Source: Candidatus Heimdallarchaeota archaeon (GTDB taxonomy: Archaea; Asgardarchaeota; Heimdallarchaeia; Heimdallarchaeales; Heimdallarchaeaceae). Taken from it: a stretch of 32,000 nt of DNA. This document shows positions 1-32,000 of the stretch, one piece after another (the first letter of the stretch is position 1; the number at the start of each line of letters is the position of its first letter). The stretch spans positions 60,001-92,000 of the forward strand of contig DAOVER010000001.1 of NCBI GenBank assembly GCA_030668875.1, given 5' to 3'. The notes beneath the pieces are model-generated. The model had not been told where the DNA came from and ran no database searches. It saw nothing but the letters and a program-made list of their open reading frames with translations. Position numbers and translations under genes: made by a program.

Positions 1-1
1 A

Positions 2-2215
2 AGAAATGAGGATGTTTTAGATGATAATGGACATGGAACAGAGTTAGCGGGGATTATAGGAAGTAATGGATTATTCGGTTACATGCAAGGAGTAGCACCC
101 AATAGTAAATTCTTGATAGGGAAAATCTTAGACCATAATTCGATTGGAACTGTAGAAACATTAATTCAGGGAATTGACTGGGCAATAGAAAATGATGCTG
201 ACGTCATCAACTTATCGTTAGGAAAAACTGTTTCAAATCTAAACTCTCCTGAAGTAGAAGCAGTAAATTTCGCTGTAGAAAGCGGTGTTGTAGTGTGTGT
301 ATCAGCTGGTAATGCTCGAGGAATAGAAGAATTTGGTTACAGTGATCTTCACACAATACTAAGTCCTGGAATTTCCTCTAAAGCAATTACAGTTGGAGCT
401 ATTGATAATAACGATGTCCTTTATGAATACAGTAGTGCTGGACCAGTAGCTATAAATTTTAACAGCGAAACATCTGACTATCTGTATGATTCAATTCCTA
501 AAACCACAACTTGGTTAAAACCAGATGTTGTAGCTCCTGGTGTTCTTCTCAACACTACATCTGCAAATGGAAAAGATTTGAATGTAGTTTCGGGAACTAG
601 TTATGCAACAGCTGTTGTTTCTGGATTATGTCTCCTTTTAATACAACAATATTATCGGGCTGATTCTTCCTTAGTTAAAGCTTCATTAATTAAAACTTGT
701 AATCCAATATCGCTGAATGCAGTTTCCCCTTTCTTACAGAATATTAGTATTCCAGTTTCTCCATATTTTCAAGGCTCTGGTTTAATAAATTCTTCTGGTG
801 CTTTTTCATATATTAATACTCATGGAGATTTTACATTAACTAGTTCAATAATCCCTTACTTGGACAATTATTATTTCAAAAATTCAGAAACAAGTTTTAA
901 CATACAGTTATACATACATCAACCACTTGATAGCATCAAATTAACTATTTCTGAAAATTTAGCTAATATTCTATATGTTTCTCTTCTTCCCACTTCATTA
1001 GTTATTGGTCAATATGATCTTGAGATAACCATTAATACAGAAGAAGCTCTAGTTGGTTTTCATCAAGGTTACTTAACGTTTGAAAGCACTGATTCTATCC
1101 AAACAATTAATGTTGCATTTAATGTGAAAAAGGCTTATGGGAGAATTTTGCTTGATTACCGAGAAGAAGGCAGTGATGTCAGATATTCTTTAAATGGTAA
1201 TCTACATAATATCATTTCTATATCAAAGAAATATGGTCTAGTTCCCATAATTAATTCACAAGATGTGTACTACTCTACGTTTAACACGATGAATCTCAAT
1301 GAATTTGAAGTGATTGCATTAATCAATTCGAAGAATACCTTACTTCATCCAATTTCAAACTCGGATATCGTCGCACTTTCTGATTATATTAATCCAGAAG
1401 GAACTTATTCAGGAGGATCCTTAATTGTTTTACCATCAAGAAACAGTGATTTTAACATTATTAATGAGATACTTTCTGTAGTCAATGTAACCTATTACCA
1501 AGATTTTTCAGCAAATGTTAGTTTAGATGTATCTTCATCATATCATATCTTACTTTCAGACCCACATCTCTTAAATGATCTTTATCTTCCATACCCCGTT
1601 TTAGTAAATGTAAGCAATACAGATTATAACCCTTATAGTGACAAATTGGTTTATGGCAACCAACATTATTCAAATGGTTCTATCGTGGTAGGGGGAAATA
1701 CTCTAGATATGTTTCTGGATTCTCCTTATCTTTATTCGTCATATGAATCTGAATACTCAGAAATATTCATGAGCGCATATTATGGCGACAATTATCAACT
1801 TCTTGAAAACATGATAAGTTCAGCAGTGGTTAGAGGTTTAATATTTAACTATTCTCTTAAGTCCTCAGAGGTTTCGATAAAAGACAATATAATGCTTACC
1901 ATAAACACTGCAAATATGTTTAAAACTATGCCAGATTGGGCGTTTTACATGACGCTTTCAAATGAATATGATACATATGTTAAGGTAAACGCCTTTGAGT
2001 CATATGAAAATGGAACAACCATTTTCAACACAAAAATCGAAGATATGAATCTCTCAGCAGGTTCATACACTCTGAAAATTCATTCTTTCTCAGGTACAGA
2101 ATCTTGGGAAATCAAAATTATTGCGTCTGTATCATTAGGGCCAATAATAATTAGTTTATCACTAGTTCTATGCAGTGTTTTCTTAATTATGTTCAGAAAG
2201 AAAACTAAGAAGTAA
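2..2215 (+). CDS. Membrane-anchored S8 (subtilisin-like) serine protease, 5'-truncated by the window edge
   Basis: The frame is open from nt 2: RNEDVLDDNGHGTELAGIIGS carries the catalytic His motif. Also present are the oxyanion SAGN, KPDVVAPG, the catalytic Ser motif SGTSYA (590-607), and a C-terminal TM helix plus RKKTKK. Confidence 0.92.
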   Translation, partial: RNEDVLDDNGHGTELAGIIGSNGLFGYMQGVAPNSKFLIGKILDHNSIGTVETLIQGIDWAIENDADVINLSLGKTVSNLNSPEVEAVNFAVESGVVVCVSAGNARGIEEFGYSDLHTILSPGISSKAITVGAIDNNDVLYEYSSAGPVAINFNSETSDYLYDSIPKTTTWLKPDVVAPGVLLNTTSANGKDLNVVSGTSYATAVVSGLCLLLIQQYYRADSSLVKASLIKTCNPISLNAVSPFLQNISIPVSPYFQGSGLINSSGAFSYINTHGDFTLTSSIIPYLDNYYFKNSETSFNIQLYIHQPLDSIKLTISENLANILYVSLLPTSLVIGQYDLEITINTEEALVGFHQGYLTFESTDSIQTINVAFNVKKAYGRILLDYREEGSDVRYSLNGNLHNIISISKKYGLVPIINSQDVYYSTFNTMNLNEFEVIALINSKNTLLHPISNSDIVALSDYINPEGTYSGGSLIVLPSRNSDFNIINEILSVVNVTYYQDFSANVSLDVSSSYHILLSDPHLLNDLYLPYPVLVNVSNTDYNPYSDKLVYGNQHYSNGSIVVGGNTLDMFLDSPYLYSSYESEYSEIFMSAYYGDNYQLLENMISSAVVRGLIFNYSLKSSEVSIKDNIMLTINTANMFKTMPDWAFYMTLSNEYDTYVKVNAFESYENGTTIFNTKIEDMNLSAGSYTLKIHSFSGTESWEIKIIASVSLGPIIISLSLVLCSVFLIMFRKKTKK

Positions 2216-2588
2216 GTACATGATAAACTCTCCTTCCATGTCTTCCAAGAACATTCATTGCTAAAGCAAGACTATAGATGTCTTTAGAAGCTGCCAGTAC
2301 AATAAATCTATCCAAGTTTTGGAGAATAACAAATCCTTCAGTTCCTTTTATTATTACTTGATCAAGGCTTCCACACTTAATCTGTCCTACTGTTTGTTGC
2401 CCAACCGAATTCAAAGCAGATGTTAGAGCAGACATGATTACTTGGTCTGTACCTTTTTCAGCAAAGAATGCTAATTCTTGACCCTCTGAGCTAACTACTG
2501 CAATTGCTCCCAAACTACATTCTTGTGAAATTTCCCTTAATATTGGTAGTAAACTGTTCTTCTTTTCGGGTGATAAATCTCCAATCAT
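2205..2588 (-). CDS. Roadblock/LC7 (MglB-like) domain protein
   Basis: 127 aa with the Roadblock pattern AIAVVSSEGQEL...SALTSAL...LDQVIIKGTEGFVIL...IVLAAS. Its 3' end overlaps the protease by 11 nt. Confidence 0.85.
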   Translation of the reverse strand: MIGDLSPEKKNSLLPILREISQECSLGAIAVVSSEGQELAFFAEKGTDQVIMSALTSALNSVGQQTVGQIKCGSLDQVIIKGTEGFVILQNLDRFIVLAASKDIYSLALAMNVLGRHGRRVYHVLTS

Positions 2589-2631
2589 GAATACAATAAA
2601 AAATTTAAAAATAAAAAAGTTTCTTCTAGCT

Positions 2632-3267
2632 CTAGATTAAACGATTTCTGTGTGTTTTGCACACTGGTGTATATACTTCTTCGCTTGTGCCTTTGTTTTT
2701 ATAGATCCAAACATTGTAAGCAAACGCAACTTTACCACAAATATAACACGAACGCTCATCTCTGAGGTGAATTTTCTTTCTAGACATTCTATTCCAGTAG
2801 TTTTTGAACTCTTCAAAGCTATCAGTAAACTTCTTATGTAATATTTTAGCTTCCTCATCTTCACTTGGTTTCTTATCTAATAAAAATAAGATATAGCTCC
2901 AGACTATTATTGCGAGTATATTTCCAAAAGACTTGATGGGTATATGGTGATATCCACTTAGTTTAATTGTACTAGAACTTCTTCCTGTGGTATAATCTAT
3001 CATTAGATTTTTTCTATGAGAGCTTTGACCCGCATCAATACCATATTTCTTGGATATAGCGACAAGTCGTTTACTAAGTTCCTCAAATAACCAATCCACG
3101 GTTTTTGAGCTACCTTTTCTTCTTACATTTAGAAATTTTATTTCAATAATAGGAAAAGAAATCGTAATAAAGGTTTCATTTACAGAACTATTTGCCTTTC
3201 TCACGAGATACTCATAGATTTCAGATGGAAAGGTTATTTTCTTTCTTTCAGCTGACAACTTATTCAC
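2632..3267 (-). CDS. Hypothetical protein with C-terminal Zn-binding motif (CYIC...CKTH)
   Basis: 211-aa ORF co-oriented between thioredoxin and Roadblock. C-terminal CxxC ... CxxH. Confidence 0.7.
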   Translation of the reverse strand: MNKLSAERKKITFPSEIYEYLVRKANSSVNETFITISFPIIEIKFLNVRRKGSSKTVDWLFEELSKRLVAISKKYGIDAGQSSHRKNLMIDYTTGRSSSTIKLSGYHHIPIKSFGNILAIIVWSYILFLLDKKPSEDEEAKILHKKFTDSFEEFKNYWNRMSRKKIHLRDERSCYICGKVAFAYNVWIYKNKGTSEEVYTPVCKTHRNRLI

Positions 3268-3327
3268 TTATGGGTGGTGATATACTAAAGAAATAGATGT
3301 TCCCCCACCTAAAAATGTAACGCTAAA

Positions 3328-3657
3328 TTAATTCTTTTTGATAGTTTCTTCTATCAATTTACTTAGTTTTCCTCGATTTGCACCTATTAGAGAACTGTAT
3401 GGTTTACCTTCCTTGAAGATTATGAAAGTAGGTAGACTCTGCACCATATATTTTTGTGCAAATGTATATTCTTCATCCATATTCATTCTGACAAATCTCA
3501 TACTCTGTTCATGTTTTTCAGATAATCGTTCAAATAAAGGTTCTATACTCTTACATGGTCCGCACCATGGAGCCCATGTATCAACAATTATTGGCCTAGA
3601 TTCATTTTTTAATATTTCATTAAATTCGTCATTAGTTATATTAGTAACTTTACCCAT
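3328..3657 (-). CDS. trxA: Thioredoxin
   Basis: WAPWCGPCK active site, cis-Pro motif QSLPTF, 109 aa. Confidence 0.95.
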   Translation of the reverse strand: MGKVTNITNDEFNEILKNESRPIIVDTWAPWCGPCKSIEPLFERLSEKHEQSMRFVRMNMDEEYTFAQKYMVQSLPTFIIFKEGKPYSSLIGANRGKLSKLIEETIKKN

Positions 3658-3872
3658 AATTTTCCCCTTTACTCATTAGATAGCTTTGTTCGAGATTTCC
3701 TACGCTTGTATTTATCTGTTACTTTTGTAATAGGAAATTTGTCAATTTTAAATTTATGTCAAACATTGGTAGAAAATCATTTTTATTGAAAAACCTCGTA
3801 GAAGTAAACTTTTTATGGTTAATAGTGCCTTTTAGTCAGATAAGGGTTATCAGTAAAGGAGTAATTTAAAAT

Positions 3873-5897
3873 ATGATTTCACGTCCTTACGATGAAATAA
3901 AACATCTGATAGAAAACTATCTCAAGAAGGAATTTTCTTTAAAATCTGATTTGATTTGGTCAAAACCACCCTCAGCAGAATTAGGTGATATTAGTTTTCC
4001 TCTTTTTAATATTGCAAAAGAGTTAAAAATTAAACCTGATGAATTGGGTGAGAAAATAATCTCAGAAATCAGTTTTCCAGATATTATCGAGAAAGTAAGT
4101 TTACAGGGAGGTTTTCTTAATCTAGCATTCAATAGAAGTATTTTTGTTACACAAGTATTTCAAACAATTTTAGAACAAACTAAATATGGACAAAATTCAA
4201 CTATGAGTTCTGAAAGAATAATTGTTGAACACACTTCTAGCAATCCAACCGGACCTCTTCATATTGGTAATTTCAGAGGTTCAGTTCTAGGAGATGTTCT
4301 TGGGAGACTTTTCTCTTTCCTAGGAGCAGCTGTTAATGTACGATACTATGTAAACGATCTAGGAAGACAAATTGCCCCCTTAGTAATAGGTTATTTTCTT
4401 TTGAAAGAGACGAAACTTAAAATTAAAGAAAAAGGTGATTTGTGGTTGGGTAAAGTATATGCTAGTATGTACACCTTTCTAGAAATACAACAACTCAAGC
4501 AGAAATTAGACTTGTTAGGCTGGAAAAGTCAGGATGGTGTCTCTCTCTATAGTTTAGATGAAACTGATCTCAAGACCATGCAGGATTTCTTGAATAATTT
4601 ACCAAAAGAAAATAAAGAAAAAGACAATACCTACAAATGGTATTCAAAATTAGCAAGAGTCCAGAGTTTACTTATTGAAAGAATCCCAGAAGTATATGAA
4701 AAACTAAACAGTTTGACATCTTCAAGAATTGATGATTTAGAATCTATGACAAATCAATATGTTAAAAGCTATCAAGAAGGTAAGGATAAATTAATAGTTG
4801 AAAAGTTTAGAGAAGTTACAAAAATGGCTTTAGAAGGGCATGTGGAGACCTTAAACCTTTTCGAAATATATCATGATGATTTTGATTGGGAATCCGATGT
4901 TGCTTGGTCAGGTGAAGTTCAACCTATGTTAGACAAATTAGAAGATAAAAATTACCTGAGACATGATGGAAAAGCTCGTCTTCTAAAAAATGACACAATT
5001 GCTGAAGAATTAGGATACAAAACAAAATACTCGATAAGTTATGAAATTCCTGATTCCATAATAGTAAACTCAGAAGGCATCACACTTTATCCATGCCGAG
5101 ATATTGTTTATCATCTTCACAAACTCGAGAAATTTAATGCGTCATTATGTTATAATGTTATAGCTAAAATGCAGCAATTGCCTCAATTAGCAGTTCGACT
5201 GGCACTATATGGTTTAGGTAGTACAGATTCTGCAGATAGAATCCATCATTTTGATTACGAATATGTATCTCTCATTGGAAGAAAGATGGCTGGAAGAGAA
5301 TTTGATTATGTGACACCAGATGAGTTGTTCGTTTTAGCTCAAGAGGAAATAAAAACAATCATTGAAGAGAGGAATTATTCAGAAGAAGAACAACAAAAAA
5401 TAGCTCAAAAAATTGCTGCAAGTAGTATCAAATACCATATCCTAAAAATGGATCCACAAAAGTCTGTATCTTTTGATGTTAAGAAAGCTGTTGATCCAAA
5501 TGAAAATTCAGGGGCTTTTCTGCAGTATTCCTATGCAAGAGCATTAAGCATTCTTAGTAGATCTTCAAAACATGATATAGATGTTCAGAAGATACTTGAA
5601 TCAACTAAAAAAGAAAAACAGATAATAGAAAAACAGGCAGAGTGGGAGCTGGTTAAACTAATGGAAGAGTTACCCTCAATACTGATCAAAGGAGCGAAGT
5701 CTTTAAGACCAGATTCTGTAGCCAATTTCACTTATTCACTTGCTTCAGCTTTTCATAAATTCTACGACGCATGTCCAGTATTAAAAGCAGAAAATCCAGA
5801 ATTAATTAAGTCTAGAGTGATAATGGTGGTTTCAATAATTAAATGCTTAGAGAGCCTATTCGAAGTAATGGGCATCAAATCATTAGAAAAAATGTGA
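3873..5897 (+). CDS. argS: Arginine--tRNA ligase
   Basis: VEHTSSNPTGPLHIGNFRG (HIGH-type motif), YVNDLGRQ, KMAGR, and the anticodon-domain GAFLQYSYARA and FHKFYDACPVL. Confidence 0.97.
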   Translation: MISRPYDEIKHLIENYLKKEFSLKSDLIWSKPPSAELGDISFPLFNIAKELKIKPDELGEKIISEISFPDIIEKVSLQGGFLNLAFNRSIFVTQVFQTILEQTKYGQNSTMSSERIIVEHTSSNPTGPLHIGNFRGSVLGDVLGRLFSFLGAAVNVRYYVNDLGRQIAPLVIGYFLLKETKLKIKEKGDLWLGKVYASMYTFLEIQQLKQKLDLLGWKSQDGVSLYSLDETDLKTMQDFLNNLPKENKEKDNTYKWYSKLARVQSLLIERIPEVYEKLNSLTSSRIDDLESMTNQYVKSYQEGKDKLIVEKFREVTKMALEGHVETLNLFEIYHDDFDWESDVAWSGEVQPMLDKLEDKNYLRHDGKARLLKNDTIAEELGYKTKYSISYEIPDSIIVNSEGITLYPCRDIVYHLHKLEKFNASLCYNVIAKMQQLPQLAVRLALYGLGSTDSADRIHHFDYEYVSLIGRKMAGREFDYVTPDELFVLAQEEIKTIIEERNYSEEEQQKIAQKIAASSIKYHILKMDPQKSVSFDVKKAVDPNENSGAFLQYSYARALSILSRSSKHDIDVQKILESTKKEKQIIEKQAEWELVKLMEELPSILIKGAKSLRPDSVANFTYSLASAFHKFYDACPVLKAENPELIKSRVIMVVSIIKCLESLFEVMGIKSLEKM

Positions 5898-5907
5898 GGG
5901 GCAATAT

Positions 5908-6885
5908 GTGTTGGATGATGAGCGAATCTTTGGTGGTTATGATTTAACTTTTGTAGATATCAACATTCTCCCATTAGATGCTGATGATAATTTAATTGAT
6001 AAATTTCCAGTTCTAGGATCACATCATACTAAGACTGATATAGAATTCATGCCTGGTGGAAATGGATTCAATTTCTGTCGTACGCTAGCTAATTTGGGAA
6101 GGAAAGTTACGTTTGTAGGTGCTTCCTCAGATTTCTTTGAAAATCTTATTTCAATGAATAATATTCCTCTGGAAATAGAACCTATTAATCATGCTAAAAT
6201 AAATTACACTTCAATACTTAATCTGCATGATGGTGAAATACAGTTCAATTCAGCGAAAAACAATCTATCACCTAATCACCTGACAGAACACTTAGTATAC
6301 ATTTATCGAGGAAGTAAATTGAAACAGATTAGTAACATTGCACTGAACAGTACTTCTATCGAATGGATTAGTTCCTTACTTCTTTGTTTAGTTGATCCAG
6401 AACATCCATATGTTTTCGATTCGAAAATTGATGTCGATGCAAAGATTAACCTATTAGAAGATGCTAGTTTTGAGGGGATAATGTTCATTGATCCTTCTGA
6501 TATTAGCCATTATGAAAGACTTGGAGACTTTGTTAAAATACTAAAATCCACTGTTAAATTAAGTGGAGAAAAATATCTATCTCTAAATGAACATGAGCTG
6601 TTAACATTGAAAAATTATCTTAATAAATCACCTCAAGAGATAGCAGATTTTCTAGACATTCCTCTAATTTTCCATACCTCTGATGTTGTAAAATTCTATG
6701 GAAAAGAAAATTATGAACTAAAAACAAAAAATATTGTGCATAAAAAAACTTTTGTTGGTGCTGGTGATTGCTTCAATGGATCTTTCTTACACCAAATCTT
6801 AAATTCAAGTTCTGTTGTGGATTCATTAGAATTTGCAATAGAAAGTGCATCCTATCTAATTGAAACAGGTCAATACCCTACATAA
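5908..6885 (+). CDS. PfkB/ribokinase-family carbohydrate or nucleoside kinase
   Basis: PGGNGFN substrate motif, LNEHE (NxxE) and anion-hole VGAGDCFNG. Starts 10 nt after argS. Confidence 0.88.
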   Translation: MLDDERIFGGYDLTFVDINILPLDADDNLIDKFPVLGSHHTKTDIEFMPGGNGFNFCRTLANLGRKVTFVGASSDFFENLISMNNIPLEIEPINHAKINYTSILNLHDGEIQFNSAKNNLSPNHLTEHLVYIYRGSKLKQISNIALNSTSIEWISSLLLCLVDPEHPYVFDSKIDVDAKINLLEDASFEGIMFIDPSDISHYERLGDFVKILKSTVKLSGEKYLSLNEHELLTLKNYLNKSPQEIADFLDIPLIFHTSDVVKFYGKENYELKTKNIVHKKTFVGAGDCFNGSFLHQILNSSSVVDSLEFAIESASYLIETGQYPT

Positions 6886-6971
6886 TCCACTATACTAAAT
6901 GAAAAACATAACTTAGGTTAATGAGTACAATAGTTAAACTAATAAAATTAAATAGGAAGTTTGTATAAGAC

Positions 6972-8003
6972 ATGTCACTAGAAATTGAAGATTCTGACGC
7001 TTATAAAAAGATAAACAAAAGAATTGCATTACTAAATCTTTTAAAACAGTATTATGGCACTGGTGGTAATCTCTATGATTTTGATACAGGAGAAATCCCT
7101 GTTCGTCAGCTAATTGCGTTCATGTCTGATGAGGGCTATCCTAGAAGACTAGTTGATGCTGAACATGTTCTAAAGAAACTGGATACTGAAATCATAGAAC
7201 TGGAAGCAAAGAAGAAAAGCATGAGATTACAAGAGATGGAAGATCGCAATCTAAACTCCTTGTTGATAATAACTTCATGGACTAAATTGATTAATACTCC
7301 AACAAAAGGTGTCTATTTGAAACGACCAGTTGTTGATTTGCGTCGAGATACAATTATCATGCTAACTGATGAAACTCAAACATTTAAAGAACTTACCGAT
7401 GAAAGAATAGCAGTAATTTTTGGTCCAGGGATTTATTATACAGAATTTGCTGTTGACAAAGGAAATTACTTGGAGGATTATTTCGAAATAAACGGTGTCT
7501 GTCTTCCCCTTGATCTTCTAGGTAAGATATATACTGCAGAGAAAATTTATCATTCAGATAAAATAGATGCTACAATTACAGAAGTGTCAACAATACTCCC
7601 ATTCCATATACTTGAACAAGCTGAAACAGTTCAAACCTATGTTAGGGGAATTATCAGTCGAAACGTTTTTCACCCAAACAAGAACGCTTTAGAAAAATTT
7701 AATCAACATATCAATAATCCTACTTCTTATCTAAGTAAAGATGGATTCAAGATTATGAGTGCCCACCCACTTTGGTATAATAAATTATTAGTTGAATCTG
7801 ATCAAGTCTATAGAACTGGAAGTGGAAAACGTGTATATAGCACAGCTGGAATAGGTTCATTATCTAGCATGGTACATAAACTTAAGCCTATTATGTTCTC
7901 AACACCTAATAAAGAAAAAGAACAGTTGGAGAGAATTACTGAAATTGTTAAACAATACAAAGAAGTGGGTATGAAACTTCTAAAAACATGGATACCTTCT
8001 TAA
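6972..8003 (+). CDS. Hypothetical soluble protein (343 aa)
   Basis: Long ATG-started ORF filling the gap. No motif recognised. Confidence 0.75.
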   Translation: MSLEIEDSDAYKKINKRIALLNLLKQYYGTGGNLYDFDTGEIPVRQLIAFMSDEGYPRRLVDAEHVLKKLDTEIIELEAKKKSMRLQEMEDRNLNSLLIITSWTKLINTPTKGVYLKRPVVDLRRDTIIMLTDETQTFKELTDERIAVIFGPGIYYTEFAVDKGNYLEDYFEINGVCLPLDLLGKIYTAEKIYHSDKIDATITEVSTILPFHILEQAETVQTYVRGIISRNVFHPNKNALEKFNQHINNPTSYLSKDGFKIMSAHPLWYNKLLVESDQVYRTGSGKRVYSTAGIGSLSSMVHKLKPIMFSTPNKEKEQLERITEIVKQYKEVGMKLLKTWIPS

Positions 8004-8006
8004 CTG

Positions 8007-8525
8007 TTAGGAAATCTCCACTGAAGCTATTTTTTCTAAAACCTCTTTTTCTAAAAAACTAGAGTCTTTATCACATCTATAATATACAAGTAATTTCTGA
8101 ATATCTGTTATTGGTAATTCAGCATTTTCTACTTGTTCTAAATCTGTATTGGAGAAAAATCGTTCCAAGATTGATTCATTTTCCTTGGAAGTTCCACCAA
8201 ATGCTATAAGAAGTAATGTATTCGTTTGATTATTTATTCCAAACGCTTTAACTGCATTCTTTATTTGTCTGAAACCTGAAAGGCGGAGAAGTAATTCTGT
8301 TTCACTTCCTCTTGCGATATTTCTTCCGTTTTTGAATGCTTTTAGTGTATGGTATACAGCTGCTTGAAGATGTTTCTTGCTTACTATCCATGTTGGATCA
8401 ATAACCTGAATGGAGATATAGTCATTTTGATTTTCTCTAACAATTTCAAATAAATCATCGGCAGATAATCTCAGTGATTTTCTACAAATTTTATAACTGC
8501 ATGTTGCATCACTGGGACTATCCAT
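8007..8525 (-). CDS. cgi121: KEOPS complex subunit Cgi121
   Basis: IQVIDPTWIVSKKHLQAAVYHTLKAF..NIAR..ETELLLRLSGFRQIKNAVKAFGI matches the Cgi121/TPRKB pattern. Confidence 0.9.
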   Translation of the reverse strand: MDSPSDATCSYKICRKSLRLSADDLFEIVRENQNDYISIQVIDPTWIVSKKHLQAAVYHTLKAFKNGRNIARGSETELLLRLSGFRQIKNAVKAFGINNQTNTLLLIAFGGTSKENESILERFFSNTDLEQVENAELPITDIQKLLVYYRCDKDSSFLEKEVLEKIASVEIS

Positions 8526-8533
8526 TTTAATTT

Positions 8534-10057
8534 CTATAACTCCTTTGGACCACGTATCACTTCAAGTATCATTTTTTCAGTGTCTATTGGTTGAAAATCT
8601 GAAGCTGCTAACTTAAGTGCTGAAGTTAGTAATCCTTCCGATGATGAATGGATTTCAAAAAGAGTATCACCTTCTTTGTATTTGTCTCCTCTTTTCACTT
8701 TAAGGTGAACTCCAGCAGTTTTATCACTTGGAGCTCCTGCTTGTCTTGCAATTGTTGAAACTGATGCGCTCTCAACACCATAAACAACTCCATCGTCCTT
8801 AGCATATATTGCATCAATATAGCTAGCGATGGGAAGATCATCTACTTTGATTTTCCCGTTTCCACCTTGAGCCTCAACGATTTCTCTAAATTTAGTGAGA
8901 GCTTTTCCATTTTTTATAATTTCTTCAGCATATTCAAAACCGTAGCCTCTTGGACACCAGTTTTGAGCTTCTAAAATAATTCCAGTTAAGGACAAAGCTT
9001 TTCTCATAAGATCATTACTACCTGTCTGGTCTGTTAAAATTTGCAGAACATCTCTAGCTTCTAATGCTGGTCCAATCATGCTTCCTATTGGTCTATCTCC
9101 AGGACTGATGATACAATCAAGCTTGAGCTTCAGTGAATATCCAATTGTTGTAAATAATCCACCTAATTCATGGGCATTTTCTCTATGTACAACTTTTGCT
9201 CCTTTCCCTGTTGGTAGGTCAATGAGAACATATTCTGATCCCGCTGCAATTTTCTTTGATAAAATGCTAGCAACCATGAACTCCCTTGGATCTATCTTCA
9301 CTGTCTTCAAAACAGATATTATCTTATCAGAGACATCTGCTAATCCTACTGTTTCTCCGTTAGCTATACATCCTCCAGTACTGTCAACTACTTCAGTCAT
9401 TTCTTCTAAAGATAAATCACAAGGCATCAATAATTCAACGGTGTCTATTGTCCCAGCAGGTGAGGTTATAGCTCTTGTTGAAACCTTAGGTATAGTTAAA
9501 CCTGCAGCTGCAAGGAGAGGGATCATAATTGGAGTTATCCTATTGCCTGCTATACCTCCAATGCTGTGTTTATCTACAACAGGTTTCTTCTTAGGATGAA
9601 GAATCTGTGATGTGCTGATTATTGCTCTTGCAATAGCTGTTGTCTCTTCAAGTGATAATCCTTGAACTTGAAACAATGACATCAAAACTGCAATTTGGGT
9701 TGGATGCATTAGATTTTTATCAATTGAATTAAAAATAGAAGTAATCTCATCATCTTTGAGGGGTTCTCCTCTCATCTTCTTATGGAGCAGATGTATAATC
9801 TTTTCATTGGAAATTTCTTTTATAGAAATTTCAACTCCCTTGTGAATACCAAACTCAATAGAAGCTTTACTTGATATTCCTAAATGCTGCTCTGAATAAT
9901 TGTCACTTGTATAAACTTTCATTCCAATATTATGTGGTGTTAACTCAATAAGTTGACCAGGCATTATATCATATTTCTTTGCTAAATCAGAATTAATTAA
10001 AACATAGTTAGGCTCTGAATCTAATATTTTTTCGATTTTTACTGTAAGTTGTACCAT
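8534..10057 (-). CDS. deoA: AMP phosphorylase (archaeal thymidine-phosphorylase family, pentose bisphosphate pathway)
   Basis: VVDKHSIGGIAGNRIT, IPKVSTRAITSPAGT and SKKIAAG motifs. N-terminal double-psi-barrel-like extension; 507 aa. Confidence 0.92.
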   Translation of the reverse strand: MVQLTVKIEKILDSEPNYVLINSDLAKKYDIMPGQLIELTPHNIGMKVYTSDNYSEQHLGISSKASIEFGIHKGVEISIKEISNEKIIHLLHKKMRGEPLKDDEITSIFNSIDKNLMHPTQIAVLMSLFQVQGLSLEETTAIARAIISTSQILHPKKKPVVDKHSIGGIAGNRITPIMIPLLAAAGLTIPKVSTRAITSPAGTIDTVELLMPCDLSLEEMTEVVDSTGGCIANGETVGLADVSDKIISVLKTVKIDPREFMVASILSKKIAAGSEYVLIDLPTGKGAKVVHRENAHELGGLFTTIGYSLKLKLDCIISPGDRPIGSMIGPALEARDVLQILTDQTGSNDLMRKALSLTGIILEAQNWCPRGYGFEYAEEIIKNGKALTKFREIVEAQGGNGKIKVDDLPIASYIDAIYAKDDGVVYGVESASVSTIARQAGAPSDKTAGVHLKVKRGDKYKEGDTLFEIHSSSEGLLTSALKLAASDFQPIDTEKMILEVIRGPKEL

Positions 10058-10195
10058 AATTTAGCCTCATATTTTTATCTCTTAACAATTAAATGAAACA
10101 CTTTCAATAATAAAATTTCCTACTAGGAGTATTTTCGCAAAATTAGGAGTTTCACCCAAAAAATTCTTATTTATTATGCAATATATATTTTAAAT

Positions 10196-10348
10196 ATGGA
10201 CTACTCTAAGGAATCATCGACAGAGAAAGAAGAATCAAAAAATGATGAGCAGTCATTCAGTTGCACTGGTTGTGGCTCTTCTTTAGGTAAGTATGATAAA
10301 AGATGCCCCAATTGCGAAAGATTAAATCCTAATTATGTTTTAAGATGA
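10196..10348 (+). CDS. Small zinc-ribbon protein (50 aa), absent from the supplied ORF track
   Basis: Manual translation MDYSKESSTEKEESKNDEQSFSCTGCGSSLGKYDKRCPNCERLNPNYVLR* shows CxxC-x10-CPxC. An AT-rich promoter-like region lies upstream. Confidence 0.75.
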   Translation: MDYSKESSTEKEESKNDEQSFSCTGCGSSLGKYDKRCPNCERLNPNYVLR

Positions 10349-10412
10349 GTAATAACTCTATACAAAAAATTAAATACAACGGCTGACTTCACTATTTTGT
10401 AAGGTTATAAAA

Positions 10413-10595
10413 ATGGTAGACATTCCTTTACCACCAAGTTCAGGTGATTCAAAAGACGAAAAATCGGATGCTACCTGTGAGAAATATGAAGAAATTATGG
10501 GAGGATATTGCAAATATTTTATAACAAAAAGTGGAGAATGCATGCTTAAGTACGGTATTTGTGATGGGTTTGGAGTTTTGAAAAAGAAGTTTTGA
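10413..10595 (+). CDS. Small Cys-rich hypothetical protein (60 aa)
   Basis: ATG-started, four Cys, fills the gap with no overlap and converges on the next gene with a 7-nt gap. Confidence 0.55.
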   Translation: MVDIPLPPSSGDSKDEKSDATCEKYEEIMGGYCKYFITKSGECMLKYGICDGFGVLKKKF

Positions 10596-10602
10596 AAAAT
10601 TG

Positions 10603-11445
10603 TTATCTTCGTATTAGTTGATCTAAATCAGTGCTTACTTCTTTTACATTGGCAACTATCCTATTCTGACCTAATCCTTTTGTTCCATCATCTTCAATAG
10701 TCGCAGCTGTTAAAAATAATGGTTTAAAGAATTCTCTGACCATTTGTTTCCCGTCGCCTAGCAAACAAGAGCATGTACCAATGTATTTGTCTCCATCGGA
10801 TCTTTTAACTCTAAAGAAGCTAATATGATTGGCTCTCTCTCTCCAGATAATTAGATTCGCACTTAAAATTATATTGTCTCTTATAATGTGACCAAGATAA
10901 ACATTTGAATCTAAACCTAGTTCGTATAATTTACTACTTGGATGTTTGTCGAAGTTTGTAAGAACCATCATCTTCGTATTCTTGGATAATTGTTTGTATC
11001 TTTCAAGTGGAACCTGTTCTGTTGATTCTTTAATAACAAAAGTATAGGATCTATCTCTCCGTAATGTATATGCAGCTTGGTATTCTATCATTGCTGATGC
11101 AAGATTTAATAAAATTAGAGCTTCTTTTTTGTTAAGTTCAAATTTGTCAACGGATTGAACTGGTACTTTAGATTTAGAAAGTAAGCTACATATTAAAACT
11201 CCAATCAAATCATGAGATAAAGATCCAGCTATAATACATCCTGATGGAAGAACAATTGCAGGTAGAGGATTTAGTGGGATACCTTTCTTTTCAGCTGTTT
11301 CTCTGCTCTTGTTAACTTGGTGCACTTTAACCTTTATTTCATCAGTCTTAAGTGCTCCAATAACTGCAGTTAAGAATTTCAGAGTAGGTATACAATGATT
11401 ACAATTTTCCTCATGAATGTATATTTCTAATTCCATAAGCCCCAC
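10603..11445 (-). CDS. Thioredoxin/glutaredoxin-fold (CNHC) protein fused to a DICT-like sensory domain
   Basis: N-terminus LEIYIHEENCNHC...PLPAIVL. C-terminal part LNKKEALILLNLASAMIEYQA...LERYKQLSKNTKMMVL resembles DICT. The likely start is ATG 11436. Confidence 0.6.
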   Translation of the reverse strand: MGLMELEIYIHEENCNHCIPTLKFLTAVIGALKTDEIKVKVHQVNKSRETAEKKGIPLNPLPAIVLPSGCIIAGSLSHDLIGVLICSLLSKSKVPVQSVDKFELNKKEALILLNLASAMIEYQAAYTLRRDRSYTFVIKESTEQVPLERYKQLSKNTKMMVLTNFDKHPSSKLYELGLDSNVYLGHIIRDNIILSANLIIWRERANHISFFRVKRSDGDKYIGTCSCLLGDGKQMVREFFKPLFLTAATIEDDGTKGLGQNRIVANVKEVSTDLDQLIRR

Positions 11446-11485
11446 TAACAGATTCGATAGTTTGAATAAGAAGGAGTTAGATATT

Positions 11486-11500
11486 ATTATTATAAAGATT
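11486..11500 (-). promoter_or_regulatory. Putative archaeal TATA-box promoter (AATCTTTATAATAAT)
   Basis: The same 15-mer occurs at 13934-13948 (+). Both copies lie about 45-55 nt upstream of a start codon. Confidence 0.4.
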
Positions 11501-11520
11501 GCTGTTCTTTGATTGATTTC

Positions 11521-12759
11521 TTACTTTTTCTTTGAATACATTTTTTCTAGATATTTACTTTTTGCGATATTAAGTGCTTCAAGAGCATGATTGAAGCAAT
11601 GCAATCTTCGCTCTGGAATAGGATCCCATCCTCTCCCATCACTGTTTTCAGCCATCAGAAGTTGCTTCCATAATTCATCATCTATTTCTTCTGGAGTTAG
11701 TTGATTAATATACCATCTTGCTTCATCACATAGACGCTCGAGTTTTTGATTATCTTCATCTTTAGTCCACAAATCTAATCTTCTATCAGGTGCCCAACTA
11801 CCAGTTTTCATATACCCAATTTCTGAAGGTTTGTTATTTTCCAGATATTTCACTGGTAATATCATTGAATTATCACTGATATTGGTCATCTTGATCAATA
11901 GTTTCCTAAGAGATTCAGTAGCAATCAGTTTTCCATCAACTACACTTCTATATCCAAAAAATTCTATGTCTGTTCCATATGGAATTACTAGACCAGTTTG
12001 TTTACTAAATTTTGAAATTATTTTTATTGTGTTCCTTATTGATAACAATGGATAACCCATAAGACTAGCACTTGTGAAAATTGACCAACTTTGAGGAACT
12101 CTTAAACCTGTAATAGTCCCTTTAGCTCCCTTCACTTCAACAGGTTCAAATTCAGCACTTTTGAGTACTTTTTTCATCCCTCTAATTGCTCTTCTAAAGT
12201 GAATGATTTTTCTGAATATTCCTTTTGCTTTTAAGAAATCAATTACGTAATGTGAAGCAGAATAGTATTCAGCATTGTATAGGTTGGAGTCATTCATTAA
12301 GGGTGAACTCATTCTATATAGCTCATCATCAATGAACATGTATGAGAAACCATGTTCTTTCAGTATTTTTGGAAGTGTTGGGTCATAAGCTAATTCAGGA
12401 AGCCAGAAACCTTTAGGTACATAATTTAATGTTTTTTCAAGAACCTCAAGATTAAACTCTATTTGTTTGTTAATATCTTCAATTGGTAATAATGGGAAAA
12501 TGGGGTGAGAATATCCACAACCTGTTAACTCAAATTTCTCTTTCTTGATACCTTCTTTTAATAAATCTATAACTTCAGGATATTCGTTATAGAGAATTTC
12601 TAAAGTAACACCTGTGAAGTTGAGTACAACTGCAATGTCTGGTATCTCAAGAAGTAGGGAAAGAACTGGAATATAACTCTGTTCAACAACATTAGGAATC
12701 TCATCAACGGGAATCTCTGCATATTGGAGATTTGCATGTAAAATTATGGTTGAATACAC
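11521..12759 (-). CDS. galA: GH57 glycoside hydrolase, alpha-galactosidase subfamily
   Basis: LHANLQYAEIP, KGFWLPELAYDP (nucleophile), YGTDIEFFGYR (acid/base), SWAPD and AENSDGRGWDPIPERRL, all resembling the Thermococcales GH57 alpha-galactosidase. Confidence 0.88.
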   Translation of the reverse strand: MYSTIILHANLQYAEIPVDEIPNVVEQSYIPVLSLLLEIPDIAVVLNFTGVTLEILYNEYPEVIDLLKEGIKKEKFELTGCGYSHPIFPLLPIEDINKQIEFNLEVLEKTLNYVPKGFWLPELAYDPTLPKILKEHGFSYMFIDDELYRMSSPLMNDSNLYNAEYYSASHYVIDFLKAKGIFRKIIHFRRAIRGMKKVLKSAEFEPVEVKGAKGTITGLRVPQSWSIFTSASLMGYPLLSIRNTIKIISKFSKQTGLVIPYGTDIEFFGYRSVVDGKLIATESLRKLLIKMTNISDNSMILPVKYLENNKPSEIGYMKTGSWAPDRRLDLWTKDEDNQKLERLCDEARWYINQLTPEEIDDELWKQLLMAENSDGRGWDPIPERRLHCFNHALEALNIAKSKYLEKMYSKKK

Positions 12760-12848
12760 AAGTCAAAACAATAGATTGGACATAAAAAGATTTTGGGAGG
12801 AATAACTATCCGAAGCTATTAAATAAATATAAGATAATAATAACTCAA

Positions 12849-13805
12849 ATGACATCCCGTGAGATAAGAAAGAACCCATTTACAGGAGAATGGGTAATCT
12901 TTTCAGAGAAAAGACAGACTAGACCAGACAGAAAAGAAAGTGAATGTCCTTTATGTGTAGGTTCTGAAGAAGTACCAAGTTTTACCAAACCTCTACGTTT
13001 GGATAACAAATTCCCTGCTCTCTCGACAGAGGGAGAATTAAAACGACATAAAATGGGTGAATTTTATGAGAAAATGAATGGTTATGGCAACTGCCAATTA
13101 GTTGTGTATACTGATAATCATGATTCAAAATTTCTATCATTATCGTCCGACAATATAATGCAGATTTTTGAAGTGTGGATGGCAGCAACTAAAGAAAATG
13201 GCAAGAATCCTTCCTTAAAGTATATCCTCCCTTTTGAAAACTATGGTGAAGATGTAGGTGCAACTCTAATTCATCCTCACGGACAAATTTATGCTTTCTC
13301 TTTCATACCAAATGAGATTCAATTAGAATTTAATACAATACAACAGTATCGCGAGAAAAACAAAGAATGTATGGTTTGTAATTATATCTCAGCTGAACTT
13401 GATAAAGATGTTAGAGTAGTTTATCATGATGAAAGCATCATCGCCTTAATTCCCTATCATGCTAAGTATGCATATGATGTATATATCTACCCTAAACGGC
13501 ATTACAACTTCCTACATCAAGGGACGAGAAGCGAATTCAACTTATTGGTTGATCTTTTACCAAAACTAATCGCTGCTTTAAATCATATCTTTGAGAAAGA
13601 GGTAAGCTACTCTCTATCTCTCCACCAAGCACCTTTAAACACTAAAAATTCTTCTTTTTACCATTTGTATTTCAAACTTCATACACCACAAAGAAACGCT
13701 TCTTCACTAAAATTACTTGGTGCAGTCGAGACTAGTACAGATACTTTCATTAATGGAATCCTTCCAGAAAATGCAGCATCTAAATTGAGAAAAATTATGA
13801 TGTAA
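12849..13805 (+). CDS. galT: Galactose-1-phosphate uridylyltransferase
   Basis: REIRKNPFTGEWV..RQTRP, CPLC, NKFPAL and the active site FEN.G..VGATLIHPHGQI. Confidence 0.95.
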   Translation: MTSREIRKNPFTGEWVIFSEKRQTRPDRKESECPLCVGSEEVPSFTKPLRLDNKFPALSTEGELKRHKMGEFYEKMNGYGNCQLVVYTDNHDSKFLSLSSDNIMQIFEVWMAATKENGKNPSLKYILPFENYGEDVGATLIHPHGQIYAFSFIPNEIQLEFNTIQQYREKNKECMVCNYISAELDKDVRVVYHDESIIALIPYHAKYAYDVYIYPKRHYNFLHQGTRSEFNLLVDLLPKLIAALNHIFEKEVSYSLSLHQAPLNTKNSSFYHLYFKLHTPQRNASSLKLLGAVETSTDTFINGILPENAASKLRKIMM

Positions 13806-13933
13806 GTAATTTTTCCTATTTTCCTGATTCTCATAAATATTAACAAGCACAAATGAACTTCTATTATGAATAGGCAGTTATCACGTTAGTCTCTATTTTT
13901 CTCGAAGTTGTTATCTTGGTTGGAATCTAAAAG

Positions 13934-13948
13934 AATCTTTATAATAAT
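13934..13948 (+). promoter_or_regulatory. Putative TATA-box promoter of the large surface-protein gene
   Basis: AATCTTTATAATAAT upstream of the GGAGGT RBS (13980-13985) and ATG 13991. Confidence 0.4.
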
Positions 13949-13990
13949 ATAATCACATAGTTGTCGTTAGACAATAATTGGAGGTCTAAA

Positions 13991-16900
13991 ATGAAATTTA
14001 AAACAATTTTGGGTTCGACTTTAGTTGGTTTTACACTTATTCTGCTGACAATGAGTAGTACAGTTACTCAAGCTCATTTATCCTCACAGAATAACAGTTC
14101 AAACCTTGAAGTAGATCCAATATTTATTGAAGAAATGAATATTATAGCAGGTAAAGATTCAGCTGCACTAGTACAATTAATTTTACTAGGTGCGAGCGCT
14201 CCAACCATTGCATCAAACTCACTATTTGCAAGTGTTATAAATTGGTTATTTATTGCCTCAGATCAAGCAGATTATCTTCCATATCTTAATCGAAGACCTT
14301 TCAGAGCTGCAGATAATGCAACATTAATTTTAGAAATTGATGGCTCTTTAGGTGCTACTGGAAGTCTTGCTAAGGCTGTAGAAATAAGTATCCTTTTTGC
14401 AACATATTATGATGTAGGTTTGTTCTGGTCAGGAGCTGACAAACTTCTAAATAACAACTACCTATACTACTTCACAGGTGGTATGGAGAACACTATTTTC
14501 AATACTCTAATTACAGAGATAAGAGCTGATGTTGGTACAGGTTTTGCTTCACTACTTGACCCAGCAACAGTAAGTGGTGCTCCCGTAAAAACAGTTGTTA
14601 TTGGTGAAGGGTTTATTGAAGGAAGAATGCTTCCTGTTCGTGGAGTTTTCTACGTAGATGATGACGCTATTACAGGTACAACAACTTACACACTGTCAAC
14701 TTTAGAGTTGTTTGGAACAAATGTAGTTGCAAAAACTGGTATTGGGATATACTATTCTACACTAAAATTTAATTTCCCATATACAATTAATCCTCTCGAA
14801 ATATTCCCAAGAACAGATAACTTTGCCCCTCATATAACTGGAAAAATGGATTGGTTGCTTAATGCACCTTGGCGATTAGCTAGGCCAGCTCAAGATTACT
14901 ACGTTGTATTTGACATTAATCATGATGCGCTGACTTCAGCTCCAAGAGTTTCTGTAAATATGGCATATGATCAAGACATGCTAAACAATGCAGGTCGCTT
15001 ACAGATGGATTATGTTGTAACCAATACAGGAACAGAAAACGCAACAGATATTGATATCAGTTATTCACTTGGACCAGACTTTCTAGACTTTCTGGCTGCT
15101 AAACCAGATATGCCAGCACTTCGTCCAGATGTATATATAGATGAAACAGTATTAATCAAAATCAATGCATCAATTGATATTGAAGTAGGTCCTCAATTAG
15201 AAGGATGGGGTGTTGAAGATCAACATCACAACCAAATAGGTTTGGTGTTGGATGGTTGGTACAAATGGACTGCAAATGACTCACTAGTTGATTTTGATCC
15301 ATTACTCACTGATGTTGTTGTGAAATCAGATTCAGCCCAAATAGTAATTGTGCCAATTGTAGATGAACAAGTGACCACATCAATATCCTTGCATTGTGAT
15401 GACGGGCTTTCTAAAATACTAGTATCAACAGTAACAGCTTATCTAGCTGATATTGACATAACTGATTATATGCCTTACACTCTTGCAACAGTTCCGCTAA
15501 TGTTAGCAGATTATGAGACTGAACTATGGCTCGCTGTAGAAAATGCAGGAACTGAATTGTATGATTTGTTATATACAGAGCAATCTATCTTTGATCCTTA
15601 CTTAATGGACTTCACATTCTCTGTTCGAGATGTTGGAGTAATTGGATTAGATTCAGTTGAGGAAGTTTTCTTGAATACAACAATACCTTTCCTAGGTGTT
15701 GGTGAATCAGTCAATGTCAGTTGGGCATTAGACAACATTCCAGCTAAAGATGACTTCTTTGGAATTATGGGTGTTGAATTGATAGATAACGGAGATCCCG
15801 CAAACGCTGTGAAATTAACAACAGTTAAACAAACTGGTTATAACTTGATGAGATTGCTCTTTGGTTATGGAGATCCTGGCGCAACATTTACTTACAGTCG
15901 TCCACTCAGTTTCTATAGTCCCTGGGACAACAATTGGATTTCAGTAGGTGCTAGATATAGCTATCTCGATGAACAAGGTTTCGAATATTATGGTTTCAGT
16001 AATGGAATCAACTTACAAATTGCTGATGATGAAGCTGTTCTTAATGTCCATGTTTCATTAGATCAAACTGGTTACACAGTTGGAGACGCAATAACTGTAA
16101 CTTATTCTGTTACAAACACTGGAAATCTTGCTGCTGAAAATGTCAAAATCTATCTCTTCCATGGAAGAATGGGTAATGACTGGCAAATTAGAGATGCTAA
16201 ACTGTTCTACTATGATGATGTTGGAACAGTTGTTGCTGGTGGAAGTTACGTCGGAACAGCTGATGTTTTTGCCAATTCTTTCCTAGGAATTCATCCAGTT
16301 TATGCAGTAGCAGAATTTGACACTGACGTTGGTCAAACTGCATTATCTGATGGAATTGTTAACTTTGGAAACGGTTTAATTTCTATATTTGAAGGCGCAG
16401 CAGAAACTCACCATTTAGTACTATCTAATATGGATTGGGCTATGTTACTCCCCGACACAGAGAATAGAGAACCAGCATTCCCACAACCAATACTATCAAT
16501 CGATGTGTCTGTGTTGTTCATCATCCCAGATGATGCTCCTTGGGAATTAGAGATTTCTATTACTATCACCAACATTGGTGACGAGACTACTCACTTGACC
16601 ATCTATCAGATTTACAATGCAACTTCAATGGACTTATTACACAAAGAATCCACCAAAGGTAGCATTGCTAATGATACTGCTTATGGATTAGGTGTTATCG
16701 TCTTTCTAGGTATAACATTGGCTCCCGGTGAATCAGTTGAGATTACAATGAGATGGTTATTCCTCACAAGCAGTGGATGTTTCATTCCAGGTATTCGTAT
16801 AGTCTATGATAGTAGATTTGAGAACGAATTGGGTGATGATCCAATGGGAGATCCTCCAGAAGAAGACGTTATGACAGCGATGAATGGTGAAGCCCAAGAT

Positions 16901-17083
16901 AGTGAAGATTGGGAAGACTATGGAGAATCCACACAAACAGGTTCTTCAGCAGGTGCTGATGTCTTTACTGGTGGAGATAACACTCGTAGAACAGGATCAC
17001 TCGATGCCCTTTATTGGTCATTAGGTGCAATCTTTGTAGTTGCAACAGTTTCAACAATGTTGAGAAGAAAACTAAAACACTAA
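13991..17083 (+). CDS. Large secreted, C-terminally anchored surface protein with CARDB/DUF11-like Ig folds (1030 aa)
   Basis: A GGAGGT RBS precedes ATG 13991 (the ORF track starts at TTG 13961). Signal peptide MKFKTILG..TVTQA, three 'V(T/S)NTG/ITNIG' Ig-like motifs, an acidic linker, and a TM helix plus RRKLKH. Confidence 0.85.
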   Translation: MKFKTILGSTLVGFTLILLTMSSTVTQAHLSSQNNSSNLEVDPIFIEEMNIIAGKDSAALVQLILLGASAPTIASNSLFASVINWLFIASDQADYLPYLNRRPFRAADNATLILEIDGSLGATGSLAKAVEISILFATYYDVGLFWSGADKLLNNNYLYYFTGGMENTIFNTLITEIRADVGTGFASLLDPATVSGAPVKTVVIGEGFIEGRMLPVRGVFYVDDDAITGTTTYTLSTLELFGTNVVAKTGIGIYYSTLKFNFPYTINPLEIFPRTDNFAPHITGKMDWLLNAPWRLARPAQDYYVVFDINHDALTSAPRVSVNMAYDQDMLNNAGRLQMDYVVTNTGTENATDIDISYSLGPDFLDFLAAKPDMPALRPDVYIDETVLIKINASIDIEVGPQLEGWGVEDQHHNQIGLVLDGWYKWTANDSLVDFDPLLTDVVVKSDSAQIVIVPIVDEQVTTSISLHCDDGLSKILVSTVTAYLADIDITDYMPYTLATVPLMLADYETELWLAVENAGTELYDLLYTEQSIFDPYLMDFTFSVRDVGVIGLDSVEEVFLNTTIPFLGVGESVNVSWALDNIPAKDDFFGIMGVELIDNGDPANAVKLTTVKQTGYNLMRLLFGYGDPGATFTYSRPLSFYSPWDNNWISVGARYSYLDEQGFEYYGFSNGINLQIADDEAVLNVHVSLDQTGYTVGDAITVTYSVTNTGNLAAENVKIYLFHGRMGNDWQIRDAKLFYYDDVGTVVAGGSYVGTADVFANSFLGIHPVYAVAEFDTDVGQTALSDGIVNFGNGLISIFEGAAETHHLVLSNMDWAMLLPDTENREPAFPQPILSIDVSVLFIIPDDAPWELEISITITNIGDETTHLTIYQIYNATSMDLLHKESTKGSIANDTAYGLGVIVFLGITLAPGESVEITMRWLFLTSSGCFIPGIRIVYDSRFENELGDDPMGDPPEEDVMTAMNGEAQDSEDWEDYGESTQTGSSAGADVFTGGDNTRRTGSLDALYWSLGAIFVVATVSTMLRRKLKH

Positions 17084-17114
17084 TTTTTCTTTTTCTTTCT
17101 TTTTCTTTTCTTTT
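17084..17114 (+). terminator. Archaeal oligo-U/pyrimidine-tract terminator
   Basis: 31-nt tract of only T and C immediately after the stop codon. Confidence 0.7.
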
Positions 17115-17176
17115 AGTAATTCGTAATAGCTGGTTTTAAATATTGATTTGTCGCTAGATTCCAAGAGCGGGATTCG

Positions 17177-20149
17177 ATGTCTTCTTTAAAACTTTCACCA
17201 GACAACTTCATATTTCATCGTTTAACGCTCCACAATTTTAAGATGCATAAGTTCACAGAATTAGAATTGTCTGAACTGCCTATCATAGTTATCTCAGGTG
17301 CAAATGGTAGTGGAAAAACACAGATTCTCGAAGCTCTTATCCTTTCTATAGGACATACACCAAGTAGAGTAAGCTTGAGTTCATACAAAGATCTTGTTGG
17401 ACCCTTTAATGACCATTGCATAATCCAACTATTTTTGAGAAATCCCACGATAAATGATCAACGATTGATTTCTAGCTCTGATCCTGATATTAGCAATATT
17501 GTAAACAAAGATAGATTTCATTTAGAAATAAGAATCAACAAAGAAGGGGATATGAGAAGAAGCATTGTTGATTCTAAAGGCAAAAAGCAGTCTATTGCTC
17601 GAAAACAAATACAGCGATTAATGAAAAGCATTGGTATTTATGATGATACAATGCTCAATTTTACCGAAGAAGGGTATCTAAGCTCATTTGCTGATGGTTC
17701 TCCACGTAAGAAATTGGAGAGTCTTCTTGCAGCTACTGGACTAAAAGAGATATTTGCAAGTTATTTAACTTCAAAGATAAGAGTTGATGAAAAAAACAGA
17801 GATTTCTCTCCTTTAGTGTTGCAACTTGAAAAAGAAAAAATTTCTTTGAACAAACTGAAAGAAAATTTCGAAAGATTAGAAAAAAAGAGAGAGCTTATCA
17901 CCCGTTTTGAGAATGTTGATAGAGAATTAGTTTGGTTTAACGCATTAGACAGTAAAGATAGATTGCAGGAATCTAATAAAGAACTTACATCCAAGAAAAA
18001 GGAATTAAGTAGTCTAAACACGCAGATGCAATCTACCAATGAGAACTATGACAAAATTAGAAAAGAACTAGAGAAACTGGAGAAAGATAATAATAATTTG
18101 ATTAATGAGAGAGATGAATTAAGTGATAAAGTGAGTCGATTTGAGGGACAGAAAGAAGAAAAGGAAAGAAAAATAAACCAATTCAAGGAAAATCTCAAAA
18201 ACATAGACGAGAAACTTACCGAATTTCGCAAAGTAAAAACCAATGATAATTTAAGTGATAAAATTAGCCTTCAAGATCAACTGAGTAGTATTAAAAAACA
18301 GCAGCAGTATCTAAATGTCAGAATAAAAGATATTTCAAAAGAATTGAGAGAAAAAGCTGTTGAAGAGAAAGAGATTAAGGAACGTATCAATGAACGAGCA
18401 GGTCTTCATGGTGATTTAAGTGATTATGAGAGAAATCTTGTAAAGGATACTGTAAAATTCAAAGAAGGAATCAAATCCTCTCGTTATGCAGGAGAGATTA
18501 TAGGACCAGTTTATGAAATCATAACAATCTTACCTGATTTTGTAGAGTATTCTGAAGTAATAAAGCAAGCTTTGGGTCGAACTTTATTTGGGTTCATTGC
18601 TACATCTGAGGAGGCATATCAGACAGCTAAAGAGATTTACGATACTCTCTTCCCGTCATTTAAACCTAATTTCACAGTAGGAAGAGTACTAGAGGATGAA
18701 CGAGGCCCTAAACCTGATTATCTCACATCCACTGCTATGGGCGAGAAACCAGATGGTGTGATTGATAATGTTATTAATTTAATAGAAACCTCCACTCAAG
18801 TAAAACTATATCTTAAACGATTTGTAAACGTTATTCTTGCAATTCCTGAATTATCACCAAATCTTCTAACCAATTATGCAAAACAGATAAGAGCAAATAT
18901 TCTTACTGCTGATGGTAAGAGTTACTATCTATCTAGAGAAGCTTTTTCCAGACCACCAAGAAAATATCGTGTGAAATTAAATGTTTCTTTGGATAAATAT
19001 CTGTCAATAGAAAGGATACGTGAAAACTTACAAAATCTTTATTCTAACATGGAAGAGTTAGTTACAGAAGAAAGCAAATATATTCAAGAAATAAGCCAAC
19101 TTGAAAATAAGAAAAGAGAAATAGAAAATTCTCTGCGACCATGGGAGATATCAGGAGACGAATTAGAAAGAGAATTTATCAATCTAGAAAATAAGAAGGA
19201 TGAGATTGAACAACAATTAAAAGAAGAAAATATTGGTTTGGAACAGATTGAGGAGAAAATCGAAAGTCATACTTCTCATTTAATTGAGATGGATAATGAA
19301 TTAAAAATCAAAAGAAGTCTTGAAAATAAAAAGAGAAATGAGTTTTCAGAATTAACACATAATATCAATGAGCTTTCATCCAAAAAAAACAGGATTATCA
19401 GGCATGTTGAATTGTTGAATATTGAGGTGGGGGAAATAGAGACACAGCACAACGAATTGCTCGGTTTGGCTCAAGAGAAAGGCTTACAGCCTGAAATTAT
19501 CCGTGAAAATAAGGAGGAAATCTTCTCAGATTATAACAAAATTAAAGGGCAACTTGAACTGCTAGAAATAACACCCAAAGTAACTGAAGAAACTTTGAAA
19601 GAGCAAGAAAGTAAAGTTGAGAAATTACAAATAGAAGTAGAAGAAAATCAAAAACACTTGGATAATCTCAAGAAAGATTTAGATAAACGTTTAGCTGAAT
19701 GGGAAGGTAGTTTGTACCAAATAGTTTCCCACCTTAATAAAATGCTCAATTTACTTCTAAAAGACGTTTTTGCGAATATCTCTTTAAGTATCGTAAACTA
19801 CAATGATGAAACAAATTCAGGGTTGATAATTGAGGCTGAAACAAAAGGTGATGAAAGAAAATATAGACAGTTATCAGGTGGGGAAAAAACGTTAATCGCT
19901 CAAGCTATAATCTTAGCACTCCACATGATAAACCATTCCCCAATTCATGCCATTGATGAGTTTACGCAAAAATTAGATAAGAAGAATAAATCATTAGCTT
20001 TTTCAATGGCTTTGGCTACCTATGAGATAGCAAAAGAGAATAGATCTATAACCCCGCAATTTCTTCTAATTACTCCTTCGCTTGATGAAGTTCAACTTTC
20101 AGATGAGTTTACACATAAAATATTAATTGAATCTAAGGTGATTGTATGA
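17177..20149 (+). CDS. SMC-family ATPase, Smc5/6-related
   Basis: Walker A GANGSGKT (17297-17320), two long coiled coils flanking a hinge (IIGPVYEII..ALGRTLFGFIA), signature LSGGEKT, Walker B/D-loop IHAIDEFTQKLD, and QFLLITP in place of the H-loop. Confidence 0.92.
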   Translation: MSSLKLSPDNFIFHRLTLHNFKMHKFTELELSELPIIVISGANGSGKTQILEALILSIGHTPSRVSLSSYKDLVGPFNDHCIIQLFLRNPTINDQRLISSSDPDISNIVNKDRFHLEIRINKEGDMRRSIVDSKGKKQSIARKQIQRLMKSIGIYDDTMLNFTEEGYLSSFADGSPRKKLESLLAATGLKEIFASYLTSKIRVDEKNRDFSPLVLQLEKEKISLNKLKENFERLEKKRELITRFENVDRELVWFNALDSKDRLQESNKELTSKKKELSSLNTQMQSTNENYDKIRKELEKLEKDNNNLINERDELSDKVSRFEGQKEEKERKINQFKENLKNIDEKLTEFRKVKTNDNLSDKISLQDQLSSIKKQQQYLNVRIKDISKELREKAVEEKEIKERINERAGLHGDLSDYERNLVKDTVKFKEGIKSSRYAGEIIGPVYEIITILPDFVEYSEVIKQALGRTLFGFIATSEEAYQTAKEIYDTLFPSFKPNFTVGRVLEDERGPKPDYLTSTAMGEKPDGVIDNVINLIETSTQVKLYLKRFVNVILAIPELSPNLLTNYAKQIRANILTADGKSYYLSREAFSRPPRKYRVKLNVSLDKYLSIERIRENLQNLYSNMEELVTEESKYIQEISQLENKKREIENSLRPWEISGDELEREFINLENKKDEIEQQLKEENIGLEQIEEKIESHTSHLIEMDNELKIKRSLENKKRNEFSELTHNINELSSKKNRIIRHVELLNIEVGEIETQHNELLGLAQEKGLQPEIIRENKEEIFSDYNKIKGQLELLEITPKVTEETLKEQESKVEKLQIEVEENQKHLDNLKKDLDKRLAEWEGSLYQIVSHLNKMLNLLLKDVFANISLSIVNYNDETNSGLIIEAETKGDERKYRQLSGGEKTLIAQAIILALHMINHSPIHAIDEFTQKLDKKNKSLAFSMALATYEIAKENRSITPQFLLITPSLDEVQLSDEFTHKILIESKVIV

Positions 20150-20901
20150 CAGACCAAGAATCTACAGATGGAGCTCACAGTTCGGAGACAACAATGATTG
20201 AAGAGACAAGTGACTGGTCTGAGATAATCTTTCAAACTCTTTTTGAATTAGAAAAAAAATATTCAAAATCGCTCAGGAAGAAAGAAGTAGTAGGAGTGAT
20301 TGAGTCAGAAAATGATAGGAAGAGAGTATCCGATGCTTATATTTACCTTAATAGTCAGAGGGAGAGTCTGGTGGATTCTGCACTATATGAAGGTTTCATT
20401 GACATGGGTGAGTTGAGGGAATCAAGCTATTTGGAACAGATGTTTCTTCTAGAACAAAGACTGAATAACTTTGGGCGATTTGTAGCAAAATCATGCCAGT
20501 CAATATTTTTTACAATGGGGAAACCTACTATAGAATATAGTAGTGTAGATCTCGGAGCTAAACTAGATTTGATAGAATCTGAAGATATGGATGAAATCAA
20601 ACTCTTCATTCGGAGAAATCAAGATGTACTTAGAGTATTTGAAAGCACTTTTTTGAGTTATGGTGATATAGTGAATTATGAAAAAGATTTGTTTGAGAAG
20701 CTTCTAAATAAAAGATTCAAGAAAAAAGAATTGGAAGGTCTATTATCAGTAGTAGAAACTGAAATCTTATCTAAGATGATCAGTGAGAAAAAAATAAGAG
20801 TGGTTCAACAAGATGACTATCTTATATTTTCAAAGAACGGTGATTATGAAGAATTAAAGGGAATATCTAGTAGTGTTCTTCTATCACCAAAGAAAAACTG
20901 A
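20146..20901 (+). CDS. Putative kleisin (ScpA/Nse4-like) subunit
   Basis: ATGA overlap with the SMC stop; 251 aa. N-terminal helical region RKRVSDAYIYLNSQ and C-terminal winged-helix-like end LSKMISEKKIRVVQQDDYLIF. Confidence 0.55.
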   Translation: MTDQESTDGAHSSETTMIEETSDWSEIIFQTLFELEKKYSKSLRKKEVVGVIESENDRKRVSDAYIYLNSQRESLVDSALYEGFIDMGELRESSYLEQMFLLEQRLNNFGRFVAKSCQSIFFTMGKPTIEYSSVDLGAKLDLIESEDMDEIKLFIRRNQDVLRVFESTFLSYGDIVNYEKDLFEKLLNKRFKKKELEGLLSVVETEILSKMISEKKIRVVQQDDYLIFSKNGDYEELKGISSSVLLSPKKN

Positions 20902-20909
20902 GAAGTGAT

Positions 20910-21515
20910 GTGCTAATGGAAGAGGAGTTTCACAATACGGATGAAGTACAAGGTGACAAACCTGAAATTGTCAAACTTCCAGCAGCTATAACAGATGAAG
21001 AAAAAAGTGAATTGTTCAAAGAATTAACTACTATTCTGTCTAGAAGATGGGTTAAAGACAAGATATTCGTTTTTGGAAGTTCAGAGATTGATCTTCTACT
21101 TGCAACAAGATTTGACATTGATACGCTTCGTGAGATTATTGAAGAATACAAAAGATTTGTTGAAATTCTTGGATTGGAAGTAGTGGAATATACTCTTGAC
21201 GGTGAAATGTGGTATAGTTTAAAATCTGCATTTTATGCTCCTTCAGAATTAATGAAGAGCGAATTCGTTGTTCTTGGAACAATAATTGGGATCCTTGAAA
21301 CCCAGACAGAACCTCTTTTAACAAAGATAATTAAAGAAAAATTAATCGATACAAACAGAATGAAAGCGTATCAAGTTGATTTATGTTTACGAAAATTAAC
21401 ACAACAAGGCTATATAAAGAGACACCAGAATGTTTTGTCATATAATTATAGAACTCTAGTCGAATATGGAGAAGAAGAAAGGAGAAAAATAGCAGAGGAG
21501 TTTCGAAAAATTTGA
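20910..21515 (+). CDS. Putative KITE (tandem winged-helix, Nse1/Nse3/ScpB-like) subunit
   Basis: LREIIEEYKRFVEILGLEVVEYTLDGEMWYSL (WH-A) and VDLCLRKLTQQGYIKRHQNVLSYNYRTLVE (WH-B). The start could be ATG 20916. Confidence 0.68.
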   Translation: MLMEEEFHNTDEVQGDKPEIVKLPAAITDEEKSELFKELTTILSRRWVKDKIFVFGSSEIDLLLATRFDIDTLREIIEEYKRFVEILGLEVVEYTLDGEMWYSLKSAFYAPSELMKSEFVVLGTIIGILETQTEPLLTKIIKEKLIDTNRMKAYQVDLCLRKLTQQGYIKRHQNVLSYNYRTLVEYGEEERRKIAEEFRKI

Positions 21516-21967
21516 AAGAAATAGAAATTTTACACTGTTATATAAGATGTGCTTTTTGTAATTCATTGATGATGCTGAAAGAAGCTGCATTAGGAGGTTG
21601 GGAGGTTTGTAATGGATGTCAACTTGTGTTCTGTTCTAAATGTAAAAATGAATACAAATCATTAGAAGTGTGTCCTGGTTCAGTTTATGTCAGTGAGCAC
21701 AAACCAATTTTCGACTTATTGCCAATAGAACAAATATTTGATCTCTCTATGCAGATGCAAAGAAAACCAAAAGAAGGAAGGTTTGTTCCAAAGATATTTT
21801 TTGAAGATGAAAAAACAAAAGTGAACATCATAGAAAACAAAAGCAAACAGAAACAAGAAATGGATTTCAGCATAGTAAGGTTTAGAGAAGAACAATGGAG
21901 AAAATTCGGAACTGTTTTAGTTAAAAGAAAGGATGGAAAATTTCTCACTTGGGGTCAAATTGATTAA
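21512..21967 (+). CDS. RING-variant zinc-finger protein
   Basis: TTGA overlap with the KITE stop. C13-x2-C16-x16-C33-x2-C36-x4-C41-x2-C44-x9-C54(PG)-x8-H63. Confidence 0.75.
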   Translation: MKEIEILHCYIRCAFCNSLMMLKEAALGGWEVCNGCQLVFCSKCKNEYKSLEVCPGSVYVSEHKPIFDLLPIEQIFDLSMQMQRKPKEGRFVPKIFFEDEKTKVNIIENKSKQKQEMDFSIVRFREEQWRKFGTVLVKRKDGKFLTWGQID

Positions 21968-22151
21968 AAGAAAAAGGAGAAAGAAAGTTTATGATTTAAT
22001 TCTATTGGATAAAAGTACTTACAATTATTATGATTAACTAATGTAATTCATGGAAATTTCAGCTTAAAATGAAGTGAAAAACTTTTATAGATAGATTTCT
22101 AGTTTGTCACATGGTATTTAATCCAATATCATTTAAAAGGTTGAAGATAAT

Positions 22152-23633
22152 ATGAAAATAAAAAACATAACATTAATTACTATTTTGTTAACATCATTAA
22201 CTATTGGTCCTTTCTTATCGGTGAATGCAAAAACTGACTCTCCAATTACTCCAATTGCAACACCAGATGATACCGTGTTAACTATTGTTACAAGGCATGA
22301 TACAACAATACAAGCAGCTTTTACAACTGCTTTTCTTGCAACTCCAAGAGCCATAGAACTTGGAATCACTGACATGGTTTTCCTACAAGCAACAACAGAT
22401 GAAGGGTGGAAAAAACTGTTAGAAGATCCGTCAAAATCTGTAGATCTTGCATGGGGTGGCGGACCAGCATTATTCAATACCATGAATAACTGGGGATTGC
22501 TTAAACCAATTGACAATACGACTTTGGTTGATTACATCAATACAAATGTTCCTGATACAATTGCAGGAGCAGGTATGAAATTAAACAACACAAGTGGTGA
22601 TCTAATTTGGATTGCAAACGCTATATCCTCTTTTGGTTTTACTGTAAACCATGATTTCCTTGATCAATATGGTCTCCCAGTACCACGTACATGGGCAGAA
22701 CTAGCATCACCAACTTACTACATCGATCCAAGCGTAAAGGCTATTAGTATGGGTGATCCTCCTTTAACTACCTCAAATACAAGGATATACCAAATTATAC
22801 TCCAGGCATTTGGATGGGAAGAAGGATGGTCAATAATGACACGTATGGGTGCAAATTCTGGTATATATCCTGGTTCAGTTGACACTCGTGCTGCAGTAGT
22901 TCAAGGTGAAGTAGGAATCGCTATGACAATAGATTTTTATGGTGTTATTGCTGAAAGAGAAAACCCACGTACAGAATATATAATACCTGACAGGCAATCA
23001 ATTGTAAATGGAGATCCTATAGCCTTAGGAGCAAATGTAGATGATCAAGAAAAAGCAGAAGCATTTCTTGAATACCTGTTCTCAGATGAAGGACAAACGG
23101 TTTGGTTAACTGAGGGTCTTGATCGTCTTCCTGTAATGGAATCTGCTTTTTGGACACCAATAGGTCAAACCAAGGATGCGCTCTATATCCTTTATAATGA
23201 CACTTTAGCAAACGAAGGAATTCCATTCGATGAAATAGAAGCTACCGAACTGCTTGATGTAACAATTTACTATTTCCATAATACAATCACTGAGAAACAC
23301 CCCCTGTTACGTCAAACTTGGGGAGAAATGATTACTCAACTAGAAAACGAAGACATTAATGAAACTTATTTTGACGAATTAAAAGCAGATTTAGGAGTTG
23401 TGAATATGACTTACGAAGAAGCATTTGCTATTAATGTTGAATTCACTAGTGATCCTTTAGTCGCTGCTCAATATGAGAGTCAATGGAGAAACTTCGCTGG
23501 AACAAAATATAATGCAATATACCAAGCATTAACTGGAGAACCAACTACTTCACCATTCCCCACATTACCTATAGTATTTGCTATAGCTATATTAGCTGCT
23601 ATTCCAGTAATTCGTAAAAAACGCAGAAATTAG
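22152..23633 (+). CDS. ABC transporter substrate-binding protein (Fe3+/thiamine/AfuA-like family), C-terminally anchored
   Basis: Signal peptide, VDLAWGGGP, SSFGFTVN, GDPPLTTSN, VVQGEVGIAMTIDFYG, AEAFLEYLFSDEGQ, and a TM helix plus RKKRRN. Confidence 0.9.
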   Translation: MKIKNITLITILLTSLTIGPFLSVNAKTDSPITPIATPDDTVLTIVTRHDTTIQAAFTTAFLATPRAIELGITDMVFLQATTDEGWKKLLEDPSKSVDLAWGGGPALFNTMNNWGLLKPIDNTTLVDYINTNVPDTIAGAGMKLNNTSGDLIWIANAISSFGFTVNHDFLDQYGLPVPRTWAELASPTYYIDPSVKAISMGDPPLTTSNTRIYQIILQAFGWEEGWSIMTRMGANSGIYPGSVDTRAAVVQGEVGIAMTIDFYGVIAERENPRTEYIIPDRQSIVNGDPIALGANVDDQEKAEAFLEYLFSDEGQTVWLTEGLDRLPVMESAFWTPIGQTKDALYILYNDTLANEGIPFDEIEATELLDVTIYYFHNTITEKHPLLRQTWGEMITQLENEDINETYFDELKADLGVVNMTYEEAFAINVEFTSDPLVAAQYESQWRNFAGTKYNAIYQALTGEPTTSPFPTLPIVFAIAILAAIPVIRKKRRN

Positions 23634-23666
23634 AGGTATAACCTCTAATCCCTTTCTTTCTTTTTT
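23629..23666 (+). terminator. Hairpin plus U-tract terminator after the SBP gene
   Basis: Perfect 9-bp stem ATTAGAGGT-ATA-ACCTCTAAT (23629-23649), followed by CCCTTTCTTTCTTTTTT. Confidence 0.7.
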
Positions 23667-23793
23667 AATATTAAAATCTTTAATTTCTAGTGATTTTCCA
23701 GTAATTTTTCACGAATCTCTCTAAAATTTTAAGTAAAGTTCAAAAAGCATTAAGTTTATTGGCGTTTGACTAAAGATTTCTGGAAGAATTAAA

Positions 23794-26742
23794 ATGGCAA
23801 GCTCGAAAAAGAGAGAAAAGGATGAAAACAAGTCAACAAAAAAAACTAAACAAAAAAAATCTTTTCTTGATATGGTGTATATAAAATTACTCCGTGATCC
23901 TTCAACTAACTTAATTGTTGTTATTGTATCTATTGTCTTTATCATTTGGATGGTAGTTCCATTAGTCCTAGTTTTATCAGGTGGGGTCTACTTTAATGGT
24001 ATATGGTCTACTCAACCGATCAATACTGTGTTTACCGATGAAGTTCATTTCAATTTCCCTGGGGATACTACAACACATCTGTGGCAAATGGGAGTGCAGC
24101 AAATCGGGGGCCCATCAGTATCTGTAATTGTTCGAGATGACATTGCATTTGTTGCTGAAAGAGGAGAGGGTATTGAAATCCTTAATGTTACGGACCCAGA
24201 ATCACTCACGGAAATTATTGATTATTATGATAACGAGAGTTATTTCATGGATATGGAAATACGAGGTGATTATCTTTATACAGCAGCTGGTGAAAATGGA
24301 CTAACCATTTTTGACATTTCAGATGTATACAATACCTTTTTACCTGTAAGTTTCCTTCCTGGTTTGACTAATTATTCAAATTTCGTAACATTAGATAATA
24401 ACCTTATATACCTTGATAATAATAAAAAAGGATTTTCCATAATTGATGTTTCAGATGTCACTAATCCAGAAGTACTATCAAATATAACTATTGAAAGCGG
24501 TTCAGAAGACCTAGCTATCTTAGGAGATTATGCCTATATAGTTGGATCTGATGTTGCACTAGTTGTATATGATGTGAGTAATTCAAATAACCCAATCTTA
24601 GTGAATTCTTTTGATTATGAGATTAGTAATAGATCCATTACTACCAAAGCTATAGACATTGTAGGAAATTCGGCTTATGTTGCACTTGGGCTTTCTGGTT
24701 TGGCGATTTTTGATATTTCTGATCCGCTAAATATTTCTTTGTTAGGTTACAAATCTGACATAAAATCCGTTGGTGTTGATGTTGTAGGTGATTATAGTTA
24801 TGTAACTGTTCATGATGTTAGTGTTGATGATTATGGACTTACAATATTAGATACTTCTAACTTTTCAGATATCTCTGAAATAAGTTATTACAACACTACA
24901 CTTCTTATGACAGAAGATATTTTCATCGATGAAATATCAAACAGGATTTACCTTGCGCAAGGTAAAGGTGGAATCCATGTTATAGATGGTTCAAACATTC
25001 TAGCTTTAAGTTTTATGGGTGATTATAAGGATACAACAGATGTGAATGTCTTGCTCCTTAGTGGAGTAAATAGAGGCGTTGTAGTAAACACTATAATACT
25101 AGGATTATCAACAACTCTTTTCTCTGTAATATTAGGTACAGCATTGGCTTTTATCTTAGCAAGATTTGAGTTTCCTGGTAAAAGATTGGTTAGTATATTG
25201 GCACTAGCTCCTCTTATTATACCGCCGTTTATTTCTGGTATGGGATTCCGTCTAATTCTTGGTCCAAATGGTTTTTTAAACAATTTCTTCTTGGTTCCAA
25301 ATTTTGAATTCAAAATTATATTTGAAGGTTTCGTAGCAATTACCCTTGTTCAAACATCACATTTCTATGCTTTAGTTTATCTCAATGCATTTTCTTCCTT
25401 TATCAATATTGACCCAACAATGGAGGAGTCGGCAGAAAATTTGGGTGCTAGTAGTTTCAGATTGTTTAGCACTATAACACTCCCTCTTGCAATGCCCGGA
25501 ATTGGAGCAGGAGCAATATTAGTTTTAATCCTCTCAATGGAAGACGTTGGAACACCGATAATTTTTGCAGGTATGGGAGATCCTGCTGCAAAAAATTATC
25601 TGACGTATTATATTTTTGAAAACTATGCTAGAGCTGCGACGGTGGAAGTCACGCCTGAAGTGTGTGTTTTAGGTGGTATTTTGCTAATCATGGCAATCAT
25701 TGGATTTTTTGTGATTAGAAAGTATATCTCTCTCCGGAAATATTCTATGGTATCAAAAGGTCGAGCTGGACAATACCGTATGGCAAAAGCAGGATGGAAA
25801 TTGTTATTCATCTATCCATTCCTTATACTATTATTCGCATATTCGCTCATGGTGCATATAGGAGTGATTCTTATGTCTCTAATGACAACTCTGGGTGCTG
25901 GAAGCCCGAGTGAGATAAAATTCACGCTTGAAAATTATAGATTAATTTTCGTTTCTTCAGCCTACGATATACCGCCGTATTTGGTTAATACTTTATTATA
26001 TAGTGTAATCGCTACATTGCTGATAGTTGTTCTAGGTTCATTAGCAGCTTATGTAATAAGTAGAAAAGATTTCAGGGGTAAGCAACTTCTAGATGCTCTA
26101 GTAACTTTACCTATAGCTATCCCGGGGATCGTACTAGCGATTGGTTATTACAGAGCTTTTGATTGGAGTGGAATAGCTGCTGGTTACCCTCCCGAAACTC
26201 CAATAACTTCCTTTATGGGTTATTACCAAGCCTTTGATTGGAGTGCTATCCCTAGTATAGCAGTTACCAAATGGTTCGCGGAATCAATGGCATGGATGAC
26301 GGCATCTCTTCGTTTAGATCCATTTATCGGAGTAGCTGTTACCTTACTTATACTGAGCTATACCGTTAGAAAATTCCCATTTACAGTACGATCAGCTTAT
26401 GCAGGATTGCAACAAATGGACGTGGTCTTAGAGGAAGCAGCTTTTAATCTTGGAGCTAGTAGAGCAAAAACTTTCACAAGTATTACTATACCATTAATCT
26501 CCCTAAATGTTTTTGCTGGATCTCTTGTATCATTCCTCTATTGTTTATCTGAAGTATCAACAACAATATTCTTGATATTTCAGGCAAATGCTGGAACATT
26601 AACATGGTACATGGCATGGAATCCTTTGAAATTCCAGATATTTTGTGCATTAGGTGTTATATTGATGTTCTTGCAGATTGTAAGTCTATTCATAACCAAT
26701 ATTATCTTGGGATCAAGAGCAGAAGCTATAACTGGTATCTAA
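23794..26742 (+). CDS. ABC transporter permease (FbpB/ThiP-like, two fused TM modules) with an inserted LVIVD-repeat beta-propeller
   Basis: NTIILG..LAFILARFEFPGK..PLIIPPF, two EAA loops (EESAENLGAS and EEAAFNLGAS), and seven LVIVD repeats at about 24106-25035. Confidence 0.9.
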   Translation: MASSKKREKDENKSTKKTKQKKSFLDMVYIKLLRDPSTNLIVVIVSIVFIIWMVVPLVLVLSGGVYFNGIWSTQPINTVFTDEVHFNFPGDTTTHLWQMGVQQIGGPSVSVIVRDDIAFVAERGEGIEILNVTDPESLTEIIDYYDNESYFMDMEIRGDYLYTAAGENGLTIFDISDVYNTFLPVSFLPGLTNYSNFVTLDNNLIYLDNNKKGFSIIDVSDVTNPEVLSNITIESGSEDLAILGDYAYIVGSDVALVVYDVSNSNNPILVNSFDYEISNRSITTKAIDIVGNSAYVALGLSGLAIFDISDPLNISLLGYKSDIKSVGVDVVGDYSYVTVHDVSVDDYGLTILDTSNFSDISEISYYNTTLLMTEDIFIDEISNRIYLAQGKGGIHVIDGSNILALSFMGDYKDTTDVNVLLLSGVNRGVVVNTIILGLSTTLFSVILGTALAFILARFEFPGKRLVSILALAPLIIPPFISGMGFRLILGPNGFLNNFFLVPNFEFKIIFEGFVAITLVQTSHFYALVYLNAFSSFINIDPTMEESAENLGASSFRLFSTITLPLAMPGIGAGAILVLILSMEDVGTPIIFAGMGDPAAKNYLTYYIFENYARAATVEVTPEVCVLGGILLIMAIIGFFVIRKYISLRKYSMVSKGRAGQYRMAKAGWKLLFIYPFLILLFAYSLMVHIGVILMSLMTTLGAGSPSEIKFTLENYRLIFVSSAYDIPPYLVNTLLYSVIATLLIVVLGSLAAYVISRKDFRGKQLLDALVTLPIAIPGIVLAIGYYRAFDWSGIAAGYPPETPITSFMGYYQAFDWSAIPSIAVTKWFAESMAWMTASLRLDPFIGVAVTLLILSYTVRKFPFTVRSAYAGLQQMDVVLEEAAFNLGASRAKTFTSITIPLISLNVFAGSLVSFLYCLSEVSTTIFLIFQANAGTLTWYMAWNPLKFQIFCALGVILMFLQIVSLFITNIILGSRAEAITGI
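24106..25035 (+). repeat. Seven protein-level LVIVD repeats
   Basis: GIEILNVTDP, GLTIFDISD, GFSIIDVSDVTNP, LVVYDVSNSNNP, GLAIFDISDP, GLTILDTSN and GIHVIDGSN, each preceded by a (Y/A)(A/L/I)Y-like strand. Confidence 0.85.
26143..26250 (+). repeat. In-frame imperfect direct repeat (33 nt, period 75 nt) inside the permease
   Basis: GGTTATTACAGAGCTTTTGATTGGAGTGGAATA (26143-26175) versus GGTTATTACCAAGCCTTTGATTGGAGTGCTATC (26218-26250), 27/33 identical. Confidence 0.8.
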
Positions 26743-26765
26743 TATCAGTTCTTCCCTTCCTTTTT

Positions 26766-28370
26766 TTATTGAAAATGGATTTTTCTTTGTTCGTAACCCA
26801 ATTTTCCTCCATTTTCATCTTGGAAGATAAATTCAACTAAAGTTTTCCCTAGAAAATTTGTTGCTGGAATTTCTATCATAATAGGATCATGGGAATTTCT
26901 TTCAAGCAATAACGGGTAGAGATGGCTAGTATAGATTCCGCCACGAACAAAAGATATCCTAAGTGTTCCAGTAACATCCTCATCTCCTCTATTATACATA
27001 TGAACAGGAATATTGAAAGGTTTGTGAACAGGGGCTGTCTCTGGAGCTGTTACTCTAATGTCGATATTATGAACCTGTTGCTCTAGGTCAAGACTTGGTA
27101 TGGAATGTTTCCAGGATATATCCTCGAAAAGTGTACCCTTTGTTCCTAGCTCAAATTCTGTAGGTATTTCTTTCATCTTTTTCATTATTCTTCCTTTATC
27201 ACTTTGAATGTCAATGAAAGTGTGTAATGTTATCTTGTTGTTTTGAATATCATCATAGAAGTAACGAATCTGTCTAATTGGAGAATCTCCCATCGTATTG
27301 CCACGTTGTAAAATTATACATCCAGGATTTCGCAGTAAATATCTCGTATCTTCTTGTAAAGTAGGATCAATTGGGATCCATATGCCATTTGCAAAAAACT
27401 CAGCTTGTGAATGATGTTGCCATTCTCCATTTTCGCTTTGTATTGTACTAGTAGTAAGTCTTGCAGGTACATTAGCGGCTCTACAAAGGCTTACAAACAG
27501 TGAGGCAAATTCAGTACAATCTCCATATCTATTTTCTAGAGCATAAAGCGCTCCAAAATCACCACTTTGAGGAAGGAATTGAATATTCTCTCTTAGGAAT
27601 TTTAAGAACGATAGAACCTTACTTAATGCTGAAAAACTACTCACTTTTTGAGCTATGCGAATGATTTTTCTATTTGAAGAATCAATAAATGGTTCATCTT
27701 GTGTATATTTTTGAAAAGTTTCAGGATAAAGATTTTCTATATCCTTTTCCTCTGACTTTATTCTTGTAACATCATAGGAAACCAATCTAGTAATAATAAG
27801 CGCACGATATGCGATAGTTATTTTTTCATTAGGGTCGAGTTGTGCAAAGTAAAATCTCATCCATCTGTTTCCTTCTTTATCTGCAATTAATTTACTAGGT
27901 CGAAAGTTACACTCAATTTTTGTAACTTGTTGAATGGGCGAGATATTAGGGGGTATCATAATATCTATGGTAAAATCATTGATGGGATTATTATTTGGAT
28001 TTATTATCTTGACACCATATGTAAATATCCATCGATGCATTAACTGTTTCTTCGTTTTAATATTTACCTTTGCTATTCGTTTAAAATCTCCATCTAACTG
28101 CAGGATATAGGTACCAGAAAAAAGATCGGGTGTTATCGGAAAACGATAAATGTGACGGAGACCTGTTTCATCTAACCGAAGCTGATCTGAATCAATAATT
28201 GTTCCCACGGGGGAAATAAACAATATATGTAGTCTGAGTTTTTGATTTGACTGTACAAAGGGAATTTGTTCTTCTTCACCTGCAATTAATATACTATCCC
28301 CTACCTCAAGAACTGTTTGTGGAGTAAGTATACGTGATTTGCTATGCCTTACATGAAATATCTCGATCAT
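26766..28370 (-). CDS. Transglutaminase-like (papain-fold Cys-His-Asp) domain protein
   Basis: GDCTEFASLFVSLCRAANVPAR, HHSQAEF and WIPIDPT. No signal peptide. Confidence 0.88.
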   Translation of the reverse strand: MIEIFHVRHSKSRILTPQTVLEVGDSILIAGEEEQIPFVQSNQKLRLHILFISPVGTIIDSDQLRLDETGLRHIYRFPITPDLFSGTYILQLDGDFKRIAKVNIKTKKQLMHRWIFTYGVKIINPNNNPINDFTIDIMIPPNISPIQQVTKIECNFRPSKLIADKEGNRWMRFYFAQLDPNEKITIAYRALIITRLVSYDVTRIKSEEKDIENLYPETFQKYTQDEPFIDSSNRKIIRIAQKVSSFSALSKVLSFLKFLRENIQFLPQSGDFGALYALENRYGDCTEFASLFVSLCRAANVPARLTTSTIQSENGEWQHHSQAEFFANGIWIPIDPTLQEDTRYLLRNPGCIILQRGNTMGDSPIRQIRYFYDDIQNNKITLHTFIDIQSDKGRIMKKMKEIPTEFELGTKGTLFEDISWKHSIPSLDLEQQVHNIDIRVTAPETAPVHKPFNIPVHMYNRGDEDVTGTLRISFVRGGIYTSHLYPLLLERNSHDPIMIEIPATNFLGKTLVEFIFQDENGGKLGYEQRKIHFQ

Positions 28371-28627
28371 TTATGAATCACTAGCGCTTGTGTAAATATT
28401 GCTTAAATCAGATAAATGTCAATTGCTGGTAAGGACAACAGCGTTGAAATTTTTTTTAAATATACGTAATATTGTCGGAGTGTCAAAATCAACCTATCTA
28501 ATTGGAATAAAAATTCATTCTAATAATTGAAATACTAAAAAATTCTCCCAAATAACTTAAAAATAGCTTTTTTGTCGGGAAGTTATTTCCCTTAAAAATA
28601 AGGCAAAACATTAAAATAGTAGATGAC

Positions 28628-28659
28628 TTTTATATTACGTGCACAAATATGTGCGGTGA
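28628..28659 (+). promoter_or_regulatory. TATA box (TTTTATAT), palindrome (GCACA-N4-TGTGC) and GGTGA RBS
   Basis: TATA at 28628-28635, inverted repeat at 28641-28654, GGTGA at 28655-28659, ATG at 28665. Confidence 0.4.
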
Positions 28660-28664
28660 AATAA

Positions 28665-29681
28665 ATGAACAGAAAATATATTTTCGCATTAATTCTAATT
28701 GTGGGAATGGTTGCTGGCATAATGCCAACTAATGCCTATACTACCTCCATTACAGTGACCGGTGCAACTTTTGCATTCGACATTTCACATGGCGGGTATC
28801 ATACATCAATGGATGACCTCGGACCCATAATGGACAATTTGACAGCAGCAGGTAACACTGTGCTTCTCATTAATGAGACATGGGAACTACCTGATGAAGT
28901 AGACGCATTATTCTTAACTCAAGCTGATGATGAATTTTCAGCAGCCGAAAAAGCTGACATCAAGGCATGGTTAGGAATTGGAGACAAATTACTTATTGCC
29001 ACTGGAGATTCTGATTATGGTGGTTATTTTAGTCCTGCTCCAATAAACAATGTTCTCGACTACATTGGTGCAATGCTCAGATTAGATGCAACATCCATCG
29101 AAGATCCCGAATTTAATGATGGTTCTGCTTACAGAGTAGCAGCTCATGAAATCGGTTATGGAGACGTTCTGTATGATGATCTAGTTTACAACCTTACTGA
29201 AGGTATGGAAGCTGGTATGATTCTACATGGACCTTGTGCAATTCTAGCTTATGATGGAACCTATTACAAAGATCTACGTTTGGGTAAATCAGTCTTTCCA
29301 CTAAAATTAGAAGTACTTTTGACATATGGAAGAAATGCTACTTCAATTGATTCAGATGTAAGTGAAACTGATTTAGATCTATATGCAGGTGAAACAGGTT
29401 ACTTCCCAGCAGTTGTTTATGAATACTTAAGCGATCTTAACGACAGTCACCTTATAGTAGGTGGAGAAGCATTCTACACTCACTACAAGAACATGTATGA
29501 TCAAGCAACTGAAAACGGCGTTTACAACGGTGGTGTAACTTATGGACAAATGTTCGTAGACAATATCATTAACTTCTTTGTTAAAACACCTGTCGATGAT
29601 ACAGCATACGAGTTTGCATTTGCAGCCATCCCACTAGCAATAATAGGCGCAGTTTATGTCCTAATGAAAAAGAGAAAATAA
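28665..29681 (+). CDS. Secreted, C-terminally anchored protein with GIFT/GldG/DUF4350-like flavodoxin-type fold
   Basis: Signal peptide, FAFDISHG, LFLTQADDEFSAAEKADIKAWL..KLLIATGD, FVDNIINFF, and a TM helix plus KKRK. Confidence 0.7.
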   Translation: MNRKYIFALILIVGMVAGIMPTNAYTTSITVTGATFAFDISHGGYHTSMDDLGPIMDNLTAAGNTVLLINETWELPDEVDALFLTQADDEFSAAEKADIKAWLGIGDKLLIATGDSDYGGYFSPAPINNVLDYIGAMLRLDATSIEDPEFNDGSAYRVAAHEIGYGDVLYDDLVYNLTEGMEAGMILHGPCAILAYDGTYYKDLRLGKSVFPLKLEVLLTYGRNATSIDSDVSETDLDLYAGETGYFPAVVYEYLSDLNDSHLIVGGEAFYTHYKNMYDQATENGVYNGGVTYGQMFVDNIINFFVKTPVDDTAYEFAFAAIPLAIIGAVYVLMKKRK

Positions 29682-29710
29682 TCTCTCTTTCTTTTTTCCT
29701 TTTTCTTTTT
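29682..29710 (+). terminator. Pyrimidine-tract terminator
   Basis: Continuous T/C tract directly after the stop codon. Confidence 0.65.
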
Positions 29711-29786
29711 ATTTTGATTTTGATTTTCAATCCTTCTTTGCTTTTCATAACAAATATATTAATAGAAGAATTAGCAATAATATTTC

Positions 29787-30200
29787 ATGATTAAAATCTG
29801 GGGTTATACTCCATCTGCTACTTTACCTTCTTCAAAAACATTGGGTGTCGATATAGACGAAGTAAAACAAGTATTTTCAGCATTACTATTTAAAGAGGGT
29901 GTAAAAGGAGTAGTTGTTCAAATTGAGCAGATTGGGAGCAATCCGAAGGCTATTATTCAGCTAGTGATTGACGACAATGTTGTTTTGACAACTCATTTTT
30001 CACCTAGAGAAGCAAAGGAATTTTGCTATGAAATAGATGAAACAGTGTATCCAAAAATAAAGATTGAAGTAGTTTTTAAAGTTGAACAAGGAACTATATC
30101 ATTACCTGTATCTGCAATTGGGAATGGTATGGGATTTCAAAAAATCGCTGATGACTATGTTCCCATGAATCATCTTGGTCTCGGTTTAATCATTCATTAA
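29787..30200 (+). CDS. Hypothetical protein (137 aa, beta-rich)
   Basis: ATG-started ORF filling the gap; no motif recognised. Confidence 0.65.
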   Translation: MIKIWGYTPSATLPSSKTLGVDIDEVKQVFSALLFKEGVKGVVVQIEQIGSNPKAIIQLVIDDNVVLTTHFSPREAKEFCYEIDETVYPKIKIEVVFKVEQGTISLPVSAIGNGMGFQKIADDYVPMNHLGLGLIIH

Positions 30201-30342
30201 TACTCTTTCTTGTTTCTGCTACTTCATAGAAATTTAGCTGTTTTTTAGAGGATTGATGGATAATCTTTTTAATCAACATAATATTACAAATAGTCGGATA
30301 CGTAGATACAATATGTATCAGCCAACACAAGGAGAAATTTGA

Positions 30343-31602
30343 ATGCTTGTTTCAGAAATTAAGGATGATGCGGATTATATAAAACGTGACCTTTCAAACA
30401 TGCTAAAATTTAGAGACAAGAAATCCATAACTGACTTGGATTTAAGAAACAAGCGAGTTTTAGTGCGTGTAGACTTCAATGTTCCTTTGGATGAACATGG
30501 TAATATAACTGATAGTCGAAGAATCAGATATACTCTACCAACAATTCATTACTTACTTAATGAAAACTGTCGTATTATACTTATAAGTCATTTAGGACGA
30601 CCTAAAGGCAAAGAGGATGAATCAATGCGAATGGTGAATATTTACAAGAGATTAAAAGAATACTGCCCCCTTTCAAATATTCATCTGGCAGATGATTGTA
30701 TTGGTTCAAATGTTGAAAAAATGGTGAAAAAGCTCAAACCTAGAGAAATGCTTCTTTTGGAAAATCCTCGTTTTCACCCAGAAGAAAAAGAAAATGATGA
30801 AGAATTTGCAAAAAAGCTAGCTAAATTAGCAGATGTGTATGTAACAGATGCTTTTGCAACAGCTCATAGAAAACACGCATCTACATATGGTGTTTGTAAT
30901 TATCTAGAGGAGAAAGGATATGGTTTCTTGCTTGAGAAAGAGATGAAATTTATCTCAAATTGTATTGCTAAACCTAAACGTCCTTTGACAGTTGTTCTTG
31001 GTGGAAAGAAGGTTGAAGACAAGCTCGATGTAATCAAGTATTTGATTGGAGTTGCTGATAATATCCTAATTGGAGGGGGAATGGCTTTTACATTCTTGTT
31101 AGCTAAGGGCTATGCAGTAGGGAAATCAATAAAAGATCTTTCAAAACTAGATGATGTTCGTCAATATATTAAAGAAGCAAAAGAAAGCTGTACCAGAATT
31201 TATCTCCCAAGAGATGTCATTGTGTGCGATGAATTGGATTATCCAACAAAAATCGAACAGGTTCCAATTACAGAAATACGTGAAAATCATGTGGGTGTTG
31301 ATATCGGTGAAGAAACAATAAAGGCATACAAAGATATACTAAGTGAATCAAAACAAGTAGTCTGGCAAGGACCATTAGGTGTTTTCGAGAAAGAAGAATT
31401 TGAGAATGGAACAAAAGAGATTGCTAGACACCTTATCGAAAATCATATCTATACAATTATTGGAGGTGGAGATTCAGCTGCTTCCTTTGAAAAATTTGGG
31501 TTTCAAGATGAAGTTTCTTTTATTAGTACTGGAGGAGGAGCAAGTTTAGAAGTAATGAAAGGTACTTTACTCCCTGCAGTTGAATGCCTGAGTGATAAAT
31601 AG
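30343..31602 (+). CDS. pgk: Phosphoglycerate kinase
   Basis: RVDFNVPL, SHLGRPKG, LLENPRF, DAFATAHR, GGGDS and STGGGASLE. AGGAGA RBS at 30330-30335. Confidence 0.97.
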   Translation: MLVSEIKDDADYIKRDLSNMLKFRDKKSITDLDLRNKRVLVRVDFNVPLDEHGNITDSRRIRYTLPTIHYLLNENCRIILISHLGRPKGKEDESMRMVNIYKRLKEYCPLSNIHLADDCIGSNVEKMVKKLKPREMLLLENPRFHPEEKENDEEFAKKLAKLADVYVTDAFATAHRKHASTYGVCNYLEEKGYGFLLEKEMKFISNCIAKPKRPLTVVLGGKKVEDKLDVIKYLIGVADNILIGGGMAFTFLLAKGYAVGKSIKDLSKLDDVRQYIKEAKESCTRIYLPRDVIVCDELDYPTKIEQVPITEIRENHVGVDIGEETIKAYKDILSESKQVVWQGPLGVFEKEEFENGTKEIARHLIENHIYTIIGGGDSAASFEKFGFQDEVSFISTGGGASLEVMKGTLLPAVECLSDK

Positions 31603-31607
31603 ATTCT

Positions 31608-32000
31608 TTAGATTAAGGACCCAATAATATATACAAGAGCAGATACGAATGCGCCAATTGCAACACTAAAGAGGTTAACTATATCATTCTGCATCCAGCG
31701 TATACCTGAATGGAAAGTTGTTCCTTCATTGCAGTGAGAGCCTTTTTCCGTTATTTTGCCACATATCTTACATTTGTTCATCTTTTGAATAGTACAAGCA
31801 AAAATACTGTCAGCATAAGCACCTAAGAATCCTCCAACAGTTACCGCAATCAGAAATAGTATTACAGAGGAAGGCATTACGACAAGGCTGTCCAGATGAC
31901 TAACACCAACTCCTATTCCTGCAATCACTGCAGCTGCAATTATTGATGAAAGTAAGCCTATAATTGATACAGCTCCTGGTGTACCACTATCTGCTTCTAC
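31608..32000 (-). CDS. DUF92/TMEM19-family membrane protein, C-terminal part (5'-truncated by the window edge)
   Basis: The frame is open to the edge: ADSGTPGAVSIIG...GGFLGAYADSIFACTIQ..KCKICGKITEK..HC...WMQNDIVNL. Confidence 0.85.
   Translation of the reverse strand, partial: VEADSGTPGAVSIIGLLSSIIAAAVIAGIGVGVSHLDSLVVMPSSVILFLIAVTVGGFLGAYADSIFACTIQKMNKCKICGKITEKGSHCNEGTTFHSGIRWMQNDIVNLFSVAIGAFVSALVYIIGSLI

Follow-up and report, generated by a model that had tools for sequence, protein, structure and literature searches.

An operon of four genes in an Asgard archaeon was found to combine an SMC ATPase, a kleisin candidate and a KITE subunit with a small protein that carries conserved zinc-ligand residues. 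The operon somewhat probably encodes an archaeal SMC5/6-type complex, in which the zinc protein would most likely be an E3-like adaptor to ubiquitin-like (Ubl) conjugation. The window, that is, the whole stretch of DNA analysed, covers 32,000 nt of Candidatus Heimdallarchaeota archaeon (GCA_030668875.1 DAOVER010000001.1:60001-92000) and contains the following features.

17084..17114, + strand: T/C-rich tract of 31 nt with T5 runs, after the upstream surface-protein gene (from the sequence)
17134..17142, + strand: TATA-like word TTTTAAATA, 43 nt before the SMC ATG (from the sequence)
17177..20149, + strand: gene 1, SMC ATPase, 990 aa (from the translation)
20146..20901, + strand: gene 2, kleisin candidate, 251 aa (from position, size and a predicted C-terminal winged helix)
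20910..21515, + strand: gene 3, KITE subunit, 201 aa (from a predicted tandem winged helix)
21512..21967, + strand: gene 4, two-zinc protein, 151 aa (from conserved zinc-ligand residues)

Organization of the Operon

The four co-oriented genes and their three junctions are present as the first-pass annotation of this DNA had described them: genes 1 and 2 share an ATGA overlap (20146-20149), an 8-nt gap separates gene 2 from the GTG of gene 3 at 20910, and genes 3 and 4 share a TTGA overlap (21512-21515). The homologues of gene 3 start with MEEE.., and for this reason the ATG at 20916 is more likely the real start, which would widen the gap to 14 nt. The TTG start of gene 4 is required, because the first Met lies downstream of the first Cys pair and the orthologues align from residue 4. 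The operon is flanked by the surface-protein gene upstream and by an ABC transporter, the neighbouring genes being of housekeeping and transport function; with four genes only and these flanks, the unit holds no JetD-like nuclease, as had been noted before.

The signals upstream of the operon are weaker than originally claimed. The tract at 17084-17114, described as a strong terminator, forms no hairpin (MFE -1.2 kcal/mol, z 0.26) and is plausible only as a possible archaeal oligo-T terminator. The TATA-like word is indeed placed before the SMC gene, but it occurs three times in the window against 2.24 expected, i.e., at chance frequency, and a promoter role may be proposed for it from its position only.

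The SMC ATPase

The translation of gene 1 contains the Walker A motif GANGSGKT, the signature LSGGEK and the Walker B motif ..IDEF at the two ends of one chain, and these motif residues are invariant in an alignment of 10 orthologues (A4). The protein is short-armed, with arms of ~220 aa and a central hinge-like segment at about 425-600. Its orthologues score above the SMC_N cut-off and match Pfam SMC_hinge at sub-threshold level in the segment 450-570 (E 0.002-0.005), and no SMC_hinge match was obtained for the gene 1 product or elsewhere in the genome. With the NCBIfam model SMC_prok_B, gene 1 reached 123 bits, far under the cut-off of 567 bits.

The family profile gave 136-144 bits with Smc6, 85 with Smc4, 68 with Smc5 (at most 85 across Smc1-5) and about 42 with Rad50, and Smc6 was the top solved relative of the single SMC sequence (E 7.6e-9). 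These scores support Smc6 as the nearest eukaryotic SMC to gene 1, and they agree with the earlier view in setting the ATPase nearer to Smc6 than to Rad50. The same profile gave 68-151 bits with canonical Asgard SMCs, a range that overlaps the Smc6 scores, so that placement in the SMC5/6 clade is not fixed by profile scores alone. We take UBA460 to be the former GTDB name of this Heimdall lineage. For the UBA460 (order/family) genome, an SMC5/6-related SMC and an Nse1/3-related kite were the only subunits tabulated (van Hooff et al., bioRxiv 10.1101/2024.01.07.573240).

The KITE Subunit and the Kleisin Candidate

The AF2 model of gene 3 (pLDDT 82) is a tandem winged helix. The best Foldseek E-value was that of Pyrococcus ScpB (4e-5), with TM scores of 0.50 for Nse1 and 0.49 for Nse3. 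VIA ranked Nse3 (7dg2_C) highest, with Z 11.1 over 164 residues, followed by ScpB and NSE1 (both Z 9.9). All full-length structural matches are KITE proteins, Nse3 being the first, and JetB is among the fold matches; profile comparison with ScpB from Asgard genomes holding both systems detected no similarity. The predicted structure therefore supports a KITE fold nearest to Nse3 and Nse1, in agreement with the identity first given to this ORF.

The gene 2 product consists of an acidic N-terminus, N-terminal helices, a disordered middle, a winged helix at 172-230 and a conserved tail ..SSSVLLSPK. Its AF2 model is poor, with a mean pLDDT of 59 that rises to about 80 across the winged helix. This domain matches many generic winged helix domains (Z about 6) as well as RAD21 (Z 4.9), and the top Foldseek row is a condensin II chain with a weak score (E 0.054). 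No match was found in searches of Pfam, NCBIfam or PDB sequences; the sole match of its profile against the PDB was Nse1 (E 0.023), hhalign against Asgard ScpA gave a probability of 0.6%, and neither ScpA nor Nse4 resembles it in sequence or profile. In the window and in every locus with enough flank, gene 2 has the SMC gene on one side and the KITE gene on the other. The kleisin assignment made earlier thus agrees with position, size and the C-terminal winged helix but not with any kleisin sequence or profile similarity, and from its architecture only, gene 2 is a putative kleisin. Read in this way, the 251-aa gene fills the kleisin gap in the published table for the lineage taken as UBA460.

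The Two-Zinc Protein

Gene 4 belongs to a family with 33 representative homologues, the true homologues being 69-178 aa long, identified in a search of 1.84 billion representatives. Among these representatives no fusion of KITE and zinc protein was found, and every locus encodes them as two distinct ORFs. The ligands are arranged as C13-x2-C/H16-x16-C33-x2-C36-x4-C41-x2-C44-x9-C54-x8-H63, of which C33, C36, C41 and C44 are invariant in the family alignment (A3), and the C-terminal domain is conserved with the motif EE.W..G.V.VKR.RGKF.TWE.

This protein had been named a RING protein, a label that is not supported. The canonical RING rule is C-x2-C-x(9-39)-C-x(1-3)-H/C-x(2-3)-C-x2-C-x(4-48)-C-x2-C, and gene 4 breaks it with a spacing of 4 between ligands 4 and 5 and of 8 between ligands 7 and 8; up to ligand 6, the spacing resembles C4C4 and cellulose-synthase RING variants (weak matches, E 0.1-10). 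When 25 family members were searched with RING models, none scored above the cut-off, the best being zf-RING_UBOX (E 1.9e-4), and zf-RING_4 matched 5 of the 25. The matches of gene 4 itself to RING, IBR or B-box are all weak. The rule for IBR and double zinc ribbon domains, which have two sequential zinc sites, is C-x(2-4)-C-x(14-30)-C-x(1-4)-C-x4-C-x2-C followed by H-x4-C; the first six ligands of gene 4 agree with it, but the last pair, C-x8-H, does not, and fits neither consensus. The best weak signals point to IBR or double zinc ribbon: Pfam IBR_1 matched gene 4 below the cut-off (E 0.07), a paralogue matched Zn_ribbon_6 (Double zinc ribbon, E 1.4e-4) and IBR (0.014), and in a language-model search with residues 1-70 eight of the 10 matches listed were IBR-domain clusters, with a borderline best score of 0.91. 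Judged by sequence, an IBR or double zinc ribbon appears to fit gene 4 at least as well as a RING.

Conservation of the Module

All loci inspected, from eight Asgard families and two contigs labelled Planctomycetota, share the order SMC-kleisin-KITE-Zn. Its presence in 13 loci from other genomes indicates that the four-gene unit is more than a chance arrangement. Of 399 Asgard genomes, which are related and not independent samples, 68 carry the zinc family and 61 carry the KITE family, in the same families and as adjacent genes, and the zinc gene directly follows the KITE gene wherever a locus has flanks; a single metagenomic homologue of the zinc gene has no SMC module beside it. The neighbourhood survey called for by the first-pass annotation thus revealed strict co-conservation of the four genes. 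The idea that the operon represents a pre-duplication ancestor was weakened, because the same cassette is also found on the contigs labelled Planctomycetota. These contigs have 62-67% GC, and on one high-GC contig the order is KITE-Zn-JAB-E1.

Searches of this genome (92% completeness) with the models SMC_hinge, ScpA and ScpB returned no match to canonical SMC, ScpA or ScpB. The operon is the sole SMC-type complex found in this genome and in most of its genus, and the families f7, f8 and f12 have a canonical SMC-ScpA operon in addition to the module.

The Ubiquitin-Like Cassette in Sister Lineages

In four Asgard families, a Sifarchaeum contig and a Heimdall MAG contig, genes for JAB, E1, Ubl-like and E2-like proteins were found behind or near the zinc gene. 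The genes downstream of the zinc gene match Pfam Prok-JAB (E 4.6e-9) and ThiF (E 1e-38). The Ubl-like protein has roughly 105 aa and ends with ..VG, some copies having 2-3 extra residues, and the E2-like protein has roughly 255 aa, the motif LWHPR..G.G.AC and a weak UQ_con match (E 0.004). The E2-like family was detected in 32 of the 399 genomes, only in module-bearing families. The gene order in f7 and f8 differs from that in f12, and the JAB and E1 of the cassette match bacterial-defence models in PADLOC.

The cassette is absent from both the window and the genome, in which neither an E2-like nor a Ubl gene of the linked kind is found; elsewhere in the genome there are four UQ_con and two ubiquitin matches, which are eukaryote-like. 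The link to conjugation is therefore borrowed from relatives, and the earlier guess of ubiquitin-like tagging is strengthened by the genes adjoining the zinc gene in sister lineages but finds no such cassette here.

Proposed Mechanism and Alternatives

In the proposed mechanism, a short-armed Smc6-like SMC homodimer would act as an ATP-driven DNA clamp. The 251-aa kleisin would connect the heads by binding one neck through its N-terminal helices and the other cap through its C-terminal winged helix, and a dimer of the Nse1/3-like KITE would sit on the kleisin middle. The two-zinc protein would be a dedicated partner that binds the complex, most likely an E3-like adaptor, possibly with ligase activity, linking it to Ubl conjugation, and the tagging target may be the complex itself or proteins on captured DNA. 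In this genome, the zinc protein may use the eukaryote-like ubiquitin genes encoded elsewhere, or may keep a structural or DNA-binding role only. As no canonical SMC-ScpAB was found in the genome, the complex probably also performs general chromosome organization. A broader scenario, tentative and on the whole doubtful, is that the two-zinc protein is an E3-like ligase or adaptor and that the physical coupling of SMC5/6 to ubiquitin/SUMO-type conjugation, in eukaryotes the task of the Nse1 RING and the Nse2 SP-RING, is pre-eukaryotic; the coupling subunit would at first have been a polypeptide of its own, served by a private E1-E2-Ubl-JAB kit. This kit would have been lost in the present Heimdall lineage, and the subunit perhaps re-wired to the eukaryote-like ubiquitin system.

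It is rather unlikely that the complex is of the SMC5/6 type while the zinc protein is a structural or nucleic-acid-binding double zinc ribbon with a small C-terminal domain and no Ubl role, its adjacency to the cassette reflecting inherited synteny. The cassette is absent here and in families f1-f3, where the zinc gene is retained, and in the rearranged f12 the zinc gene remains with the SMC genes and not with the Ubl genes; the double zinc ribbon match of the paralogue and the RING scores under the cut-off point the same way. However, the E2-like family is confined to module-bearing families and, even after rearrangement, remains only a few kb away from the module, the KITE-Zn-JAB-E1 order recurs on the high-GC contig labelled Planctomycetota, and zinc modules with ligands arranged in this way are typically those of the ubiquitin-ligase world.

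The other two explanations concern the complex as a whole. A horizontally mobile defence-type cassette against plasmids or viruses, similar to Wadjet with tagging in place of the nuclease and without a housekeeping role, is improbable: it would account for the same order on high-GC contigs labelled Planctomycetota, the patchy distribution across Asgard families, the canonical SMC-ScpA operon alongside the module in f7, f8 and f12, and the JAB and E1 matches in PADLOC, as E1-E2-JAB sets are known in bacterial defence, but not for a unit that lacks a nuclease, has housekeeping and transport neighbours, gives no strong PADLOC match to JetA, JetB or JetD and a weak one to JetC, and is the sole SMC-type complex found here and across most of the genus. 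Far less credible still is a fast-evolving canonical SMC-ScpA-ScpB condensin followed by an unrelated small gene. The smc-kleisin-kite order is also that of SMC-ScpAB, Pyrococcus ScpB gave the best Foldseek E-value for gene 3, and one canonical Asgard SMC reached 151 bits with the family profile. Against it stand the NCBIfam SMC equivalog score far under the cut-off, the lack of profile matches to either ScpA or ScpB from Asgard genomes with both systems, the side-by-side presence of both systems in these genomes, the published trees that put the SMC and kite of this lineage with SMC5/6 and Nse1/3, and the strict co-conservation of the fourth gene.

Comparison With Known Systems

Three-gene operons of SMC, kleisin and an Nse1/3-like kite were described as SMC5/6-related in TACK and Asgard archaea, and the RING of Nse1 was reported to be absent from archaeal kites and to be a eukaryotic innovation (Yoshinaga and Inagaki, 2021, PMC8665677; van Hooff et al., bioRxiv 10.1101/2024.01.07.573240). 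The SMC-kleisin-kite core is thus already published and is not new (van Hooff et al., bioRxiv 2024.01.07.573240); in the literature, no paper describing the zinc subunit or its tie to the Ubl cassette was found. Those operons have the same core order and likewise coexist with or replace canonical SMC-ScpAB, but they were published with three subunits, whereas a fourth, two-zinc gene is present here, together with a Ubl cassette in sister lineages. The published table lists no kleisin for UBA460, taken as this lineage.

Prokaryotic E1-E2-JAB-Ubl operons include the Bil type and the Caldiarchaeum type, the latter an archaeal ubiquitin operon with a small RING protein (PMC5654768). The sister-lineage cassette is similar in its JAB protease, ThiF-type E1, small protein ending in Gly and E2-like protein with HP(R/N)...C, but differs in being attached to an SMC module, an attachment for which no description was found. 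Wadjet (JetABCD) also combines an SMC-family ATPase, a kleisin and a KITE. It differs from the present operon, in which the JetD nuclease is missing, JetC scores are weak, genes 2-4 have no PADLOC match and the surrounding genes do not form a defence island.

Eukaryotic Smc5/6 consists of Smc5-Smc6, the kleisin Nse4, the KITE proteins Nse1 and Nse3, the RING of Nse1 and the SP-RING of Nse2, and to our knowledge no other SMC complex has ubiquitin and SUMO ligases built into it, a feature regarded in the current evolutionary account as added in eukaryotes. As the zinc gene adjoins a private Ubl kit in sister lineages, the tie of SMC5/6 to protein tagging may be older than eukaryotes. If an archaeal relative does have a zinc subunit and a Ubl cascade, the origin of this coupling shifts to the archaeal or broader prokaryotic world, and a set of four to eight small proteins amenable to recombinant work would suffice to test it. 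As the operon seems to encode the sole SMC-type machine found in the genome, this lineage would be a natural example of a cell that depends only on an SMC5/6-type complex. The archaeal operon resembles the eukaryotic complex in its Smc6-like ATPase, its Nse3/Nse1-like KITE fold and a zinc-module partner tied to a tagging system. It differs in having no visible counterpart of Nse2, Nse5 or Nse6 and in having a single SMC gene and a single KITE gene, the products of which therefore presumably form homodimers. Nse1 unites a KITE and a zinc module in one chain, whereas here the zinc module, which has non-RING spacing, is encoded by a gene of its own.

Organization and surroundings of the operon

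The stretch is chromosomal (GC about 33%) and belongs to a metagenome-assembled genome (MAG) of the Heimdall group of Asgard archaea, assembled to 3.23 Mb in 99 contigs with a completeness of 92%. The source organisms of close homologues are named Candidatus Heimdallarchaeota or Heimdallarchaeaceae. Four forward-strand ORFs lie exactly at the positions reported in the first-pass annotation, which had read them as a minimal Smc5/6 holocomplex with a RING partner. They are listed here with the gene upstream:

13961-17083, forward strand: CARDB/DUF11-type surface protein (1040 aa), upstream of the module
17177-20149, forward strand: gene 1, SMC protein (990 aa)
20146-20901, forward strand: gene 2, kleisin candidate (251 aa)
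20910-21515, forward strand: gene 3, KITE protein (201 aa)
21512-21967, forward strand: gene 4, zinc (Zn) protein (151 aa)

All the junction features described earlier, the overlaps ATGA and TTGA and the gap of 8 nt, are found in the sequence. Comparison with homologues suggests ATG 20916 as the true start of gene 3, and gene 4 must start at its TTG codon because the first zinc ligands would otherwise be lost. What was taken for a terminator upstream is a T/C tract of 31 nt that has no hairpin, and the TATA-like word upstream of the SMC gene is no more frequent than expected by chance. The proposed single transcription unit therefore remains plausible on gene packing and conservation, and the two upstream signals give it no basis. 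No RNA run was listed for the stretch, and the only strong matches were four marine-sediment DNA runs of one study, possibly the source.

The flanks are ordinary: the upstream surface protein is of CARDB type, an ABC transporter follows the operon, and the neighbours further out encode ArgRS, PGK, Cgi121 and a Roadblock/LC7 protein. Homologues of the CARDB/DUF11-type protein also precede the module elsewhere in the family, so synteny reaches past the operon within the family. The downstream ABC permease (BPD_transp_1) with LVIVD repeats is a single 982-aa ORF (23794-26742, forward strand).

The SMC protein

The Walker A, signature and Walker B motifs are intact in the 990-aa protein and invariant across ten orthologues, and SMC_hinge matches at the central segment of the orthologues are sub-threshold. 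By curated models gene 1 is not a canonical SMC (123 bits against a cut-off of 567 bits). Yeast Smc6 and Smc5 were the first matches of the single sequence among solved structures; with the family profile, five Smc6 entries scored 136-144 bits, followed by Smc4 (85), Smc5 (68), Smc3 (67) and Rad50 (about 42). This ranking rules out a Rad50/SbcC identity, and the grouping with Rad50/SbcC that the first-pass annotation had named as fatal to its reading did not occur. The same profile gives 68, 76, 102 and 151 bits with four full-length canonical Asgard SMCs, and the ranking therefore leaves the SMC clade unsettled.

UBA460 is presumably the former GTDB name of this Heimdall lineage. A genome of UBA460 (order/family) appears in the table of van Hooff et al. 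(bioRxiv 2024.01.07.573240) with a single SMC5/6-related SMC and a single Nse1/3-related kite; canonical subunits are not listed for it. For membership of the SMC5/6-related clade we lean on the published assignment rather than on the profile scores obtained here, this group of archaeal SMCs having been defined by Yoshinaga and Inagaki (2021; PMC8665677) and van Hooff et al. (bioRxiv 2024.01.07.573240).

In a family-mate genome (G015), a 223-aa ORF (locus L047, 11639-12307) strongly resembles a portion of the module SMC (E 5e-70). It precedes the intact SMC gene by about 2 kb and may be a duplicated fragment or pseudogene.

The KITE protein and the kleisin candidate

The AlphaFold2 model of gene 3 (28 homologues, pLDDT 82) contains a tandem pair of winged helices. 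Foldseek returned significant matches to ScpB, Nse1 and NSE1, followed by MukE, JetB and MAGE. In a second look with VIA, every match spanning both winged helices was a KITE protein, and matches to a single winged helix (64-87 residues) scored about equally, with Z up to 9.9. The tandem helices and the identity of the matches spanning both bear out the winged-helix KITE fold claimed for this ORF. At the profile level, the KITE family had no similarity to ScpB of Asgard genomes holding both systems, and nothing significant was found in the PDB.

Table. VIA matches to the gene 3 model
Nse3 (7dg2_C): Z 11.1, 164 residues aligned
ScpB (3w6j_C): Z 9.9, 141 residues aligned
NSE1 (5hvq_C): Z 9.9, 158 residues aligned
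Chain C of the yeast SMC5/6 core complex (7tve_C): Z 9.6, 155 residues aligned

Gene 2 was recognised by no library in domain, defence-model and PDB sequence searches. Its model is poor overall (pLDDT 59): helices at the N-terminus are followed by a disordered central part, and the C-terminal winged helix is predicted with confidence. This predicted layout is that of a kleisin. Foldseek and the VIA wide search gave generic winged helices (condensin II chain E 0.054; RAD21 Z 4.9) and no clear kleisin match. Profile comparisons related the family neither to the KITE family nor to Asgard ScpA, although the alignment of the null ScpA comparison covers the C-terminal half of each protein, its C-terminal winged helix included; one marginal Nse1 match of the family profile in the PDB was not relied on. 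In every locus examined, gene 2 lies between the SMC and KITE genes, and the kleisin holds the same position between SMC and kite in published archaeal operons (van Hooff et al., bioRxiv 2024.01.07.573240). Gene 2 is thus probably a kleisin, position being the strongest argument. For the earlier assignment as a winged-helix kleisin, the C-terminal winged helix and the position stand, and a clear kleisin match by profile or structure is absent.

The two-zinc protein

An exhaustive HMMER search gave 33 representative homologues of gene 4, nearly all of 140-180 aa and aligned end to end. In the family alignment C33, C36, C41 and C44 are invariant; C13, W30 and C54 hardly vary, H63 is the usual residue at its position, and C, H or D occupies position 16. 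The eight ligands are therefore predicted to be enough for two zinc ions. The C-terminus carries the conserved motif EE.W..G.V.VKR.RGKF.TWE.

The RING identity proposed for this protein was not established: the canonical RING spacing rule fails at two places, and the Pfam matches of individual members, spread over RING, FYVE, B-box and IBR models, include none above the cut-off. The first six ligands are compatible with the IBR pattern and also with NOT4- and CesA-type C4C4 RING variants. PDB profile matches, all with E > 0.1, were mostly RING-family proteins, and a language-model search with residues 1-70 gave IBR-domain clusters in 8 of the 10 rows shown, with a best score of 0.91, which is borderline. 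ESM Atlas gave no usable match with the whole protein, and scores of only about 0.8 with a homologue as query. Judged from sequence, a two-zinc module of the RING/IBR world is a fair description. A hidden KITE-RING fusion by frameshift was rejected, the fused form occurring in no locus examined and nowhere in the representative library of 1.84 billion sequences.

Shorter paralogues, consisting of the zinc module only, occur in families f7 and f12:

L040, 18105-18479
L043, 11141-11533
L049, 10880-11263
L050, 19003-19398

A shorter paralogue matches the Pfam model 'Double zinc ribbon' (E 1.4e-4) and IBR (0.014). In these two families it is found 6-12 kb away from the module, with a transglutaminase-like gene after it. 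The window has a transglutaminase-like gene (Pfam Transglut_core; 26766-28370, reverse strand) 4.8 kb from the operon, with no Zn paralogue there; it is orthologous (E 6e-54) to the gene after the zinc-domain-only paralogue beside the ubiquitin-like (Ubl) cassette in f12 and f7.

Conservation and linkage to a Ubl cassette

The Zn family was found in 68 and the KITE family in 61 of 399 Asgard genomes; the genomes are related, and the counts cannot be taken as independent samples. The two genes are adjacent and share families f1 (26/29), f2, f3, f6, f7, f8, f12 and f29; neither occurs in f19 or f20, which are large families. The order SMC-kleisin-KITE-Zn is unchanged in 13 loci with flanks. This constancy and the shared families agree with the claimed co-conservation of the four genes. 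Neither a lack of winged helices, nor a loss of co-conservation, nor a Rad50-like ATPase, any of which had been named as decisive against the first reading, was encountered. An exception to synteny is a metagenomic Zn-protein homologue without the SMC module (L078, 10001-10480), which lies behind a low-complexity 167-aa gene and adjoins hydrogenase/heterodisulfide-reductase-type genes.

Clustering of the flanking ORFs of module loci revealed further neighbours. Directly behind the Zn gene, f7 and f8 carry genes for a Prok-JAB protein (E 4.6e-9) and a ThiF E1 (E 1e-38); the cassette also encodes a protein of about 105 aa with a ..VG end, some copies being 2-3 residues longer, like a Ubl precursor, and a protein of about 255 aa with the motif LWHPR..G.G.AC and a weak UQ_con match. 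All eight genes are co-directional on one Heimdall MAG contig, the order KITE-Zn-JAB-E1 occurs on a Sifarchaeum contig, and in f12 the cassette genes lie beside the module in a different arrangement. The E2-like family is found in 32/399 Asgard genomes and only in f6, f7, f8 and f12, all module carriers. The argument for a link between the SMC module and the Ubl genes is that they stay adjacent even where the order is rearranged, and do so in at least four family-level lineages.

Interpretation and comparison with known systems

The four genes would encode an SMC5/6-type complex of four subunits, in which the zinc subunit may connect the complex to ubiquitin-like conjugation; the private conjugation cascade would have been lost in this Heimdall lineage. 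Homologues of the cassette's E2-like and Ubl proteins were not found in the genome, and its four UQ_con and two ubiquitin matches lie in eukaryote-like clusters outside the module. The main rival is a Zn protein that is purely structural or DNA-binding. Complex prediction with the kleisin, two KITE copies, the Zn protein and two zinc ions was neutral on binding (runs of 0.47, 0.00 and 0.00), and it is the conserved adjacency to the Ubl genes that argues for a conjugation role.

Two lesser rivals concern the whole module. It could be a divergent canonical condensin, a reading in favour of which the overlapping profile scores of canonical Asgard SMCs speak. Families f7, f8 and f12 hold a 1200-aa canonical SMC with adjoining ScpA in addition to the module, and SMC_hinge, ScpA and ScpB have no match in the present genome (92% complete); some Asgard lineages therefore have the module as an additional SMC system, and here it is apparently the sole one. 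Within the genus, only 3/23 genomes have an SMC_hinge match; in two of the three the ORF is truncated and the bin is 6-8% contaminated. In the same order, the 12 genomes of family f4 show no four-gene module and no match to SMC_hinge, and the SMC system of f4, if any, would therefore be of yet another kind. The module could also be a mobile defence cassette. With a narrower Zn alignment as query of the genome collection (a single divergent homologue gave no loci), two contigs labelled Planctomycetota (L091 and L092; GC 62-67%) were found with the orders kleisin-KITE-Zn-JAB-E1 and SMC-kleisin-KITE-Zn, which points to inter-domain transfer or misbinning; if the bins are right, the cassette probably moved between domains, since the same order stands on these high-GC contigs. 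PADLOC assigned genes 2-4 to no defence system. On two other contigs labelled Planctomycetota (L089 and L090; GC 0.33-0.42), the Zn gene alone of the module was seen.

A full-text literature search found no paper in which SMC operons of archaea are tied to a zinc subunit or to a Ubl cascade. The SMC-kleisin-kite core is already published, and the RING of Nse1 is absent from archaeal kites and is regarded as a eukaryotic innovation (van Hooff et al., bioRxiv 2024.01.07.573240).

Follow-up and report, generated by a model that had tools for sequence, protein, structure and literature searches.

To our knowledge, eukaryotic SMC5/6 stands alone among SMC complexes in having built-in RING-type ligases, Nse1 and Nse2. 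The RING of Nse1 follows the spacing C-x2-C...C-x2-C-x4-H-x2-C...CP, and cross-brace fingers are prone to convergence. The variant RING (vRING) of Nse1 has been described as a C4HC3 domain that is also structural in the Nse1/3/4 trimer (PMC8750328). SMC5/6-related SMC–kleisin–kite operons are known from TACK and Asgard archaea (Yoshinaga and Inagaki 2021, PMC8665677; van Hooff et al., bioRxiv 10.1101/2024.01.07.573240), and in the accessible parts of both reports they consist of three genes. According to the same parts of the latter report, the most recent evolutionary study, the Nse1 RING is missing from archaeal kites and represents a eukaryotic innovation. The searched parts of the two texts contain no mention of a linked zinc-finger gene, and our literature search found no zinc finger or RING linked to an Asgard SMC.

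Here we describe an operon of the same type, from the same phylum, that has four genes in place of the published three. It lies in a 32,000-nucleotide stretch of Heimdallarchaeota DNA (the window) and encodes, in co-oriented genes on the forward strand, an SMC-like ATPase, a kleisin candidate, a KITE subunit and a small zinc-finger protein, hereafter the finger (Table 1). An earlier note on this DNA had read the last two genes either as an Nse1 split in two or as a hidden KITE–RING fusion; the stand-alone gene beside the KITE gene held up under analysis, and the fusion did not. We consider it likely that the finger gene is an independent, coupled gene whose product, built of a RING-fold head, a linker and a conserved tail, is the fourth subunit of an Asgard SMC5/6-like complex.

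Table 1 Features of the SMC operon and of the zinc-finger gene (window positions)
Feature	Position	Strand	Description
SMC-like ATPase	17177–20149	+	990 aa, SMC5/6-related type, operon gene 1; Pfam SMC_N/AAA_15
Kleisin candidate	20146–20901	+	251 aa; between SMC and KITE, as are its homologues
KITE subunit, tandem winged helix	20910–21515	+	201 aa
Upstream open stretch	21452–21511	+	Open in the finger frame, non-coding there
GAGGAG, Shine-Dalgarno-like	21494–21499	+	12 nt ahead of the TTG; present in each of the 12 genus loci
TTGA junction	21512–21515	+	Finger TTG overlapping KITE TGA (21513–21515); translational coupling
Zinc-finger gene	21512–21967	+	151 aa, separate cistron; homologues (145–192 aa) all stand-alone
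RING-like cross-brace domain, N-terminal	21533–21727	+	Residues 8–72; ligands C13, C16, C33, C36, C41, C44, C54, H63
Lys-rich linker	21758–21862	+	Residues 83–117, predicted disordered, pLDDT below 50
C-terminal strand-helix-hairpin module	21863–21964	+	Residues 118–151; most conserved part of the protein

The operon and its proteins

Among sequences of solved structures, the top matches of the ATPase are yeast Smc6 (7.6e-9) and Smc5 (1.9e-8). The start of the kleisin candidate overlaps the SMC stop by 4 nt (ATGA). This protein returned no match in Pfam, NCBIfam or the PDB sequences, its six-member profile included; its position, together with the conserved homologues that occupy the same place between SMC and KITE, suggests that it is a kleisin.

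Profiles of the KITE protein retrieved generic winged-helix matches alone from the PDB sequences (SarS, Cdc53 and eS10), so a fold search was required to identify it. Its model (pLDDT 84) adopts the tandem winged-helix fold of ScpB, MukE, Nse1 and Nse3, with Nse1/Nse3 and ScpB closest or tied, within one Z unit, and with further matches to yeast Smc5/6 chains, MukE and JetB. On this predicted fold, the protein is a true KITE. Its listed GTG start (window 20910–20918) is doubtful; relatives begin at a Met matching the ATG at 20916, which is likely to be the true start.

A Wadjet- or Lamassu-type reading of the operon was dropped, as the PADLOC defence models gave only generic SMC-like matches for the ATPase and none for the other three operon proteins. 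The operon is flanked upstream by a gene for a 1040-aa CARDB/DUF11 surface protein (window 13961–17083) and downstream by genes for an ABC solute-binding protein and a 982-aa permease (window 22152–26742). A scan for bacterial-type promoters and terminators, which is ill-suited to archaea, gave no more matches than shuffled sequence.

Canonical SMC and ScpB were not found in this genome (92% complete). In two closed, single-contig genomes of the window's family (G064:C1 and G108:C1), the strongest SMC_N match is the operon SMC of ~1000 aa, and a canonical SMC of ~1200 aa does not appear, while two other families (f6 and f16) include genomes that carry both the ~1000-aa and the ~1200-aa protein. 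The four-gene operon may encode the sole SMC complex in the window's archaeal family.

Linkage and distribution across Asgard archaea

In every locus where homology could be scored, a KITE homologue immediately precedes the finger gene. In distant loci, SMC homologues adjoin the finger gene, with kleisin and SMC homologues adjacent to the KITE–finger pair, and the order SMC–kleisin–KITE–finger recurs in three further Asgard families. The pairing also holds in rearranged clusters: in locus L020 the SMC–kleisin pair is divergent, and in locus L024 the SMC gene is on the other strand. An IS605 OrfB fragment (L024:4742-5098) lies in the latter locus between the inverted SMC gene and the kleisin–KITE–finger genes. 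The earlier note had raised a lack of synteny with SMC in relatives as an objection to its own reading; we find instead that the finger gene stays beside KITE, SMC and kleisin homologues.

The distribution was assessed in a sample of 150 genomes of the Asgard phylum, 35 of which carry the finger in open frames of 149–203 aa. Strong KITE matches occur in the same genomes, and the two genes adjoin on the same strand wherever both are listed. By family, the pair is present in 10/12 genomes of f1 and 19/19 of f16 (KITE matches in 16/19), as well as in single genomes of f2, f4, f6, f9 and f14, and it is absent from f3 (0/4), f5 (0/7), f10 (0/26) and f13 (0/25). Within the genus of the window, the finger gene is present in 20 of 23 genomes. 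Source names of the finger members include Heimdallarchaeota, Kariarchaeaceae and Hodarchaeales. No Pfam model covers the family, and its proteins carry no annotation beyond 'hypothetical'.

A separate, translationally coupled cistron

As the earlier note stated, the first CxxC of the finger has a single possible start before it: reading from 21452, the only ATG, GTG or TTG codon is a TTG at 21512–21514 that overlaps the KITE stop codon. We compared this junction across 12 loci from 12 species of the genus, with protein identities of 59–94%. In 12/12 loci a KITE homologue is directly upstream and the ATT-TGA/TTG overlap is identical. The last KITE codon is ATT in all 12, with ATT making up 49% of the Ile codons across the two genes, and the KITE stop is invariably TGA, while the finger gene itself ends in TAA in 9/12. 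The uniformity of ATT and TGA is the pattern expected with selection on an embedded TTG start. The GAGGAG before the TTG doubles as the codons for a conserved Glu-Glu of the KITE tail, and may serve as a ribosome-binding site.

In distant relatives (~25–36% identity), the finger has its own ATG after a spacer of 13, 20, 23 or 44 nt, and these spacers carry GAGGAGGAG- or GAGGTGA-like motifs; in other distant relatives the finger gene overlaps the KITE gene by 1–4 nt. KITE stops in these lineages are TGA, TAG or TAA, and the frame offsets vary. Many public gene calls for the family (P0016, P0019–P0027) are 131–133 aa long and begin at an internal Met, losing the first CxxC; since the true start is the TTG overlapping the KITE stop, this truncation looks like an annotation artefact. 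The conserved TTG would couple synthesis of the finger to that of the KITE.

The earlier note had suggested that a one-base shift would yield a single KITE–RING polypeptide; such a shift could come from a sequencing error or from a programmed -1 frameshift near an A5 run (21506–21510). The sequence features that invited this reading are real: shifted by -1 from the KITE frame, the finger frame contains the A5 run and stays open for 20 codons before the TTG, back to 21452, just after a TAG (21449–21451). However, the residues of this open stretch are unconserved, and the finger-frame stops of relatives fall at varying positions 2–20 codons before the TTG, just two codons before it in three of the 12 species. 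The A run is interrupted in most of the 12 species, no X XXY YYZ slippery heptamer occurs in the KITE frame, and the RNA at 21490–21610 shows no significant structure relative to shuffled sequence (z -0.58). The two-gene junction recurs in all 12 species and in independent assemblies, and distant relatives have the spacers, ATG starts and Shine-Dalgarno-like motifs described above. Contigs of four public runs have neither an indel nor any other difference across the junction; they come from one study that may also have supplied this DNA, and rare indels could have escaped them.

The search for fused orthologues, which the earlier note had proposed as a check, likewise came back empty. The ~30 close homologues of the finger are all stand-alone proteins of 99–151 aa, a word-based search among longer proteins gave zero finger matches, and an exhaustive profile search of 1.84 billion representatives yielded 42 matches of 69–192 aa. 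Two long profile matches, to an Ig-repeat protein and a Stc1-domain protein, were spurious and repeat-driven. No KITE–finger fusion turned up in the exhaustive search or in the 150 Asgard genomes, and the two domains are encoded separately in the 12 genus loci, in 7 distant loci and in all 35 carrier genomes. We reject the hidden fusion, to which we assign virtually no probability, on the basis of the conserved junction, the relatives' own ATGs, the lack of any fused protein and the lack of an indel. The finger is a separate, translationally coupled cistron and not a frameshifted KITE tail.

A RING-like head and a conserved tail

Translation of 21512–21967 confirms the Cys/His spacing that had been read from the DNA, C13-x2-C16-x16-C33-x2-C36-x4-C41-x2-C44-x9-C54-P-G-x6-H63. 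We examined the conservation of these ligands in 41 family members aligned to the family profile. C33, C36 and C54 show virtually no variation. As eighth ligand, 28 members have H63 and 9 have a Cys at position 59, with no member having both or neither; most members carry Cys, His or Asp as the second ligand, and the fifth is Cys or Asp. Judged from the aligned sequences, the motif is not a product of chance. In two members (P0135 and P0137), ligands 1, 2, 5 and 6 are jointly lost while 3, 4, 7 and 8 are kept. A sequential pair of fingers would not give this joint loss, which points to a cross-brace. By sequence covariation, the ligands fall into two interleaved zinc sites (1,2,5,6 and 3,4,7,8), as in RING and U-box domains; site 1 would be formed by C13, C16, C41 and C44, and site 2 by C33, C36, C54 and H63.

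Structural comparisons point in the same direction. In the AlphaFold2 model, residues 8–82 are confident (block means 79–87) and residues 118–151 have low confidence. Foldseek gave nothing at E <=0.001 with this model, its best match being the RNF4 RING at E 0.1. In two VIA searches, the listed neighbours are almost all RING, U-box, ZZ or SP-RING domains, with scores that are weak in absolute terms. RNF4, U-box, p44/Ssl1 and Nse2 domains are among the structural neighbours listed. RING-finger clusters are also the shape neighbours of the finger in the ESM Atlas, where a sequence-feature search gave zero usable matches. Among the Pfam matches listed for 26 scanned members, none to a RING model exceeded its curated threshold; sub-threshold matches in a few of these members were to zf-RING_UBOX (1.9e-4), zf-C3HC4 (1e-3), zf-RING_4, FYVE_2, B-box and IBR. 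The earlier note had named a FYVE- or IBR-like finger as the outcome that would count against it. Given the consistent class of RING and U-box neighbours together with the ligand covariation, the finger does not appear to be structurally IBR- or FYVE-like, and the FYVE_2 and IBR matches stay below threshold. The N-terminal head is predicted to be a two-zinc cross-brace of the RING/U-box fold class.

Beyond the head, the linker is of variable length and aligns poorly across the wider family. In the C-terminal module, on the other hand, W129 is invariant and E127, R139, G142 and W147 are nearly so.

Comparison with Nse1 and other RING-type domains

The finger resembles Nse1 in following a KITE with a two-zinc cross-brace domain, in its association with an SMC5/6-type SMC, a putative kleisin and a KITE, and in the spacing of its middle ligands (x2, x4, x2). 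In other respects the two differ. Nse1 is one chain, whereas the Asgard KITE and finger are two genes in every lineage; the ligands of the finger are C7H or C8 rather than C4HC3; and its last ligand pair is C-x8-H or C-x4-C, in contrast to the C-x2-C of Nse1. The Asgard finger further has a linker and a conserved C-terminal module that are without counterpart in Nse1, and the operon has a single KITE gene where eukaryotes have the Nse1/Nse3 pair. The Pfam model zf-RING-like (PF08746) had zero matches at E <=10 in the genome, and neither it nor SMC_Nse1 is among the matches listed in the 26-member scan. The sole match to SMC_Nse1 (PF07574; E 0.02), in a 322-aa ORF elsewhere (G000:C5:3300-4265; L029:1298-2266), was set aside as chance, because it falls within the C-terminal portion of an ABC-transporter ATPase.

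Canonical RING and U-box domains such as RNF4 and Prp19 have two residues between ligands 4 and 5, whereas the finger has four. The finger also departs from them in its atypical last pair, in E2-contact residues that are only partly kept and in the lack of a Pfam RING model above threshold. The C4C4 RING of p44/Ssl1 gave an insignificant profile match (E 2.7); p44 carries a vWA domain, belongs to TFIIH and has no SMC context. The SP-RING protein Nse2/Mms21 has the reverse order, with an N-terminal helical anchor and a C-terminal SP-RING, and shares no sequence similarity with the finger, most members of which have two zinc sites. By the weak measures available, the p44/Ssl1 RING and the Nse2 SP-RING are as close to the finger as Nse1 or closer.

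A finger paralogue in a putative ubiquitin-like cassette

In two f16 genomes of different genera (L031:6752-13096 in G147 and L026:901-4624 in G050), a gene cluster lies divergently upstream of the SMC operon. It encodes a small protein faintly suggestive of YukD, a 249-aa protein closest to E2-enzyme clusters in the ESM Atlas (score 0.93), a 100-aa protein, a finger paralogue of 128–131 aa, a transglutaminase-like peptidase, a ThiF E1-like protein, a Prok-JAB protein and an XPB-like helicase. This cluster looks like a non-canonical ubiquitin-like conjugation cassette. The paralogue keeps the eight ligands, W30 and the CPG at nearly the same spacing, and is without the C-terminal module. The SMC-linked fingers of f16 (L026:9181-9639 and L031:1534-1995) have Asp as the fifth ligand (F-I-D-P-x-C), where the cassette paralogue has Cys. 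No such cassette is present in the window of this study; searched with the E2-like protein as query, cassettes were found in f6 and f9 genomes.

Role of the finger

The tail is specific to the SMC-linked form, since the cassette paralogue is without it, which suggests that the tail anchors the finger to the complex. We propose that the C-terminal module would dock the finger on the SMC–kleisin–KITE complex, and that the RING-like head may mediate protein contacts, possibly with an E2-like enzyme. What the data show directly is the gene structure, the conservation, the pattern of zinc sites, the fold class of the model and the strict linkage in the genomes; from these we infer that the finger physically binds the complex, what its domains do and whether it has ligase activity. 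A complex prediction for KITE and finger scored 0.05 against a mark of 0.32, which speaks neither for nor against binding.

Several other accounts of the finger can be given. It could be a small zinc protein that binds nucleic acid, or a regulator that shares no more than a transcript with the SMC genes, as weak zinc-ribbon profile matches (RPA12 at E 0.018; Zn_ribbon_RPB9) and the Lys-rich linker in this genus might suggest; yet its adjacency to the KITE gene outlasts cluster rearrangements and divergence to ~25% identity, the basic linker is unconserved in the wider family and the structural neighbours are RING and U-box domains rather than ribbons, so we regard a role unrelated to SMC as very improbable. 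A more credible proposal, although still a doubtful one, is that the finger acts as an E3-type adaptor, recruiting a conjugating enzyme for ubiquitin or a ubiquitin-like protein to the SMC complex. A C-x2-C-[IL]-x2-aromatic helix motif and a Pro after ligand 7, typical of many RINGs, are kept in the wider family, the model has the RING/U-box fold, and the genome of the window has four UQ_con genes. As the same head occurs in a paralogue that accompanies E1, E2-like and JAB genes next to the SMC operon in f16, an adaptor role is plausible. On the other hand, the cassette was not found with the E2-like query in this genome or in a closed genome of its family, and G043 (93% complete), which carries the finger, lacks any UQ_con match, though it does have the E2-like protein. 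UQ_con genes are far commoner than the finger, occurring in 108 of the 150 genomes as opposed to 35, the E2-contact residues are unconserved in this genus, and many RING-fold domains, such as that of p44, are structural only.

The possibility with the widest evolutionary reach is that the finger is a free-standing homologue of the Nse1 vRING and that Nse1 originated when neighbouring KITE and RING genes fused, the Rosetta-stone arrangement put forward in the earlier note. The gene order, with the zinc domain at the N terminus of the finger and hence KITE before RING as in Nse1, agrees with this, as do the x2, x4, x2 ligand spacings, the Smc5/6 type of the SMC and the occurrence of the family in Heimdallarchaeia, one record being named Hodarchaeales. 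Against it, SMC_Nse1 and zf-RING-like, the Pfam model of the Nse1 RING, have no match at the locus, Nse1 is C4HC3 while the finger has Cys or Asp as fifth ligand and a C-x8-H or C-x4-C last pair, the C-terminal module has no place in Nse1, and convergence comes easily to cross-brace fingers. No Nse1 chain is among the structural neighbours listed by Foldseek and VIA for the finger, an absence that we do not count as evidence. On balance we find such a fusion origin unlikely, and place the homology of the finger with the Nse1 RING, taken by itself, in the same low range. Because three features of Nse1 (one chain, C4HC3 and the Pfam models) fail here, the idea that the finger works like the Nse1 RING is offered as a hypothesis. 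The full scenario, in which the finger represents the free-living ancestor type of the Nse1 vRING, and a RING subunit already seated on the KITE/kleisin module in the Asgard forebears of eukaryotes coupled SMC to ubiquitin-like conjugation before a later gene fusion, we judge at the lower end of that range.

The reading we prefer, a coupled fourth subunit of an SMC5/6-like complex, has consequences of its own. Since the four-gene operon apparently encodes the sole SMC complex of the window's family, a part in core chromosome biology is possible for the finger. A KITE-linked protein with a predicted RING fold in an Asgard operon is a concrete candidate for a pre-eukaryotic RING subunit, and the pairing of KITE and finger may bear on the origin of Nse1. 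Were the finger the free-living ancestor type of the vRING, the published view of the Nse1 RING as a eukaryotic innovation would be overturned.
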